Positions 1 through 64,000 of a stretch of 64,000 nucleotides of DNA are shown here, piece after piece. The notes beneath the pieces are model-generated. The model was given only the letters and a program-made list of their open reading frames with translations. It ran no database searches and had not been told where the DNA came from. Positions within the stretch are counted from its first letter, which is position 1. Each line of letters starts with the position of its first letter. The stretch lies in the IMG/VR virus record IMGVR_UViG_3300020195_000009, positions 222,006-286,005 of that record; one strand, written 5' to 3'. A program made the position numbers and the translations under genes.

Positions 1-20
1 GGTGGAAGATCACCCGCGTC

Positions 21-1898
21 ATGTTGGCGGCGGGGTGGAAGTACAAGGCCAGTGGGGATACGGCCGTCAAGGAGAGTGCAGGCGTCTCCACCGATGATCG
101 CTGGGCGATCGGTGGAATTACCAATCACGTTCAGGTTGGGGCTCAAGGCGGAACATCTCCGATCATCACGACGGGAGCGAGCGGTGTCATCACCCTCACA
201 GGCATCTCGGGCTTTGTGGCCGCATCGGTAGGTCGCTACATCAGACTCACTGGGTTCGGTGATGCCAACGACGGCCTGTTTCGCATTCTCTCGCAGGGTG
301 GTACAACGCTTACGTACTTCAACCCGAACTGCCCGGGCTCAGCAACGGGGGGTGTAAGCCAGACGTGGTCTGAGCGTCAGGGCGGAACAGCGGCAAGCTC
401 CGGTTTGTCAGGCTCGGCCCCTGCAACACCGGGACGGCAAAACATCACGGGCCTGACTGGGATGGTTCTGGCCACGTCGTTCATGCGTGGTTCGGTAGGA
501 AACCGCCTGACGATCAGTGGTGCAGCGACAGGTGCGAACAACGGTACCTTCATGATCACTCGTGTCTTGTCCGCGACTTCCGTAGAGGTCGACAACGCCG
601 CGGGGGTTGTGGACGCCAACAACGGAGCAATCCTCTGGTCCGAAGTAGACCCCCTTCAACAAGTTTTCCCTGTGGGTACTATCGGAGGCGCAACAGCAGG
701 ACAGTGGATCTGTCTCCAAGGCCCCTCAACGATCAAAGTCCCGATCGGTGCGGGTGTTCCAACCGGCACGTTCCGAAAGGGAGAGAACGTCACGCAGGCG
801 ACGTCCCTAGCTGAAGGTGAAGTCATCGGCGTCCAAGTCGATACCGGAGGAGGTCTCGGCTATCTCGTCATCATGCCCCGCCTGAACGGCATTGGAGCTG
901 GTGTTCGAGGCTGGAGTAACACTGCGGTCATCACCGGCTCTATTTCGGGAGCTACGGCCACGCCAACGGCAACACTGATCGAGTACGTGCGTGAGTGCGT
1001 TTGGACGAAAGGCGTCAACAATACTTCAGGTTACAGTGGCCACTGGTTTCAGCAGTGCGTGGATTCTGTCGGGGAGTCGGCGCAGCGTTTCTCGGTACTA
1101 GCTACGGCAGGGGCGGTCACTGCGTCTCTGATGCCGGGGTTGCCCACGGGAACGTTCCCTACCCTTGGAACCTACGCGGTACTTGGGACGGGCGGGGCCA
1201 ACGCCGCAACGACAGGAGTAAGCAACTTCTATGACGCCAACAATGGCACCGCGAATCTGGGTGTGGTCCAGATGATGTGTGCAAACTGCATTGGCACCTC
1301 CGGGATTTCCGAAGACGGTAGCTGGCTCTTGTGTCCTGGGGTGCCAGTCAACGGTGTCAACGGTTGGTTTGGGTTTCAGTACTGTGAGAATTCCGAAGAT
1401 GGTGATGTAGACCCCTACGTCACGAATCCGCAGAGCAACTCCACTTCATACGGAGGCGTCCGTACGTCTGGCGCTGTGTCTCACGGCCAGTTCAGGGCAG
1501 ATTGGTTCAATCAGTTCGCTTCCGCATCCACGCCTTGGCGTGGATACCGTCGTCGAGGAATGGCGTCAGGGGACGCTTTCCAAGAATTCGGCTGCGCGAT
1601 CCTCGGGAACGCCAGCGCTAACGTGGGTGCGAACAACCCGAACAGCCAAGAGCGAGTGGCGTGTGTTCCAACGCAGCTCACAGTGGTGAAGGATCAACTC
1701 TGGGTGATCTCGACGCAGTCCAGCCAGAAGATGCGCAAGGGAAGTCTGCGTTGGATGGTCTCGATCGCCTTCGTTACGCCTGGCGGTCTCTACGACAACG
1801 GCCGTTTTGTCGGGATCGGCTTGGGTCTGTACGGGACAGCCTTCTCTAGCTACGCGGTTGGTCCGTGGGACGGCGTAACGCCTGGCGGATACTCCTGA
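21..1898 (+). CDS. Gly/Thr-rich putative virion/tail structural protein (probably 5'-truncated by window edge); paralog of next gene
   Basis: 625-aa ORF sharing blocks with 1914..3650 (GWKYKASGD/GWRYKASSD, GPSTIKVPIGAGVPTGTF, MCANCI, EDGDVDPYV, QKMRKG.LRW, GPWD). Confidence 0.6.
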   Translation: MLAAGWKYKASGDTAVKESAGVSTDDRWAIGGITNHVQVGAQGGTSPIITTGASGVITLTGISGFVAASVGRYIRLTGFGDANDGLFRILSQGGTTLTYFNPNCPGSATGGVSQTWSERQGGTAASSGLSGSAPATPGRQNITGLTGMVLATSFMRGSVGNRLTISGAATGANNGTFMITRVLSATSVEVDNAAGVVDANNGAILWSEVDPLQQVFPVGTIGGATAGQWICLQGPSTIKVPIGAGVPTGTFRKGENVTQATSLAEGEVIGVQVDTGGGLGYLVIMPRLNGIGAGVRGWSNTAVITGSISGATATPTATLIEYVRECVWTKGVNNTSGYSGHWFQQCVDSVGESAQRFSVLATAGAVTASLMPGLPTGTFPTLGTYAVLGTGGANAATTGVSNFYDANNGTANLGVVQMMCANCIGTSGISEDGSWLLCPGVPVNGVNGWFGFQYCENSEDGDVDPYVTNPQSNSTSYGGVRTSGAVSHGQFRADWFNQFASASTPWRGYRRRGMASGDAFQEFGCAILGNASANVGANNPNSQERVACVPTQLTVVKDQLWVISTQSSQKMRKGSLRWMVSIAFVTPGGLYDNGRFVGIGLGLYGTAFSSYAVGPWDGVTPGGYS

Positions 1899-1913
1899 AG
1901 GAAGAAGAAGACC

Positions 1914-3650
1914 ATGCCTAACGTAACTATCCCCAACGCGTCCCTCATCTCAGGCTCTTCGGACTTCATCAGCTCGTGGTGGCGCCTCACACGTGGCCTG
2001 AAGGCCTCGGGCTGGCGGTACAAGGCCAGTTCAGACGGTGCAGCGAAGGAGACCACGGGCAACCCCTCCCTCGACAAATGGGGCGGCGGTGTTCAGGTCG
2101 GATCGCAGACGGCGACCGTGTCGTTCGTCATCGGAGCCCCGACGACGACGGCCAAAGGCGGTCGTTCGATCATCACTGGGCTGACGGGTTTCACGGCGAC
2201 GACGCCTACTGGTGGATCACCTGGGCGCTTCCTGGTGATCACTGGAGCGACAAACGCCGCGAACAACGGAACTTGGTTGATCACCAAGTTCATCTCGGCC
2301 ACTTCGGTGGAGATCGAGAACCCCGCGGCGATTGCGGAGACAACACCGGGTACGGCGACATGGACCGAGAAGTCCGCGGTCACGGACACGATGCCTGCCG
2401 CGTTCCAAGGAACGGCGGGGTCGGGAGCTTGGTGGTGTGCTGAAGGCCCTTCGACGATGAAGATCCCCATCGGAGCTGGGGTTCCCACGGGCACCTTCAT
2501 TCGAGGAGAGAACGTCGTTCAGACAACCAGCGGAGCCACTGGCGAGTTGCTCGGTGTCATGACCGATGCTGCGGGGGGCGCCGGGCATCTGGTCATCGCT
2601 CCGCGGGCAAGCGGCACAGGAGCTGCCGTTCGAGGGTGGGGCTCCGCGAACACGATCACAGGCTCAACTTCGGGCGCCACGATTGTGTCGGCAGGAACCC
2701 CTATCGAGTACGTGCGGGAGCTTGTGATCTGGAAAGGCAGTTCCACGGCCACGCACGGCCACATGTACTTCCAGTGCATCGACAGCGTGAACGAAAGTAC
2801 GCCCGCAACTACGGTCGGCCGATTCTCGCAGATGGCTACTCTCGGCGGTTGCACTGCAACGGTGGCTCCTGGTGGTGTGACAGCAGCAGCTCCTAGTGCG
2901 AACGGTTTTCCAGTCGTCGGCACCTATGTCATCTGTGGACAGGGCGGCCCTGCAACGCTTGGTACAAACCAGACCCGGCTCTTCAGTGGCTCTTCAAACA
3001 CGGACGCCTATGGTGTCTGCAACGCGATGTGCGCGAACTGCATCGAGGACGTGGGCGTCTCGCAAGACGGTAGCTACATCTTGTCGATCAGCGTGAGCGC
3101 TAGCTCCGCGTACATCGGATCGGCCTTCCAGCGCTGCGATGATGGAGAAGAGGGTGATGTAGACCCGTATGTCCACTGGCAGCAAGGCGCAGCCAACTAC
3201 GATTCGGCGCCGACGACGACAGCCAGAACGATCCGAAACGTGGAGACAGGATCTACTCCCGATACCTTCCGTTCCGGGTTTATTGCTGCGAACGCCTACA
3301 CGCCATTTCTAGGTTCGCGGCGTAGGGGCTTCCCGACACAAGATGCCTACCAAGTCTTCCAGGGAGGGTTCTTGATCTTCTCTCCGGGTACGGGCACGAT
3401 TGCTCAGAACCTCGGCACTGTAGATCGAGTAGCGACAGCTCCGGTCAACACCGCCGTGCGGGAACCTATTTGGGTTCACTCCGTGCAGTACAACCAGAAA
3501 ATGCGCAAAGGCACTTTGCGCTGGATGTTCTGGATCATGGGCGGTGTCGCCACGGACACCTACGACACCAAGAGTTATGTGCAGATGGCCACGACGATCT
3601 TCGCCACCGTTGCTGGTCCATGGGATCAGTCCACAGTTCCTACGCTCTGA
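1914..3650 (+). CDS. Gly/Thr-rich putative virion/tail structural protein, tandem paralog
   Basis: 578-aa ORF, purine-rich RBS upstream, ATNAANNGTW repeat unit shared with the upstream gene. Confidence 0.65.
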   Translation: MPNVTIPNASLISGSSDFISSWWRLTRGLKASGWRYKASSDGAAKETTGNPSLDKWGGGVQVGSQTATVSFVIGAPTTTAKGGRSIITGLTGFTATTPTGGSPGRFLVITGATNAANNGTWLITKFISATSVEIENPAAIAETTPGTATWTEKSAVTDTMPAAFQGTAGSGAWWCAEGPSTMKIPIGAGVPTGTFIRGENVVQTTSGATGELLGVMTDAAGGAGHLVIAPRASGTGAAVRGWGSANTITGSTSGATIVSAGTPIEYVRELVIWKGSSTATHGHMYFQCIDSVNESTPATTVGRFSQMATLGGCTATVAPGGVTAAAPSANGFPVVGTYVICGQGGPATLGTNQTRLFSGSSNTDAYGVCNAMCANCIEDVGVSQDGSYILSISVSASSAYIGSAFQRCDDGEEGDVDPYVHWQQGAANYDSAPTTTARTIRNVETGSTPDTFRSGFIAANAYTPFLGSRRRGFPTQDAYQVFQGGFLIFSPGTGTIAQNLGTVDRVATAPVNTAVREPIWVHSVQYNQKMRKGTLRWMFWIMGGVATDTYDTKSYVQMATTIFATVAGPWDQSTVPTL

Positions 3651-3657
3651 TTGACCA

Positions 3658-4062
3658 ATGGCTGATCAAGGAGCTTCTCAGGCAAGGAGCAACGAGACGC
3701 TCAATCGCGCCTCCTCGTTTCAGGGGCGAGATGGGGCGGCTGCGGTCAGTCGTTCGGTAACGTCATCCGCGAACTATCTGGGTCAAGATCGACGCTCGGT
3801 GGAGTCAACCGTAGTAGCAGTCGGGTCAACTTTCGATGGTGCGGACCGCGCTGCTGCAAGACGTTCAAGTGCTGGCGTGCCTCGTGGGACAAGAGACGGT
3901 CTTGTTCGGACGTACGTGCTCCGAAGGTTCCTCGGTTGGAATGGAGGCACGCCCGTTCGTTGGGTCAGTGCTACGGACACACCCCCACAACCAGGACTCA
4001 CCAACATCACTATCGAAGACGAGGCTCTGGTGCGCTTTCCGGTAGGGGGACGGGTTCGATGA
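3658..4062 (+). CDS. small structural-module protein, paralog of 5600..5884
   Basis: Identical N-terminus MADQGASQAR and shared LGW.G.TPVRW.S...LTNIT.EDE. Confidence 0.6.
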   Translation: MADQGASQARSNETLNRASSFQGRDGAAAVSRSVTSSANYLGQDRRSVESTVVAVGSTFDGADRAAARRSSAGVPRGTRDGLVRTYVLRRFLGWNGGTPVRWVSATDTPPQPGLTNITIEDEALVRFPVGGRVR

Positions 4063-5591
4063 GGAAAGTCCTTCGCCTCCATGACTCCTTCCGTTTCGTT
4101 GCGCCGGTCATCTTCGGGGCAAGGCCGAGCCCGACCGCGAACAATGGTCTCCGTCCCATCACGGTGCTTGGGAAGAACTTCGTCAACGCGCCGGTCGTTA
4201 CGGTGTCTGGGGTTCCCGCTACGAGTGTGTGGCGTTTGTCAGACTCCTTGCTCACGTGCTTGCCCCCGGCTGGTGCGGTGGGGGTGAAGAATCTGGTTGT
4301 CACGAATCCCGATGGGCAGCACAGCGGCACGAGCGGCAACGGTCTCCTTGAATTTGTTTTGTGGCCGCACATCACCTCGATCACGCCCAATACAGGCACT
4401 GCCGATGGTGGCACAGCGATCACCAATCTCGCTGGGTCAGGGTTCGTTAGTGGTTGCACGGTTACGATCGGTGGTGCGCCTGCGCCCAGCGTCGTTTTCG
4501 TTTCGTCTTCCCAGCTGACGTGCGTGACTCCGTTACGCACGATAGGAGCGAAGGATGTAGTCGTAACGAATCCGGACGGGTCGACGTCAGGTACGGCAGG
4601 GAACGGGTTGTTCACGTACACGTTGCCGTTCGATCCGACGACTCTAGTGTTGTCGTCTTACCAGCGAGACTACACGGATGCCGATGCGAGTAGCCTTACT
4701 TGGCTAGGTACTGCCAGCGCAGGAATCAGTGCTCAGCACAAAGAAGGCCAGCTCTCCGCTATGCCGCTCGCAACGGCTCCGTTGAATGGTTTCAAGGGGG
4801 CTGGATACACGCGAGCGTCAGGAAGGAATACGGCGACAAGGAGAGTGTCTGATAACGGGGCTGTCCTGATGGATCCTACGCTGGTCACAAATACAGCATA
4901 CACCGCCTCATTTTTCCTGGATCTCATGGAGGCGAGAAAAGGGAATGCGACGATCTACCTCAACTCCAGCGTGTTCCAAGCGGATGCGCACTGGGGGTGG
5001 ATGTTCAAGTCCACGGCGTCACTTACGACGCAGGTTGCCATCACGATCACTGCGAGCACGCGGACAATCGATCGCGCGAATGGCAGTTGGATTACAGACG
5101 GCTTTGTAACAGGCCAGACGGTCTACATTCGACGGTCAGTTTTCAACGATGGTTTCGTCTCAACGACACTGCTTAGTGTTTCCGCCCTTACGCTCACTTT
5201 CAACGTTGGAAGTAACCTCGTTGATGAGGTCAGCCTCTTTAGCGATGACATCGCGATCTCCGCGGGTCCTTACGCCTTCATGGTGTTCAATTACACCGGG
5301 TCGTTCCCCTTCGTTGAGGTGGTCACAACTCCAGGACTTCATTGGTACTACGTGCGGCGTACAGCTTCTGGCACCATCCAGATTGATATCGACGGAGTAG
5401 CAGGAACGCCGACTGCTCTTGTAGATCACATCGGTGCCAGCGGCATTGGAGCCCAAACAAACACAAGCTATGGAGGTGCTCAGTGTTCGTTCGTGCTGTA
5501 TGAGCGCTTCACTGCGCTTGTCTCTCAGTCCACGACGGAGCGAACCGACTACAAGCGGTACCTGAACGCCAAGTACGGCACGGCCTACTGA
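4059..5591 (+). CDS. IPT/TIG Ig-like repeat protein, probably virion-associated
   Basis: Two Ig-like units (VVTNPDG twice, ITSITPNTGTADGGTAIT); ATG at 4059 overlaps the upstream stop (ATGA). Confidence 0.7.
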   Translation: MRKVLRLHDSFRFVAPVIFGARPSPTANNGLRPITVLGKNFVNAPVVTVSGVPATSVWRLSDSLLTCLPPAGAVGVKNLVVTNPDGQHSGTSGNGLLEFVLWPHITSITPNTGTADGGTAITNLAGSGFVSGCTVTIGGAPAPSVVFVSSSQLTCVTPLRTIGAKDVVVTNPDGSTSGTAGNGLFTYTLPFDPTTLVLSSYQRDYTDADASSLTWLGTASAGISAQHKEGQLSAMPLATAPLNGFKGAGYTRASGRNTATRRVSDNGAVLMDPTLVTNTAYTASFFLDLMEARKGNATIYLNSSVFQADAHWGWMFKSTASLTTQVAITITASTRTIDRANGSWITDGFVTGQTVYIRRSVFNDGFVSTTLLSVSALTLTFNVGSNLVDEVSLFSDDIAISAGPYAFMVFNYTGSFPFVEVVTTPGLHWYYVRRTASGTIQIDIDGVAGTPTALVDHIGASGIGAQTNTSYGGAQCSFVLYERFTALVSQSTTERTDYKRYLNAKYGTAY

Positions 5592-5599
5592 GATGAACC

Positions 5600-5884
5600 A
5601 TGGCTGATCAAGGAGCGTCACAAGCAAGAGGGATCTCCGTACCGACTTCGAGCACAGCTACGTTTAGTGGTCACAACCACGCCGCAGCTGCTAAGCAGGC
5701 GCCGTTCGTGCGAGCAGGAATACTAGATGGACTAGATCACAAGCAGTTGCCACTAGTGAGCTTCAAGCTCCTGGGGTGGGACGGTGCAACGCCTGTTCGG
5801 TGGATCTCCCGTAGCTACGTTTCAGCCAGAGACAACCTCACGAACATCACGGTCGAAGACGAGTGGGAAGTCGCAGACGAGTGA
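5600..5884 (+). CDS. small structural-module protein, paralog of 3658..4062
   Basis: MADQGASQAR N-terminus and shared C-terminal block. Confidence 0.6.
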   Translation: MADQGASQARGISVPTSSTATFSGHNHAAAAKQAPFVRAGILDGLDHKQLPLVSFKLLGWDGATPVRWISRSYVSARDNLTNITVEDEWEVADE

Positions 5885-5908
5885 CTTGACGCCAAACCGG
5901 AGACATCC

Positions 5909-6106
5909 ATGACGCTCACTGAACGCAACCATATCGAGGCGCTGTTTCACATCCCCTCGAACAACATCATTGATCTGACCACCCAGCAGGACATCAACGA
6001 TCCCGACGTGTGGACCGGCTACGTTCGCATCTGGCCGGATAGCCCCGTGTTTGATGAGTTCACGGCTCTCGAAGGGTCTGGCCTCACACTCAAGCCAGGT
6101 CCGTAG
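5909..6106 (+). CDS. hypothetical protein
   Basis: GGAG RBS, in operon orientation. Confidence 0.5.
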   Translation: MTLTERNHIEALFHIPSNNIIDLTTQQDINDPDVWTGYVRIWPDSPVFDEFTALEGSGLTLKPGP

Positions 6107-6113
6107 TCCTAAA

Positions 6114-6657
6114 ATGAAATTAGACGCAAACCAGGTCTACCCAGGGATCTGGCAAGGCTCAATCCCACCCGAAGGCTACACCCTCCACAAGTTTGGGTTT
6201 CGTGGGCTCGTCCTTTGCGCTCAAGAACACCAACCCAAGACTGAGCGGTTCCCAGGGATCAACGTCATCCACTCCCCCAACGATGACGACTTCACCCGGC
6301 TCCCAACTAGGGAAGAACTACAGATGGCCCTCCAGAGCGCCAGGAAGGTCGCTGCAATGGTCTCGGGGGGGTGAGTCTGTCCTTGTGACCTGCCGGATGG
6401 GAAAGAACCGCTCAGGGCTTGTCAGCGCCTTGGCGCTTCATCTCCTGACCGGCCAAGAGGGGTTGGCTTGTATCCAGCACATCCAAAGTCGACGTAAAGG
6501 CGCCCTTCGGAACTCTGGGTTCAACCAGTGCCTTGTGAAGCTGCAATCAGTCAGCGCGGGGGGTCTCACTGGCAAAGACGTAAGCCGACCCATCCCACTT
6601 GTAGGTGCGAGTAATCGAACCCGCAGGGCCCCCAGCCGAGCCCCTCAGCACGACTGA
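6114..6657 (+). pseudogene. dual-specificity/tyrosine phosphatase split by a frameshift in a G7 run
   Basis: N-half NQVYPGIWQGS in one frame; catalytic VLVTCRMGKNRSG (CX5R) in another; removing one G at 6365-6371 joins them. Confidence 0.7.
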
Positions 6658-6921
6658 CACCTTGAGAATTGACGACGTGGATATCGTGACTCGACCCTCA
6701 CCCGTCCAAACCACCTGCTTTTTCTGGTCCTTCGACACCCGGTAAGCCGTCACATCCGGGGAATAACAAGCACAATCAGGGTCCTCAACCGTGTGGATAC
6801 AGTTGGGGCCAACAAGGGCGTCCCCCACATCACACACGGACTTGGGCTCTGCGGCAGCAAGGCCTGAAACCGAGAGGGTAGCAACCGCGACGAGTCCAGC
6901 GAGGATGTTTCGGAGGCCCAT
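6547..6921 (-). CDS. secreted/periplasmic hypothetical protein
   Basis: Signal-peptide-like N-terminus ending AAA; ATG at +1 of a class I promoter. Confidence 0.6.
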   Translation of the reverse strand: MGLRNILAGLVAVATLSVSGLAAAEPKSVCDVGDALVGPNCIHTVEDPDCACYSPDVTAYRVSKDQKKQVVWTGEGRVTISTSSILKVSVVLRGSAGGPAGSITRTYKWDGSAYVFASETPRAD

Positions 6922-6957
6922 GTATCTAGGACACCCGAAAGTGGGTCTGATTCAACC
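6922..6957 (-). promoter_or_regulatory. class I promoter, leaderless
   Basis: GGTTGAATC-N14-GTGTC-N8-ATG(6921). Confidence 0.75.
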
Positions 6958-7322
6958 AAAATAGACAACTAGGGCTTCTTTTCGAGAGGCCGCTCTGTAG
7001 GTGTAGGGGCACCCTTGTAGAGCCCTGCGCCGGGGGGCAGTCTCTTTTTGATAGCCGGGGGCGGATCACTCTTCACACGATCGATAAACGCCTTCGTAAC
7101 TTCGAGGATCTGCCTAGCCTCCTCGGTGACCGCCTGAATTTGACCCGACTCACGCCGGAAGAGTTTCGGAGCCGTATCGCTCACGGCGTTTGGTTTGACC
7201 TCTTCAGTCCCACCTTCTTGAATTTGGTCAGGTTTGAGCATAAAGAGCCTCGGTGCTGTTCCGCCCATGGTGCTCCTCCTTACCTAACAGGATCGTTCGA
7301 TAAGTCAAAATGAGGGCACCTT

Positions 7323-7838
7323 TCAACGGGATGGTTTGATCAAACCTAGCGCAGATTGAAGCCCTTGAAGCAAACCCCGAACCTCAGCCATTGTATTTTT
7401 GACCTGAGCAATCTCCTCGGCTCGCTGACGGTCCGCCTGCTCAAAGTCCTCTTCGGGGACACACCTCTTGATCTTGCTTTCAAGCCTTTCGTGGCACTCC
7501 TCGATGTCTTTGAACTGACCCTCCAGCTTACGAAGGCGCTCTTCAAAACCAACGCTCTCCAAGTTGGTGAACGAGCCGGGTCTCCGACGTGGCCAGCTCT
7601 CATCCCCCTGCTGTTCTCGCTGGTAGTGCTCACGAACACTCTTGAGCCCCTCCTCCATGAGGTGAATGGAGTACACGAGGCCTGTCTTGCTATCGATTGA
7701 GCCGATCTTCTTCTCCAGCTCTTCCACTCGCTTTTTGATATCGCGGAAAAAGGCGAGGATCGTAGAAAGAGCCGTACCGCCACCTGAGATGACCGCAGGT
7801 ACAACACTCTCTAGGAGGTGGTCGAGAGAGAAAGCCAT
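7323..7838 (-). CDS. N-terminal hydrophobic segment plus coiled-coil protein (possible lysis-associated membrane protein)
   Basis: Hydrophobic residues ~10-30, then heptad-rich coil; GGAGG RBS. Confidence 0.5.
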   Translation of the reverse strand: MAFSLDHLLESVVPAVISGGGTALSTILAFFRDIKKRVEELEKKIGSIDSKTGLVYSIHLMEEGLKSVREHYQREQQGDESWPRRRPGSFTNLESVGFEERLRKLEGQFKDIEECHERLESKIKRCVPEEDFEQADRQRAEEIAQVKNTMAEVRGLLQGLQSALGLIKPSR

Positions 7839-7942
7839 GATCCTCCGGTTGGACCTTCCAGAAGGCCTAATCTAGCCAAACCATAAGGCAAAAACCGTGG
7901 TAGGTGAGAAGGGGCCCTTGTCTAAAGGTAACCCATAAATTG

Positions 7943-7980
7943 AAAAAGGCCGGCAGGAGTTTTGAACCCCTGCCGGCCTC
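7943..7980 (-). terminator. intrinsic terminator
   Basis: AGGCCGGCAGG/CCTGCCGGCCT stem followed by a T run on the minus strand, downstream of the TROVE remnant. Confidence 0.7.
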
Positions 7981-8001
7981 TTGACGTGTTGGAAGGTCTA
8001 C

Positions 8002-8495
8002 TTACAGTTCGACCTTCTCGATTACATCGACCCAGTGGTCCTTCGTGGCACCCTTGGTGAAGGCCGACACAACCTCGAACACGGTGTCCGAGAAACCACC
8101 CACGTTGAGAATGTTACCGTCCTGATCAGGGACCTGAACGGTACTGTGTGGCGTCAAGTCGATGCAGACCAACTTGGCGTTGGGGCAGCGGCGCTTGAGG
8201 ATGAGCCACTGCTCCATCATCGCCGTTCCACGACCCCCGGCCCCAATAGGGTGCGCCCAGGACTCGTAGTCGGAGACGAAAACCACGAGGTCTACATGAG
8301 CCCGCTCCGCATTGAGAGCCCGGAGCGGCGCATCGCAGTTCGTGGCCCCACCCCGGAACGAAGCGAGCCTCGTAGGCCTCCACACGAGCCGGCAGGTTGC
8401 CTTCGATCGGGAAGACCTCCTCCCCGAACTTCGCCGCCGTCTTCCCAATGAGGTAGGCGTGAAGAGCCGAACGAACCTTGGTCTTGAGGTTGGGG
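8002..8495 (-). pseudogene. Ro60/TROVE-VWA remnant with internal deletions
   Basis: C-terminal GGATNC..L..VDLVVFVSD.ESW..AKLVCIDL..ILNVGGFSD.VF typical of bacterial Ro60; out-of-frame upstream fragment ALHAYLIGK..LPARVEAYEA resembles mid-TROVE. Confidence 0.7.
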
Positions 8496-8518
8496 GTTAG
8501 TTACATCATAAGGACGAA

Positions 8519-9232
8519 CTAGGCACGCTTTTTCTGACGGCGGCTCGTCCGAGAGGCCACATAGGCCTTCGCAACCCTCTTGAATTTCGGGAACTTCGCC
8601 CCGAAGAGTGAATGTTCTTTCCCAGCCGTCCTGTAGATCGTGTACCCACCCTTCGCGATCGTGAAGGGTTTCTTGAGGACACTCATCTGGTCGAACCGTC
8701 GAAGCGAGTCAGACCCAGGGTCGTTCGAGTCGAACCACTCGGGGAAGAGGAAGTTCGACACGGACACGCTCTTCTTTCCGACCTTGATCGGGTAGGCGTC
8801 CCCCTCGACAGCATCGCAAAGCTCCCAAGCGTGGCTCTTGCCATCCGGGGCATCCCCCCACTTGTTGCAGTTGGGGTCACCCCAAAGCTCCAGGATCTCG
8901 TGGGAGAGGACACAAGAGAGAGAGTTGGGCCCTTCAAACTTGGTGCCTCCGTTGTCGAGGATGACGCCCACGAAGACCTTGCCGTACTCCCTCCCCTCAG
9001 GATCCTCGAAATGGTACCCAAGAGCATCCGCCTCATCCGCTTCGTCAAAGAAGTAGATAGGGCACGCCTCATCCGGCACCTGCCGTGGGTCCTCGTAGAA
9101 GATGACCGGGGCTACCCTAGCATCCCAGGCCGGGGCAGCATGCCGACGCATCTGAGAGGCACACGCCTTCGTCATCAGTAGAACTTCGTCGTTCGTGACC
9201 CTTTTGGACTTGTTTACGATGGCGATGAGCAT
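8519..9232 (-). CDS. putative zincin-like metalloprotease
   Basis: ALGYH, SHEILE, ELCDAVE and VSNFLFPEWF motifs; GGAGG RBS. Confidence 0.55.
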   Translation of the reverse strand: MLIAIVNKSKRVTNDEVLLMTKACASQMRRHAAPAWDARVAPVIFYEDPRQVPDEACPIYFFDEADEADALGYHFEDPEGREYGKVFVGVILDNGGTKFEGPNSLSCVLSHEILELWGDPNCNKWGDAPDGKSHAWELCDAVEGDAYPIKVGKKSVSVSNFLFPEWFDSNDPGSDSLRRFDQMSVLKKPFTIAKGGYTIYRTAGKEHSLFGAKFPKFKRVAKAYVASRTSRRQKKRA

Positions 9233-9266
9233 GCTGGCCTCCGTGGAAGCCAGCGAACAAGTAGGA

Positions 9267-9563
9267 TCACACTGCTACGAAGCTGGGACCCCGGTAGGTC
9301 GCCAGGACTGCACCCGTCTGCTGATCCTTGATGAAAGCCGAGAAGACAACCTGCACCCCGAGGTGCTCATTGCAACCACCCGACTTCGAGGAAGCCTCGA
9401 AGTGCTCGATGTACGCCTTGAGGTTCTCCTCAGTCGGCTTCCCATGTGCCGGGATCTGCCCCTGCTTGCGGGTCCGCCACTCAGCGGGGGTACAACGGGC
9501 CGTCCCGTTGTACCCCGTGATCGTCATCTCCACCGTGACCGGAATCATTCGGCTGCGTCCCAT
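9267..9563 (-). CDS. hypothetical phage protein (leaderless)
   Basis: ATG at +1 of class I promoter. Confidence 0.65.
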   Translation of the reverse strand: MGRSRMIPVTVEMTITGYNGTARCTPAEWRTRKQGQIPAHGKPTEENLKAYIEHFEASSKSGGCNEHLGVQVVFSAFIKDQQTGAVLATYRGPSFVAV

Positions 9564-9599
9564 ACTGAGAGAACACGCAGCTCCCCTCTGGATTCAACT
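9564..9599 (-). promoter_or_regulatory. class I promoter, leaderless
   Basis: AGTTGAATC-N14-GTGTT-N8-ATG(9563). Confidence 0.75.
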
Positions 9600-9608
9600 T
9601 TAATCGTC

Positions 9609-10406
9609 TCATGGGATGAGATATTTGACCCAACCCGAATCCGTACGCTCAGCCAGCCCGAGCGTGATGAAAACCTCGTCCATCTTCAACTCTTGTGCGT
9701 AGAAGAAGCTGTATTTCTTCTTGCTCATCTCGACGTACAGTGTCCTGGCCTCCGTCTTGTCACCCGTCGCCGCCAAGGTGATGAACTTGTCCGCAAAGTC
9801 CTTCTTGATGGCCTCACGCTTGGCCGACAAGGCAGCCTGCTTCGCTTTGGTGGCCGCCACCTTATCGGCCTTTACCTGACGGGCTGCGGCCCGCTCAGCA
9901 GCTCGTACGTCCTTGGCCGCCTTCTCCTCGGCCATACGCTCCTCGATGGTGCGAATGGGGGCGAGTTTCCAAGCCAAGATACGATTCACCAGGCGGAGAA
10001 CTTCGGCCGTGAGCTGGCGAACCATGTACTTGACTTCGTGGGTGGCGCTCTCAAGCTGACGGGTCCAGGTCCAAAGCTCAGTAACGCCGCAGATGTACTC
10101 CGTGGTCTCGATGCTGTAGAAGGAGGCCTTCGACACCGAGAGGTGGGTCACGGCACCGGGGGTCTGGAGCTGAGTAAGGCGCTCCTGCTTGTGTACCAGC
10201 TCCTCTTCGACACTGACCAGATACGACCTCACCAGCTCGCAGGAAACCTCGTAGGGGTCCGCCTTGACGCCGTAGCAGTCACCGACGATCTCCCCGTGAC
10301 CCGGCCTCTTGTAGCCGTGGTGGACAAGCTTACCGTCGTGGAGCTTCTGCTCCTGCTCGCAAATCTGGCAGCAACCGAGGAACCGAGTCTTGAGGTTGGC
10401 GTCCAT
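9609..10406 (-). CDS. hypothetical protein with N-terminal CxxC/HHG..C putative zinc site
   Basis: CQIC..LVHHGY..GDC; ATG at +1 of class I promoter. Confidence 0.65.
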   Translation of the reverse strand: MDANLKTRFLGCCQICEQEQKLHDGKLVHHGYKRPGHGEIVGDCYGVKADPYEVSCELVRSYLVSVEEELVHKQERLTQLQTPGAVTHLSVSKASFYSIETTEYICGVTELWTWTRQLESATHEVKYMVRQLTAEVLRLVNRILAWKLAPIRTIEERMAEEKAAKDVRAAERAAARQVKADKVAATKAKQAALSAKREAIKKDFADKFITLAATGDKTEARTLYVEMSKKKYSFFYAQELKMDEVFITLGLAERTDSGWVKYLIP

Positions 10407-10442
10407 ACTGGAGGAACACAGGAGGAGGCCAAGGATTCAACC
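10407..10442 (-). promoter_or_regulatory. class I promoter, leaderless
   Basis: GGTTGAATC-N14-GTGTT-N8-ATG(10406). Confidence 0.75.
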
Positions 10443-10499
10443 CAAAAGATAAGAAATCGGAAACCTTCTGTTACTACAAGGAAATACAGAAATCGACAC

Positions 10500-10532
10500 G
10501 AGAGGGTTGATTCTGAGACCCCCTCCCGTGTT
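10500..10532 (+). repeat. 33-bp perfect direct repeat, copy 1 (class I promoter)
   Basis: GAGAGGGTTGATTCTGAGACCCCCTCCCGTGTT identical to 11983-12015. Confidence 0.9.
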
Positions 10533-10624
10533 TACCTAGCAACGAAGCTCTACTCGAAATCGCTACGGAACCTGTCAGATTCGGCAAGTCGGTGGCGTCC
10601 AACGGTGTACTAGGAGAGACCCCC

Positions 10625-11971
10625 ATGGCGAAGATTCAGCTCACGATCAAGACCGACTACCTCCCCAAGTGGGGCGCCTATGAGGGTGTGAGGGAGTTGG
10701 TCCAGAACGCCAAAGATGCCGAAGTCGAGCATTCGGCGCCCATGACCATCGACTGGTACAACGATACGCTCCGTATCGAGAACGAGGGGACGACGTTGCC
10801 TCTCAAGGCTCTCCTCCTGGGCCACACGACCAAGCTCGGGAACTCCGAGATGATCGGCAAGTTCGGAGAGGGTCTCAAGCTCGGGGTCCTGGCTCTCGTT
10901 CGAGCCGGCCACGATGTCAAGATTCGTAACGGTGAGGAGGTCTGGATCCCCACCATCGAGCGTGACGATCGCTTCGATGATAACGTCCTCACATTCAAGA
11001 TCGAAGGGGGCCGGGAGCAGCGAAACCGCGTCCGTATCGAGATCGGCGGCATCTCGAAAGAGGCTTGGGCAAAGATGAAGGATTGCTTCCTGTTCATCAA
11101 CAAGCCGAAGAAGAACGACTCGATCACGACCTACAATGGGTCGCTTCTCCTCGGTCCCGACTTCAAGGGTCGGATCTACGTGAAGGGCATCTTCGTCCAG
11201 ACCGACCCGGACGCCGCATTCGGCTACGATCTCAAGGAGGTCGAGCTGGACCGTGATCGCAAGATGGTCGAGTCGTGGAACCTCAAGTACCACACCCGCA
11301 AGGTCTTCCTAACCGCGATGAACAAGAAGGAAGAGCTGTTTGCACAGTTCACGGAGATGTTGACCACTCCGACGACGGAGACCGAGAGCATGGACGCCAG
11401 CTCGGTTACCTACGACATCACGAAGGAAGTCGCCGACAAGGTGGCCGACCATTTCCGCAAGGTCCACGGGCCGGACGCTGTCCCGGTCGCCAGCCTTGCA
11501 GACAGCAAGGACATCGAGCACTTCGGTAAGAAGGGGATCGTTGTCTCCAAGCCCCTCGGGGCCGTCCTCGCCAAGTCCCTCGGTGATGCCCTCACCGTCA
11601 AGGAGAACCTCAAGAAGGAGACCCTCAAACTCTATAGCTGGAGCGACCTTACCGAGATCGAACAGTCGGTCATCACAGGCGCCGTCGCCATGATCAACGA
11701 AGTCGAAACCTTCCGGTTGGACGACATCGACGTCGTGGACTTCCGCTCGGTTACGATGGACGGCCAGTTCAAGGACAGCCGAGTCCTCATCGCCAAGAAG
11801 CACTTGGCCAGCGCTGACGAGACCCTCAAGGTTCTTGTCCACGAAGTCGCACATCGCCTCGGGTCCGATGGCTCCAAGAGTCACGTCCAGGCCATCGAGG
11901 AGCTTTGGACGGGGATCGTCCGTAACCTCAGGAATCACCTGGGGGATCGGCTGTCTCGAATCGCCAACTGA
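10625..11971 (+). CDS. GHKL (Hsp90/MORC-like) ATPase fused to a C-terminal HExxH metallopeptidase-like domain
   Basis: RELVQNAKDA (N box), GKFGEGLK (G box), VLVHEVAH; GGAGA RBS. Confidence 0.75.
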   Translation: MAKIQLTIKTDYLPKWGAYEGVRELVQNAKDAEVEHSAPMTIDWYNDTLRIENEGTTLPLKALLLGHTTKLGNSEMIGKFGEGLKLGVLALVRAGHDVKIRNGEEVWIPTIERDDRFDDNVLTFKIEGGREQRNRVRIEIGGISKEAWAKMKDCFLFINKPKKNDSITTYNGSLLLGPDFKGRIYVKGIFVQTDPDAAFGYDLKEVELDRDRKMVESWNLKYHTRKVFLTAMNKKEELFAQFTEMLTTPTTETESMDASSVTYDITKEVADKVADHFRKVHGPDAVPVASLADSKDIEHFGKKGIVVSKPLGAVLAKSLGDALTVKENLKKETLKLYSWSDLTEIEQSVITGAVAMINEVETFRLDDIDVVDFRSVTMDGQFKDSRVLIAKKHLASADETLKVLVHEVAHRLGSDGSKSHVQAIEELWTGIVRNLRNHLGDRLSRIAN

Positions 11972-11982
11972 AAATTCAACGG

Positions 11983-12023
11983 GAGAGGGTTGATTCTGAG
12001 ACCCCCTCCCGTGTTCCCTCAAC
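11983..12023 (+). promoter_or_regulatory. class I promoter / 33-bp repeat copy 2, leaderless
   Basis: GGTTGATTC-N14-GTGTT-N8-ATG(12024). Confidence 0.8.
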
Positions 12024-12236
12024 ATGGACACCCAGACGATGATCACGCGCAACCAGGACGGCTCGCTCCCCCTCGTGCGACTCTCGCCCGAGACTTCGGG
12101 CGACTGCCCTTGCGGGTGCGGCGACGCCGCCTTCGCCTTCGGTATGGACGGCTTCGACGGCTACGTGGATGCGGCTCCCGCGTGCGCGCAGGACGCCGGG
12201 GAAGAGGCGCTCTTGTCCTCGGTGGAGTTCCCGTGA
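12024..12236 (+). CDS. small Cys-containing hypothetical protein
   Basis: ATG at +1; CPCGC motif. Confidence 0.55.
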   Translation: MDTQTMITRNQDGSLPLVRLSPETSGDCPCGCGDAAFAFGMDGFDGYVDAAPACAQDAGEEALLSSVEFP

Positions 12237-12562
12237 GCAACTGCGTCGTCACTCGTCGCGAGGCTCTCGAAAACTTCGTGAAGCTCGCTCAGGCTCTCGT
12301 CGACAACCACATGTCGTCCACCTTTGCGCTCAACAGGCGCAAGGTGCTCACGGTGGAATCGGGTCGTCGATACGCCCGCATCGTCATCCAGAGCGAAGGT
12401 GACGTTCTATCCCGCTCTGCTTTCTGTTTCGTCGACATGACGAACGGTGACGTGCTCAAGCCTGAGGGCTGGAAGAAGCCGGCCAAGCACGCACGTGGGA
12501 GCATTTTCGCTTCCAACCCGGTCGAGGGTATCGGCCCCTACGGCGCCCTGAGTCTCAAATGA
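12233..12562 (+). CDS. conserved phage hypothetical protein
   Basis: GTG overlaps upstream stop; GRRYARI..FVD..GDVLKP..WKKPAKHARG motif that I recognise from large phages. Confidence 0.6.
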   Translation: MSNCVVTRREALENFVKLAQALVDNHMSSTFALNRRKVLTVESGRRYARIVIQSEGDVLSRSAFCFVDMTNGDVLKPEGWKKPAKHARGSIFASNPVEGIGPYGALSLK

Positions 12563-12712
12563 AACGCTGCACTAGGTGTGGGAAAAAAGATGCGAAGGTC
12601 ACGGTTACGAACCGTGACTGCGCCGATGTCGTTCATTGGTGGCACTCCAAGTGCTGGGCTCAGATGAAGGCGTGGTTGGCTTGCAAGCCGATCCCAAAAT
12701 AAAACACTCCCT

Positions 12713-12748
12713 GGTTGATTCCCCAAGCCCCTCACGTGTTCTTTCAAC
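12713..12748 (+). promoter_or_regulatory. class I promoter, leaderless
   Basis: GGTTGATTC-N14-GTGTT-N8-ATG(12749). Confidence 0.8.
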
Positions 12749-13099
12749 ATGAGTCACCGAACCTCCAGTGTCAGTATCACCTTCCACGTTGAACGAGACG
12801 GGGTAGAGGTCGATCTTCGGATTGCCGGTCGGTACACCCCCGGCCTTGAAGGACGGACCTTCGGCCCCCCCGAGAACTGCTACCCCTCGGAGCCCGCTGA
12901 GGCCGAGATTGAGGCCCTCTGGATGGGTGGCCACCCTTGGGCCGGTACGCTGACGGACGAGGAAGAGGAAGCCGTCATCGAGGCCCTCATCGCTTCGGCT
13001 GAGGAGTCCATCTCGGACGGCCCGGACCCGGACGACGACTACGACTCACGGTGCGACCGTGATGACGACTACCGCGAAGACTCCCGAGAGGACTACTGA
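12749..13099 (+). CDS. acidic phage hypothetical protein
   Basis: GPPENCYP motif, D/E-rich tail; ATG at +1. Confidence 0.6.
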   Translation: MSHRTSSVSITFHVERDGVEVDLRIAGRYTPGLEGRTFGPPENCYPSEPAEAEIEALWMGGHPWAGTLTDEEEEAVIEALIASAEESISDGPDPDDDYDSRCDRDDDYREDSREDY

Positions 13100-13100
13100 G

Positions 13101-14576
13101 ATGGACTGGTTCACCGTAGATAAGGCCGGGCTCGCCAAGCTCTTGGACAAGAAGGGCAAGGCCTTCGCTGTCTTCGAGCTGATTCAGAACGGCTGGGATA
13201 CCTCAGCGAAGAACGTTCAAGTGACCATCACTCCGGTCCCAGGGAAGGCCCGCGTCACCCTCAAGGTCGAGGATGATGACCCGGAAGGCTTCAAAAACCT
13301 CACCCACGCTTTCACTCTCTTTGCCGAGAGTGAGAAGAAAGGCGATCCCTCCAAGCGAGGTCGATTCAATCTCGGGGAGAAACTCGTCCTGGCTCTCTGC
13401 GATGAAGCCTCCGTGATCTCCACGAAGGGCTCCGTGGTCTTCGACGCTGAGGGCCGCCACGAGTCCCGTAGGAGGCGGGACACGGGCTCCGTGTTTCAAG
13501 GGGTCATGCGGATGACCCGCGAGGAGCTGGCCGAAGTCGAGGCCGCCGTCCAACGACTCATTCCGCCGATCGGGTGTGGGACGGTCTTTAACGGAACGGC
13601 CCTCCCCTCACGGGAGATCCTCCGTAAGTTCGAGGCCACCCTCCCCACGGACATCAGTGATGAAGAGGGTTACCTTCGTCGGACCCAGCGTAAGACCGAG
13701 GTGACCGTTCATGAGGTCAAAGCCGGCGAGACCGCCACCCTCTACGAGATGGGGATCCCTGTTGTAGAGCTGTCCGGGGGTGAGCCGTGGCATGTGAACG
13801 TCCACCAAAAGATCCCCTTGAACGTGGACCGAGATAACGTCACCCCGGCGTATCTCCAGACGATCCGGGTCCTCCTCGCCAACGAGATGAGCGGCGCCAT
13901 CACGAAGGAAGGCGCCGATCAGGTATGGGTCAACGCTGCCACGGAGGATGAGCGTATCGACTCCCTCGCCGTGGAGAAAGTGCTTGATCATCGCTTCGGG
14001 AAGAAGCGAGCGATCTTTGACGCCAGTGATCCCGAGGCCAACAAGCAGCTCATGAACGAAGGCTTTTCCATCATCCACGGAGGCTCCCTCTCGAAGGGCC
14101 AGTGGAACAACGTGAGGGACGCCGGGCTGGCCATCCCCTCTGGTCAGCTCCGTCCGAGCGGGGTTCAATACGACCCTGACGGGGACCCCGAGAAGATCAT
14201 CCCCGAGTCGGACTACACGTCCGGGATGAGAGAGATCGTAGACTTGTCTAAGGCGCTTGCCAGACTCCTCATCGGTAAAGAGATCGGCGTCAAGCTCGTC
14301 AACGAGCCCATCGCCCTCCCTCATGCTGCATGGTACGGCCATGGCGTCCTCGCCTTCAACATCGGCCGGCTAGGTAAGGCCTGGTTTCACGATGGCATCC
14401 ACCCGAAGCACGTTGAGCTGATCCTCCACGAACTGGCTCACGATCGGGTGAAGGATCATCTTACGTGTGAGTTTGCCGATGAGGTCGGCCGGCTCGGAGT
14501 GAAGCTCGTTCGTCTCGCCCTTGCTGATCCTGGGTTCTTCAAGACCCACAACGTGTTCACTCTGTCGCCCCACTGA
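13101..14576 (+). CDS. GHKL ATPase with C-terminal HExxH domain (second copy of this architecture)
   Basis: FELIQNGWD, VEDDDPEG, GRFNLGEK, ILHELAHD. Confidence 0.75.
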   Translation: MDWFTVDKAGLAKLLDKKGKAFAVFELIQNGWDTSAKNVQVTITPVPGKARVTLKVEDDDPEGFKNLTHAFTLFAESEKKGDPSKRGRFNLGEKLVLALCDEASVISTKGSVVFDAEGRHESRRRRDTGSVFQGVMRMTREELAEVEAAVQRLIPPIGCGTVFNGTALPSREILRKFEATLPTDISDEEGYLRRTQRKTEVTVHEVKAGETATLYEMGIPVVELSGGEPWHVNVHQKIPLNVDRDNVTPAYLQTIRVLLANEMSGAITKEGADQVWVNAATEDERIDSLAVEKVLDHRFGKKRAIFDASDPEANKQLMNEGFSIIHGGSLSKGQWNNVRDAGLAIPSGQLRPSGVQYDPDGDPEKIIPESDYTSGMREIVDLSKALARLLIGKEIGVKLVNEPIALPHAAWYGHGVLAFNIGRLGKAWFHDGIHPKHVELILHELAHDRVKDHLTCEFADEVGRLGVKLVRLALADPGFFKTHNVFTLSPH

Positions 14577-14578
14577 TC

Positions 14579-15694
14579 ATGAAGAAAAGGGACATCCAGG
14601 CGAAGGCTACGATCAAGGTCGGACGAGACGGAAGCGTTTCCGTCTCGTCACCGGATGTCGTTGACCCCCGCGTGCTCATGAAGCTCGGGATGACCGAGAT
14701 GTCCCGGCGTAAGTTCGCTCAGGTCGCCCCCAAGGCTTTCGGGTTCACCCCCGACGTAGCGGACAAGGACGACCTCATGCGGCTCGGGGAGGTTCTCCGA
14801 AAGGAGACCTACCAGCACGGTGGGGATGAGGTTGCCGCCCCGAAGCTTCTTGAATGGGCGAAAGCTCAGGGTGAAGACTTCATGGATTTGTTCCAGGTTG
14901 AACAGAACGCGATCGTCTACTTCGCCGCCGCCCGGTGGGCCGATCAAGCCTTCCCCGTCGTGACGATGGGAGAACGGTTCTGCGCTGCCCTCATGGCAAC
15001 GAAGATCCCGGAGGAGATGCTCGAAGAGATCGAGGCCCCCTGGCATGCGTTCATGATCGAAGTCCCCGGCAACATGCTGAGTGTCTTCGACCCGGACTCC
15101 ATGCGCCGGACAAGCATCGTCCGGATCTTCGTTCACAAGACGATCGATGTCGATGAGCCGTGGCGCTGGGTCGCGATGGGTAAAGATGGCCAGCACGTCT
15201 GGCGCATGGGGTCCTCTTTGAACCTCGTCACTCCAGTCCAATTCCGGAAGCGCGAGACGGTCCCTTACGAGGTCAACAGCGACGACTGGGAAAACGACCT
15301 TCACCGGGACGAGCGGCTCTACGTTCTCGTAGGTCGCCTCATCCTCAACGCCTGTTTGGTCCTTGCCGACCCAGATCAAGTGAAGCCGCTGGGGTCAAGC
15401 CACAAGCGCCACGAGGCCAACAAGGCCCGCCGACCCGGCCCCCCGGAGCAACGCGTTTTCCAGATCGGTCGACCCATCAACCTGGATTGCCGGGATGCCA
15501 TCCGGGAATACGTAGAGGGGGAGCGCTCTGGACACGAGTTGAAAATTCAGGCGCTCATCCGAGGCTACTGGCGCCGGCAACCCTACGGGCCGAAACTCGC
15601 CTTCCGCCGTAGGCAGTGGATTCAACCCTATTGGAGAGGCCCCGAAGACGCCCCCATTCTCATTCGCCCTCACATGATCCCAGAGGACACATGA
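14579..15694 (+). CDS. phage protein with C-terminal RG(H/Y)WR..PYWRGP motif
   Basis: IRGYWRRQPYGP..WIQPYWRGP. Confidence 0.6.
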   Translation: MKKRDIQAKATIKVGRDGSVSVSSPDVVDPRVLMKLGMTEMSRRKFAQVAPKAFGFTPDVADKDDLMRLGEVLRKETYQHGGDEVAAPKLLEWAKAQGEDFMDLFQVEQNAIVYFAAARWADQAFPVVTMGERFCAALMATKIPEEMLEEIEAPWHAFMIEVPGNMLSVFDPDSMRRTSIVRIFVHKTIDVDEPWRWVAMGKDGQHVWRMGSSLNLVTPVQFRKRETVPYEVNSDDWENDLHRDERLYVLVGRLILNACLVLADPDQVKPLGSSHKRHEANKARRPGPPEQRVFQIGRPINLDCRDAIREYVEGERSGHELKIQALIRGYWRRQPYGPKLAFRRRQWIQPYWRGPEDAPILIRPHMIPEDT

Positions 15695-15881
15695 AATACA
15701 TTGAACCGAAGTGGGTAGAAGAGAAGATGATGGTCATCGCACCTTTCGATGGGGCTACGGGTGTCCGGTGTTCTGTCATCGTGGCAACCGGCAAGCACGC
15801 AAGAGTCCTCAACGCCAAGCGGAACATCGACCGCTGGTTCCCCCTTACCGACCTTCGAGTCCCCGAAGGAGATCCTCACGC

Positions 15882-16376
15882 ATGAAAGCCAAGCGCCGAG
15901 ACGAGCCCGTCTACAACAAGAAGGAGCGGGAGGAAATCCTCGCCTCCATGGAGAAGGTCCGAACCGCCTTCTACTACCAAGCTGTCCAAACCAAGTGCCA
16001 CCCGTTCATCGAGTTCTGCGGGGTCATGGGGGAGTACGTTACCGTTTGCCGAGAGGCTCACAAGAACGGGATCGACTTCACCCAGGCGAATACTCACTCG
16101 GGACAGGCCCTCCCCATCCAGACCTTCCACGCCAATTACCTGGCGGAGAAGCTTAATTGCATCTACGGGCCGAGCCTCATCCAAGACGAGGCCGTTCGAG
16201 ATGCCTTCATCTCCAGGCTTTTCGACGGACAGTTCAAGCTAGTTCCCGTTGTCGAGAAGAGCGAGTTGGCTGAAAAGGCGGAACGACTCCGGGATCCTAA
16301 CTACGGGTCGATGTCCGGGGAAGAGCAGTGGGCAGACGACAAAGCAAACGGCCTTCTCGATTGGGACGGCCGCTAG
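15882..16376 (+). CDS. conserved hypothetical protein
   Basis: HPFIEFCG..YLAEKL.CIYG block. Confidence 0.55.
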   Translation: MKAKRRDEPVYNKKEREEILASMEKVRTAFYYQAVQTKCHPFIEFCGVMGEYVTVCREAHKNGIDFTQANTHSGQALPIQTFHANYLAEKLNCIYGPSLIQDEAVRDAFISRLFDGQFKLVPVVEKSELAEKAERLRDPNYGSMSGEEQWADDKANGLLDWDGR

Positions 16377-16409
16377 CGTTCACCCCAAACCCGGTGTAGA
16401 GTTCATACA

Positions 16410-16488
16410 CGGGTAAGCCGAGACCTGTCGCCCCACCTCCCCCACACCCCCCTGTGAATGGTTTGGCTGGCGACAGGTTTCGGATCCC
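16410..16488 (+). ncRNA. candidate small RNA or leader: 15-bp stem with C-rich loop
   Basis: CCGAGACCTGTCGCC (16418-32) pairs with GGCGACAGGTTTCGG (16469-83); class II motif at 16391. Confidence 0.5.
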
Positions 16489-16722
16489 TCTCCCCCCATG
16501 CAACAGATCCCCGACTTCCTGATCCCGACAGAAGAGCAGGTTCGTAAGGACCTGGCTTACTACCATGCGAAGGTGGTGTTCTGTTTCCAACGGATGCCAC
16601 GGGACCGGGCTACGACGGCTACCGAACGAACGCGGAAGCTCATCCGCCTCATTAAGAAGACTGCCTTTCTAGCTGGGATGGACATTCGGTAGCGAGTCTT
16701 TCGTTACGGTGTCATCAGGTGC

Positions 16723-17649
16723 ATGATCATCCCAGCTCCATTAGTCGGGGAGGGTGTTGGGGATGCTCTTGGTATGGCCTTCGAGACTAAGAAGGCCGAC
16801 CACGAGGAGCTACTCCAGTGGGACGGGGAAACGTACCATGGTAGCGAGTACCATGGGTTGAGCCCCGGCCAGTGGACCGATGACACGATGATGGCGAAGC
16901 TCATCGCCGAGAGCCTCGTCACGTGCGGTGGTTACTACCCCCGTGATGTAGCGGACCGCTACCGAACCTGGTACCGAAGCGATGACCACCGAGGGATGGG
17001 GAAGACAACCAAAGCGGCCCTCCTGAACCTAGACAACGGGATCCCTTGGGACCGGAGCGGCATCAATGGAGCTGAGGGGAACGGGACCGCCATGCGGATC
17101 GCCCCACTCGGGTTCTTCTTCCATGAAGACCTGGTGACCACCCGCCAGTTTGCGCAGATCGATGCTCGCATCACCCACTGCTCGAAGGAAGCCGAGATGG
17201 GCTCCATCGCTGTAGGGTTGGCTGTCGCCTTGCTCGTTGAAGGGGTTACCTTCGAGATCCTCACGGAACGGGTCCTTGAAAACCTAGAAGACTGCCAGGT
17301 GAAGCAAGGCCTTAAAAAGGTCTCTTTCTATCAGAGGCAGCCAGACTTCCCCGTACGAGATGCCTTGAGGGTGATCGGAACCCACGCTCACGTTACCCAG
17401 ACGGTACCCGCAGCCTTTGCCGCTTTCGTCCTAACCAAGTCCTTTGAGGAGGCGGTTCAAGCCGCGATTCGGGCTGGCGGAGACACTGACACGACGGCCG
17501 CCATTACGGGGGCGCTTGCGGGAACCCACTACGGGTTGGATGCTATCCCCATCGCTTGGCGGAAGGGTTTGGAGGACTTCGACCACCTCCACCGGCTTGA
17601 GTTGAAGATCGCTGGCGGCCCGAGAAGCAGCGCCATCTGGCTCCGCTAA
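16723..17649 (+). CDS. ADP-ribosylglycohydrolase (DraG/ARH family)
   Basis: GDALG, WTDDT, GNGTAMR, ITH, GGDTDT motifs. Confidence 0.9.
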   Translation: MIIPAPLVGEGVGDALGMAFETKKADHEELLQWDGETYHGSEYHGLSPGQWTDDTMMAKLIAESLVTCGGYYPRDVADRYRTWYRSDDHRGMGKTTKAALLNLDNGIPWDRSGINGAEGNGTAMRIAPLGFFFHEDLVTTRQFAQIDARITHCSKEAEMGSIAVGLAVALLVEGVTFEILTERVLENLEDCQVKQGLKKVSFYQRQPDFPVRDALRVIGTHAHVTQTVPAAFAAFVLTKSFEEAVQAAIRAGGDTDTTAAITGALAGTHYGLDAIPIAWRKGLEDFDHLHRLELKIAGGPRSSAIWLR

Positions 17650-17880
17650 GATACGCTCGAACCTGGTCTTGTAGGGCTCGGGTGGGGGTGGCACAAAGTA
17701 GACGTAACCTCGACGGGGGCCGCCATTCGGCTCTCGTGCGACAGCTCCAGTGTTGTTGAAGGCGCACAAGGTCGAAGCGACCGATGAGGTCTTGGCTTGA
17801 AGAGCGTGTGATATTTCCGTAGCGCTCTTGCCAGGGTTCCCCCGGACGTAGTTCAAGATCCTGTCTTTGAGCATCTCCAT
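17431..17880 (-). CDS. winged-helix protein carrying KTRFERI; tail runs antisense into the ARH gene
   Basis: ILNYVRGNPGKSATEIS..GYVYF wHTH-like pattern; ATG abuts the tRNA 3' end. Confidence 0.55.
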   Translation of the reverse strand: MEMLKDRILNYVRGNPGKSATEISHALQAKTSSVASTLCAFNNTGAVAREPNGGPRRGYVYFVPPPPEPYKTRFERILAEPDGAASRAASDLQLKPVEVVEVLQTLPPSDGDSIQPVVGSRKRPRNGGRRVSVSASPNRGLNRLLKGLG

Positions 17881-17957
17881 GGTGGTCCCGACGGGATTTG
17901 AACCCGCACCCCGCGAATTTAGAATTCGCTGCTTCAAACCATTTGAGCTTCAGGACC
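17880..17957 (-). tRNA. amber suppressor tRNA (anticodon CUA)
   Basis: Acceptor GGTCCTG/CGGGACC, anticodon arm GCGAA-TT[CTA]AA-TTCGC, T arm GCGGG-TTCAAAT-CCCGT, ends ACCA; atypical A8 and D arm. Confidence 0.8.
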
Positions 17958-18047
17958 GTGCTGCCTAGGGCTGCCTAGGGTCTACACCGCGAAATGTCAC
18001 GGGTGGTGACTAAGGGTTTCCCTTATGGGGTGGTGTACACCAACCCG

Positions 18048-19070
18048 ATGCGTATTGAGATCCCTACCCCCGATGACCTCCACGTCCATCTTAGACAAGA
18101 CTGGATGCTGGAGCACACGGTCGAACAATCCGCCCTCCACTTCGGCCGGGCTCTCGTAATGCCCAACCTCACCCCACCTGTCAAGACGGGGGCGGATGTC
18201 GAGAAGTACCGTTCGGACATCCTCGCTTGGAGACGATTCAGCAAGAAGCCGTTCGAGCCTCTCATGACGATCAAGCTCATGCCGGACACAACGCCGGAAA
18301 TCATCAAAGAGGCCTTTACTGCTGGGGCAGTCGCGGGCAAATTGTATCCCGAAGGCGTCACCACAAACTCTGAGGACGGGATCTCGTTCCAAGGCATCTA
18401 CGAGATGAACGCAGTCTTCAAGGCGATGGAAGACGTAGGAATGGTACTGAGCCTTCACGGCGAGAAGCCCGGTGCCTTTTGCATGGATCGAGAGGAAGCG
18501 TTCCTCAACACTCTCGGGACTATCGCTCATGCTTTCCCAAAGCTCCGCATCGTTATGGAGCACATCACGCACCAGAATACGGTGAAGACAGTGAAGGCGC
18601 TTCCCACCAACGTAGCGGCAACCATCACGGTTCACCATCTGGTCCTCAGCCTCGATGATGTCATCGGAGGCTCGCTTCAACCCCACAATTTCTGCAAGCC
18701 GATCGCAAAAAGCCCCGAGGACCGAGAAGTCCTTCGTGATGCAGCTATCAGTGGCAACCCCAAGTTCTTCTTGGGGACGGACTCGGCACCCCACCTCAAA
18801 GAGAAGAAAGAGTCCGCCTCCGGGTGTTCGGGGGTCTACACGGCACCGATAGCGATGCCCATCCTTGCTCACATCTTCGAGGAAATGGAAGCTCTCGACA
18901 AACTAGCCAACTTCACCTCGAAGTTCGGTGCTGACTTCTACGGGCTGCCCGCTCCGAAAGGGACTCTCGTTCTTGAAAAGGGCGAGCCCTGGGAGATTCC
19001 AAAGAGCTACCACGATGTTGTACCCCTTTGGGCGGGACGTTCAATCGAGTGGAGAGCCGAGCGTCTGTAA
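18048..19070 (+). CDS. pyrC: dihydroorotase (E. coli-type)
   Basis: PDDLHVHLR, VMPNL.PP, KLYPEG.TTNS, LHGE, EHIT, FCKPIAK, FLGTDSAPH. Confidence 0.92.
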   Translation: MRIEIPTPDDLHVHLRQDWMLEHTVEQSALHFGRALVMPNLTPPVKTGADVEKYRSDILAWRRFSKKPFEPLMTIKLMPDTTPEIIKEAFTAGAVAGKLYPEGVTTNSEDGISFQGIYEMNAVFKAMEDVGMVLSLHGEKPGAFCMDREEAFLNTLGTIAHAFPKLRIVMEHITHQNTVKTVKALPTNVAATITVHHLVLSLDDVIGGSLQPHNFCKPIAKSPEDREVLRDAAISGNPKFFLGTDSAPHLKEKKESASGCSGVYTAPIAMPILAHIFEEMEALDKLANFTSKFGADFYGLPAPKGTLVLEKGEPWEIPKSYHDVVPLWAGRSIEWRAERL

Positions 19071-19103
19071 ACAGATTCTCCACAGCCTGTGGATAGAACG
19101 GGG

Positions 19104-19176
19104 CGCTCCCGGCAGGACTTGAACCTGCGACGTACGGATTTAGAAACCGATGTTCTGCCGACTGAACTACGGGAGC
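19104..19176 (-). tRNA. amber suppressor tRNA (anticodon CUA)
   Basis: GCTCCCG/CGGGAGC acceptor, GTTC/GAAC D stem, loop TT[CTA]AA at canonical spacing (anticodon stem has two T-T mismatches), T arm GCAGG-TTCAAGT-CCTGC, G73, no encoded CCA. Confidence 0.8.
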
Positions 19177-19182
19177 ACACAT

Positions 19183-19509
19183 TCACGCTAGCGCTAAAGG
19201 TAAATTCTTACACAACCGTTTAGCCGCAGGTTCCAAGGCGATTGCAGTTGTCTCATTGTCCCGATCTGGCTCTTTGAAGACCGAAACTTTCAAGCCTTGA
19301 TCCCCGGCCCTTTCAACGAGGCGGAGAAGAGCCGCCTCGTTGGGGACCGCTAGGATCGCAAGATGATTCGAGGTCTCATACCAATGGAGGTCTGTTTCAC
19401 TGTGCTGGGCGGAAAACTCCCGCCTGGCGTGGGCTGCTTGAACGGCTTGTTGCCCTGCGGGAAGGTCCGACCTCACAACGAGATAGAGCTTTTCCACCGA
19501 AAGCCCCAC
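19183..19509 (-). CDS. peptidyl-tRNA hydrolase type 2-like protein
   Basis: LYLVVRSDL..GQQAVQAAHA..F.EPD..TTAIALEP; start may be GTG at 19497. Confidence 0.7.
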   Translation of the reverse strand: MGLSVEKLYLVVRSDLPAGQQAVQAAHARREFSAQHSETDLHWYETSNHLAILAVPNEAALLRLVERAGDQGLKVSVFKEPDRDNETTAIALEPAAKRLCKNLPLALA

Positions 19510-20033
19510 AGCTCCAAGTTCGCCTTCACTCGCTGGAGAAGCGAAGGGCGCTGACTAGGCTTGGAAGGCTCCTGAACTTCAACCACCTCTTCGATGGGAA
19601 CCTTCGGAGCCGGCCCCCCATCGAGCCAGGACTTGATGGCGGTCTCGGGGAAGTGAACCATCAGGTCCTTGCTGAGGACGTTCCCCAGGGCTCTGTAGAG
19701 AGCCCCAGAGTACATCTTGTTCCAAGGGTGGCACTTGGCCTCGATGGTCTTGTACGGCCTCCCTCGGAGCAACCCAAGGAGCAGGAAGTAGACCCTGGCG
19801 TTCGAGCCCACCCCTCGCTTGTCGACCCAGAGGGCAGCCCTCTGGGTTCCAGTCTCAGGCCGCTTGAAGGCAATCCAAGCCTTCTTGCCCGTCACCTTTC
19901 GGCCGGACACATCCTTCTGGACCGGAGGCCGACCCTCCTTCCACTTGAGAGTTTGAATCTCCAGGCGGAGCTTCTTGCTCTCCTCGATGCGGTCTTTGAT
20001 GAGCTGCTTGATCGTCTGCTTTGCGTTTCTCAT
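19473..20033 (-). CDS. hypothetical protein
   Basis: GGAG RBS before ATG 20033; GLLRGRPYKTIE motif. Confidence 0.55.
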   Translation of the reverse strand: MRNAKQTIKQLIKDRIEESKKLRLEIQTLKWKEGRPPVQKDVSGRKVTGKKAWIAFKRPETGTQRAALWVDKRGVGSNARVYFLLLGLLRGRPYKTIEAKCHPWNKMYSGALYRALGNVLSKDLMVHFPETAIKSWLDGGPAPKVPIEEVVEVQEPSKPSQRPSLLQRVKANLELWGFRWKSSISL

Positions 20034-20384
20034 GACATTCTCCAGTTCTTTCGTTCGGGTTTGACCAGGCACGAAGGAACGGGAGGTGGGCCACGCGGAC
20101 CGCGTAGCTAGAAAAACGGAGGCTGTACCTACCAGTAGCGGGACATGGAAGTGAGAGTAACCCTCGGAGGGGCTGAGGTCAACAGCCGTGGAAGCTCTCT
20201 CGGACCCCCTGCTGGATGACCCGGATCGTGAGGGTATCCCAGCGGAACGCCTTAGCGTCCTGAACCAGGTTACCCATGGCTTCGTCCTCGGTCATGCCCC
20301 CAAGAGTGCCGAGGAAGTTCTCGATAGCGACCGTTCGGACCCCGTCCTGGTTCGCCAGCTCATGAATGCGGTTGAAGGTCAGCA

Positions 20385-20768
20385 TTAGAATTGCTCCACG
20401 AAGTAGATGTCCCCGCCGCCCGTGTGAACCTTGATTTCCGTAACCCGTACGGTGAAGGGTTTGCTTCCGTGGAAGCTCTTGTCCACGACCTCCACGACTT
20501 CCCCAACGGCGGGGGGCGTCCGTTTCCGGCAAACGTGTAGAACTTGAGCCGGGTGTGTCCCGACCTTGAACCGGAGCCTCACCGGCCGTCCCAATCGGTC
20601 CAGGCGTCCTCGGAGGACACACCCATGACCCGGCACCACCTCGGCCTCGACCGGCTCCACCTTCGCAGCCTTGACGGTGCGGGCGTAGGAGTTGGCAAGC
20701 GCCTCCGAGGGGAACGTCGCCTTGCCAGGGGTGCCGTTCTTCTGCGTGAAAGTAACTCGAAACGCCAT
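20385..20768 (-). CDS. hypothetical protein
   Basis: AGGAGG RBS at the predicted +1 of a class I promoter. Confidence 0.6.
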   Translation of the reverse strand: MAFRVTFTQKNGTPGKATFPSEALANSYARTVKAAKVEPVEAEVVPGHGCVLRGRLDRLGRPVRLRFKVGTHPAQVLHVCRKRTPPAVGEVVEVVDKSFHGSKPFTVRVTEIKVHTGGGDIYFVEQF

Positions 20769-20781
20769 CGTCGTGCCTCCT

Positions 20782-20817
20782 GTTGAGAGGACACGCGAGA
20801 GGGGTCAGGGTTCAACC
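20782..20817 (-). promoter_or_regulatory. class I promoter, short SD leader
   Basis: GGTTGAACC-N14-GTGTC-N8-AGGAGG..ATG(20768). Confidence 0.7.
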
Positions 20818-20825
20818 AGAAAACA

Positions 20826-21260
20826 TCAAGGGTCGGATTTTCGCCTCGTACCTGAACGTCTTGTGTGGGAAAGAGTCACGGCGTTGTTGACCCATCCGAG
20901 AACCCTGCCTAGATCGTAGGGCTTCAGGATGATCTTGAACACTCTTCGGTCCTTACGAGCGGCCACCACCTTCACCAAGTCGAACGGTTCTGTGAGCAGC
21001 AAGGCAACCAAGTAGGGCACCAAAGAGCCGGACTTCTGGAGGATATCGAGCCCGGTCCCATCGGGGAGCTGGTAGTCTGCAACCAGTACGTCAATGGGGC
21101 TCCGCCGTAAAACCTGGAGGGCTTGGGCAACCGTAGCTACAACCGTAACGTCTACGTGTGGGATGAGGAGTGGCCCCAACGTCTGACAAACCTCGCCCCC
21201 TTCGACGAGCAAGATTTGGCCGCGAACTGCTTGTATACCTTTGGCTAGTACCTGCGCCAC
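20826..21260 (-). CDS. stand-alone response regulator receiver (degenerate acidic pocket)
   Basis: ILLVE, DVLVADYQLPDGTGLDIL, KPYD. Confidence 0.75.
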   Translation of the reverse strand: MAQVLAKGIQAVRGQILLVEGGEVCQTLGPLLIPHVDVTVVATVAQALQVLRRSPIDVLVADYQLPDGTGLDILQKSGSLVPYLVALLLTEPFDLVKVVAARKDRRVFKIILKPYDLGRVLGWVNNAVTLSHTRRSGTRRKSDP

Positions 21261-21354
21261 GTTGGCCTTCAGTTTAGGTTGTATTTTGAAGTTGTCCTAA
21301 CTTTTCCACAACCTCACGAAACCCGTAGTAAAACTCGGTGTAATTGAGTTAGGC

Positions 21355-21762
21355 ATGCCTTTCCGCATCGGTTACCTCTATCGCCTCGAAGGTCACACGC
21401 CCGTGGCCGTGTCTTCGTTCGAGGAGTTCATGCGTTGGGAGCTGGAGACTCTCCACGAACAGAAAATCGTACGGAAGGATGTCGTGGGGGGCGTAGAGAT
21501 TTCCACGGTCTTCCTCGGCCGAAACCATCAGTTCCGGGATGGACCCCCTCTTGTGTTTGAGACGATGGTGTTTGGAGGTGCTGGGGATTACCAGGCTCGC
21601 TACTCCACGTGGGAGCAGGCCGAGCAAGGCCACGCTCGGGCTCTTGCTCAGGTACTTGCTCAAACTCAAGCCCTTGTACCCACGCACAAGGCTCCCGATT
21701 CAAACAAGCCACCCGACCCCTCCTTGAAAACCCGTCTGGAGCGAGTTGAGGAAGAGGACTAA
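21355..21762 (+). CDS. phage hypothetical protein ending in KTRLERV
   Basis: ISTVFLG..FETMVFGG..RYSTW..A..GH family-like motif. Confidence 0.65.
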   Translation: MPFRIGYLYRLEGHTPVAVSSFEEFMRWELETLHEQKIVRKDVVGGVEISTVFLGRNHQFRDGPPLVFETMVFGGAGDYQARYSTWEQAEQGHARALAQVLAQTQALVPTHKAPDSNKPPDPSLKTRLERVEEED

Positions 21763-21952
21763 CCCCTTCCAGCATCGAGCTTCACCATGGGTGCCGGCTC
21801 TGGCGGCATCGGTCCCGTCTTCACAGCGGGGCGGAAAAGGGACCAGATGATCCCCCCAAGGCAGACGGTGAACAGCACTGCCCCGAAGACTTTGATGAGG
21901 GTTGCAGGTGTCTTTGTCATACCCTCAGACCTTCCATAAGAAAGACACCGGG

Positions 21953-22459
21953 ATGATTACCTACCTCAAAGGCGATGCGACCTGCCCTCAAGCGAAGGGG
22001 ACCAAGCTGATTATACACATTTCAAACACGTTGGGCGGTTGGGGCAAAGGCTTCGTTCTAGCGATTTCCAAGCGTTGGAAGGCTCCTGAGGCTATGTACC
22101 GCCAGTGGTACCACCAACGAGATCCGATTCAAAACACCGAGCCCGGTGCGATCGTAATGACTTCCGGGCGTTTCGCTCTCGGGGAGACCCAGCTCGTAAT
22201 GGTCCAGTCAGGCTTGGCGGTCGTCAACATGATCGCCCAAGAGGGCATGCGAACTGGAAGCAAAGGACCGCCCATCCGGTACGAAGCTCTCAAGACGTGC
22301 CTTGGACTGGTCAACGGATATGCTAATTCTTTCAAGGCTTCCATCCATGCACCCAGAATTGGATGTGGACTTGCGGGCGGAAGCTGGGACAAGGTGGAAC
22401 CCATCATCCAGGAAACCCTTTCAGAGCGGGACGTGTACGTTTACGACTTTTCCGGTTGA
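21953..22459 (+). CDS. macro domain (Appr-1-p processing) protein
   Basis: GDAT, GGWGKGFVLAISKRW, VVNMIAQ, HAPRIGCGLAGGSW. Confidence 0.85.
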   Translation: MITYLKGDATCPQAKGTKLIIHISNTLGGWGKGFVLAISKRWKAPEAMYRQWYHQRDPIQNTEPGAIVMTSGRFALGETQLVMVQSGLAVVNMIAQEGMRTGSKGPPIRYEALKTCLGLVNGYANSFKASIHAPRIGCGLAGGSWDKVEPIIQETLSERDVYVYDFSG

Positions 22460-22488
22460 TTCCCCAACCCCTCAAGTGTTCCTCAAAC
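22454..22488 (+). promoter_or_regulatory. class I promoter, leaderless; its TGA is the macro gene stop
   Basis: GGTTGATTC-N13-GTGTT-N8-ATG(22489). Confidence 0.8.
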
Positions 22489-23992
22489 ATGAGCAAGGTT
22501 GCCCTCCCCGAGTCGATCAAGTCCCAGATGTCCGCCTGGCGTGAGGGCTTTTGCGACATGCCGTCCGAGTACGTCGCCTTCCACAAGGATCTTGCCGAGA
22601 AGGCGCTTCCCGTCCTCGTTGCGGAGCACGGGCTGACGGTCCACAGCACGACGATGAAGGGTGACGGTTGGATGGACGGCATGAACGTCCTCCAGGTGGT
22701 CATCGAAGAGAAATCGGGCCGCCTGGTGAAGCTCTCGTGGCACGACGGGAACCAGGAGTTCTTCGAGCGTGGCATCGGCTCGTTCCGCTACCGCCCGAAC
22801 CGGAAGGTGTCGTCGTGAAGATCGAAGCAGAGAAGGAGCGCCTCCAAGCGCAGCTCAAGACCGAGACGTACGAAAAGAACGGGGCCCTCTACTGGTCCGT
22901 GGGTTGTACGTGGAGTCCCCCGGAGGACCGCCCGGTCCCGATGGACGTCTTCCGGGATGCGGGCGTCGAGCCTCCGGCCGGTCAACAGGCCGCCGTCACG
23001 GCCCACACGGATGCGAATCTCGCCGCCTATCGTAAGGCCATGGAGAACCATGTCCCGAGCGCTGAGGAGATGTTCGAGATGCGGGCTGCGTTCGGTCCCG
23101 GAGCCACGGTCGTCAACGTCATCACGGGCAAGGAGACGAAGCTGTGAACACCACCAAGCCGGAAGGTCTCAGCGAGGCCGGGTCTAAGGCCTATGACGCC
23201 ATCATGCAGATTATCACGGAGAACGGCGCCACTAACACCGGGGAGTGCAAGGCGTTCTACTCCCCGACGGAGTGGGAGAAACGGGGCGAGTCCTACGGCA
23301 AGGGAGCCGAGCTGATCGTGGTCTACGACGGCGGGGACCACCGGAGGTTCTTCAACATGGACGCTGCGTACCCGACGTACATCAGTCACCTAAAGATGGT
23401 GAACGCTCTCGGGGCGGAAGGCTTGTTCTTCGAGGAATGCACGGGTTGGTATGCCGCCATCTACAAGGGGTAGCGGTGTAGAACCAACGGTGATTGATCT
23501 CGACCGCCTGGAACGACTCATCTCGTCTCGTTCCCGCGAGCCGCTCGTTTGGGAACGCAAGAAGAACGGCCGGGTCTTCCAAGGATCACACCTCGGACAG
23601 ACCCTCATCGCTCTCGATGACACCTACGAGGACAGCCAAGTCGACTGCGAGTTCATCGAGGCCGCCTGCGAGGCGCTCCCGGCTCTCATTGCCGAGGTCC
23701 GCAACCTCCGAAAGAAGAAGGTATGAGCCAGGTCGACGCTCCGTGGACGGATGACCAGGTGGCCTCCCTCAACGGCTACCAAGCGTGTGATTTCGTTCAC
23801 CCGTTCACCGGGAAGCGAGGCCCCAACGGAGAGGAGACTGTCCTCATCGCCACGAAGACCGGCTGGATCGAGAAGGAAGGCGGTCCGATCGTTCAGGAAT
23901 GGGCTCACGAATTCATGGCTGATTGGGGCTGGAAGAAAATGGTCCCGGAATGGCTTTGGGCCGCCAAAAAGGCTAGCGATGAGACCGCCTGA
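22489..23992 (+). other. run of small hypothetical genes (22489-22818, 22815-23147, 23144-23473, 23490-23726, 23723-23992)
   Basis: Overlapping start/stop codons downstream of class I and class II motifs. Confidence 0.55.
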
Positions 23993-24467
23993 GCGGCTCC
24001 ACTGGAAGATCATCAGTATCACCGGGCACCGCTCACTCACCTCGACTGATAGAGCCGTGGTCAGGAAGGGCATTCAAGCTCTCGTCAACAACAAGACGAT
24101 CGATGCCCTCTACTTCGGTGGAGCGAAGGGGGTCGATACGGAAGCCCTCAAGGCAGCCTTGGAGCTACGAACAGACAATAAGCCTTGGCTCACCGTGGTC
24201 CTCCCGGACACAATCTCTGACCAACCCTTTGAAACACGTGAGTGGACCCGCAAGGCCGATGAAGTCATCGAGCTGAAAAACCCCATCACCAAGGACAACA
24301 AGTTCGCGAGCTACCGAATCCGCAACCAGTACCTCGTGGACATCTGCAAGTTCCTCGTGGCCTTCTTCAATGGGGACTACAAGAGCGGTACGGGGCAAGC
24401 GGTCCGCATGGCCGAGAAGGTTGGCTTGGTCATCTATAGGGTCCCGGTATCAGGGAGAGATTCGTGA
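23979..24467 (+). CDS. SLOG superfamily (YspA/DprA-like) nucleotide-binding protein
   Basis: ITGHR, GGAKGVD, RNQYLVD, SGTGQAV. Confidence 0.75.
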   Translation: MRPPERLHWKIISITGHRSLTSTDRAVVRKGIQALVNNKTIDALYFGGAKGVDTEALKAALELRTDNKPWLTVVLPDTISDQPFETREWTRKADEVIELKNPITKDNKFASYRIRNQYLVDICKFLVAFFNGDYKSGTGQAVRMAEKVGLVIYRVPVSGRDS

Positions 24468-24781
24468 GCATTCCTTGGGCCATGGCGATCGGAGTTGGAA
24501 GCACTCTTGTCTTCATCCTCCTGTGCCTCGTGACCTTTAATTGGTGGTTCAACCGCCAACGGGAACAAGCACGTGTTGAGCCTAGGGTACCGGAACCTGA
24601 GGACACACTCACCCCTGAAGCCGAGGCCTTTCACAACGCACCAAGCGGAGCAAACCCCGCTGCCCGCCTTACCACGGTCAAAACCAAGAAGGTAAAGAAG
24701 AAGGCCAAGGCCGCCAAGCCAAGACGGCCCCCGAAGACCCGCAAGACCCGGTTCGACCGAATAGGTGAGGAGGACGATTAA
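24464..24781 (+). CDS. single-TM protein ending in KTRFDRIGEEDD
   Basis: Hydrophobic N-terminal helix, basic tail. Confidence 0.6.
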   Translation: MSIPWAMAIGVGSTLVFILLCLVTFNWWFNRQREQARVEPRVPEPEDTLTPEAEAFHNAPSGANPAARLTTVKTKKVKKKAKAAKPRRPPKTRKTRFDRIGEEDD

Positions 24782-25524
24782 CAGGGCTCGATGGTGAACG
24801 TCGGGTCAAAGTCCCTGTTGGGCTCTCCTGGCAACCGGCTGTTGACGTAGCCGAAGGGGTTGCAGACCACCCGCGTCTTGCCGACCACGTAGTCGTGGCT
24901 CGTATGTGTATGCCCGTGGATCCAGAGCTTCGCTTCCCCGTGTTCCACGATGTCCCCAACGTTGTGGACGAAGTAGCCGTTAATGGGTGATCGCTTGAAC
25001 CGAGGGGCGATGCTGTTGAGGTGCGGCACCATATGGGTGATGACCACGTCCCCTGGTTGAACCGTCTCACGAAGGAACTTGGCGGAAGCCTTCGCTCGTT
25101 CATGAACCCACTGAAGGCCGCCTTCGATATACTCGAAGTCCCCCATCTCAAAGTCGGTCAGAAGGCCAACCGGATGCTCATACCAGAGGGTGCAACCTAC
25201 GAAGCGTTGCCCTTGAACCTCGCACACACTCTGTTCGAGAATGGTCAAGTTGGAGCAGACCTCTTTGACCTTCTCGGCTTCCTCGAAGGCACCCTCCAAA
25301 GAGCCCCCGTAGGCCTCGTGATTACCTAGAACGTAGAGCACAGGCCGAGGAGCCACCGCAGATGAGAGGAGCGTCACCGCTTGGTAGAGCGTGTTGAAGG
25401 CTCCGATGTCCCCGGCAAGGATGAGGACATCAAACTCACCCTGGGTGACTTCGTTGACGAGGCTCCGCCCCCCATCCTTGTGGAACTCGAAGTGGAGGTC
25501 CGAGACGATCCGAAGTCTTGTCAT
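24778..25524 (-). CDS. calcineurin-like metallophosphoesterase
   Basis: SDLH, AGDI, GNHE, TH, HGHTH. Confidence 0.9.
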   Translation of the reverse strand: MTRLRIVSDLHFEFHKDGGRSLVNEVTQGEFDVLILAGDIGAFNTLYQAVTLLSSAVAPRPVLYVLGNHEAYGGSLEGAFEEAEKVKEVCSNLTILEQSVCEVQGQRFVGCTLWYEHPVGLLTDFEMGDFEYIEGGLQWVHERAKASAKFLRETVQPGDVVITHMVPHLNSIAPRFKRSPINGYFVHNVGDIVEHGEAKLWIHGHTHTSHDYVVGKTRVVCNPFGYVNSRLPGEPNRDFDPTFTIEPC

Positions 25525-25851
25525 TTGGACCTGCGAAGCAACTCCCCCCAGATCGCACGATCCAGAACATGCAGGGAATTAGCGTAAGCGTAACTTAAGA
25601 ACGCTGTCGGGTGCCGCAAGACTTCTCTATGGAAAAGACGTAGAATTTCATCGGTCTCCTCTGCTGTCGCATTGGGTTTCGAGGCGACGGTATCAACCCA
25701 AAGAGGGCGCAAGGAATCCACCTTGGAGATGGCTTGGTTCGCCTTCTTGCGGGCATCCCGCATCTGAGATCCAATGAACCCTCGGAGTGAGGTAAGCTCC
25801 GCACTCGTCAGGTGGGTGAGGTCGGGGACCTCAACGGGCATCGTGAGATGT

Positions 25852-26301
25852 TCAACGGGCACGTCCGGTACGAACACCGCCGGGCTGCATGGTTACAGCT
25901 GCCCACGCATTTTGCGGGGGTCGGGCAGGTCGAGGGGCGTTAGCCGTTGCGTAGTACTGGACGAAGACAACCTGCTGGATGTTGACCTGCTGGAAGTTGA
26001 CCGTCTGGACTTGGATAAAAGGTACCGGAGCCGGCCTCGATACCGAGACACTGAGCTTGTCGACATCGTTCTTGATGGCGCAAGCGAGCTTGAACTTACG
26101 GGTCTTCTCGGGATCGTTGTCCGTCCGATCCGGGTGAAGCTCGAAGGCCAGCTTCTTGAACCCAGCCTTTACCTTGTCTTTGAGCGCTTCGAGCTGACGC
26201 TGTGCATCCTCGAAGGAAGGAGCCCGTTGAATCAAGTGAAAGTCTTGGGGATTTACCCCCATCTCACCGAGGAGCTTCTGAACTTCGGGGTCCACGTTCA
26301 C
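25852..26301 (-). CDS. J-domain-like protein
   Basis: FKKLAFELHPDR (HPD) followed by EKTRKFK. Confidence 0.65.
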   Translation of the reverse strand: MNVDPEVQKLLGEMGVNPQDFHLIQRAPSFEDAQRQLEALKDKVKAGFKKLAFELHPDRTDNDPEKTRKFKLACAIKNDVDKLSVSVSRPAPVPFIQVQTVNFQQVNIQQVVFVQYYATANAPRPARPPQNAWAAVTMQPGGVRTGRAR

Positions 26302-26662
26302 CTACCAAGTTTTGAATAGCCTGACGGACCACCTGAATGTCTGTCTTCTCTAGCAACGGAACTGCGGCTTTACGCACTCTCTCGACCAGGTCCGTGGGGC
26401 CTCCCCCTGACCAAATGATAAAGCGATCCGCCAACCGAGGCATACTCCCTTGGACCCACAAGTAGAGGTCTAGCCCCGTGCCACCCGGCATCATGAGGTC
26501 CGAGATTATCCCATCAAACACGATCGAACGATCCGTCAGAATCTGCTTCGCCTCTTCTACATTTGAAGCCACGGAGGTTATGAAGTCCCCCTTCAGGAAT
26601 CGGACGAGACTCTGACGAACCATCAGGTCGTCATCAACGATCAACAAGTGAAGTTGAGGCAT
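26264..26662 (-). CDS. stand-alone response regulator receiver
   Basis: LIVDDD, IISDLMMPGGTGLDL, SG, EK; ATG 9 nt after class II motif. Confidence 0.85.
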   Translation of the reverse strand: MPQLHLLIVDDDLMVRQSLVRFLKGDFITSVASNVEEAKQILTDRSIVFDGIISDLMMPGGTGLDLYLWVQGSMPRLADRFIIWSGGGPTDLVERVRKAAVPLLEKTDIQVVRQAIQNLVGERGPRSSEAPR

Positions 26663-26733
26663 GTTTAACACTACACCTGGACGGTAACCGTTCTATGGTG
26701 TACTTAGCATAAAGGAAGTCCGTTGGAAAAACC

Positions 26734-27045
26734 ATGAGCAACGAGACCGATCAGACCCTCAACTGTCGTGACTGCAAGCAGCCTTTCGTCTTCACGGCGG
26801 GGGAAGCGAAGTTCTTTGCCGAGCGACAATTCACCACTCCGAACCGATGCAAGCCTTGCAGGGACAAGCGCAAGGCAGCCAAGGAAGCTGGGGAGGCCCC
26901 CGGTACCTTCAACCCCTCGGGTGGGTACACAACGACCAGCGCTCCGACTCCGGAAGCCCCCTATGACAGCGGGAAGGGTCCAGGTCGTCGGGGTGGTGGG
27001 GGTCGTGGTCGTAGAGGTCAAAACGCAGGCGGTTACGACGACTGA
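26734..27045 (+). CDS. zinc-ribbon (CxxC-x17-CxxC-like) protein with RGG tail
   Basis: CRDC..FVFTAGEAKFF..PNRCKPCR, GRRGGGGRGRRG. Confidence 0.75.
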   Translation: MSNETDQTLNCRDCKQPFVFTAGEAKFFAERQFTTPNRCKPCRDKRKAAKEAGEAPGTFNPSGGYTTTSAPTPEAPYDSGKGPGRRGGGGRGRRGQNAGGYDD

Positions 27046-27227
27046 CTGTTATCACCTAGGCCAACTCGACGGGGGCGAGGATGCCGCCCAGTAATTCGTC
27101 CGTGTTGGAGCACCGACCAAGTAGCTCACACCACACAGCGGAATCGAAGGGCCCCCGTCCGTACCGATGCTGATAGCTCCTAGGTTGAATTGAGCCGTAA
27201 CCCCAGCCGTTAGGTAGGTATGAGACC

Positions 27228-28031
27228 GTGAACAGGATCCCAGGCAGCAAGCTCACGACCGAGCGACCAGACATCTGGATGCTCGGCATGCAACTCGCGA
27301 CGTCGCTCACGGGCTACGCCTACCTGCCAAAGCTGGAGAATCCAGACGGCACGCTCTGGGCCTGCGGAGGCGGAGGCGGAGGCGGCATCGCCCCGAACTA
27401 CAATCCGAGTCACGTCCCGAGATACGTCCCGTCTCCTCCTGAGCCCGAGGATGAGGAGGAAGAGGAAGAGGAGGTGGAGGACCCATCTCAGATCGAGAGG
27501 GAGCGAATCGATCGAGAGATCGAGGACATCGAGGATTCGATCAAAAATGCTGAGGAGTCGATCCTGGAGATCAGCGATGAACTCGTCCAAAAAAAGAAGG
27601 AGCTGGTCGACCTGCAAAAACAACGCAAGCAGTTGATCAAGGATCGCAAGGTGCTGCTGGCATCCCCCGTCGTCTGGGTGCCGGAGGGAGCCATGGAGTG
27701 GCTGCTCCATGAGGTCGGCCACTACGTGGCGTCCACGCCGGCCGAGCGTCGGCTTCCGAACTACGGAGTCACTTCCGCCGAGTTTGGTCACGACGGCGAC
27801 CGTGAATGGCAAGCGTGGGCGTTCCAAGAAATCGTTCTCGCGCCGTGGGGACCAGCCCGCCACTTCGCGCCTCCGACCCAGCGAGACGGGGCGGCGTTCG
27901 CAAAGGCCGGTCCGATGCCGCAGCGTGCGCTTCACCACGTAGATCGGCGCATCGCGGAGCTGGGTCTAGACATCGAACGATGGCGCATCGTATGGGGCGC
28001 GTGGGCTGACTGGTTGAGGGTGACGCCGTGA
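27228..28031 (+). CDS. HExxH protein, C-terminus EpmC/YfcM-like, with acidic and coiled-coil insert
   Basis: LLHEVGHYVAS..RRLPNYG..E. Confidence 0.45.
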   Translation: MNRIPGSKLTTERPDIWMLGMQLATSLTGYAYLPKLENPDGTLWACGGGGGGGIAPNYNPSHVPRYVPSPPEPEDEEEEEEEVEDPSQIERERIDREIEDIEDSIKNAEESILEISDELVQKKKELVDLQKQRKQLIKDRKVLLASPVVWVPEGAMEWLLHEVGHYVASTPAERRLPNYGVTSAEFGHDGDREWQAWAFQEIVLAPWGPARHFAPPTQRDGAAFAKAGPMPQRALHHVDRRIAELGLDIERWRIVWGAWADWLRVTP

Positions 28032-28096
28032 GCGACCTCGAATGCGTCCCGGATGCGGGGACTGCGCCGAGCTGCGGGTGACGCCGTGAGCGACCT
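28018..28096 (+). repeat. 21-bp direct repeat, 58-bp period
   Basis: GGGTGACGCCGTGAGCGACCT at 28018 and 28076. Confidence 0.85.
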
Positions 28097-28426
28097 GGAG
28101 TGCGACCACGCGTTGACGTCGCTCGTCATTCGCGACGGCGTGATGTGGCTCACTGTCTGCGCTATCGACAGCAGGACGTGGATCGTGACGTGGAGCAACG
28201 TGCCGCCGGCGGCGGATCCGATCGAGGAAGGCAAGGAGGAGCGATGAGCACTATCACCGTCCCGCAGCGTCGCTGCCGTCAACAGCCGATCAGCTCGTAG
28301 TTCACGCCGATCAGCTCGTGTGGCTCATGATTATCACAGACCAAGTCCTCCACGTGGTCTGTAACGCCTTCGCCCTTCGGTACCTCACGTGATTTCTCGG
28401 TAGTCGTTTTCTAAGCTTCCCTCGGC

Positions 28427-28744
28427 ATGAGCCACGACTACGATCGCCGAACGGCTGCGTCCAAAACAAAGAAGCTCCCGTCGGTTGGGGCAACCCAGAG
28501 GTGGGCTGTCATGGATGGAGACCAACAGATCGGGATCGTCGAGAAGAATCGGTCCACCGCGAGTTCTCTGGAGCCCTACCACGCCTCCGTGGGGGTTGGG
28601 AAAGAGGAGAAGTCCGTGGGGGCTTTCTATGACGAAGAGGAAGCCAAGAAGAAAGGCCCTCAGATGTCCGACGAGACACGGAAGAAGGTCAAGTGGGGTG
28701 GCCTGGACGCTGCAATCAAGGCGGTCGAGCAAGCAGCCAAGTGA
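28427..28744 (+). CDS. hypothetical protein
   Basis: Phage-like codon use; overlaps next ORF (28741-29058). Confidence 0.5.
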   Translation: MSHDYDRRTAASKTKKLPSVGATQRWAVMDGDQQIGIVEKNRSTASSLEPYHASVGVGKEEKSVGAFYDEEEAKKKGPQMSDETRKKVKWGGLDAAIKAVEQAAK

Positions 28745-29022
28745 AGTCCCTCCGGGATCTCGTCACGACCAAGGCCACCTCGGATACCGACATTCACGGG
28801 TCGGCTCGTGGCGAGGGTCCGACTGCCGATCCTGGGGTTCACCCGGATGAAGCTCGCTTTACGGCGAGGATGCCCGGAGACGCATCCGACCACCCGTTGA
28901 ACTCCGACAACCCCTTCAGGGGGAAGAACCCTCAGACGGTCCTCCGGGCTCTCCGAGAAGGCAACCTCTCCCCTGACCAGGAGCGCCAAGCTCGGGCAGC
29001 CATCGACACCTACGCGAAGCTT

Positions 29023-29292
29023 TCAGGTGATCCCGTCGGGGGTCCTAGGAAGCCCTAGACCTTTCACGATCTTCAAGATGTCCCGCGATGTGACCACAAG
29101 ACACTTCGCTTGAATTTCGGTGATACGACGCTTGGGGATGTCGTAGTGAGGGTACGAAGACTTCGAGTGGAACCAGCAGCGGAGGATGCCTAGTTCCTTT
29201 GCCATTCGGTGCAAGTTCTCGATACTGTAGGGTTCGCAGACAAGGTGCCGAGCCTCATCGCAGTAGAACGTGAGCTTCTCAGTCAACGTCAT
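29023..29292 (-). CDS. DUF4031-like protein
   Basis: HLV...LH..A..LGI...WF...HYDI...R. Confidence 0.65.
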   Translation of the reverse strand: MTLTEKLTFYCDEARHLVCEPYSIENLHRMAKELGILRCWFHSKSSYPHYDIPKRRITEIQAKCLVVTSRDILKIVKGLGLPRTPDGIT

Positions 29293-29724
29293 CGAGGCTA
29301 CCCTGACCGACCAGGGTACTCATCGTCGCTCCACAGAGGTTGCACTCTCTAAGCTCGAAAGTGCCCCACGGGTGCCGTTCCATCCGACTCGCCAGTTGTT
29401 CAAACTCAGACTTGGCGTAAGGGCGCCCGCATTCGCACCTTCGATGAATCTCCCCGGAATCGAGGAGTTGGTGCCGGATGTCCTTGATGAGCCCTTCAAG
29501 TTTGGCCCGCCCCACTTTGGGATCGAGGAGGAGATAGACCTCCTTGAGGTCCTCAGGCTCATCGAGGCGAAGGATCTCCCCCAAACCCTCGGGAGGAACC
29601 GGCCGTCTCCCCCAAATGAGACCCGCCACCAGTTGCACGGCTTCTTCGCGGGCCCACACCTTCACGAGAAGAACCCGATCTATCGTGGGTAGGTGGACCC
29701 TGTAGTAGTTGTCCATGGCCCTAT

Positions 29725-30342
29725 CTATTCTTGAGGATCAACATCACGTTCAAACCTCGTGGGGGCAAGAGGCTTGCCGGTCTCGTCCCATCGGGCTGTC
29801 TCCCCAGAAGGTACCGTTTCCCACATAGTGACTTCGACTGCGTCCGCTGGGAAATGAAACCCTGCGATCGTTCGAGGACCCATGATGCCATCCTCAGCTA
29901 CCCCTGCGGCTCGTTGAATCCTCCGAACCTCATCGGGAGTCGGAGGTCGAATCACGAAGAAGTCCGCTAGGTTGGGGATGATACGGATCTCTCTCGTCAC
30001 CCGAACCATCGGCTCAAACACCTGCTCAGGGAAGTCCCTAGCCATGAAGGTACCGGATTCTTGGCTGATCCCCGTAACAAGCAGACAGTACCCGTTGGAA
30101 TCCTCCAGGACATCGCCCACTTGGAAGATGCGGTTCCCCTGGGCGTCCTGGATCTGCTGGTGGCTGATCGTGCCCCAAGGCGGCCCATCGCCTAGCCCCG
30201 TGAGCCTAGCAAGCGCCACGTGAACAGGGCAATCGGCTTCTACCCGATCGTGGGCACCATTGTCTGACCAGACGCACGAGCAGACTTCTTCGGTCGAATT
30301 CCCAGCAACGGGTGCCGGAGGTTGAGGGTCTTCGGAAGGCAC
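29725..30342 (-). CDS. hypothetical protein with peptidoglycan-binding-like segment, ending PTRFERD
   Basis: IQRAAGVAEDGIMGPRT; GTG 10 nt after class II motif. Confidence 0.55.
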   Translation of the reverse strand: MPSEDPQPPAPVAGNSTEEVCSCVWSDNGAHDRVEADCPVHVALARLTGLGDGPPWGTISHQQIQDAQGNRIFQVGDVLEDSNGYCLLVTGISQESGTFMARDFPEQVFEPMVRVTREIRIIPNLADFFVIRPPTPDEVRRIQRAAGVAEDGIMGPRTIAGFHFPADAVEVTMWETVPSGETARWDETGKPLAPTRFERDVDPQE

Positions 30343-30491
30343 GTCAGAAGTTTACACCTGATGGGGTGCGATTCCAGCCAACTTAGGGCGTTAAATCGCG
30401 AAACCCCGCAAGTCTTTCGACTAGCAGGGTTCGTTACCACGATCCAACAGCCTTTTTAGGGCATGTCCTCGCCCGGTTACCCGGATGTGGC

Positions 30492-30920
30492 CGAGGTCCG
30501 CCTCAGATTTCTCTGAAACAGATAAACAGTGCCTTGTTTCAACTGCCTGATGGTTTGACCCACCTGCTTAGCCGATCCAACCAACCTGGAGTTACCCCCA
30601 GACTGAAGACACCCACGAGACCTTTCGATCCCCCGACCTCCCCGGTTCTTCTCCTCTTGCGAAGAGTCCCTCGGAGACCACCGCCAACCTCCCTTGCGGG
30701 AGGCCAACCGTGTTGGAATGAGATTTACTCATTCCCAGGTTCCAAACAGCCTTTCGACCATCTGAAGGGAGCCGGACTTCTTGCGTCCTCCGACCCTACC
30801 TTGAATTCCTTGCGGTCTCCAAGGGCCTGTCTGCCTGACTTGCGCCAGCACTGCTTGTTTCAACACGAAGAGTTGCCTCCCCGTGTTCAGAACGAGGCGG
30901 ACAGTACAGGCAGACCTCGC
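30492..30920 (-). ncRNA. large unannotated structured RNA (~430 nt)
   Basis: 12-bp closing helix, at least seven GNRA-capped hairpins with G-U pairs on the minus strand, GTGTT-N8 element at the predicted 5' end. Confidence 0.75.
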
Positions 30921-31047
30921 TGTAAGCAAACACTTTTTTCTACCTACTTGTCGATTCCCTACAGCTCATATAAAGTAGGTGGTCTGAACCACAAGCCTCT
31001 AAAACACCAAGGTGGGATAAGGAAATCCAACAACGGTTGACGATTCC

Positions 31048-31083
31048 GGTTGAAAACCAAAGTGGTCAAGGTGTCTCAAAGGG
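31048..31083 (+). promoter_or_regulatory. class I promoter, short SD leader
   Basis: GGTTGAAAA-N14-GTGTC-N8-AAGGGG..ATG(31097). Confidence 0.65.
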
Positions 31084-31096
31084 AAGGGGATCGACA

Positions 31097-33059
31097 ATGA
31101 CCTACGACGAGATGGCTGTGGAGATTCTGATGGGCCCTGGCTTGGTCAAGACCAAGCAGTCGAAGCTCTCGAAGCTTGCCAAGCAGGCGGCGGCTCGTCT
31201 GGAAAACCGTGTCGAGTGTCCCGAATGTGGACACGAGGGCCCGCACGAGGACAACGGGTGTTCGGGTTCGCAGAAGTCTTACCTCTGCTCCGGCTGCGGT
31301 TGCTGCTTCGATGCGGTGGCGTCGTGAAGGGGTTGGCGAATTTCAGCCGAACGCAGGAGGCCCTCAAAACCTACGACACCGACAAGTCTCGTCGGGACGC
31401 CGTTTGGGGCGCAACCGACACGAACGAGGCTGTCTATGCAGCCCAGGCCGAAGACAAGAAGGCGGCTGACAAGGTTCGTGAGGCTTTCGCCGAGGACACC
31501 AAGAACATCAACAGCCGCGAACAAGCCTTCCTCGTCAACCCAGACGATCCCTGGCTTCGCGGGCTGGTCACCAAGTACGGAGACGAATCATGAGTATTGT
31601 GTACTTTCAAACCGATCACGACGATCGCTGTCACGAGCTAAACGGGGAAACCCCGGCTCGTCTCAAAGACAAGACCCTCATGGGTCTTCTTCAAGACATG
31701 CCTGCCACCGGGGACACCCTGGAGGTTTACCTCGGGACCGACTGGGTGTCCGGTTGGATCCGTGGGGAACCCAACACCTACAAGTTCGAGATCGAATGCG
31801 TGTCGTTCGAGGACGAACGAACCGTCCACGGCGCCATCCACGATGGGCTCATCAAGTACTACAGTGCTCGAAGCAGCCCCCTTCCGTGGCACAAGATCAT
31901 CCCGCCTTCCAAGCAGTGCAACAACCTCCCGGACGAGGTCTACGTGGTCATCGCCAGGGAGGACCGCCAGCCGGACGGCTCCCAGGGTCGGTACACGCTC
32001 GCAACCCGAGCCTTCTTCAAGACTGAAGAGAAAGCCAAAGACTACGCCGTGGGGATCAGCTCCTCTCGGGAACCCCTGGTCATTCCAGGCCGTTTCAATC
32101 AAATGCGAAAGTCTGGTTGATTCCAACAACCCCTCAAGTGTTCTTCTACTATGAACGCCGACCTCATCTTCGTCCTCGCTGTTTCCTTCACGAACGGCAC
32201 GGTCCTGACCGCCAACAACGTTACCGCTGGTAACGGAATGGTGATCGACTGGCGCAACGTGAAGTCCGGTGAGACTGTCGTGTCTGAGGGTGATGCCTAC
32301 GACATGGCTGTCACCTTCGTTGGGCTCGTCGGGTGGGGTGCGGCGGCCATGGCTCTCGATGAGAAGGAGGCCGCATGAACCGCACCGAAGCCTACCAGAA
32401 GGACCGTAAGGGGGACTTCTACGTTGACGACTGCGAGGTCACCGGAGGCCATGGCGTCTTCGGGTCGGAGACCGGCTTCTGTTACGGGTCGTTCTCCGAC
32501 GCCTCCGACGCCTATAGGCTCTGCAACGACCTCATGGACGGAAAGGCCAGGATTCAGTGAGCCACGGGGAGGTCCGCCACCACGGCTTGAAGGAAGAACC
32601 GGACGGCTCCGCTCAGACCATCACCGAGACTTGGTGCAACCATTGCCGGAAGTGGATCCCTACCAATGGGGTTCTCGGCCCTCTCACTTTCATGGCGAAG
32701 CACCGAGACGGAGACTGTCAGCAGTCATGAGCCTTACCGAGCAAGAGATCCAAGACAGCATCCTCCGGTCCCAACGGGACGTCGCCCTTCTCCTCAAAGA
32801 AGCCAAAGCCAAGCTCACTTACGTGGAGAAGCTCGTCTCTGAGGGTCAGTGTGTTCTTCTTCGGTCCGATATTCCGATCGCTGAGCTAACGGCCATCCTT
32901 TGCAAATTTGACGCGATCGAAACCTGTCGGGAGGTCCTCCGCAAAGTCAAATCGGAGCGAAGCCGCAGGCAAGCTAAAGCCAGGGAGGGTGGTCGATGTA
33001 GGTTCAACCGCATCTCTCGGGGCAAAGTCCTGAAGGAAGAAAATTCAAAGTCTGGTTGA
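31097..33059 (+). other. small hypothetical genes (31097-31327 zinc ribbon, 31324-31593, 31590-32120, 32151-32378, 32375-32560, 32727-33059)
   Basis: Coupled ORFs downstream of class I promoters. Confidence 0.55.
32115..32150 (+). promoter_or_regulatory. class I promoter, leaderless; supplies upstream stop
   Basis: GGTTGATTC-N14-GTGTT-N8-ATG(32151). Confidence 0.8.
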
Positions 33060-33088
33060 TTCCAACCCAACCCAAGTGTTCTTCCAAC
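33054..33088 (+). promoter_or_regulatory. class I promoter, leaderless; supplies upstream stop
   Basis: GGTTGATTC-N13-GTGTT-N8-ATG(33089). Confidence 0.8.
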
Positions 33089-33652
33089 ATGAGCACGAAC
33101 GAGAACAATCAGGTCAGCATCACGGGTCCACGCCCCTGCACGCGTTGCAAGGGTGAGGGCCGTACGCACAGCCAGTGGGCTGTGGAGAACGGTTACGAGA
33201 CCGCTGAGGGTAAGCCCTGCACCCGCTGCAACGGAACGGGCCAGTTCGAGGGTCTCGATGTTGGAGCTATCATCGATGCGCTCTTCACGACCAAGGGCAA
33301 GAAGGCGTTTCGCAAGGCCTTCCCGGCCAAGATGGACCACTACAAGGGTGGGTTCGCTGCCCGTGTATACTACGTCTGGCGCCTCACTCGCTTTCACGGC
33401 GGCCGAGACGTCACGATGCCGATGACGGCCGACATGGTCATCGGCGGCGACCCCTTCCAGAAAGAGCTGGACGCCCTCGCGGGTCTCGTCGCCAAGAAGG
33501 TCTTTGGGACCGACATGGCGGCGGCTTACCGCTGGGGAATCCTCCTCGGCTTCCACAAGGGTGAGGTCCCTGCCGGTCTCCCCGAGACGGCCTACGAGGG
33601 TCCAGTCGCTGACGAGTTCAAGCCGGCCTTCGAGGCCCCCGAGCTTCGCTAA
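33089..33652 (+). CDS. protein with DnaJ-type CxxCxGxG zinc finger
   Basis: CTRCKGEG and CTRCNGTG. Confidence 0.65.
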   Translation: MSTNENNQVSITGPRPCTRCKGEGRTHSQWAVENGYETAEGKPCTRCNGTGQFEGLDVGAIIDALFTTKGKKAFRKAFPAKMDHYKGGFAARVYYVWRLTRFHGGRDVTMPMTADMVIGGDPFQKELDALAGLVAKKVFGTDMAAAYRWGILLGFHKGEVPAGLPETAYEGPVADEFKPAFEAPELR

Positions 33653-33982
33653 TGCCTCGCCAACGACGCCGTAGGGAGCCCGAGCCGGCTCCCGTAAACC
33701 CGGCCCTTGAGGTCCTTCTGGACCGCCGTGAGAAGCTGGAAGAGCAGCTCAGTGAGCTGGACGAGGAGCAGATGTGGACGGTCCTCCGGCTCGTCACCGA
33801 GAACCGGGACAAGATCCTGGAGTACCCCAAGAGTTTTCTCTTGGGCGCTGTGTTCACGGAGGACGACCTAACCCTCGGGGTCCACTCCTGCGAGAGCCCA
33901 ATCGGGATCTGCGTCTACGACGATATCAACGATCCCACCCACGACCACTGCCTCTTCTGCGGCGATCCTCGCGAAAGAAAGT

Positions 33983-34018
33983 AGTTGAATACTTAACCCT
34001 CTCGGGTGTCCCTTCAAC
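33983..34018 (+). promoter_or_regulatory. class I promoter, leaderless
   Basis: AGTTGAATA-N14-GTGTC-N8-ATG(34019). Confidence 0.75.
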
Positions 34019-34668
34019 ATGAAGACCCTCACCATCCTCAGCCAGCTCGACAAGATCGCCGCAGCGGACCTTCGTACGGCACTTAAGGACAAATACTCCG
34101 TCATCGGCAACACAAAGCGGGGCACGCTCACGCTGTCCTACTCCGAGGGCACGTACACGCTCTCGACCTTCAGTCACAACCCTGTCTGCATCGCCCAGGG
34201 CACCCCGGCCGTCGTTCGACCCATCCTCGCTTCCCTGTATGCTTGCGCCCGATGAGCCAGCGCAAGTACAGCATCGTGTGCCCCGTCGGCCTCCAGGCGT
34301 TTGGTGAGGATGGGCACCCCAAGTACAACGAGAACCACTATTCGTGATGTCCAACGTGGGTGTGTACATCACCAAGGAAGAGTATGCCCAGCAGGAGCGT
34401 GACTGTGAGGCTCGGGGAGCTTGCTCTGACGACCTCGGGGAGTACCCCATCGGCTCAGACTGCACCAAGAAGCTAAAAGCGGCTGGCGTCCCGGTTTACA
34501 CGAGGGGATCGTGAACCTCCACGAGCGTATCGCTAAGGCTCTAGGTTGGTCCGTCCAGGATACCCAGAGCTGCTCGCTGCCAACCTTGCGAGAACTCGTA
34601 CGGCCCGTCTCCCCGTCCCTCGCCTACGAAATCAGCCAAGTCATTCAGTCGGGCTCTCGTCTCTTTTT

Positions 34669-34704
34669 GGTTGAATCCGAACCTCCCTCAGGTGTTCCCT
34701 CAAC
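34669..34704 (+). promoter_or_regulatory. class I promoter, leaderless
   Basis: GGTTGAATC-N14-GTGTT-N8-ATG(34705). Confidence 0.8.
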
Positions 34705-35210
34705 ATGAAGACGCTCCGCATCGTCAGCAGCGACAAGATCAACCAGGCGACCAAGGACGTGCGGTACAACGATTACCGCCTGTCCAACTGGCTGGGTGAG
34801 ACCCAGCTTTGGGCTTGGGGGGGCGGGGACGCGATGGTCGTCGTGACCGGGACTCTCCCCGGTCGAGTCACCGGCTACACGGTCATCCGTGTCGGCAAGA
34901 CCGTCCGCGTCATCGAGGGGAGCGTCAACAACGCTCTCCGTGAGATGGGGTTCAACCCCGAGAAGGATTTCAAGGTCGCATGAACATTCAACAATTCCTT
35001 GCGGAACTGAAGATATACGCCGACACGGGTAGTGCGGTGGAATCTCTCCGGGTTGCACTCCTACTCGGATCCGCTCCTGCGGCCAGTGAGGCGTTGGAGG
35101 CGGCTCGTGAGCAACTAGAGCGAAATCAAGAACGGGGCCAGTTCTCCAGCGAGGAGCATCAGAACCGATTGGCTGGGCTCCTCGATTTTCTCAAGATCAT
35201 TGACCCGCCA

Positions 35211-35245
35211 GGTTGATTCCCAACCCCCTCCCGTGTTCTTCCAAC
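35211..35245 (+). promoter_or_regulatory. class I promoter, leaderless; supplies upstream stop
   Basis: GGTTGATTC-N13-GTGTT-N8-ATG(35246). Confidence 0.8.
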
Positions 35246-35551
35246 ATGAGCAACGTAGTCGCAAACACCATCGTCTCGCAGATCGGCCGCTCTACGGGCC
35301 GCATGGCCTCGATGATCGGAGCCTACAACTTCATCGCCGGGGCCTACGCCCTGACGTTCAGGTTCAAGGCTCGGGCCAAGAACGCAGCCAACTGCGTTCG
35401 CATCACCCTCGGGGCCTCGGATACCTACCGGGTCGAGTTCATCAGTGTTCGGGGTGTGAAGGTCAACACGAAGGGCGACTTCTCCGACGTGTACGCTGAG
35501 GACCTCAAGCCCCTCTTCGAGCGTGAGACCGGCCTTTACCTTTCGCCCTGA
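35246..35551 (+). CDS. conserved phage hypothetical protein
   Basis: VANTIVSQIG..MIGA..D.Y.EDL..LFE.ETGL pattern; leaderless. Confidence 0.65.
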   Translation: MSNVVANTIVSQIGRSTGRMASMIGAYNFIAGAYALTFRFKARAKNAANCVRITLGASDTYRVEFISVRGVKVNTKGDFSDVYAEDLKPLFERETGLYLSP

Positions 35552-35752
35552 AGCCAATGACTACCTGCAACGCGGATCTCGATCACCCGTGCGATGCCGG
35601 CCCAGACGAGTCCCCGTGCTCGGCTTGTCGGGCAGAGCACACCTACTGGCAGGCTCAATGGAAGGTGGCCTCCCCCGAAGAGAAGAACCCGGCTCAGTAC
35701 GCTCAAGACCTTCGGGATGCCGGGAGAGGTCATCTACTCCCCGAGTGACCAA

Positions 35753-35866
35753 CTTCGAGGCAGAGTGCAGCGGCCCGCCACAAAGCGGGACGAGGGTAAA
35801 GCGGTCCGGCCGGACGCCCCCTCAGTGTGAGGTGCAAGCCCTCACCCCTTGCACTCTGCCCCGAAG
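35753..35866 (+). ncRNA. tRNA-like cloverleaf RNA with extended closing stem
   Basis: CTTCG-A-GGCAGAGTGCA/TGCACTCTGCC-C-CGAAG; three internal hairpins, the last GTGAGG-TGCAAGC-CCTCAC (T-arm-like). Confidence 0.6.
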
Positions 35867-35877
35867 ATGTCGATTTA

Positions 35878-35913
35878 GGTTGAATCTCAAACACCCTTCC
35901 GTGTTGACGGTCA
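35878..35913 (+). promoter_or_regulatory. class I promoter, leadered
   Basis: GGTTGAATC-N14-GTGTT-N8-A..AGGAG..ATG(35939). Confidence 0.7.
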
Positions 35914-36621
35914 AGAAGGCCGTTCAGGAGTCCGTGTCATGAAACCCATCAACCTGACCCAGAAGGAAATCCAGCGAGCTTGTGACGGCCTCACCGTCGT
36001 GGTTCGCCTCCAGGCTTCGACCAACCTCTACATGGTCGCAGCCGTCAACGTTCAGACCGGCCTTCCGGTCTTCAAGCCGAGCATGGTCTCCAAGAGCGAG
36101 ATTCACAAGGCTGTCAGGACTGAGCTTCGGATGGCCTCCAAGTGTGGGATGGGCGGCTCGATGGCCGACGCATCCCGCTTTCGTGAGGTCTCGTGAGTCC
36201 TCGAATCCAAGCAGTTACGGATTTTCTCCGTTGGCTCGATGACAACGAGAAGCCGGTTGCTCTATGCAATACGGACGACTACGACCGCCCATTCGCCAAC
36301 AACATCGAGGCTCTCCTGGCAGAATGGGAGAAAAGTGAACATCATGCCCATCCCCATTCATCGCGAAGACCCTGAAGATCCCCCGGTGGAGCGTTGCTGC
36401 TTCTGCCGTAACGTGACGCCCTTCTGGACGTCACTGTCGGACCGCAAGGGTGGGCAACAGGTAGCTTGCTGCGAGCACTGTGCAGGCCGGGGTGACCCGG
36501 TTGACGTTCCGACAAAGGACCAGTGGTGCCGGAGGGAGAGGATTGCGCATCGGCCGACCATCGGGGAAATCTCCCAGGGTCGTGACCGAAACTACCCTCC
36601 CCCTCCCATCACGAACCGTCC

Positions 36622-37131
36622 CTAGTTGGCGTTGGCGAACGCGTGGGTCGACTTCCCGCTCATCGACTTCCCGTTGGTGACCTTGGGGGGAAGAAGGGTC
36701 CAAACCATTTGGCCCTTCTTCCCTGACTTGGATCGGACCAAGCCAGCCTTCCCGAGCTTGACGAGCATGGGAGCGAGACCCTGAGCCCCACGGAGCCCGA
36801 TGCTCTTGGCGATCTCTCTGGCAAGCATCCCCTCAGAACCCTCCAGGGCACCAAGGACTCGACTCTGACGCTCCTCGGGGGTCATCTTGGACAACTTGGT
36901 CTTGCGCCCTGGCTTGCCCGCCTTGGGCTTGAGGGAGAGCTTCTCGACGAGCTTCTGACCCTGGGGTGAGACGGCTTGGATGAGCGTCCCAGAAGCCACC
37001 GTGGTCATGAGTCGGGAGACTTGCAGGATGTCTGTCTCGCTCATGCTTGGGTGTTGGGCTCGGATCTGGAACAAGAGCCTCCCAAGGTGAAGGAACTGGT
37101 TGATGGCCTCTTTGTCCTGATCTGTCTTCAT
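36622..37131 (-). CDS. protein with C-terminal winged-helix domain
   Basis: VLGAL..GMLAREIA..L.KL.KAGLV..VWTL. Confidence 0.55.
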   Translation of the reverse strand: MKTDQDKEAINQFLHLGRLLFQIRAQHPSMSETDILQVSRLMTTVASGTLIQAVSPQGQKLVEKLSLKPKAGKPGRKTKLSKMTPEERQSRVLGALEGSEGMLAREIAKSIGLRGAQGLAPMLVKLGKAGLVRSKSGKKGQMVWTLLPPKVTNGKSMSGKSTHAFANAN

Positions 37132-37634
37132 TTGATGTACCCCATTTTGGTTAGAGCGGCTTCTAACTGCCCAACCCGCCGTTTCAGTTTCGCGTTCTCT
37201 TTCCTCAGCTTCACAATTTGAGGTGAGACCCTCGGGGGTGTTTGAAGTCCAAGCTCCTGCCTCCTCTGGCGGACATACTCCGCCACGAGCTGGTAAGTAG
37301 GGGGCACCTTGTGAGCCTTGATCCAGCCGAGAGTCTTCCGCGTCACGCTCTGACGATGATCCTTGGGGAGACGGGCCAGGGCGGCACTGCCGTACACTCC
37401 AAATGTTCGCACATCTAGGAACTTGGACGCCGCCTTAAAGGCTCGGTACAAGGTTGGAGTGCAGAGCCGGTCTTCCCGAAGGAGCACATCCCAGCGGTGC
37501 GTTTTATGGGGATTGTCCCACCAGATCGCCGTCTTGGGTTCCGTCTCTACGAGAAGCGTCATCAGAGAGAGCCGTTGCTCTTCGCCTAAATTCGCGTACT
37601 TCCGCGCTGTTCGGACGAACGTGTCGTAGTTCAC
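37128..37634 (-). CDS. hypothetical protein
   Basis: Coupled to 36622..37131. Confidence 0.5.
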   Translation of the reverse strand: MNYDTFVRTARKYANLGEEQRLSLMTLLVETEPKTAIWWDNPHKTHRWDVLLREDRLCTPTLYRAFKAASKFLDVRTFGVYGSAALARLPKDHRQSVTRKTLGWIKAHKVPPTYQLVAEYVRQRRQELGLQTPPRVSPQIVKLRKENAKLKRRVGQLEAALTKMGYIK

Positions 37635-38172
37635 CCTCGGCTCATATCACCGGACGGGTGACCCCTCAAAGCAGAAACGACACGGCGCCTCTACTTTTGC
37701 AGGTCGAGTGAGTTAGATCCGGTCAAACCGTGTAGATCGCTTAGGCTTTGGAGCGGACCTAAGAATTTGGACGAGCCCCTCCGCCCAGTCCCGGCACTTC
37801 GAGCAAAGGGGGATGGGGAGCCCTTTGCCTGTCGGATCCTCAAACGAACACGCTGGGTCCGCTGGGCTGGAGCACTCGTTACACTTCACCATCAGGAACT
37901 CTTCGCCGGGTACTTCTCACGTAGGTAGACTTCGAGCCCCTGTTTGAGAAGATGTTCTTCACCCCAGTTGATGCCGAAGGACTCCTCAAACTCCGCGTCG
38001 GGGAACTCCAGCTTGGCTCGATCCTTCAAAGGGTTGAGCCAACCGCCCTTGTAGAAGCGACCTTGGCCTACAATACACCAGCCGATGGTCTTGCCGTTGT
38101 ACTGATGACCATCGCTGATTGCGTGGCAGGTGAACTTCGTCGCCATGCCCTAAGCGTACACCGGAGGTAAAG

Positions 38173-38733
38173 CTAACATTCGACAAGCTCCCCATTTCTG
38201 AGCCAGCCGTGATACCCGTTTGGCCCGTTGAAAAGGATCGAAGGGTTTGCCGTCACGTTGGGAGGTACGCCAGTCCTAGTCCAACGGTTGGGGCCGTCAA
38301 CGACCCACTCCCCACCGGGAGTCTTGACGACCAAGCAATGCCCATCCGACCCCTTCCAAGGATACCAATCGGCGTACCACATAGCGCCGACCGGAGCTGA
38401 TTCAAGAGTCACCCAAAGCGGGAACGCTTCCGTCTTGAATAGACGGTTCAAGTTGTGCTGCCACTGATCTTCCGGTTTGAAATCATAACCACACTTGGAA
38501 CAAGCCTTAGGCCAACGGGGATCTTCATGGGGAAAGTTGTCTGCCCCTTCCCCCATCATTACTTCCGCCCCTTCCCCCATCTGATAAGAAACGGTTTCCA
38601 ACACAACCGACGCATCATGACCCCAAGTACCTGCCCCCGGGCAGGTAGCACGATCCCCGTACGTGAATCGCCTTAGACTCTGGCGGGCTTGGTCAATGGG
38701 TTGGAGGAAGAAACATTTGATGGTACTGCCCAT
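38173..38733 (-). CDS. conserved phage protein with C-terminal TANPSI..YHGWL motif
   Basis: WTRTGVPPNVTANPSIL..YHGWLRNG. Confidence 0.6.
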   Translation of the reverse strand: MGSTIKCFFLQPIDQARQSLRRFTYGDRATCPGAGTWGHDASVVLETVSYQMGEGAEVMMGEGADNFPHEDPRWPKACSKCGYDFKPEDQWQHNLNRLFKTEAFPLWVTLESAPVGAMWYADWYPWKGSDGHCLVVKTPGGEWVVDGPNRWTRTGVPPNVTANPSILFNGPNGYHGWLRNGELVEC

Positions 38734-38776
38734 ACCATTTCAAAATTCATCGACAGAAATTCAAGAGGAGATTTAC

Positions 38777-39124
38777 TTACACGGGCTCGTCTCTGTTAAA
38801 TCTGGTTCGCGTGTGATCCAGGCACTTTGCTTCGTACTTGGCGTGAACGCCCTCGTCTTCCGACACGACCCGAATGAGTCGAAGATGAGTCTGGGAGCCG
38901 GCGTAAAACGTCCTCTCACAAACGATGCACTTCCGATCTTCTTGGAGGGTCTCCACGACCCAACCCCCAACCTGGACCTCGCACGCCCCCGCATGGATCC
39001 TACCAAGCGAGATGTAAGCTCTAGCCTCTTCCTCGGTACGAAAGGCCGTCACGAGAGCCCATGGCTCCGTTGAGGTCTCGTAGACGTGCCATCGGCCGTT
39101 ACGCTCTTGAACCGAAAGGGACAC
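38777..39124 (-). CDS. Cys-containing hypothetical protein ending RTRFNRD
   Basis: CIVC; class II-like motif upstream. Confidence 0.5.
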   Translation of the reverse strand: MSLSVQERNGRWHVYETSTEPWALVTAFRTEEEARAYISLGRIHAGACEVQVGGWVVETLQEDRKCIVCERTFYAGSQTHLRLIRVVSEDEGVHAKYEAKCLDHTRTRFNRDEPV

Positions 39125-39169
39125 GGGTGTCCCTGGTATAACACCGGAACCCAGGCCTTTCGAGGGATC

Positions 39170-40288
39170 TCAACCTTGGATGGAACCCATCATCCCTAGT
39201 TGATAACCTGTTGGGTTTCCGTTGTCCCCATAGAACGTAGCCGATGCTCCGTTTACATACTCCAACCAGTAAATTTGGTGGAACCCAAGGCCTGGGTAAT
39301 TCTCGTAAGTCGCTTCGGTCCCTACGGCCTGAGCAGAGCTTTGATTACCCCCATAGATATCAGCGCTGTTCGTGCTCGTTGAGTCGATACCGACCCCAGT
39401 TGAGCCAGTCCCCTCACTTCCTGAACCGATACCTAAAATATGAGCATTAACGCTAAGAAGCGCATCCCCCATCCCGCATACATATTGAAAACTGTTGGAG
39501 GAGGAGCCGTTTACAGCCCGCCAAGTGGCTGTACCGTAACTCCACGAGTCCGTAGATTCGGTGACCTTAAGCTTGCGTTTGACTGGGTTGTAGTAGTTCC
39601 AGACAAACCGCTTAGCTATTGAATCCTCAGTGGTTGTGGTGCTCGTCGTCCGAATCGTTCCAAGGTAACGTCGAGTCAAACTGCCAGACTTTACCCAGAC
39701 CCCGTCTTGAAGAGCGAGAGCATCTGTTCGAGCCGTGTCCGTCGACCACGCAGCGGATAGTTCGATCGTCAGCGTGCCGGAGTTATCGTACAAAAATACG
39801 TCGTAGTTCTTGTCGTTTGTGAGGCTAGTAAGGGTGAACGAGACCTCACTAGCGCCGTACAGTTTCCAGATCGTCCCGTTGTAAAGAGCGATCCGGTTAC
39901 CCTTATAGGGGGTGAAATACAACGTGGCGGCGGCCGTCACATCACTCGTTGTTACCGGGACGGCCGTGGTCAAGGTGAGTCGACCACCAACTTCGCTGAG
40001 GGGCATCGTATCTGAGGTCTGAGCTTCAATGGCCCCAGCGGTTACAACATGAGTGATCGTCGCTCCGTCCGCATGAGAAGCTGCGGTGGAGCCTTCGATC
40101 CCTCGGGTAACCGTGAAGTTGGACCCTGAGACCGCCGTGACAAGAAGCAGCTCAGCGTCGATCTTGATCCGAAAGTTCCCAGTGGTGGGGAACAGCGTCG
40201 CCGAAGTCACGACGATAGGCGTGACAACCGAGTCAATCGCCCCGTTCAGGGTCGTGAAAGCCTTGTTGGCAAATTTCTCGGTGGCCAA
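39170..40288 (-). CDS. tail-fibre-like structural protein
   Basis: TTLNGAI, GRLTLTTAVPV, RYLGTIRT, RFVWNYYN blocks typical of phage fibre modules; lower GC than its neighbours. Confidence 0.65.
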   Translation of the reverse strand: MATEKFANKAFTTLNGAIDSVVTPIVVTSATLFPTTGNFRIKIDAELLLVTAVSGSNFTVTRGIEGSTAASHADGATITHVVTAGAIEAQTSDTMPLSEVGGRLTLTTAVPVTTSDVTAAATLYFTPYKGNRIALYNGTIWKLYGASEVSFTLTSLTNDKNYDVFLYDNSGTLTIELSAAWSTDTARTDALALQDGVWVKSGSLTRRYLGTIRTTSTTTTEDSIAKRFVWNYYNPVKRKLKVTESTDSWSYGTATWRAVNGSSSNSFQYVCGMGDALLSVNAHILGIGSGSEGTGSTGVGIDSTSTNSADIYGGNQSSAQAVGTEATYENYPGLGFHQIYWLEYVNGASATFYGDNGNPTGYQLGMMGSIQG

Positions 40289-40330
40289 GGTGTGCCTCTA
40301 CCCCTGGCAAGCGAACAAGAAGATTCGGAT

Positions 40331-40609
40331 CTAGAGTCGCTCAAACCGGGTCCGAGCCGTATTCAAGATGACGTCCACGGCCTTCTGCACCTCATCAGGG
40401 ATCTGGTACCAGAGGGAATTTCGGAAGTCCCGCCACGAGTGCTCTTCCGACTCGAACCCCTCAAGCGAATTCTCAATGCTTTCACGATACGGCCCTAATA
40501 TCTTGAGAACGAGTTGAATCTTCTCCTCAGGGATCTCACCCAGCAAGCTGTCCCTCACCCACTCATCGAACCCACCCCCGTCGTAACTAGACACAAGGTT
40601 CTCGTTCAA
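40331..40609 (-). CDS. hypothetical protein ending RTRFERL
   Basis: ORF with shared C-terminal motif. Confidence 0.5.
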   Translation of the reverse strand: MNENLVSSYDGGGFDEWVRDSLLGEIPEEKIQLVLKILGPYRESIENSLEGFESEEHSWRDFRNSLWYQIPDEVQKAVDVILNTARTRFERL

Positions 40610-40615
40610 ACCTGG

Positions 40616-40879
40616 TCAAGGGGCCGTCCCTCCAACCCTCAGGCCCCTAGACTCTTCCGGTACAACTTGCCCGGTCTTATGGGGACCGTCAAACATAGGC
40701 TCACGTTTCACCGTTACGAGAGAAGTCTCCTCTCGTAACTCCCTCGCTTGGGCGACCTCAAGGGTCCCCCCTTCCTCAACGAGACCTCCTGGGAATGACC
40801 ACCCCCCGTACCTGCGGTTCCAAACGCAGAGGAGGCGACCGTCTTTGCGTTCGATGTAGGAAACGGCGGACTGCTTCAT
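40616..40879 (-). pseudogene. Nudix hydrolase, C-terminally truncated
   Basis: PGGLVEEGGTLEVAQARELREETSL Nudix box, only 87 aa. Confidence 0.7.
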
Positions 40880-41690
40880 CGAACATCCTTGGGCACGAAC
40901 CCAGCCGCCAGTAGCGCTGTCTCTAGATCGGCGGAGAACTCAGCATCAACCGAACGCCTACGCTGGGCGTACCCCCAAAGCAAGTCTTGAGCGGTTGCGT
41001 CTTTTACGCTCAAGGGAACCTTCCCACGAGGGGTCGTGGGATACTTGTCGGACTGGAATTCGCCGTCGATCAGATGAGCGCCCATCCAAAGGTCTACACC
41101 AAGGCTTTTATCATCGTCACACCACGTCGTCCTGGAGCACACGAGCGAGTCGCCCCCACCTACGCTCCTTCGGAGCGTAACCCACCATCGCCTCAAAAGC
41201 CATAAGATTGTAAGCCTTCCGACACTCGGCTCGGGTGCCATAAGCCCTCCCCAAGCAGATGTCCCTGGCGTCTACCGCAACGAAAGCCAAACCAAGACTC
41301 CTCACCCGGATCCACCGGCTCGACGAGAAGGTAACTGTCGGTCTTCTCGACCACGACCCCATACCAACGGTTCTGGACTTGATTTCCGCTCCATGCCAGA
41401 CGGTCCGCCCCAAACTCCACAGGATCGAAGAGGCTGAGCTGTTCGACCATGTAGAAGCAATCGCCCCGAGCCCTAGGCATCCACCGCCGATCGAGACCCC
41501 CCGGTTTCGTCCCGTCCACGTTGATGACGGCCAGCCAGTTCTTCGCTCTTCGCTCCTCCCACACGGGAACCGAGAGGAGAGCGTTGTTCACACAGGGGAG
41601 CTTCAAGAGCCCCGTCTCTACTTTCAGGGCAGTTTCAGACATGGCTTCTAATCTATACACCAGAGAAAAAACGACCAACCTGCTTTTCTT

Positions 41691-41726
41691 GGTTGATTCG
41701 GAACGAGCCTCGGGTGTTCATGGGAC
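41691..41726 (+). promoter_or_regulatory. class I promoter with no ATG at +1
   Basis: GGTTGATTC-N14-GTGTT-N8-A(41727). Confidence 0.7.
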
Positions 41727-41875
41727 AAGAGCAAGGACGGGAAACCCCGGACGCCGATTGGGACCAACTTGACCGTGGTAGGACCCTTGGGCTGATGCAA
41801 AAGAAACGGCACGTACGCCCTCCGTGGCACCCTGTTCCGTCCAGTACCTCTGCTAGCGAGGTAGTCTGACCGTCC
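41727..41875 (+). ncRNA. candidate small structured RNA
   Basis: GGACGG/CCGTCC closing pair, TACCTC-TGCTAGC-GAGGTA hairpin; converges on a minus-strand gene. Confidence 0.4.
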
Positions 41876-42578
41876 AGGGTAGTCACGGGGGCTCGTGCGT
41901 TTCCATCACCAGGAAGACCGCGTGATCCCCGAGGATCTTCGTGAACCTGTTGGCCGGCTGGATCTGGAGCGGCTTGTTCGACCCCTGGTAAACATGCGGC
42001 CCACCCTCGAAGATGAGGTCGTGGACCCCATCGATTCGCCAGCCGTGAGCCCAAGCTACGATGGTCCCAGCCCTAAGGGCGATGCCTCGTTGCTCTCGGG
42101 GGTAGCTGGGCCACCCCCGAGCCTTGGCGTCCCTATCGAACCCTGAAGCGAGAACCGGCACAAGCTTATCTCCGTGCTGCTCATACCCCAGCAAATCCTC
42201 AGAGATGACGTTCCTGGCAACAGGCTGGCTGCTTGGGGAGAACGTCGTCATCGGGTGGATGGTGACACTCTGAGTCACGGACGGGATGGTGAAGTAATAC
42301 TCTGCCATCGGGCGGGTTATACTGAGCGACCGCCCTTGGCGGCATCCTATGTGGAGACACCGCCAAAAACCCGCGAACTATTTTACAGCTCACGTCGTTT
42401 AGTAGGTCAGTGTAGGACCATCAGAACGCAACCGGCCATGAGACCCGCAGCGACCGAAAGGCCAACCGCCAGGAACCACGGAAGAACCGGAGTCGATCTG
42501 AAGTACACCCAACGGAGCCGAGAAGCTGTAGGCGAGGAGGTCATCAACAGACTTGAGGGCATCAAAGGATTTGAAAGC

Positions 42579-43847
42579 CTACAAGTACCCAGACAGCTCA
42601 AGGTTGTTCAAGGCTGCCCACTCCTTGAGGACTTGGAACTCCCGAGCCGTGGACTTGCGGTTGTACTTCCCTCGAACCTGCACAACTTTGCGGATATCGT
42701 TGCGAAGCTCGATGGTCACCATCTTCATGGGGGTTGAGCCCTCAGGGGACTCAGCGGTCATCGACCAAATGGAAGTCTGCCCTTTCTCCACGGACCACGA
42801 GTACGAGTACACGCAGTGGTTGAGCTTCCGCCCTTCGTCAAGCAACGCCTTGGAGGTGAGAAGCTCCGTCACCCGCCAGGCTTCCGTGATGTAATTTCCG
42901 AAGGTGTCTCGGTACCCCTTCGCCGTTTCAAAGGGACGGAACCCGCTCGGCTTGAAGGGGGTCCCCGTGATGGCCTTCTCCTTGGAGAGGGTTGCGTGCC
43001 ACTCCTCCATACCTCGGATCATGGCGAGGACAGTCCGACCCTTCATCGAGAAGTTGATGTCCTGCCGCTGACGAAAGAGGATGAAGTCCACAAGGGGGCT
43101 CACCTGGTTGGGATCGACCATGAGGTTCTTCCCAAACCATTCCAGGACCGTCATCCAGAAGGCTTCGTTGATCTTCGAGTGGAGGACCCGTCCCGCTTGG
43201 GAGGTCATCCATACGTTGAGGAACCTCTCGGTACCACCGAAAGAGAAGATAGTGATTCGACGGAGAGCCCGAAGGAAGGTCCCATCCGAGGGCGTGCTCA
43301 TGAAGTCGTGGCACATCTTCCTGGTGAACGGGATCTGAAGCAGGCCGTTCTTGACCGCCTCGAAGACGCTGCCACCCCCAGCAACGAACCCCACGAACGG
43401 AGCGAAGGTCGGAGCGTCCCCGTCAAAGAAGGCCGACCACAGGAAGTAGGGCATCGGGTACTTCGCCAACAGGTGCTCACAGAGCCCACGGAAGAGCGTG
43501 TCACGGCCTTTCCCCTTCGGCTTCCAAGAAGCCGGGGATCGAAGGAACGGGAGCTTCGCCACCTCTCGGAAGGCGTTCAACGTGGAGGTCTCTGCCAAAC
43601 GAGGAGCCTTGTCCTGGATGACTTCCAGGATCTCCAAGTAAGCTCGATCCAACCCCGTTGGCTGACCGTCGAAACGAGGACCGTGCTTTTCCACCAAGGT
43701 CTTGGGCTTCTCCGAGAGGGCCTTGCGGACCTTGGCTTCCTTCTCGGCTGCCTCGGCTTCCCGAGCGGCCTGAACCTGTTCACGCTGACGACGAGCTTCC
43801 GCCTTCGCCTTTACGGCCTCTTGGGCCGCACTCAATGGACGACGCAT
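42579..43847 (-). CDS. PcfJ-domain protein
   Basis: EWH, L..EG..LNHCVYSY, TIEL, QVRGKYN. Confidence 0.75.
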   Translation of the reverse strand: MRRPLSAAQEAVKAKAEARRQREQVQAAREAEAAEKEAKVRKALSEKPKTLVEKHGPRFDGQPTGLDRAYLEILEVIQDKAPRLAETSTLNAFREVAKLPFLRSPASWKPKGKGRDTLFRGLCEHLLAKYPMPYFLWSAFFDGDAPTFAPFVGFVAGGGSVFEAVKNGLLQIPFTRKMCHDFMSTPSDGTFLRALRRITIFSFGGTERFLNVWMTSQAGRVLHSKINEAFWMTVLEWFGKNLMVDPNQVSPLVDFILFRQRQDINFSMKGRTVLAMIRGMEEWHATLSKEKAITGTPFKPSGFRPFETAKGYRDTFGNYITEAWRVTELLTSKALLDEGRKLNHCVYSYSWSVEKGQTSIWSMTAESPEGSTPMKMVTIELRNDIRKVVQVRGKYNRKSTAREFQVLKEWAALNNLELSGYL

Positions 43848-43957
43848 GACGCACTACTCCCTAGAATTGCCTACAAAAAGTGGGAAAACCCTAACTCTTT
43901 GTAGTTTCTAGGAGCAGGCCACGCATGGGACTCATCCTATAACACCGGAGCGAAGAG

Positions 43958-44206
43958 TCAACCCTCAGATAGCCGTTCAAACCTAGAACGGCCTTCGTTG
44001 AGGCTCTTGGGGTCGGGGGCCTTCAGGAAGATCCGAAGTGCTTCAACGACTTCCTTGTCGTTCTCGACCAGCCGACCCCTTACGTAGATGTCCCCGTTGG
44101 GTTTGAACCGGAGAACCTCTCCGCTCTTCACGGAGAAGACCATCTCCCCCTCTTCGAGAGAGCCGAGGGTGATGGGCATGTCTTCGAGAGGGCCGAGAGA
44201 ACTCAC
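43958..44206 (-). CDS. hypothetical protein ending RSRFERL
   Basis: EVLRF.PNGDIYV.G; shared motif. Confidence 0.55.
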   Translation of the reverse strand: MSSLGPLEDMPITLGSLEEGEMVFSVKSGEVLRFKPNGDIYVRGRLVENDKEVVEALRIFLKAPDPKSLNEGRSRFERLSEG

Positions 44207-44453
44207 GGGTGAGCCCCGAAGCGGCTCGTGACGAAGGCTTGGATCTCTGCCTCGATGGCTCGGGCCTCATCGTTCAACGGGCTCAGCTCCCCCGTGATGA
44301 AAGGGCCGAAATCTGTGTTGCTTCCGATGGCCCCGAAGATGACCGTACACCTAGGGCAGCAACGCCTCGCATCCGTCACCACCTTTCCCAAGTGGCCGCT
44401 GTAGTCCTCACCGCTGCCTTCAGGGTCGATCTTCACTACAGTGAACTTAGCGC

Positions 44454-45224
44454 TCATTCGTCAAACTCCAGGTTGGCGAGAAGGGTATCAAGGTCCCCAC
44501 CCACAGGAGGAGCCTTCGCCTCTTCCACTTTGACGGGGTCGATCATCGGGACCTCTTCCTCCGGGTCCGTAGGGAGAGCCCAGTTGATAGGCGGGATCCA
44601 AGCCCGTGACAACGCCTTGTTGGCTTGCGAGAAAGGCTTGGACCCAAGGAACCCAGACCCACCCATAGGGGACGGGTGGGAAGCCGCAAGGACCGTGTGC
44701 TTGGCCGTGTTGATGAGACCCCCTTTGTCCTGAGCGTGCTTCCCCCAGAGCAGGAAGACCATCGGGGTCTCCCTCTCACTCAAGACAGAGATGACCCGAT
44801 CGGTGAAGGTCTCCCAGCCGGCCCCCTTGTGGGAGTTGGCTGACTTCTGCCGAGCCGTCAAGACCGTATTGAGCAGGAACACTCCCCGCCTCGCCCACGC
44901 TTTCAGGTGCCCATGAGAAACCTGAGCCAACCCAAGGTCGGCCTCCAACTCCTTGTAGATGTTGACCAAGCTAGGAGGGATCTTCACCCCTGATCTCACG
45001 GAAAACGATAGCCCGTGGGCTTGACCCGACCCATGATAAGGATCCTGTCCGAGAATGACACACTTGACCCGATCGAGCGGGGTCTCCTCGAACGCCGTGA
45101 AAACCTCCCCGTTCGGAGGGTAGACCGGGCCGTCCTCTCGCTCGCTCTTTAGGTAGGCAACAAGATTCACAAAGTAGGGCTTCGTGAACTCGTCCTTCAA
45201 CTGGGCTTGCCATGTCCGGTGCAT
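44454..45224 (-). CDS. ung: uracil-DNA glycosylase family 1
   Basis: GQDPYH, AHGLSFSV, PPSLVNI, LLN, HPSP. Confidence 0.95.
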   Translation of the reverse strand: MHRTWQAQLKDEFTKPYFVNLVAYLKSEREDGPVYPPNGEVFTAFEETPLDRVKCVILGQDPYHGSGQAHGLSFSVRSGVKIPPSLVNIYKELEADLGLAQVSHGHLKAWARRGVFLLNTVLTARQKSANSHKGAGWETFTDRVISVLSERETPMVFLLWGKHAQDKGGLINTAKHTVLAASHPSPMGGSGFLGSKPFSQANKALSRAWIPPINWALPTDPEEEVPMIDPVKVEEAKAPPVGGDLDTLLANLEFDE

Positions 45225-45244
45225 CGCCCGGTGTCTTACACCAA

Positions 45245-45873
45245 GTGACCGATCTTCTCCTAGGGGGCCTGTCGACCGACAAGCCGGGGGAATGGTTCAA
45301 GGTTGGAGCGAAGGTCCTCAGCCTTCTAAACTCTTGGGTCATCGTTCAAATCGATGCTGACTCGTTCCTCGCTGTTATAGAGGGTGTGGATGAATGGACC
45401 CGCAAGCCGTTCGAGCCCATTCGGTTCCAAACGCACGAGCTGTTCTGGTTCACTCCTGTGCCAGACCGCTTTAATCGTGAGATTTCGATTGAAGGCAAGT
45501 AGCCTTCGGTGTCTTAAGGGGTATGGCCGACTGGCACCACGTCTCCCTCATCTGGCGGGGGCGGCCACCGGAAACTTCTCGTATCCAGGAGCTAAACGAA
45601 CTCCTCCATGAGCTAGACTACGATTGCCCCCAGCTCACACAGAAGGGGCTCGACACCGCTCGATGGCGGAGCCCTCTTCTCACTTTATTGGAATTTCTGG
45701 ACTTTCTCGACAACATGGGGCACGCCTGCCAAGGCCGACTCACCCTCAGTTACGAGGATGATGACGACTGGCAGACCCACCAACGTGCATCCTGGACCGA
45801 GTCAACTACCAGAGTTCACGAGAAGTTTGCTCACCTCTTGAAGCCCGTCCCTACAAGGTTCGAGCGTATCTAG
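45245..45873 (+). other. two class II-driven small genes (45245-45502, 45523-45873) ending DRFNRE.. and PTRFERI
   Basis: GTGTC-N9-start codon before each. Confidence 0.55.
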
Positions 45874-46090
45874 GCAAGCGAAACACCGGGCCTTTTCACT
45901 CGGAACATAGTCTCCCCGGTACACCTTCGTGTGACCACACTCCAGGTGGAGCGTCGTGATCGGTACCATCCACCAGGTGAAACCTCGACCCTTCCCGACG
46001 TGATCTTCCTGGGTTCGGACCTTTTGCTTGATTTTCCGCCACGGGCTCATACGAAGCCCTACACCGAAATTTACGAATTTGAAGACTCGT

Positions 46091-46126
46091 AGTTGAATCT
46101 CAGACCCTCTTCCGTGTTCTTCAACC
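46091..46126 (+). promoter_or_regulatory. class I promoter, leaderless
   Basis: AGTTGAATC-N14-GTGTT-N8-ATG(46127). Confidence 0.8.
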
Positions 46127-46495
46127 ATGAGCCTCCAAGATTACTACCAGATGTTCAACTCGGGTTGCTGGGCGACTTCGGATGTCGAGGAGTGCCTCTG
46201 CCACGGTAACGGTTGGGCGCTCTCCGACGTGGACACGTGGCACAAGTGCCCGGTTCATTTCGCCGGCCAGCTTCACCCGGAGGCTGACGAGCGCTTCGAG
46301 GACGAAGCCGACTACCTGTCGGCTGAGGCGGATTCGATGAAGGCCTTCAAGGACTTCCAGGTCGCTCGGGCGGCTCGTTCGTTCTCTGGTTCGTTCGAGG
46401 ACTTCCAGGCCAAGCGCTACTTCGCTTCGGCTCCTACCCTCCCGGCTCCGGTCGAGACCGCCTCGGACGTGGGCGACGACGAGATCCCCTTCTGA
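46127..46495 (+). CDS. hypothetical protein with SSB-like C-terminal tip DDEIPF
   Basis: Ends GDDEIPF; Cys/His cluster. Confidence 0.6.
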   Translation: MSLQDYYQMFNSGCWATSDVEECLCHGNGWALSDVDTWHKCPVHFAGQLHPEADERFEDEADYLSAEADSMKAFKDFQVARAARSFSGSFEDFQAKRYFASAPTLPAPVETASDVGDDEIPF

Positions 46496-48551
46496 TGGCC
46501 ATCTCGTTGCACATCTACCCGATACGAGATGTATTCTCGGAGTCCTTCTACTGTCCGACTCACCTCCATTGTGGTTATGCGTCTCACGAGCTGGCCGAAG
46601 CCATCGAAGCGCTGGGCACCTTACTCAACGTCCGAGGCATCCTCCCCGCTGTGGATACCGGATGCGAAGAGGGTCACGAGGTTCCCTCAAGTGGCTTCTC
46701 GGTCCTTACAGCCGCTCAGCTCCTCCAAGTACCGTGGCAGAAGTTGTCCGAGGATCCTGAAGGCATGATCTCCAAACGAGCAGCGTGGGCCTACCTCGCT
46801 GCTCTCGCCCCTGAGACTCAGATCATCGTCTGGGTCTCTCGGTGACACAACACGAAGGTCACGGTCATCAATGAAGACCCTCGAAAAACTGAGAGCCCGC
46901 TACCGCAAAGCAAGGAAAGAACTAGATGCCGCCAACACGGCCTTGGAAGCTCACCTTCGCCCCTTGGTCGTAGAGGCCATCCAAACCGGGGACTTCGACA
47001 AAGCCTTAGACCTCGCCTTGATGCTTCCTCCTCGATACCATCCGTCAAGCAAAGCTCCTCGCAAACAAGAAACCCATGAAGATCCCCGAAGTCATCGTTC
47101 ACCGGGACACCAACGGAACCACCGTTGACTCCCCCTGCAAATGCTTCGGGAGCCCAACCCGAGCCCACTCCACGACGGAGTGCCCCTGGCTCAAGTTCCG
47201 CACAGAGTTCCCGGAAGGGAGGCGTGTCCAGCTTCACCCAGGAACCGACCAGTGGATGAGGGGGGACCGTTTCGGTACGGTTCGTAAGGTCGACCTCAAG
47301 ACCTTCCTGGTTCACGTAAAAATGGATGTCTCCAAGAAGACCCTCAAGTGCAAGCCCGAGCACATCCTCAAGCGGGACCCCAAGACGGACAACAGGCTGG
47401 AGCCGTGAACCCCGTTGAAACCAGAATAGCTCGTCGAGCCTACGTCGAAAAGGTCGGGTGGGGTCTCACCCAAGAGGGTTGGGACCGCATCGACCGAGCC
47501 ATTGAGGCAATCGACACCTGGGAGGATGAAGATAGGCGAGCTATCGCCGAAATGATCATCGTGGGTCTAGAGATCGGAGCCAACGCAGACAAGGTGGCCA
47601 AAGTCACCGGCCTCAACCGAGACAAGTTCGTCCGCCCCAAAGCCAAACTCCTCCGTGAAAACGAATGTTGGGTCAACGGCAAAACCGCCTTCACCCCAGA
47701 TTCCATGGGCGACGACGAGGCCTCAGCTCTCAACACCGCTACTGAAATCCTGCTCTTCGTCCTAACTGCCGAAGGGCGTATCAAAAGGTCACAGCACCGT
47801 TGGCTGCCTCCAAGCACAAGGGAAGAGACTCTATGAGCCACCTCGAAACTGCCGCCTATGAGGCTATCCAAGCCGCCCTCCTGGATTCAAGCTGCCACCC
47901 AAGGGCCGCTATCCAAGCCGCCCTCCGGGCACTCGTGGAGTTCGCGGAGGGGGAGGACATCCTTCGATCACCCAATCGAGAAGCCACCCTCCAAGACGCA
48001 ATCAGCCACGGCGAATCCCACCACAAGGTCCAGGAATACCGAAAGGCTCTTGAAGAAGGGGCTCTTGAAGACCTGATCGAAATGGTCAAGGCAGCCTGGG
48101 AAGAACGAACGAAGTTAGGACGACTAAACCAATGACCACCAAGTACAACCTCACCGTCACCGAAGAGCAAGCCCGTATCCTCACGGACGCACTTGACCTC
48201 TACAGCCGGATCGGGATCGGCCAGTTCGAGGAGGTTCTTCAAGTCTACGACCGAAACCTAAAACTCGATGAGGAGACACGGGACCGCATCAGGATCGGCC
48301 TCGACATCGCCAAGAGAGAAGCCGGCCACCCTCGCAGCGGCTCTCATGGCATCCACAACGAGAAGGTTGATGACCGTTTCCGAGCCGCCTACGACCTCCA
48401 GCAGGTCGTGAGAAACAGGCTCGCTTGGGACAGAAACCCCAAGGGGGGCATCCAGGTTCAATTCGATGAACCCAGGGCCATCAGTCAGATGAGACTTGCC
48501 ACCATCGAGAAGGTGAAGCCCCCCGTCATCGACGAAGAGTTTCAACCTGAG

Positions 48552-48588
48552 GGTTGAATTCCTGACCCCTCTCCCGTGTTCTAGCCTC
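48552..48588 (+). promoter_or_regulatory. class I promoter, leaderless; supplies upstream stop
   Basis: GGTTGAATT-N15-GTGTT-N8-ATG(48589). Confidence 0.75.
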
Positions 48589-48879
48589 ATGCTCGTTCAC
48601 CTCTCCAAAAAGAAGTCTGTCGAAGTCGCCTCCTTCGCAGCCGCCAGCGCGGAAGTCCGAGCCTATTGGAACGATCGTTCCTCGACCACGTTTTACCGAG
48701 ACCCCAAGGCGGGCATCATCGAGGACAGCGGTAAGCCCGTCGCTCACGTGTCCTACAATGGCCGCGTGTGGGAAGGTACTTCCCGCTTCACTCTCGGTAA
48801 CACCGAGATTCAGCTCTGACTCCCAGCTCTCTAAACCCCAAGACCGACAACCATGATCAAGCCCAACAAGACCTAACCC

Positions 48880-49468
48880 ATGATCGACCTAGCTTACGTT
48901 CAGAAAAGAATGGCGAATTCATCAACGAGACCGCCTACTCGTTCTGGTACGGCTGCCACATGCTCGGGGTCCATACGGTCCCTTATGTCGCCAAAGACGA
49001 AGAAGCACAACCACGATGAAGGAGGTCCGCTACCGCTTGGAAGAGGGCCGGCACATCTTCATCAAGCCGTTGAAAGTTCAAAAGGCCTTCACGGGGTTCG
49101 TCACATCGGGAGAGGTCAAAGACCTCATCAAGACCGCCGGCTTCGAGGACGATTTTGAAATCCTCGCCTCCGATGTCGTCGAATTCATCACTGAGTACCG
49201 GCTCTTCATCCACGACGGCCTCATCATCGGCTGCAAGAACTACCGAGGAGACTTCACCAAACTCCCTGACTTCAAGGTGGCGGAGGACTGCCTCCGGGCC
49301 TTCAAGAATCAACCTGTCGCCTTTTCCCTCGATCTGGGTGTGACGGATCAAGGTCAAACGCTGGTCGTCGAAATCAACGATTTCTACGCTCTAGGGGCTT
49401 ACGGCCTCCCGTCCATCCCCTACGCTCAAGCAGTCATCTCCCGCTGGGAACAGATGGTCGGCCCGTGA
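48880..49468 (+). pseudogene. ATP-grasp (DUF4343/R2K-like) gene broken by frameshift and deletion
   Basis: C-half FIKP..KAFTG..EYRLFI..SLDLGV..LVVEIND; N-terminal pieces in other frames. Confidence 0.65.
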
Positions 49469-49694
49469 GCATAGACCACGAGTGGGTCCTTGAGAGGGTC
49501 GGGGAAGACACTCGGATCTGGCGCTGTACCGTCTGCAAACGAGCGGCTCGCCGCATCCGAGGCATCCTCGAAGACGACGACAAGTGGAACGAAGACGGAC
49601 CCCCATCTACGGAGAAGTTCGGGTTTTGCGACATCGACAAGCGTATCGCACACTTGGAGGCTGAGTTAAAAACCCTCAAAGAAAAGAAGAACCC

Positions 49695-49730
49695 GGTTGA
49701 ATCCTGACGGACCCACCGTGTTCTTCCAAC
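49695..49730 (+). promoter_or_regulatory. class I promoter, leaderless
   Basis: GGTTGAATC-N14-GTGTT-N8-ATG(49731). Confidence 0.8.
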
Positions 49731-50172
49731 ATGAACCCCGCCGACCTCGTCCAGACCCAAGTTCTCCATCTGACCGTCTCCGAAGCTGAGAACCTCCTTC
49801 GTCGGGTCCGCAACTGCCGGACCTTCATAACATATGGGATCGAGGTCTACACGGTGACGGCGTCCAAGCAGGCCGTCATCAACCCGGTGACCGGCGAAGT
49901 GACGGAAGAGGATGGCGTCAACGTCATGGTCCGAGCTGAGACCGACATGCAGGCTGGCATCGGCAAGGGCTTCCTCTTCGCCGTCTACGAAGGGATCGGC
50001 AAGTGAAAGCGATTCACTACGGCGTCCCCGGAACCAAGCAGGACGGAGCGGCCCTCGTCCCCTACTGCGAGAACGGCTACGCCGCCTTCCAGCGGAACGC
50101 CCTCGTCATCATGAACACCATCCCAGCCATGGTCGACTGCAAACACTGCCTCGCCGGCATGAAGAGGGCCGC

Positions 50173-50448
50173 ATGAAATTCAAGACAGGACAGATCGTCG
50201 GTACCCCCGGAGCTACCGAGACCTTCGAGGTCCCCTTCATGGCTCGCTGCCTCGCCCGGCACGTGGAAGGCGATTGGGGTGATGTCGATACCCACGACAA
50301 GGCCGCCAACGAAGACGCCCTCAAAGACGGCTCCCGCCTCATGAGCGTCTACAAATCCGAGGGGAAGACCCTATGGATCATCACCGAGGCCGCCGATGAT
50401 ACCGGGGACCGCTCTGCTACCACTTTCCTCTTGCCGGAAGATTACTGA
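50173..50448 (+). CDS. conserved plasmid/phage-associated protein
   Basis: RH..GDWG..D..AN..AL..G.RL.S.Y..WIITE..RS.TT.LLP.DY. Confidence 0.7.
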   Translation: MKFKTGQIVGTPGATETFEVPFMARCLARHVEGDWGDVDTHDKAANEDALKDGSRLMSVYKSEGKTLWIITEAADDTGDRSATTFLLPEDY

Positions 50449-51247
50449 GCCATGAAGATCGAATTCAAATGCCCCAAGTGTGGAGCACTGCCCAACGAGC
50501 ACGGGAAAGGCGGGGGGCTGAAGTGCAACGAGCGCCGCCACGAGTCCTGCATGGGCTTCATCTGCGACTGCAATGACGATACGGGGGAAACCCACGGTGA
50601 GTCCTTCGAGGACCCGTGCCCCGAGGCCAACTGCTACCACTGTGGATGGGGTGGCGTCTTCCCGGTCAAACCCAAAGGCCTTCAGGCGTGGGAGAAGAAA
50701 GCGCTCGATGCCGGGTGGACCATGTCTGAGACACGCAAGAAGGAGCTTGGGTTATGAAGCGTCCCACAACTAACGGACTCAGCGGTTCACTCGTCACGAC
50801 CCCACGAGCCTCGATGATGATGCAGCTCCTCGGATCTGGAGCTATCCAGGGCTCCGTGGCTCTGACCCGAGACGAGTTCACTGCGGTCAAGAAGCTCTAC
50901 GGTTACAAGGCCGAGAAGCCCAACAAGAAACCGGAGCCCCCCAAGGCTCCCGAGCGCTCCGACTTCGCAGACATCTGGAAGTACGATGAGGCTGTCAAAG
51001 CTCACGAGCGGGCTCTCAAGGCCCACGCCAACTGGAAAGACCCCAAGCCGCTCATGCAAGCGGGGGCTGACCGAAACGCCATCCGTCATGCCGAAGCCGA
51101 CGGACTCCGACTCCTCGCTTGGATCTCCAAGTTCGTTCCGGCCGGAGAGGACCCTATGAGGACCCTCATCCGAGCCACAGCCGATGCCGGCTGGGACGTA
51201 GACCACGAGGACATCGCGTGGGCTGACGACGAAGAGTTGGAGGACGC

Positions 51248-51946
51248 TTGATCCGCTGGCTCATCAACGAGGTCTCCGAGAAGGTCAACCTCCCCAAGGT
51301 CTACCGGGACCTCAAAGCCCTAGGGAAGAAACACGGAAGACGGTTCTTCTGGGTAGCTCTCATCTGGGAGCTTATCGAAGACGTAGTGTTCCCGTTCCTC
51401 TCCTGGCTCCTTGGGGTCCCCGAACTCATCCCCGTCTTCCTTGTCCTTCACTTCGAGCCCATCGTCTACCCGGCGTTCTTCTGGGGTTTCAGGATGTGGG
51501 ACCGAGCCAAGGGCCGAGAACCCTGGGAGCCGGACCGCTCCGCTCAATCGGCTTACTGGAGATCCTTCGCCAAAGTCCTGACCTTCCAACTCGCAGCTTC
51601 AGGTTGGTTGTCTCGGATGATCCTGTGGAAGCCGTTGGTCGTCTTCGCTGTCCTGACCAGCGCCTTCGGTTTCGTTCACGAGCGCATTTGGCATGACGTC
51701 AACTACGGGATTCTTCCTGATGATTCAGTGGCAGCCAAAAGAACCATCGGGAAGACCGGGACCTACCTGCTCGTCTCGACCATGACCCTCTTTCCGCTTC
51801 TACGTGTCTCAGGGGCGGCCCCCATCTGGAAGCCCCTCTTCCTCGTTCAAGGGGTGGCGGGCCTTCTGTACCTCATCCTCGAAGCCGTGTGGGCTAAGTC
51901 CGCCTGGGGTGTCACCCCTTGCGAACCACCTAAGCCGAAGGCTTAA
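51248..51946 (+). CDS. multi-pass membrane protein
   Basis: Several hydrophobic segments; HERIW motif. Confidence 0.6.
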   Translation: MIRWLINEVSEKVNLPKVYRDLKALGKKHGRRFFWVALIWELIEDVVFPFLSWLLGVPELIPVFLVLHFEPIVYPAFFWGFRMWDRAKGREPWEPDRSAQSAYWRSFAKVLTFQLAASGWLSRMILWKPLVVFAVLTSAFGFVHERIWHDVNYGILPDDSVAAKRTIGKTGTYLLVSTMTLFPLLRVSGAAPIWKPLFLVQGVAGLLYLILEAVWAKSAWGVTPCEPPKPKA

Positions 51947-51987
51947 AAATGGGGGTAGGGCCATTTTTACCTTTCGTATGTAGGTGG

Positions 51988-52023
51988 AGTTGAATCCGAG
52001 AGCCCTCCCGTGTTCCTCCAAAC
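51988..52023 (+). promoter_or_regulatory. class I promoter, leaderless
   Basis: AGTTGAATC-N13-GTGTT-N9-ATG(52024). Confidence 0.75.
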
Positions 52024-52062
52024 ATGAAGACCCAAGCTGCTGCCTTCTTTCATCGGATATCC

Positions 52063-52102
52063 GGGGCGGAAACCCCGTCCTTTAGGGCGGGGAGGAAGCC
52101 CC
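52063..52102 (+). mobile_element. IS200/IS605-family terminal hairpin remnant
   Basis: AAACCCCGTCC-TTTA-GGGCGGGGAG, typical of IS605/IS1341 ends; no tnpA/tnpB nearby. Confidence 0.6.
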
Positions 52103-54096
52103 TCTCTAAGAGCGAGCCCCATGAACGAGTTGGACGAACTACCGAGTCTCCGAATCCTTGCGGTGCAGGTCAAGAAGCATTTTGAGGGGGTGAAGGTGGC
52201 CCGTTCGCTCCCCGACCGCTCCAGCTCGTCCTGGAGAACCTCCCCGTAGACTTCGAGAGCCCTCCGAGCGGCTAGGTCCTTGGCTCTTTTGAGTTTGGCT
52301 TCTGTCACCGAGGACACCTGTTCCAATGGTGGGCTTTGCAGCGCTTGCACCAGGGAGACGGTGGACGTGTCGCCTGGGTTGGGTAGTAGTCCGCGTCGGA
52401 TCATCTCCCACTCAAAAATGTGATACCGAGCTGAGCCCTTTCCGCCCTTCGCAGCGGCCTTCTCGTACGAATCCAAAATCTGCGAATCCGAAGCATGGGC
52501 CGCCCATGTCTTCAGATTCGTTTGACGCGTCGTCACGTGAACGTGCTCCAGCTCTCCAGCGTCTCGTCCCATCTCCAGCCAAGCTTCCCCAGCTCCCCCT
52601 TGTGTGCCTCAGAGAGGTCTTCCGGTCGAGGACCTGTCGCATGAAGTACGTCATGCTGAGCATCGCAGTTCCACGTCACCCCGTCAGGCTTGTACCCGTT
52701 CAAGATAGTGAGCCCTTGGGCTATGTCGTGCTGACTTGCCATCTTGCGCCCCATAGCCAAAAATGAGAGGTTTCCAACCAAACCCACCCCCTCGCTGACA
52801 CCGAGAGTCTAAAGTGACTCACCAAATGAGATCGGAGAGCCAAAAATGAGGGGTTTCCGAGAGCCCTACCTCTTCTTACTCTTTTTCTTCAAAGAGATAC
52901 CGCCCTCTAAGACCCCAGAGCCAAAAATGAGAGGTTTCCGAGCAGGTTCGGCCTCCGCTCGCCTACGACGGACCTCACGGATGAGAGCCAGGACCAGACG
53001 GCCGTTGAGTCGGAGCCCTTCCTTGGACTCTCGAAGACAAGAGATCGGCTTCTTCTAGGTCCCGTGGGTGAGCATCTCCAGTTCTCACGTGGTAAGTCTT
53101 CGGTACCTTCTCAAGGAAGCTTTCTCCTACCTCACCAGGTGAGAGCTTCCTGGCTTCATTCATCACCCCGGCCACAAGAGGCTGCCATGAACGGCCCTCG
53201 CGAAGGACAAGAAGCCCACCCGACGGGCTCATGAGCGTCACTCTGTACTCTTTTGATCCGAAGGGATGGGTCAGCTCCAAGATTCGACCCACCTCGTCTT
53301 CCCAGACTCTCCGGTCAAACGTGTGCCACGACGGAGCGGCGTAGCCGCTCGTCGAGTGAGCGTCTCGGACCCCAGGATACGTCAAGCGCCAAGGCATGGT
53401 CCCTAGTATTCCCCAGGGTTTCGTCCCGACCAATCCAAGTCCATCGTCTGGTCCGCCAAGACCTCGTACCCGAGCCCGGCCCACGAGTGAAGCGTCTCGT
53501 CCCGCAGCCGAAGTTGCTCAGGTCCAGACCCAAACATAACGATGAGCGGCCAGTCTTTCGTAGGAAGACGCCGGACCTTATCGAAGCGGTCCAGACCCGG
53601 AGGGTCTTCTTGCCCTTCCCGAAGCTGTACATGAATCGTCGGGAAGCCCATGCCAGGGAGTACACCGGGGATTACCCCCTTCCCCTCAAAAATGAGCCGG
53701 GCTATGAAATTTAGGTCCGGGCAGGGACAGGGGGTTTAGCTCCTGGGCTCCAAAAATTGACCGGCACCCAAAATTTAAGGTCGGGGCGCTCGGAATCCTC
53801 TCATTTCTTAGGGGTTACCCGTCAAACGGGAGCCTCGCGGGGGTAAGGCTAGGCGCAAGAGCCCTCGTCAGGGGCGTTTGGTCGGAATCCTCTCATTTCT
53901 AGGGCTCGTCAGGTCATTCGTCGGGTGTTACGTCCTATTACCCCTCGGCCGGACCACATGTCCGTGTTAATTCGATACGCCCTTTTTGCCGATTTCCCAT
54001 AGTCAAGGGGAATAATCGAGCGGTTTTTATTTTTACAGGAAATATGTATGCCACCTGACACCCCCTGGTCCTGAGGGGTTTTTGAGGAATCGTGCC

Positions 54097-54132
54097 AGTT
54101 GATTCAGGGCACCCCTGCCGTGTTCTCCAGGG
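54097..54132 (+). promoter_or_regulatory. class I promoter, leaderless, driving the recombinase
   Basis: AGTTGATTC-N14-GTGTT-N8-ATG(54133). Confidence 0.75.
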
Positions 54133-54969
54133 ATGGACCGTGACCTCTCAGGTGCATCGAATGACGCAGAACTCATGCAGCTCTGGTTACAAGGGAGACC
54201 TGAGAGCACCATGAGAGTGTACGAGCCTGTAGCTCAGGCCTTCATGGCCGCTCTCCCCCAAGGCTTGCGAGGGGCAACCGTCAAGGACGTGCTCACCTAC
54301 ATTCAAACACACGTGAAGGGTGAGCCTGCTACCAGGGCTAGGTTGGTGAGCACCATCAAGAGCCTGCTCTCATGGGCCTGGAGGACGGGCTATACAACCG
54401 TCAACGTAGGTAAGGCTATTAGGTGCGTACGGGTGCCCAGTACCCTACACAAGAAGCTGTTAGATGAAGGTCAGATACAAGGGCTATGCCGGGCCGCAAG
54501 CGGCCGTGACCATGCCCTTGTTGTTCTTCTGTACGTGAGCGGTCTTCGTATCAGCGAGGCCTGTGGCCTTCTCGGGTCCGACTTGAGGGGATGTCATGTG
54601 ACGGTCCTTGGTAAGGGCACCAAGACCCGAACCGTCCTGATCCCCCAGGCAGTAGCCGACCTTCTCATGACCCTTACCAAGGGGCACCAGGTTGACCCGA
54701 GTAAGCCGCTCTTCTGTTCCCGGTGGGGGAGGCGCCCCCTGGGCGTCCGGGCCGCTAGGGAGGCTATCTACAAGGCGGCATCAAAGGTCGGCCTGGACGA
54801 CCTGTCGCCTCACTGGCTCCGGCACGCTCATGCGACCCATGCCATGGACCGGGGGGCTCCCCTCCACGTCGTCCAACAGGGCCTTGGTCACGCCTCCGTG
54901 GCAACCACCTCGAAGTACCTCCACGTGAAGCCGAGCGTAGGCGCTTCGCAGTGGCTCGCTCCGGTGTAG
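54133..54969 (+). CDS. XerC/D-like tyrosine recombinase
   Basis: SGLRISE, GKGTKTR, PHWLRH, LGHASVATTSKYLH. Confidence 0.92.
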   Translation: MDRDLSGASNDAELMQLWLQGRPESTMRVYEPVAQAFMAALPQGLRGATVKDVLTYIQTHVKGEPATRARLVSTIKSLLSWAWRTGYTTVNVGKAIRCVRVPSTLHKKLLDEGQIQGLCRAASGRDHALVVLLYVSGLRISEACGLLGSDLRGCHVTVLGKGTKTRTVLIPQAVADLLMTLTKGHQVDPSKPLFCSRWGRRPLGVRAAREAIYKAASKVGLDDLSPHWLRHAHATHAMDRGAPLHVVQQGLGHASVATTSKYLHVKPSVGASQWLAPV

Positions 54970-54993
54970 AGTAGGTAGCTCCTTCGGGAGTAA

Positions 54994-55050
54994 GAAGCCC
55001 GCTGTCGTGACCTTGCCCCCCCGAGTGTCCGCAGCGGGCTTCGCTATTTT
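54994..55050 (+). terminator. terminator-like stem (possibly part of a small RNA)
   Basis: GAAGCCCGCTG/CAGCGGGCTTC followed by TATTTT. Confidence 0.55.
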
Positions 55051-55052
55051 CG

Positions 55053-55087
55053 AGTTGAATCCCGAGCGTCTCAGGTGTTCCTGAAAC
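55053..55087 (+). promoter_or_regulatory. class I promoter firing into the 158-nt element
   Basis: AGTTGAATC-N13-GTGTT-N8-GAAGCGGA(55088). Confidence 0.75.
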
Positions 55088-55245
55088 GAAGCGGACGGTA
55101 GGAAAGCTCTCAGAGAGGCTTGACCGGACGGAGTAGGGACGCTTCGGGGAGATCCGTCCGGGACGCCGGATTCTGAACGGATCTCCCCGAAGCCCGGACT
55201 ACTTCGTCTGGGTCTCTCCCGTTTCGGGAGGGGGCCATCCGCTTC
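55088..55245. ncRNA. 158-nt highly paired four-way-junction element, predicted sense and antisense RNAs
   Basis: Terminal IR GAAGCGGA(C/T)GG; perfect 17-bp helix 55141-57/55177-93; 13-bp helix 55124-36/55199-211. Confidence 0.75.
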
Positions 55246-55280
55246 TTCTGGTAAACACAGAGCTTCGCTCGGAATCAACC
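55246..55280 (-). promoter_or_regulatory. class I promoter firing into the same element from the other end
   Basis: GGTTGATTC-N13-GTGTT-N8-GAAGCGGA(55245). Confidence 0.75.
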
Positions 55281-55434
55281 CAGAAATGAGAGAAATTCGA
55301 GCGTAGCGAGCCTGCCCCAAAGGGTGCCCTTCCTGTAGGGCGCGAAGCTCGAAAACCTCTCATTTCCAGGGCCTTTCCCACGTGGTAGCTAGGCAACCGA
55401 AAACGTGACTTTTCGGATCTAGTGCCCAAAAAGG

Positions 55435-55469
55435 GGTTGAATCCGAGCGTCCTCGGGTGTTCCTAGATC
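55435..55469 (+). promoter_or_regulatory. class I promoter, leaderless
   Basis: GGTTGAATC-N13-GTGTT-N8-ATG(55470). Confidence 0.75.
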
Positions 55470-55550
55470 ATGAGCAAGACCCGATTCGACCGGATTCTGG
55501 CCCTCATCGGGCTACCGCCCCAGAACCTCCGAACCAAGGAGGGGCGTAGG
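55470..55550 (+). CDS. 26-aa microprotein MSKTRFDRILAPHRATAPEPPNQGGA
   Basis: ATG at +1 of a class I promoter; carries the shared motif; below the ORF-track cutoff. Confidence 0.55.
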
Positions 55551-56015
55551 CTCAAGGCGTGGTCCGTTCCGCAAGGCCTTCCTGGCCATCAAGATCGCTG
55601 ACGCCTACGACGCTGCCATGGTTGCCCTCGGGGACGACCGACGAGCCTGGCGGGGCTCCAACTGAGAGCCAGAAATGAGAGGTTTCCGTTGAACCGTGGG
55701 TCTCTTTTGAGGTACCCCAAATTATCTTCTCTCTTCGGAAAGAAATCAGTTGAAACAAGAGGCCGGCGAAGACAAAGCTGTCTGCCTCTACGCCCGTGTG
55801 GAACATGACCTACGAGACCCTCGACGCCCTCCTTGACGAAGGGACCAAGAGCGCCAACGTCATCTCCATCTTCCGCAACGTAAAGAAGGCGGCCTGAGCG
55901 CCAAGGCCCAGGTGAGGCTGGCGAAGCTCCGAGAAGGCTGGGCCTCTTGAGAGACAGAAGAGCCGGGCCTCCTCACGGGGGGTCCGGCTCTTCTGTCTCA
56001 ACGCAGGCTCGGAGC

Positions 56016-56270
56016 CTACACCTTCTGGCTCGCCTTCAGGAGGTCTTTCCAAGAAGACTTCTTGCCTCGGGAGCGAGCGGCGTTCTTGGGCATCTTGTAC
56101 CTTCGGGGCGTGTCCCAAAGCCGGCTATAGCAACGAGGGCATATAGAAGGCTTTGGAAAGGGCTCCTCCGGCTTCGAGCCGTCTTCCTCCAGCTCAAGTC
56201 CTTTCGGCACCCATTCCCCATCGCAACGAAGGCAGCGGTAACCCCAGACCACGATCTGGTGAAGGCCCAT
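56016..56270 (-). CDS. zinc-ribbon protein
   Basis: CLRC..W..CPRC.S..W. Confidence 0.6.
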   Translation of the reverse strand: MGLHQIVVWGYRCLRCDGEWVPKGLELEEDGSKPEEPFPKPSICPRCYSRLWDTPRRYKMPKNAARSRGKKSSWKDLLKASQKV

Positions 56271-56279
56271 CGTTCCCTT

Positions 56280-56717
56280 TCAGGAGGGCTGGGCCGGGTG
56301 GTACTTGGTCTTCGACCGCTCCCCCGTCTTCGTGATCCTCCCCGAAGTGAGGGCCGTCTTGATCAGGTCGCTCAGCTTCGGACCTACTTCACAACCCATC
56401 CGCTTCGCAATCTCAGAGGACGGGATACCCGACGGCTCTGTGACGACCGCTACCAGGGCGTCCAGCTTCTCTTCTGAGCCATTCCCGGAAGGGGACGACT
56501 CAGAACCTTCACGCTCGGCCTTGAAGAAGTACGTCTCTCCACGGCTCAGGATGAGCATGGAGCGACCCTCGACCATGTGAGGGCCCTTTCCAGCCGCATC
56601 GAAGACCTGCTTTGCCAGGGCGCTCCGCTTGATCTTCGTCACCTCCAAGGCCTTCTCGACCTTCTCCAGGAGCTTGTTCTGCTCCACCCACGCAGCAATC
56701 AACTTGTCCTTGTCCAT
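56280..56717 (-). CDS. protein with C-terminal winged-helix domain
   Basis: GIPSSEIA..L..G.ITKTGERSKTKY. Confidence 0.6.
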   Translation of the reverse strand: MDKDKLIAAWVEQNKLLEKVEKALEVTKIKRSALAKQVFDAAGKGPHMVEGRSMLILSRGETYFFKAEREGSESSPSGNGSEEKLDALVAVVTEPSGIPSSEIAKRMGCEVGPKLSDLIKTALTSGRITKTGERSKTKYHPAQPS

Positions 56718-58381
56718 CGTTTGTTCGACCTCGCTTCCATCGCCTACCTACACCAACCATAAGAACTCGGGGGTTGTCTTTCGTCGGGGTCAGAAAGACA
56801 CCCGGAATCAAGCCTCGTGCCGGGAAATTCAAATGAAGAACTGGCCCCCTTCTTGACGGGCCTCTTGGTACGGCTCTTGATTCAATAACTGTTTCAAGGA
56901 AATGACCAAACGTTCATGAACGCGCATTTGGTTTACGGGGGTCTGAGGGTCATTCCAGTGGGGACGGATCCTACCCTTCTCTTAGCCCTTCGGGCTGTTG
57001 TCTGGGTGAAAAACTCAGGTGTTGTCTGGGTGAAACCAAGGCATAACCCAGGTGCCGCCCACCCTTCAAGATGATCAGAGATGAACTTCTTGTATTCGGG
57101 TTGACGCTTCCGATCGCCGAAGACGTCGTCGGGTGGAACTTGTTTTTCCTTTTGCCAAGTCTTGGATGCCTCTTGCCAACTGGGGTATTTAGCCAGGTAT
57201 TTCACGTATTCGTTCCTTGGCTGCTGATCCTCCTTGGCGAACGCGGCAAGTTTTGTTGAGATAGCGTCGTCGTGCTCAAGCAAACGACGAACGACGTTGC
57301 GAATACCCGCCGGCCGGCGTGTTTGCTGGCACGCTTCTGGATGGGTTCTCTCGATGGTTCGGTTTGCCCAAGCGAGCTTCTCTGAGGCGGGCATCCTTCC
57401 TGTCTCATGGTGGCACTCAGAGCAGCGTAGGAAGGCTTCTGCTTCTCTCTCGGGGGTCTTCATGGTCAGGACTTGGGTGAGCACTCCAGGGCGCTTGTAC
57501 AGGGTGGGCCGATTAGCTCAAACGGGTAGGTGACTTTGGGGTTGGCCATGGGCGTGTTCTTTCTTCTTCGGCTGTGTTGCCTCGTTCGCCTGTGGACTTG
57601 GTTGGTTTCACCTATCCTCGGGGGCCACGGGGGATACGACCGGCGCCGGTTCGTCCTGGGTGGAGCGTCGAAGAGCGAGGCCCGCTCGCTTCCGTTCCTT
57701 CGGTTGTCGAGGTTATGGTGTCGGGAGCCGAAGCCGAAGTGGCCAGTGTTCCAGAGGGGGTTGAAGAGGTCGTGGAGCTTGCGAGCGTGAGCGAGGATGA
57801 GTTTCGTACGGATCTCGTTTCCCATGGGGTCGTAGGGTGTGAGGTCGCTCTCGCGGGCTACATCACGGGTGGGTGCTGCATTCGAGCTTCTCGACGGTTG
57901 GTGGAGGGCAGCAATCGCGGGCGTTGTCGTCGAAGTCGTCGGGTGCGTCTTTGGGCTTGGGGGTTGAGGGCTTCAGGAAAGAGAGCGGGTCGTCATCACC
58001 ATCGGTGGGCTCCGTCACGGTACGGATCTACACCCTCGTGTCTGGTCGGTGTCACTGTTACGCATGGAGCCGAACCTTCGAGGGTTGTTCAAGTGTGGCG
58101 GTCATAACGGGTCAGTCGCCTACGAGAAGGAACCTGGGCAGCCTTGCTACATCATCGGATCCGAGGGGGAGAACATCCTCATGGTTGAGAAGCCGTCTCG
58201 GGCGTCGTACCACCTCTTTACGGGCCTTGTCACTTCGGGGACGAGCCGGTCATCATCCTCGGTGTGTGTCAGGGGGAGTTTCTTGGCGAAGTAGCGGAGG
58301 TTTCGTACACGGTGAATGGGGTGGGGGTCTGGTCGTGTGCGCTTTCGGTTTTGAACCCACGTGGAGTGTTGGCGCTACGGG

Positions 58382-59094
58382 TCACGTAGGGCGACCTTTC
58401 GCTTCTCGGTATAGTACCGGACGCACCTTTTCTCCAGGCGAGCGAAGTAGGCAGCCCAATACGATCGCATCCTTGAAGTCATCGACGGGATTTCCCATGG
58501 TCTTCTCCCCCTCGGCGAGTCGCATGACCGCCTTTCCGTAGAGCCCCGACAACGACAGGGTGCGTTGCATCCGGTACTTGGCCGAGACCTTCATGATCTT
58601 CATGGCGGCGCCCGAGCCTCCCTCACGCTCGTTCGTCTTACCGTAATCGGTCACGACTTCCAGGTCGTCGAGCTTCTTCTTCCGGTCTGCGTTATCGCGT
58701 TGGTCGCGGTTGCGCGGATCCGCGAGGTCCGCCACGCCGGCCCAAGGCTCGTTCCACACTTCGGCAGCCGCGCCGTTGATGTAGTTGAGGTGGATGTAGT
58801 GACCAAACTCGTGGAGCACGGTCTCACCCGACCCTGACTCAACGAACCTCCCCGCGGTTCGTTGAGGTAGTCGAGGCCGGAGAGAACGCTTCGGCACTTC
58901 TCATCGGAGAGGTGCTGCTTGTTCTCGACCTTGATGCCCTCGTAGCTGAAGTGCTCCGGGGCAGTGCTATCGACAATCTCCTGCAAAGTCCGCTTGTACT
59001 GCTGGATGACGTCGGACAAGGCGTCTTCCGGGGCCGCGTCCTTCTCCTTCGACAGCTTTGAGAGCGCCCTTCGGACCGCCAGAAACTTGGCCAC
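58382..59094 (-). pseudogene. fragmented HExxH metallopeptidase-like gene
   Basis: VLHEFGHYIH and VTDYGKTNERE in one frame; upstream part in another; abrupt junctions. Confidence 0.5.
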
Positions 59095-60029
59095 CTGGTT
59101 CGGGGAGTGACATGACGACGTTGCGCGACTTCCAGGATAGCCTCTGCTGCGACGAACTACTGGGAAGGCGCGACCGCCGACCTCAAGAAGTTCAACTCGC
59201 TGTACGCTCCTGTCGAGAAGAAGCCGGGCGACAAGGCGACGCTCGTGAAGTGTGCGGTCTGGGCGACCAAGTGCCTCACGCCGGAGCTAGACGCCTTTCG
59301 CGTCGTCGTTCGGAAAGAGGTTGCCTGCCTTGGCGAGGACCCTCTTCTTCAATTCAGCACGAAGGCCAGGCGCCTGGTTGAAATGCTGAATCGTACCGTC
59401 AAGAGCGTAATGCTCCATGCCGGGCTTGATACGATGGACGCGATCCACCGTGAACTTGACCATCCGATCCCAGAGCGCCCCTTCGAGGGTCTTCGGGTCG
59501 ATGAGGGTGATGCCCGGTCCGAAGAACATGTTTTCGGATCCTGAGAGCTTCTTGACGGTGTCCTTCGCGGCCGACGTCGGGCTCTTGCCCTTCATCATCG
59601 TGCGCACCGCGTACTCGACGACCGTGTCGTGCGTGGAGCGGTCGGTGCGGGACGTCGCCTTTGCGGCTTCGCTGTCGGCACTCTCGGCCGAGGCGGTACG
59701 CGCAACGAACGTCGGGCCCTTGGCCGCCAGAACGACCCGCTCGACGATGAGGGCATCTTGAAACTCTCGCACGGCGTCCGACATGGCAAAGACCTCGTTG
59801 GGTTTACAACGAGGTCTGCCTATCAAAGGAGTCTCAGGCGCTCTTACCTGGGCTTTTAGGGCCCCGTAACTTCACGCCTTCTTCTTCTTGGGCTCTTTCA
59901 CCTCGGCCGCCGGAGTCACCCACGCCCGACTTCAAGTGCGTGGAAATGTACACTTTCCCGTAAAGCACCTGCGGAAAGGTCGAGCATCACGATTGTCAGA
60001 AACGACACCACCCCATTCGCGAACCCGTC

Positions 60030-63000
60030 TTGCTCCCCAGCGTCATGAGGGAAGTGGCGACCTGGCCGAAGGCACTTCGCACGCTGGAGATCGCCAGCTC
60101 GGCTTCAGATGAGACCCTGGAGATCAAACACGGCCTGTACAAGGCATCTGCGAAGCTACGCTCGACCTCCGGTCCTGTGATTGTCATCGGTTGCTTTGAG
60201 GTTGAGAAGCTCGATGGTGAACGTTGGCGGTGCAAGAACACCCTCACGACCTACGAGCACGTCTCGTACGGGACCGAGGCGGAGATCCGGGAGCTACTCG
60301 AAGCTCAGACCGTCTCCTGGAATCGCCGCCTGGAACCCAAGGCAAGCGGGAAGAGTGCTCGCCTCAGTAGCTCCAAGTGGAGTACCCAGAACACGGCCGA
60401 GGTCGCCCGCTTGAAGCAAGAGAAAGAGAAGGGCAAGTGACGGTCCACTATCTCGCCAACCAGATTCCAGGTTCGAGAGTATCGGAGCCTGCCCCATGAT
60501 CTGCCCGAAGTGTGGGGGAGCTATCAAGCCCTGGCATTGGGAGGGTGACGGCGGCTACCGGGGTATTCAGTGCATAGGATGCGGTCAACAGTGGTGGTCT
60601 GGATCCCTCGTCAAGACGTTCCACGACGTGGGACCAGATCCGAGCCGCTGAACCAACCTCAACCCACCGGATGTATTCCCGCAAATGACGCAAGATGAAG
60701 TCCGGGCTATCAAGATAGCCTTCCAGCATCAATTGACGGCCTCCAGCGTCCCGCCCTGGCTCCGAGGCGTCGGCATCGGGAAGGACGAGCAGGGCTACTA
60801 CATCAAGGTCAACACGGGAGAGGCCCTCCCCGAAGGGATCGTAGCCTCATCATTCAACGGTGTACGCATCGTCCAAGATGTCGTGGGGGACATCCGAGCC
60901 CATGAGACCTGACCTCCCCGAAGTCCTCGTCATCAAAGAGGGAACCACTGCCGAAGAGCTTGGAGCCTACCTCCAAGGCGGCCCGATGCCCGAAGGAGCC
61001 CCCCTCCCCATGAAGACGGTCGAAGACGAAGAGACCGGCAAGACCCAGCTCAAGCCCGACAACGACTGGGGGTGTATCTTCTGTACCAGCTTCGTTTGCG
61101 GCAACTGCTACTCGCAGCACACGGAAGAGAAGCACCCGGAGAAGTACACGTGAACGCCGGATTCAAAGAAGCCAAACGCCCACATAAGAATGCACATGTG
61201 TTCACCGAGCCCTACAGGACGGCGTACAAGGCGCACCTCGAAGCCGTGATGGGTGAGGCGTTCCCCGTCCCGGTTCGCAAGCTGATGTTCGACGCCTTCA
61301 ACGCCGGCTGGGTCGCCAGCCGGCAAGTACCACCGACGAAGAGCCCATGACCATCCCCTCCAAGAAGACCCGAAAGATCGTCGTCAACACGCCGGGAGGA
61401 CCGCACCCCTTCCGTTGGATGGTCGGCTCAGGGAAAGGCCGCCTCATCGGCACGTCTGGCCCTGGACTCGTCCTCACCGTTCAAGCCAACGGTCCCCACG
61501 GGGGCGTCTTCCAAATGCACCTGTTTTCCAAGGCTTACACCCTCCAGAACGACTACGACGAAGAGCATACGGGGCTCAAGAGCACCCTCGGCCCCAAGGA
61601 CGTCAAGAAGGCCATCGAGTACGCCCTCAAGTCAGGTTGGGACCCCAACGACAAGAGGCAAAAAGGCGCACCGTTCAAGCCGAAGGGGCCTCTGGACCTC
61701 GGGGAGTACGAGCTGTGAGCCTGTTCAAGGTCGGCTTCCGTGGCTCAGGTGGTACCATCCTTCCCAAGGCGGTCGAGGCTGACTCCCCCGAAGGAGCCCT
61801 CCGAAAGATTGACGGCCCCACCTTGGAGAACACGGTGGCCTTGGTCGTTGGCAACGACGCTCTATCCTCGTTCCGTCGTGAGAACGGCACGTGGGTCCTC
61901 CTGGAGCAACGCAAATTCCCATGAGCTACTGGCTCCCAAACTTCCGAAGGGATGAGGCTTGGAAAGAGATAGCCAACCGTAAGCTCACCTCCGAAGAGAT
62001 CGCCCGTGAGTGCCACGACATCCGTTCGAGGCCTTGGCCCGAGATGACCAGGCTCCACATGAAGAACCTGTACTCGAAACCCCTTCGATGCGGCTTGCTC
62101 TTCAAGAGACCAACCGGGGAGGTCGATCCCGTCATCCAAGCGCAGTTCAACATCGGCATCGGGCCCAGCTTTTATGCCTCACCGGAAGCCCCTAAAGTCT
62201 CAACTTTCAAGACCTTGGAAGACCTCGTCACTGCCGGTTGGGTCGTGGATTAGCGATGGACGTCACCTACGCCCCTTCGTTTGAAAGGTTCCTGGACGCT
62301 CTCCGAGAACAAATACACAAGCACGGGCGGCCCTCCTGCCAAGCTAAGGATGACCCAAAGTCCCGTGCGATCGGCTTCACAAGCCCCGACGGTTGGTTCC
62401 TCATCCCCATCGGACCCCTCAAAGAGTGGGTCGCATGGCAGATGAAAGAACGAGAGGGACTCACCCGCATTGGCCCGAAGCAACTTGTCCAAGAAGCCCT
62501 CCAAACTGTCTGGGACGCAGCACCCTCATGAAGAAGCCCAAGCACCTCTCGACGCCGCTGTCCGAGTGCCTCCTCTTTGACCCCACGTCACCGGGTGGGG
62601 CCATTCATGATCTCGACCCGTTCGGCTCCTACCTCACCGGGGAAGCCGGTACCATCGTCTTGTTCCGGGTCTTCCTCGCGGTCGCCAAGAACACCAAGAG
62701 GTTCCTGGTCACCAGCTATGAAGGTGGGAACAGCCTCCTCCAGCACCGGGTCGACGGCAAGCTATTCTCTGGTGGAGCCCTCGATTTGAACGGGATCAAG
62801 AGCCACACCCACGTCAACGCCCTCCCCGACAACAGCGAACCCGAAGAGGTAGGGCGCCTTTGTTACTTCGACGGCTCGGGGACCCAGTCCTCCTGTCACC
62901 CGAAGCAATGGGGGGCGAAGAAGGCCACCCGAAGAGCCCGTAGAAGGGTCTCCAAGGTCGTCATCCGAGAGGGGCTGCAAGGGTGACGGCCTATCGCCCA

Positions 63001-63954
63001 CCGAACGAAATAGCCGAACTGCTCGTCATGCTCGTCGGCCGGCGGACCGCGATGGACCTATGTGCCATCGCCCCGTCCGTCACGGAGGACCCGCCAGGCA
63101 AGAGGGACCTTCACCACCGACTCACTGAGGTCACGGACAAGATTCTCGGCCCGGTACCCACGATGCCCCTCGAAGCCCTCGTGGAGCGGTTGGAGAAGGC
63201 TGCACCCCGTCTTCAAAAGGCGTGGGATGACGAGGACGCTCCGATTATCTTCGCTGCCCTTGCTGCCATGGTGGCGGACGTTCACGCCCCACAAGACCTC
63301 TTGACCGGACTCCAATGGGAGCGAGCTGAGGAGCTATTCAAGAGCTTGAATGAGGGTGAGCCCCGTGAGCCCCGCCCGTTCAACAACGATGATCCAAACG
63401 ACGGGTCGTTCAAGCGCTTCACCTGCGAATGCGGAACCTGCATCGAGGTTACCCCGACGTGGCGCAACACCCACAACAACCCCTGGTGGATCGAGACCTT
63501 CTGCTCAGAGAAGTGTGGGTGGAAGGCCCGTGGGGTCACCTTACGAGCTTGGGCAGAAGACGCCGAGAAGCCACGTGGGTAACGTTTTCCTCTTCCCGAT
63601 CCGGTGTAATTCATGCGGGAAGCTCGTCGAACAAGCCCGTAGGTGCTACGCCATCCCGACCTGCTTCACTTGCCTCCCGCCCCCCGAACCCCTGCCGATC
63701 TGTCCGATGAAGAAGCCCCGTTGCCCCCACACGACGGTAAACGACACCCCGATTGGCCTCGTCTGTGCCCGTTGCGGGGATGTCGTCAAACCAAAGAAGG
63801 CTCGCTCCAAGTGAGCCAAGAAGACCGAGCCAAGAAGAAGGCCGTGGCTACGACCAGTGAGGGCTGGGGTCGGGACCGGATGAACAAGACCCACCGCAAG
63901 GGCCGGAAGGGCGCCAAGAAGCAAGAGGGCCGAGCCCGACGAAGGGGTCTGTAA
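60030..63954 (+). other. co-oriented run of small hypothetical genes (e.g. 60685-60912, 60902-61153, 61347-61718, 61921-62253, 62528-62986, 62983-63582)
   Basis: Chains of overlapping start/stop codons; no recognisable domains. Confidence 0.5.
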
Positions 63955-64000
63955 GCTCCTCAACCCGTTCTTCTATGCGGCTAACCGCACCATCGAAACG

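What the first reader, a model, noticed from the sequence alone, without database searches (positions are those of the whole stretch)
35753..35866. tRNA-like cloverleaf with 16-bp closing stem and no anticodon loop
Seen: intergenic four-way junction with arms CCCGC/GCGGG, GAGGG..GTCC-GGCC-GGAC..CCCTC and a T-arm-like GTGAGG-TGCAAGC-CCTCAC, with no CCA. Inference: a tRNA mimic, such as an anticodon-nuclease decoy, processing signal or Ro60 ligand.
Basis: partly seen in the sequence, partly recalled or inferred. Interest (0 to 1): 0.6.

Follow-up and report, generated by a model that had tools for sequence, protein, structure and literature searches.

The report
Conserved four-way-junction element, huge phage
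A 114-base stretch between two small-gene units of an uncultivated huge phage folds into a four-armed structure that is kept in three related phages, but it is not a tRNA mimic and most likely marks and protects the end of the upstream transcript.

Summary
The structure is real. It ranks 23rd of 4,398 windows in the 286-kb phage contig. It is single-copy and intergenic.

I recovered three homologues from other metagenomes. All keep the fold, with four compensatory pair changes: three in the closing helix and one in the T-arm-like arm. The inner arms are the best-conserved stretch of the neighbourhood.

The tRNA-mimic reading fails every test I could run:
- ARAGORN and Rfam are silent.
- There is no similarity to the phage's own 47 tRNAs.
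- The D-arm-position loop has no G, there is no 7-nt anticodon loop and no CCA.
- The held part of the genome has no Ro60 gene.

The context is more informative. The upstream gene differs between lineages. The element always sits 3-12 nt in front of a copy of a phage-specific promoter-like motif whose copies mostly run straight into an ATG.

My best reading is a structured RNA at a transcription-unit boundary, closed by a 19-24-bp helix, acting as a barrier, processing site or stabiliser (confidence 0.4). It has no U-tract, so it is not a canonical terminator. Strand and expression remain untested.

The parts
35753..35773 (+). 5' strand of the closing helix (5 bp, A.C mismatch at 35758, 12 bp, C.C mismatch at 35771, 2 bp)
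   Evidence: Fold. There are three compensatory pair changes among the four homologues, and the two mismatches become G-C or C-G pairs in L014 and L037.
35774..35789 (+). Arm 1: 5-bp stem CCCGC/GCGGG with a 6-nt loop
   Evidence: The stem is invariant except for the loss of its first pair in L037. The loop varies in sequence and length.
35792..35823 (+). Arm 2: 5-bp stem, A-rich 4x1 internal loop, 6-bp hairpin with one bulged G, GGCC tetraloop
   Evidence: There is no covariation. L037 has one A.A mismatch and one deleted base. The GGCC loop is invariant.
35827..35845 (+). Arm 3: 6-bp stem with a 7-nt loop that fits the generic T-loop pattern U-G-N-R-A
   Evidence: L037 shows one compensatory change (U-A to C-G) and one G-C to G.U change.
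35846..35866 (+). 3' strand of the closing helix
   Evidence: (inverted repeat I3).
35557..35748 (+). Upstream 63-aa ORF (P0002); its TGA stop ends 4 nt before the helix
   Evidence: The protein is 90% identical in L011 and L014. The nucleotide identity is only 89% and 84%.
35879..35905 (+). Copy of the phage promoter-like motif (GTTGAAT, 15 nt, GTGTT) directly behind the element
   Evidence: 22 copies in the contig, 17 followed by ATG 8-10 nt after GTGTT. The motif is kept behind the element in L011, L014 and L037.
35906..35907 (.). Junction of a 133-nt deletion that removed a 53-aa gene present in the relatives
   Evidence: read laying joint and the alignment.
35939..36196 (+). Downstream 85-aa gene (P0001) with an AGGAG ribosome-binding site at 35926-35930

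Best explanation
The element is a conserved, single-copy structured RNA. It is made as the 3' tail of the upstream early-type operon, which here runs from the promoter motif at 35212 through the 101-aa gene and the 63-aa gene to the element.

Its 19-24-bp closing helix and compact three-hairpin head sit at the boundary with the next transcription unit. I propose that the structure defines and protects the 3' end of the upstream transcript. It would do this by blocking 3'-to-5' exonucleases, by stalling or releasing the polymerase, by being cut in its long helix by a double-strand-specific RNase of the RNase III type, or by a combination of these. In doing so it would also shield the promoter that starts 3-12 nt behind it from read-through.

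Shown: the fold, its conservation, covariation in two helices, and its fixed position in front of the promoter motif.

Inferred: that it is transcribed on the + strand, and that it acts as a barrier or cleavage site. The near-invariance of the inner arms suggests that they also bind a factor.
For: - The fold is strongly stable in all four variants.
- 97% of pair cells are standard pairs, and four pairs show compensatory changes. The covariation score is 0.131 against 0.079 for shuffles (1 of 500 reach it) and at most 0.079 when the partners are slid.
- Against L037, paired columns differ less than unpaired ones: 14 of 84 against 10 of 32.
- Element identity to L011 and L014 is 98.2% and 93.9%, and the inner arms are 98.6% and 95.9% identical. 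The upstream ORF is 89.1% and 83.8% identical, and the spacer behind the element 90.9% and 70.5%.
- The upstream context differs in each lineage. In the window and L011 the element lies 4 nt after the stop of the 63-aa ORF. In L014 it abuts the stop of an unrelated 75-aa gene. In L037 it follows another gene and an 85-nt spacer. The promoter-like motif and the 53/51-aa gene always follow directly.
- All flanking genes are on the + strand.
- The helix reaches 24 uninterrupted pairs in L037, which is long enough for RNase III-type enzymes (the enzyme requirement is from general knowledge).
- Relatives that lack this element carry other long-helix structures at similar gene boundaries.
Against: - No U-tract follows the helix on either strand in any variant, and the terminator scan does not call it. 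Canonical hairpin-plus-U terminators do exist elsewhere in this phage, for example upstream of 55054.
- 20 of the other 21 promoter copies have weaker structure upstream (z -3.3 to +1.6), so such a barrier is not a general need.
- A terminator or stabiliser does not need sequence-invariant inner arms.
- The - strand folds more stably (-76.9 against -65.9 kcal/mol). Wobble and mismatch counts do not settle the strand: two sites favour each.
- No RNA data exist. All four sequencing runs found are DNA.
- No RNase III gene is present in the part of the phage held, and the host is unknown.
Confidence: 0.4

Rival explanations
1. The element is a stable small RNA in its own right. It would be released from the 3' UTR by cuts at the base of the long helix and would act in trans by binding a protein, as Y RNA, 6S RNA, adenovirus VA RNA or phi29 pRNA do.
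For: - The inner arms, the two junction linkers, the GGCC loop and the T-loop-like loop are more conserved than the neighbouring coding sequence.
- The element survived a change of upstream gene and, in the window, the loss of the downstream 53-aa gene.
- A long terminal helix with a compact head is the usual shape of protein-binding small RNAs (general knowledge).
Against: - There is no promoter motif of its own upstream.
- There are no expression data.
- It is confined to one narrow clade. It is absent from the 375-kb and 485-kb relatives and from all collections scanned.
- No partner gene has been identified.
Confidence: 0.2
2. The element acts at the DNA level. It could be a recombination or cassette-boundary site, or an operator-like site that regulates the adjacent promoter.
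For: - The locus is a hot spot for gene gain and loss. L014 has an extra promoter plus a 75-aa gene, and the window has a 133-nt deletion.
- The L014 junction without the element keeps the last bases of the element (CCCGAA) in front of its promoter copy, as an excision or recombination remnant would.
- A 12-bp perfect palindrome sits at the tip of arm 2.
- Both strands fold.
Against: - Compensatory changes in arm 3 and the closing helix preserve pairing rather than sequence.
- The 12-bp palindrome is not kept in L037.
- It is single-copy, so it is not a repeated recombination site.
- The neighbouring proteins match no recombinase or any other Pfam or PHROGs function.
Confidence: 0.15
3. The element is a tRNA mimic: a decoy for tRNA-targeting defence nucleases, an RNase P/Z processing signal or a Ro60 ligand.
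For: - It has cloverleaf topology, with arm 3 joined to the closing helix without a linker, as a T arm is.
- The 7-nt loop fits U-G-N-R-A in all variants.
- The phage invests heavily in tRNA biology, with 47 tRNA genes and an RtcB ligase.
Against: - ARAGORN and Rfam are negative.
- There is no similarity to the phage's tRNAs.
- There is no anticodon loop, no G in the D-position loop and no CCA, and the closing helix is 19-24 bp.
- No Ro60 and no CCA-adding enzyme is found in the held genome.
Confidence: 0.05
4. The functional RNA is the - strand. It could be a barrier against antisense transcription coming from the convergent - strand gene block that ends at 36622.
For: - The - strand fold is more stable in three of four variants, including the window at -76.9 against -65.9.
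- Two + strand A.C mismatches are G.U pairs on the - strand.
Against: - All neighbouring genes within 750 nt are on the + strand.
- Two other sites are G.U on the + strand and C.A on the - strand.
- The - strand has no promoter motif nearby and no U-tract.
Confidence: 0.1

Closest known systems
RNase III processing sites between early genes of phage T7 and of Bacillus phage SP82 (from general knowledge; not tested here)
   Same: Both are structured elements between cistrons in a promoter-dense early region. Both have a double-stranded helix of about two turns. After cleavage, the hairpin left behind stabilises the upstream mRNA.
   Different: T7 sites are single irregular hairpins of about 60 nt. 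This element has a four-way junction with three conserved inner hairpins. Cleavage has not been shown. The held part of the phage has no RNase III gene, and the host enzyme is unknown.
Intrinsic (Rho-independent) terminators
   Same: It is a GC-rich stable structure just after a stop codon and in front of the next promoter.
   Different: No U-tract follows it on either strand. It is far larger and branched, and it is conserved in sequence and not only in pairing.
Bacterial Y RNA / YrlA, the tRNA-like Ro60 ligand (Rfam families; from general knowledge)
   Same: Both have a long helix formed by the two ends and a branched head with a T-arm-like hairpin. The phage also carries RtcB, which is linked with rsr-yrlA in some bacteria.
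   Different: There is no Rfam match at E<=10. There is no canonical GUUCGAAUC-type T-loop and no D-loop G residues. No TROVE/Ro60 gene is in the 286 kb held.
REP/BIME-type extragenic palindromes that stabilise upstream mRNA
   Same: Both are post-gene palindromic structures that could block 3' exonucleases.
   Different: REP elements are short and highly repeated. This element is single-copy and branched.

Membership tests
tRNA / tRNA-like (Rfam RF00005, ARAGORN) | Scores as a tRNA with covariance or heuristic detectors | tested here: not met
   ARAGORN finds only the two tRNA(CUA) genes at 17880-17957 and 19101-19177. Rfam gives no tRNA hit at gathering score or at E<=10.
tRNA / tRNA-like | 7-bp acceptor stem with a 3' single-stranded end or CCA, and a 7-nt anticodon loop | tested here: not met
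   The closing helix has 19-24 pairs and there is no CCA. The middle arm ends in a GGCC tetraloop.
tRNA / tRNA-like | D-loop G residues and a T-loop able to form the elbow | tested here: not met
   The arm 1 loop has no G in three of the four variants and a single G, with no GG pair, in L037. The C56-equivalent position varies between C and A. Only the generic U-G-N-R-A pattern is kept.
tRNA / tRNA-like | Descent from a tRNA gene of the phage | tested here: not met
   The best BLAST word against the 47 phage tRNAs is 10 nt at E 0.25.
Y RNA / YrlA (Ro60 ligand) | Match to the Rfam Y RNA / YrlA models | tested here: not met
   No match at E<=10 in 35500-36100.
Y RNA / YrlA (Ro60 ligand) | A Ro60 (TROVE) gene in the same genome | tested here: not met
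   PF05731 is absent from the 286-kb record, while the controls ring. The record is about 60% complete, so absence is not proven.
Intrinsic terminator | GC-rich hairpin directly followed by a U-tract | tested here: not met
   The structure is present, but no U-run follows it in any of the four variants. The terminator scan does not call it.
RNase III processing site | Double-stranded helix of about 20 bp or more in an intercistronic position | tested here: met
   The helix has 19 pairs with two 1x1 mismatches in the window, 22 pairs in L014 and 24 uninterrupted pairs in L037. It lies between transcription units.
RNase III processing site | Cleavage by RNase III | not testable with these tools
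   There are no RNA reads. No phage RNase III gene was found, and the host is unknown.
REP/MITE-type repeated palindromes | Many copies per genome | tested here: not met
   BLAST and two covariance models find one copy in the 286-kb contig.
Retron msr-msd | Adjacent reverse transcriptase gene | tested here: not met
   The neighbours are 53-169-aa proteins with no match above the Pfam cut-offs.

The most novel reading that the evidence does not exclude
The element is released as a stable RNA of about 120 nt. Its long helix and T-loop-containing head would bind and sequester a host protein that senses or cuts structured RNA or tRNA. That would make it a phage-encoded RNA decoy of a new family, in a phage that also carries 47 tRNAs and an RtcB repair ligase.
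Probability: 0.1. Interest if true: 0.75.

Novelty: new variant of a known kind. Interest (0 to 1): 0.35.

Why it matters
Huge phages from environmental metagenomes are almost unexplored at the RNA level. This is a small, well-delimited structured element with early covariation support. It sits at a defined place in a promoter-dense block of small early-type genes. It is therefore a tractable entry point for asking how such phages partition transcription units or make stable RNAs. If it is only a boundary structure, it is ordinary. If the conserved head binds a factor, it would be a new phage RNA family. The promoter-like motif found beside it is itself useful for annotating this clade, because it marks true gene starts.

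Tried and rejected
**Searches for more copies that found nothing**
- megablast and blastn of the locus against 50,697 GenBank phages.
- Five exact or degenerate patterns in IMG/VR, JGI metagenome contigs and GTDB genomes. The known homologues L011 and L014 were not returned, so these blanks say little about close kin.
- Covariance models R1 and R2 found no second copy in the own genome. They found none in five related IMG/VR records, including a complete 375-kb phage, and none in LR745208.1 (485 kb).
- More distant syntenic relatives also lack it: L002-L008, L015-L018, L024-L025 and L030-L036. In L015 and L016 the syntenic gap holds a small ORF instead.

**A weak match not counted as a member**
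- R1 scores 19 bits (E 0.035) at L019-L023 3910-4011. This is a long-helix hairpin after a 63-aa gene. The upstream proteins are unrelated. I treat it as analogous, not homologous.

**Readings rejected**
- Coding. The substitutions show no three-base periodicity, gene callers place no gene there, and the coding score is low.
- Integron attC-like cassette site. The GTTGAAT behind the element fits GTTRRRY, but it is simply the promoter motif, half of whose copies read GTTGATT. Other gene junctions have no palindrome.
- Retron, ribozyme or riboswitch families. There is no Rfam hit and no reverse transcriptase.
- Amber recoding, despite the two tRNA(CUA) genes. TAG ends 29 of 135 well-scoring ORFs, with no clear coding signal beyond it. 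I named no alternative genetic code.

**Other**
- The first whole-genome fold scan timed out. I repeated it at a coarser step.
- One literature search gave no comparable element.

Full report
**Where the window lies.** The window is the last 64 kb of a 286,005-bp IMG/VR virus record that CheckV rates about 60% complete. The source is a microbial-mat metagenome, and GC content is about 58%. The contig carries 47 tRNA genes: 45 in one array outside the window and two tRNA(CUA) inside it. It also carries an RtcB ligase. By the 101-aa neighbour protein, the nearest GenBank relative is LR745208.1, an uncultured 485-kb phage, at 46% identity. So this is an uncultivated huge phage with an unknown host.

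**The observation.**
- RNAfold gives the four-way junction as both the minimum-free-energy and the centroid structure. The + strand folds at -65.9 kcal/mol (z -5.8) and the - strand at -76.9 (z -6.5), and none of 200 dinucleotide shuffles does as well.
- The closing stem is 19 pairs interrupted by an A.C and a C.C mismatch, rather than 16 clean pairs.
- In a GC-adjusted scan of the whole contig, the element ranks 23rd of 4,398 windows. The scan grid was set so that one window starts at the element, which favours it slightly.
- It is single-copy.
- It is intergenic. It lies 4 nt after the stop of a 63-aa ORF, and the next gene starts at 35939 behind an AGGAG site.

**Homologues.** Public phage, viral, metagenome and genome collections gave nothing by DNA search. 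Laying Logan contigs on the locus showed a variant of about 95% identity in a sediment run. That variant had no differences over 35707-35796, against 19 in the upstream ORF. I then recovered contigs through exact look-ups of neighbouring proteins:
- L011/L012, with the element 98.2% identical.
- L013/L014, with the element 93.9% identical.
- L037, a 620-nt contig with a clearly more divergent copy (95 bits with model R1).

All of them fold the same way.

**Conservation of the structure.** On the model-guided alignment of the four sequences:
- 97% of pair cells are standard pairs.
- Four pairs carry compensatory changes, three in the closing helix and one in arm 3.
- Both mismatches in the window's closing helix become Watson-Crick pairs in L014 or L037.
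- The covariation score is 0.131, against 0.079 for shuffles (1 of 500 reach it) and at most 0.079 for slid partners.

There are caveats. There are only four sequences, three of them close, and the alignment was fitted to the model. Arms 1 and 2 show no covariation, and each has one disruptive change in L037. Against L037, unpaired columns change about twice as often as paired ones. The inner arms are the most conserved stretch of the neighbourhood. The element is therefore a real, selected structure. Pairing is supported for the closing helix and arm 3. For arms 1 and 2 only sequence conservation is shown.

**Is it a tRNA mimic?** Every test I could run is negative.
- ARAGORN and Rfam are silent, even at E<=10 on 600 bases.
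- There is no similarity to the phage's own tRNAs, which have canonical T-loops.
- The loop in the D position offers no conserved G for an elbow, the middle arm ends in a tetraloop, there is no CCA, and the helix formed by the two ends is three times too long.
- No Ro60/TROVE gene and no CCA-adding enzyme occur in the part of the genome held.
- What remains is cloverleaf topology and a 7-nt loop that fits the generic T-loop pattern U-G-N-R-A in all four variants. That is a weak, post-hoc resemblance.

**Context.** While comparing L014 with the window I found a repeated motif: GTTGA[A/T]T, 13-16 nt, then GTGTT.
- It has 22 copies in the contig, almost all within contig 214-277 kb and mostly on the + strand. 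In 17 copies an ATG with no Shine-Dalgarno sequence follows 8-10 nt after GTGTT, and one more has it 17 nt after.
- It predicts the start that gene callers chose for the 101-aa gene (35246). It behaves like a phage-specific promoter for leaderless mRNAs. This is an inference, and no consensus sigma-70 promoter is found here.
- One copy begins at 35879, 12 nt behind the element.
- In all four lineages the element is followed at 3-12 nt by this motif and, except in the window, by a 53/51-aa basic cysteine-containing protein. The window has lost that gene through a 133-nt deletion.
- The upstream side differs in each lineage. It is the 63-aa ORF in the window and L011. It is an extra promoter copy plus an unrelated 75-aa gene in L014, whose stop codon abuts the helix. 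It is another gene plus an 85-nt spacer in L037.
- The L014 junction that lacks the element still carries its last bases in front of the promoter copy. This hints at recombination between cassette-like units.

**Mechanism.** The fixed position is at the end of one unit and directly in front of the next promoter. That fits a boundary element made as the 3' tail of the upstream transcript: a barrier to polymerase or to exonucleases, or a double-strand-RNase site in a helix of 19-24 pairs. T7 and SP82 early regions use RNase III sites in this way (general knowledge).

Several points count against a plain terminator:
- No variant has a U-tract on either strand.
- Canonical hairpin-plus-U terminators do exist elsewhere in this phage.
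- 20 of the other 21 promoter copies have weaker structure upstream (z -3.3 to +1.6).
- The inner arms are conserved in sequence beyond what a barrier needs, so a bound factor or a stand-alone RNA role remains open.

The strand is not settled. The - strand folds better, and wobble and mismatch evidence is split two sites to two. The + strand assignment rests on gene orientation alone. No RNA run holds the locus. The neighbouring proteins have no recognisable function.

**Verdict.** The tRNA-mimic, decoy and Ro60 readings are not supported, while a processing or boundary role is plausible but untested. It matches no Rfam family and is confined to one narrow clade of huge phages. I rate it a new variant of a known kind, the intercistronic structured element in a phage early region. 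Interest is moderate to low (0.35). There is about a 10% chance that it is a new protein-binding phage RNA.

Noticed in passing
window 9598-55436 (22 copies in the contig, e.g. 33055, 34670, 35212, 35879, 46092, 49696): A phage-specific promoter-like motif: GTTGA[A/T]T, 13-16 nt, then GTGTT. In 17 of 22 copies an ATG without a Shine-Dalgarno sequence follows 8-10 nt after GTGTT. This suggests leaderless mRNAs and marks true gene starts. The motif is present in the close relatives L011 and L014 and absent from the more distant ones.
   Followed up: partly
window 55054-56010: The two most stable 130-nt windows of the whole contig lie here (z -5.5 and -4.8). Three promoter-motif copies (55054 +, 55279 -, and 10506 + elsewhere) are followed not by ATG but by GAAGC.... 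These may be unannotated small RNA genes. Rfam gives only sub-threshold hairpin matches.
   Followed up: partly
window 17880-17957 and 19101-19177 (- strand); contig 186973-203829: There are two tRNA genes with a CUA (amber-reading) anticodon in the window. A 45-gene tRNA array and an RtcB RNA ligase (contig 181803-183065) lie outside it. A quick test gave no clear sign that TAG is recoded.
   Followed up: partly
window 35906/35907: A 133-nt deletion relative to L011, L014 and L037 removed a 53-aa basic, cysteine-containing protein gene. The promoter motif now feeds the 85-aa gene through a normal ribosome-binding site.
   Followed up: yes
L014:1556-1822: This relative has an extra cassette between the 63-aa ORF homologue and the element: a second promoter copy plus a 75-aa gene. 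The empty junction keeps the last bases of the element. This suggests shuffling of promoter-gene-structure units.
   Followed up: partly
L019:3413-3500, L019:3910-4011, L030:950-1120: More distant relatives carry other, non-homologous intergenic structures closed by helices of roughly 18-30 bp at gene boundaries (z -4.1 to -6.2). Long-helix boundary structures may be a recurring habit of this phage group.
   Followed up: partly
window 15094-15214: A second four-way-junction-like fold with an 18-bp closing stem (z -3.8) lies inside a well-scoring 371-aa ORF (14579-15694). It was not examined for conservation.
   Followed up: no
window 35825-35896 in run X3 (freshwater metagenome): A 151-nt contig matches only arm 3, the 3' half of the closing helix and the promoter start, with 4 differences. 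Its other 79 nt do not fit. It may be a fifth, rearranged or divergent variant that I could not retrieve.
   Followed up: no
window 33957-34064: An 18-nt inverted repeat (83% complementary) brackets an intergenic promoter-like copy (AGTTGAAT ... GTGTC ... ATG) and the start of the 78-aa gene. It folds with z -3.4.
   Followed up: no

What the first reader, a model, noticed from the sequence alone, without database searches (positions are those of the whole stretch)
52757..55688. Iteron-like repeat field surrounding the recombinase and an AT-rich gap
Seen: at least eight copies of AAATGAGAGGWTTCCG in both orientations, which I found only within about 3 kb around the recombinase, with an AT-rich tract near 53965-54050. 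Inference: binding sites for an initiator, partition protein or recombination accessory factor, marking an origin or resolution locus of a phage-plasmid.
Basis: partly seen in the sequence, partly recalled or inferred. Interest (0 to 1): 0.6.

Follow-up and report, generated by a model that had tools for sequence, protein, structure and literature searches.

The report
Recombinase-locus protein-binding repeats, not iterons
A 23-base motif repeated eight times around the only tyrosine recombinase gene of a huge phage is real and conserved in related phages, and it looks like the binding-site set of a control region for that recombinase locus rather than a replication origin or plasmid partition site.

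Summary
The motif CCARAAATGAGAGGWTTCCGAGC has eight copies between 52757 and 55691. There is no comparable copy elsewhere in the 286-kb phage contig. The AT-rich tract is also real.

The motif belongs to a conserved, largely non-coding locus found in relatives whose recombinase is 63-93% identical. The locus runs in this order:
- a divergently transcribed ORFan gene, here called A2;
- motif copies;
- a conserved AT-rich element with a dif/lox-like quasi-palindrome;
- a XerD-like recombinase;
- a terminator;
- a ~160-nt palindromic module between convergent promoters;
- further motif copies.

Distant relatives carry a cognate motif (CCTGGCCTTTCYRGG) at the same places. Several copies sit directly upstream of promoter -35 boxes.

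Nothing supports an origin or partition site:
- copy spacing is 81-92 bp and both orientations occur;
- no Rep, ParA or ParB gene was found;
- no DnaA box was found;
- there is no clean GC-skew switch.

Segments flanked by inverted motif copies are never inverted among seven relatives, which argues against shufflon-type crossover sites. The palindromic module does differ in orientation among relatives.

My best reading is operator or accessory sites for one locus-specific protein, possibly the recombinase itself. The binder is not identified, and a test with sequencing reads could not be run.

The parts
52757..52779 (+). Motif copy M1 (CCAAAAATGAGAGGTTTCCAACC). It lies 14 nt upstream of the start of the small minus-strand gene 52533-52742.
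   Evidence: conserved in L011 at 2711
52840..52862 (+). Motif copy M2
52921..52943 (+). Motif copy M3. In relative L011 the A2 reading frame runs through the equivalent copy.
53788..53810 (-). Motif copy M4, oriented towards the recombinase gene
53880..53902 (-). Motif copy M5, about 240 bp upstream of the recombinase start. A cognate motif sits at the same offset in L011 and L012.
55280..55302 (+). Motif copy M6 (degenerate). It directly abuts the -35 box of the minus-strand promoter that fires into the palindromic module.
55347..55369 (-). Motif copy M7, about 70 nt upstream of the promoter at 55434
55669..55691 (+). Motif copy M8, just after the stop of the broken small gene. The equivalent copy in L011 (6231) has the opposite orientation.
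53685..53699 (-). Motif-like half site (CGGCTCATTTTTGAG) over the -35 region of the leftward A1/A2 promoter. Relatives L016, L049 and L050 carry a full cognate motif at this place.
52975..53651 (-). A1 (53403-53651, 82 aa) and A2 (52975-53398, or to the GTG at 53484; frameshifted here). A2 is an ORFan family always found next to this recombinase and transcribed divergently from it.
53965..54090 (+). Conserved AT-rich non-coding element with three sequence blocks shared with relatives down to 63% recombinase identity. It contains the quasi-palindrome ATTTTTACAGGAAATAT within the searched 23-mer at 54030-54052, which is single-copy in the record. A hairpin at 54062-54078 is followed by a T run.
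54096..54969 (+). Leaderless promoter (54096-54132) and the tyrosine recombinase gene (54133-54969, 278 aa). The catalytic residues R139, K, H227-x-x-R230, H253 and Y262 are present.
54994..55043 (+). Terminator-like hairpin with a T run after the recombinase gene
   Evidence: read from the sequence; the same hairpin is in L011, L012 and L016
55052..55279 (.). Convergent promoters (55052+ and about 55279-) around a ~160-nt palindromic module (55086-55247). The module folds as a closing stem, two side hairpins and a long central hairpin. Its orientation differs among relatives.
55434..55665 (+). Promoter and a small gene broken by an internal deletion. The intact 110-aa version is at L011 5897-6229.
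56280..56717 (-). 145-aa protein with a probable C-terminal winged helix. It is a candidate binder but is restricted to the window and L011.

Best explanation
The repeats are recognition sites for one sequence-specific DNA-binding protein of the phage. Together they form the control region of a conserved recombinase locus.

The locus order is: A2 gene, motif copies, AT-rich core-like element, XerD-like recombinase, palindromic RNA module, more motif copies.

Proposed mechanism, inferred rather than shown:
- The protein recognises the nearly invariant GAAATGAGAGG.
- It occupies positions directly upstream of, or between, the locus's promoters. These are the leftward A1/A2 promoter, the promoters converging on the palindromic module, the promoter of the small gene at 55470, and the region upstream of the recombinase.
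- By cooperative binding or looping between the clusters, it sets the transcription of the recombinase, A2 and the module RNAs.

The binder may be the recombinase itself. That would give autoregulation plus accessory sites, as in TnpI of Tn4430 and Tn5401. It may instead be a small locus protein such as A2 or the 145-aa winged-helix protein.

Shown: the copies, their restriction to the locus, their conservation and positions in relatives, and their adjacency to promoters.

Inferred: that a protein binds them, which protein it is, and the effect on transcription or recombination.
For: Restriction to the locus: eight copies lie only within 3 kb of a 286-kb record.

Conservation in a close relative: positions and orientations of M1-M5 are kept in L011, which is about 90% identical in DNA.

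Cognate motif in distant relatives: relatives at 63-71% recombinase identity carry CCTGGC[AC][CT]TTCYRGG in the same architecture. That is one copy at the leftward promoter, 2-3 direct copies 70-92 bp apart upstream of the AT-rich element, and an inverted copy after the palindromic module.

Absence together: relatives lacking the motif also lack the AT-rich element and the module (L018, L020, L051; L052 gives only a weak match to the AT-rich element, displaced and on the opposite strand).

Adjacency to promoters: the motif or a motif-like half abuts the -35 box, in the same orientation relative to transcription, at three places:
- the leftward promoter in all seven loci;
- the right convergent promoter (window, L011, L012, L016);
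- the left convergent promoter in L011.

Shape of conservation: it has the form of a recognition core with looser flanks.

Possible link to the recombinase: all variants share YAG(G)AAA(T/G) with the conserved CAGGAAAT of the core-like element. This is consistent with the recombinase as binder but is weak evidence.
Against: - No binding data exist.
- No binder is identified. A2 has no recognisable fold and is frameshifted in the window. The winged-helix protein occurs only in the closest relative.
- Several copies (M2, M3, M4, M7, M8) have no recognisable promoter directly downstream.
- Between the window and L011 the motif copies are no better conserved than the sequence between them; the whole intergenic stretch is 93-96% identical. 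Selection on the motif itself is therefore not demonstrated.
- M8 differs in orientation between two close relatives.
Confidence: 0.4

Rival explanations
1. Pure recombination accessory sites, with no role in transcription. The recombinase would bind the motif copies as extra subunits that shape the synapse for strand exchange at a dif/lox-like core in the AT-rich element (54030-54052). This would resemble DR1/DR2 of the Tn4430 resolution site or the direct repeats of integron attI. The purpose would be to resolve or circularise replicated phage genomes.
For: - The recombinase is an intact XerD/XerA-like enzyme and the only one in the record.
- A single-copy quasi-palindrome lies about 85 bp upstream of it, in the most conserved non-coding block. 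It is a perfect 11-6-11 palindrome in L016.
- 2-3 direct motif copies lie on one side of it in every relative.
- The motif shares a heptamer with the core's conserved arm.
- TnpI (PMC2847244) shows that a small tyrosine recombinase can use such accessory repeats.
Against: - The copies spread over 3 kb with genes between them, whereas the Tn4430 site spans 116 bp.
- The core is only a candidate: in most relatives only its inner 5-6 bp are symmetric.
- The heptamer similarity is short.
- Several copies sit in fixed register with -35 boxes, which this model does not explain.
Confidence: 0.25
2. Crossover sites of a shufflon-like multiple-inversion system. The recombinase would exchange strands within the motif and invert the segments between oppositely oriented copies.
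For: - Blocks of copies alternate in orientation: (+++)(--)(+)(-)(+).
- The invariant, asymmetric centre TGAGAGG with looser arms resembles an overlap region with arms.
- The locus is rearranged between close relatives.
Against: - The segments bounded by inverted copies (A1-A2; recombinase plus module) have the same orientation in all seven relatives.
- The rearrangement breakpoints that could be mapped lie in the repeated promoters or in the closing stem of the palindromic module, not in the motif.
- An inversion at M8 would not flip M8 itself, yet M8 is flipped.
- The copies are not in a constant reading frame.
- Duplicate contigs of relatives show no structural variants.
Confidence: 0.1
3. 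Boundary sequences of shuffled regulatory cassettes. The motif would be part of repeated promoter/terminator cassettes that spread and recombine by homologous recombination, as PeSLs do in T4-type phages, and would have no dedicated binding protein.
For: - The locus is full of a second repeat, a ~40-bp leaderless promoter, in front of small ORFan genes.
- Gene Y, present after the recombinase gene in L011, is missing there in the window, and the breakpoint lies exactly in two copies of that promoter.
- The motif's right arm (GGTTTCCGAGC) resembles the local -35 region (GGTTGAATCCGAGC).
- PeSLs are described in PMC2839356 and PMC4122927.
Against: - The motif itself is not at the mapped breakpoints.
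- A cognate motif keeps its places relative to the recombinase across lineages in which the promoters differ.
- It is confined to one locus, while the promoter class occurs about 20 times over 63 kb.
Confidence: 0.12
4. Iterons of a replication origin, with the AT-rich tract as the unwinding element.
For: - Repeats lie on both sides of a central gene, with an adjacent AT-rich tract of 37% G+C.
- Convergent promoters nearby could activate an origin.
- There is a local minimum of cumulative GC skew near 52-57 kb.
Against: - Spacing is 81-92 bp rather than about 22 bp, and orientations are mixed.
- The central gene is a tyrosine recombinase. No neighbour matched a Rep or any other replication family; nearly all gave no family match at all.
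- No DnaA box was found.
- The skew falls again after 61 kb, so there is no clean switch.
- The AT-rich element is conserved as specific sequence blocks, not merely as AT richness.
Confidence: 0.06
5. Partition (centromere-like) sites of a phage-plasmid.
For: Clustered repeats in both orientations occur in some plasmid centromeres.
Against: - No ParB_N or ParA/CbiA match exists in 286 kb, while the control genomes do match.
- No plasmid replication genes were seen in the window.
- No related sequence was found in bacterial genome contigs.
- The record is only about 60% complete, so absence is not proof.
Confidence: 0.02

Closest known systems
TnpI / internal resolution site of Tn4430, and Tn5401 (PMC2847244)
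   Same: A small tyrosine recombinase of about 280 aa, without an arm-binding domain, has its gene next to a site built from several copies of one recognition motif. The inverted copies form the core and the direct copies are accessory. In Tn5401 (from my own knowledge) the same sites also repress the promoter.
   Different: Here the copies spread over 3 kb instead of 116 bp. The candidate core differs in sequence from the repeats except for a heptamer. There is no transposase. The host is a huge phage. Binding by the recombinase is untested.
R64 shufflon (Rci recombinase and sfx sites; from my own knowledge)
   Same: Multiple asymmetric repeats of about 19-23 bp lie in alternating orientation next to a tyrosine recombinase gene.
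   Different: No alternative reading frames are joined at the repeats. The segments between the repeats are not seen inverted in any relative. The recombinase is 278 aa and has no extra C-terminal domain.
Phage immunity-region operators (lambda OL/OR; asymmetric C1 operators of P1; from my own knowledge)
   Same: Several copies of one 17-23-bp site are confined to, or concentrated in, a control region. They sit at promoters, in clusters hundreds to thousands of bp apart, which allows looping.
   Different: No repressor gene is identified. The copies are 81-92 bp apart within clusters rather than adjacent. The conserved partner gene is a recombinase.
Iteron origins of P1, F and R6K (from my own knowledge)
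   Same: Repeats flank a central gene and an AT-rich tract lies alongside.
   Different: The central gene is not an initiator. The spacing and orientations do not fit. There are no DnaA boxes.
PeSL regulatory cassettes of T4-type phages (PMC2839356, PMC4122927)
   Same: This applies to the second repeat in the locus: promoter-plus-hairpin units between small ORFan genes that mediate gene gain and loss between close relatives.
   Different: The promoters here are a non-sigma-70-like leaderless class. The 23-nt motif under study is not the element at the mapped breakpoints.

Membership tests
Iteron-type replication origin | Tandem direct repeats of 17-22 bp at about one or two helical turns | tested here: not met
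   Start-to-start spacings are 83, 81 and 92 bp, and copies lie in both orientations
Iteron-type replication origin | Adjacent gene for a Rep initiator that binds the repeats | tested here: not met
   The central gene is Phage_integrase (5e-30). Among its neighbours, the few weak hits (E > 0.03) are not Rep or Par families
Iteron-type replication origin | AT-rich unwinding element with DnaA boxes | tested here: inconclusive
   An AT-rich tract is present (37% G+C). No DnaA box at up to 1 mismatch lies in 51900-56300. The host, and so its DnaA box, is unknown.
Iteron-type replication origin | Strand-composition switch at the site | tested here: inconclusive
   The skew is weak and noisy with only a local minimum, and the record is about 60% complete
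Plasmid partition site (parS/parC) | Cognate ParA/ParB-type genes in the replicon | tested here: not met
   No ParB_N or CbiA match in 286 kb, while the control genomes match. The missing 40% of the genome is untested.
Shufflon / multiple-inversion system | Repeats in alternating orientation beside a tyrosine recombinase | tested here: met
   Orientation blocks run +++ / -- / + / - / + around the recombinase gene
Shufflon / multiple-inversion system | Segments between the repeats occur in both orientations | tested here: not met
   The A1-A2 segment and the recombinase segment have one orientation in all seven relatives. No variants appear in duplicate contigs. Reads could not be tested.
Shufflon / multiple-inversion system | Repeats lie inside reading frames and join alternative gene ends | tested here: not met
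   The copies are intergenic or in no constant frame
TnpI/IRS-type resolution site | Inverted pair of recombinase motifs forming a core next to the gene | tested here: inconclusive
   A candidate quasi-palindrome lies within 54030-54052. It is perfect (11-6-11) only in L016, but it sits in the most conserved block
TnpI/IRS-type resolution site | Accessory direct repeats that share the core's recognition sequence and are bound by the recombinase | not testable with these tools
   Direct copies lie on one side of the candidate core. The shared sequence is only YAG(G)AAA(T/G). Binding needs an experiment.
Lambda-type attP with arm sites | Integrase with an N-terminal arm-binding domain | tested here: not met
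   The 278-aa protein has only a weak SAM-like core-binding region (residues 23-85) and the catalytic domain (110-266)
Lambda-type attP with arm sites | Core identical to a host attB, or prophage copies in host genomes | tested here: inconclusive
   Pattern scans for the conserved element found nothing in one genome per species. These were exact-pattern scans only.
Tyrosine recombinase (the gene itself) | Catalytic residues R-K-H-x-x-R-H/W-Y | tested here: met
   Aligned to XerA-like 4a8e (1e-22) and XerD 1a0p. GLR139, GKGTK, H227WLR230, GH253 and KY262 are present

The most novel reading that the evidence does not exclude
The locus is a recombinase-operated DNA switch that has not been described. 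In this reading the XerD-like enzyme, helped by motif-bound subunits or by A2, flips the ~160-bp palindromic module lying between convergent promoters. That would change which structured RNA is made from which promoter, or what is read through into the neighbouring genes. The 23-nt repeats would be the accessory or enhancer sites of this switch, which is conserved in a lineage of huge phages.
Probability: 0.15. Interest if true: 0.75.

Novelty: new variant of a known kind. Interest (0 to 1): 0.5.

Why it matters
Huge phages carry long stretches of unexplained small genes and non-coding DNA. This work defines a compact conserved module in relatives reaching 128 kb (a more distant 549-kb relative lacks the module):
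- a XerD-like recombinase;
- a private partner gene family, A2, with only 19 representatives among 1.84 billion proteins;
- a cognate repeat set;
- a dif/lox-like element;
- a structured palindromic RNA module whose orientation varies among relatives.

If the repeats and the recombinase work together, this would be one of two things. It could be a new small recombinase-and-site system, which would be of use for genome engineering. Or it could be a DNA-inversion switch for RNA expression in phages. In either case the locus should not be annotated as an origin or a plasmid maintenance region on the strength of its repeats.

Tried and rejected
- Motif scan of viral contigs: one unrelated chance hit, L009.
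- Recombinase scans by peptide patterns: viral contigs gave one unrelated locus at 35% identity (L008). Metagenome contigs gave the window's own contig and relatives at 57% identity or less (44% or less for full-length matches).
- Scans for the conserved AT-rich element: none found in genome contigs (two scans) or viral contigs. The first of these patterns did not match the window itself because of one extra G.
- Rfam on 50000-60000: nothing credible.
- Sigma-70 promoter and terminator scan: at chance level.
- TAG=Q reading of the region, prompted by two tRNA-CTA genes: no longer frames appeared. Whole-contig stop-codon tests gave no clear sign of recoding. No other genetic code was used.
- A2: no Pfam or PHROG match. 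A confident model (pLDDT 81.5) has no significant match in the PDB by Foldseek, and its best VIA-align Z score is 6.1.
- RNA structure in the AT-rich element: weak support only.
- Idea that hairpin a of the module co-varies with the motif: it holds in the window (11 of 12 bases) but not in L016, and the hairpin is deleted in L011, so I dropped it.
- Idea that the motif is a promoter of the common leaderless class: there is no conserved -10 box downstream of most copies.
- Helical phasing of the copies: spacings are inconsistent across relatives (70-92 bp).


Full report
CONTEXT. The window is the last 64 kb of a 286,005-bp IMG/VR virus record (JGI sample 3300020195, Ga0163150_10000022). The record is classed as linear and is about 60% complete by CheckV's estimate. 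G+C is about 58%. This end of the genome carries accessory genes and many small ORFans. The recognisable genes are an ADP-ribosylglycohydrolase, an amidohydrolase, a UDG, a PcfJ-like protein, an ATP-grasp protein and a metallophosphatase. No replication, partition or structural genes were recognised.

OBSERVATION. The 16-mer of the finding has 7 matches at up to 2 mismatches, against 0.08 expected. It has 9 matches at up to 3 mismatches, against 1.14 expected, and eight of those nine lie in 52761-55688.

The repeat is really 23 nt long: CCARAAATGAGAGGWTTCCGAGC. A weight-matrix (PWM) scan of the whole record scores the eight copies at 32-38 bits. The next hit (55426, 14.7 bits) lies inside the locus and the best hit elsewhere scores 11.7 bits; both are within the range of shuffled sequence.

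The copies start at 52757+, 52840+, 52921+, 53788-, 53880-, 55280+ (degenerate), 55347- and 55669+. GAAATGAGAGG is nearly invariant and the arms are looser.

GENES AND SIGNALS IN THE REGION. A codon-usage score trained on the long ORFs of the record shows that 51947-56280 is poor in convincing genes. The convincing ones are:
- a small minus-strand gene, 52533-52742;
- A1, 53403-53651, minus strand;
- A2, minus strand, ending at 52975;
- the recombinase, 54133-54969, plus strand;
- the 84-aa and 145-aa genes, 56016-56717, minus strand.

The recombinase matches Pfam Phage_integrase at 5e-30. It aligns over its full length with XerA-like 4a8e and with XerD 1a0p, and the catalytic residues R, K, HxxR, H and Y are all present. 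It is the only such gene in the record.

A second repeat in the region turned out to be a promoter class: GGTTGA(A/T)TCC-N14/15-CGTGTTCY, followed 6-8 nt later by the ATG, which implies leaderless messages. About 20 copies occur, all between genome positions 214 and 277 kb. Four of them lie in the locus, all on the plus strand:
- 51987;
- 54096, which drives the recombinase;
- 55052, which has no ATG after it;
- 55434.

RELATIVES. The recombinase has many relatives in large phage contigs. I fetched loci at these levels of protein identity:
- 93%: L011;
- 71%: L012;
- 69%: L050;
- 68%: L049;
- 65%: L013-L015;
- 63%: L016/L017 and L051;
- 59%: L052;
- 56%: L018;
- 52%: L020, from a 549-kb contig.

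L011 is collinear with window 52365-54968 at about 90% DNA identity. M1-M5 keep their places and orientations there. The intergenic stretches are 93-96% identical, which is higher than in the coding parts, and the AT-rich element is about 98% identical.

The loci at 63-71% identity, except L051, carry a cognate motif, CCTGGC[AC][CT]TTCYRGG. It shares the part YTTTCYRGG with the window's motif read on the other strand (CCTCTCATTTCYRGG). Its copies sit at the same places:
- one copy at the promoter of the leftward gene;
- two or three direct copies 70-92 bp apart, pointing towards the recombinase;
- the conserved AT-rich element, the recombinase and a terminator;
- a ~160-nt palindromic module;
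- an inverted copy, sometimes followed by more.

Exact copies number five in L016 and five in L050, where shuffles give none. L018, L020, L051 and L052 lack the motif and the module together; only L052 gives a weak match to the AT-rich element, displaced and on the opposite strand.

A2 is present in every locus that has the motif. An exhaustive profile search of 1.84 billion representative proteins found only 19 members.

WHAT THE MOTIF IS NOT.

Origin or iterons. The spacing and the mixed orientation do not fit. The central gene is not an initiator. No DnaA box and no GATC cluster are present. GC skew shows no clean switch.

Partition site. The record has no ParB_N or ParA/CbiA match, while the control genomes do match.

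Shufflon-type crossover sites. The alternating orientation and the invariant asymmetric centre are suggestive. Four observations argue against this reading:
- The segments bounded by inverted copies have the same orientation in all seven relatives.
- The breakpoints I could map lie elsewhere. Gene Y (L011 5084-5434) is missing after the recombinase gene in the window, and the breakpoint falls exactly within two copies of the promoter repeat. This resembles the cassette shuffling by PeSL elements in T4-type phages (PMC2839356).
- M8 is itself flipped between the window and L011, which exchange at M8 cannot produce.
- Duplicate contigs of relatives are collinear.

WHAT IT MOST LIKELY IS. Read as CCTCTCATTTCTGG, the motif or a motif-like half sits directly upstream of the -35 box, pointing with transcription, at three places:
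- the leftward A-operon promoter in all seven loci;
- the right convergent promoter of the module (window, L011, L012, L016);
- the left convergent promoter in L011.

M1 overlaps the start region of the small gene at 52742. M7 lies 70 nt upstream of the promoter at 55434.

I therefore read the field as the binding-site set of one locus-specific protein, acting as operators or upstream sites. The several clusters would allow cooperative binding or looping.

The recombinase is a serious candidate for the binder. All motif variants share YAG(G)AAA(T/G) with the conserved CAGGAAAT of the quasi-palindrome ATTTTTACAGGAAATAT. That element lies 85 bp upstream of the gene, is single-copy in the record, and is a perfect 11-6-11 palindrome in L016. 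This arrangement would resemble TnpI with its core and accessory repeats (PMC2847244).

The similarity is short, and I could not test binding. A2 gave a confident model without any recognisable fold. The 145-aa protein has winged-helix look-alikes but occurs only in the window and L011.

THE PALINDROMIC MODULE. Just after the recombinase terminator, two convergent promoters face a ~160-nt segment at 55086-55247. Its two ends pair with each other (GAAGCGGACGG with CCGTCCGCTTC). Inside are two side hairpins and a long central hairpin.

In a seven-sequence alignment, 11 of 47 predicted pairs show compensatory double changes. The side hairpins are kept even though their sequence is replaced.

Relative to the recombinase gene, the module lies one way in the window, L016, L049 and L013, and the other way in L011, L012 and L050. 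L012 and L013 also differ by a nested flip of the central ~34 nt.

The window and L011, whose recombinases are 93% identical, differ in orientation, so the flip has happened repeatedly and recently. I cannot tell whether the recombinase does this or whether recombination between the inverted promoter arms is enough. This is the most interesting lead in the locus.

STATE OF THE WINDOW'S COPY. Compared with L011, several genes of the locus are decayed here:
- A2 is frameshifted.
- The 110-aa gene has an internal deletion.
- Gene Y survives only as a remnant at 55764-55898.
- An N-terminal fragment of a Multi_ubiq gene lies inverted at 52123-52214.

The recombinase and the non-coding elements are intact.

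LIMITS.
The decisive read-level test was therefore not made, and I did not try to reach the reads another way.
- The host is unknown, and no related sequence was found in bacterial genome contigs.
- The comparisons rest on seven loci in two motif lineages.

VERDICT. The origin, partition and phage-plasmid interpretation is not supported. Binding sites connected with the recombinase are plausible.

My estimates for the competing readings are:
- operator or upstream sites of a locus-specific protein: 0.4;
- pure recombination accessory sites: 0.25;
- cassette-boundary repeats without a binder: 0.12;
- crossover sites: 0.1;
- iterons: 0.06;
- partition sites: 0.02.

Noticed in passing
window 55086-55247 (promoters at 55052+ and about 55279-); L011 5533-5685, L012 4064-4228, L050 1941-2105, L049 2405-2566, L016 4955-5113, L013 6935-7097: A ~160-nt palindromic module lies between convergent promoters just after the recombinase gene. 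It has a conserved four-part fold with compensatory changes. Its orientation relative to the recombinase differs among relatives: window, L016, L049 and L013 one way; L011, L012 and L050 the other. L012 and L013 also differ by a nested flip of the central part.
   Followed up: partly
window 9600-, 10443-, 11987+, 12712+, 20818-, 22453+, 32114+, 33053+, 33982+, 34668+, 35210+, 46090+, 48551+, 49694+, 51987+, 54096+, 55052+, 55434+: A promoter class GGTTGA(A/T)TCC-N14/15-CGTGTTCY has the ATG 6-8 nt further on, which implies leaderless messages. About 20 copies occur, nearly all in the last 72 kb of the record, and they do not resemble sigma-70 promoters. Relatives use CGTCCTAG as the second box.
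   Followed up: partly
window 53965-54090: A non-coding element is conserved as three sequence blocks down to 63% recombinase identity: GTTAAYTNGATACGC; GTCAAG..GAATAATCGAGCGGTT (IHF-like); and ATTTTTACAGGAAATATGTATGCC. A hairpin follows. The last block is a dif/lox-like quasi-palindrome and is a perfect 11-6-11 palindrome in L016 at 3891-3918.
   Followed up: partly
window 17880-17957 (-) and 19101-19177 (-): Two tRNA genes with anticodon CTA, which reads TAG, flank an amidohydrolase gene. ORF statistics give no clear sign that TAG is reassigned in this record.
   Followed up: partly
window 52975-53484 (-); L011 2821-3378, L013 4867-5388, L016 2308-3165, L049 2-655, L050 1-378: A2 is a private protein family always paired divergently with this recombinase. 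It has 19 representatives among 1.84 billion proteins. A confident model shows a five-stranded sheet plus a helix and then a helical hairpin, with no structural match. A1 is a paralogue of its middle part.
   Followed up: yes
window 52123-52214, about 53040-53060, 55470-55665, 55764-55898, 57466-57900: Compared with L011, genes are decayed here. A Multi_ubiq N-terminal fragment is inverted. A2 is frameshifted. The 110-aa gene carries a deletion. Gene Y is a remnant. The Eco29kI-like endonuclease region matches only in pieces.
   Followed up: partly
window 55397-55416; also L011, L012, L016, L050: A small hairpin, CCGAAAACGTGACTTTTCGG, is conserved between the motif copy after the module and the next promoter.
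   Followed up: no
L012 4773, L016 5224, L050 2201, L013 7204; window M4 and L016 3500 and 3570: The motif is often followed 8-9 nt later by GTCAAR and then a G+C-rich hairpin. This suggests a longer composite element. GTCAA also recurs in the AT-rich element as TTGAC-N13/14-GTCAA.
   Followed up: no
window 56016-56270 (-): An 84-aa protein with CxxC-x27-CxxC and a basic tail looks like a zinc ribbon. It is conserved in L011, L013 and L016 a few kb from the recombinase, and is a possible small DNA-binding regulator.
   Followed up: no
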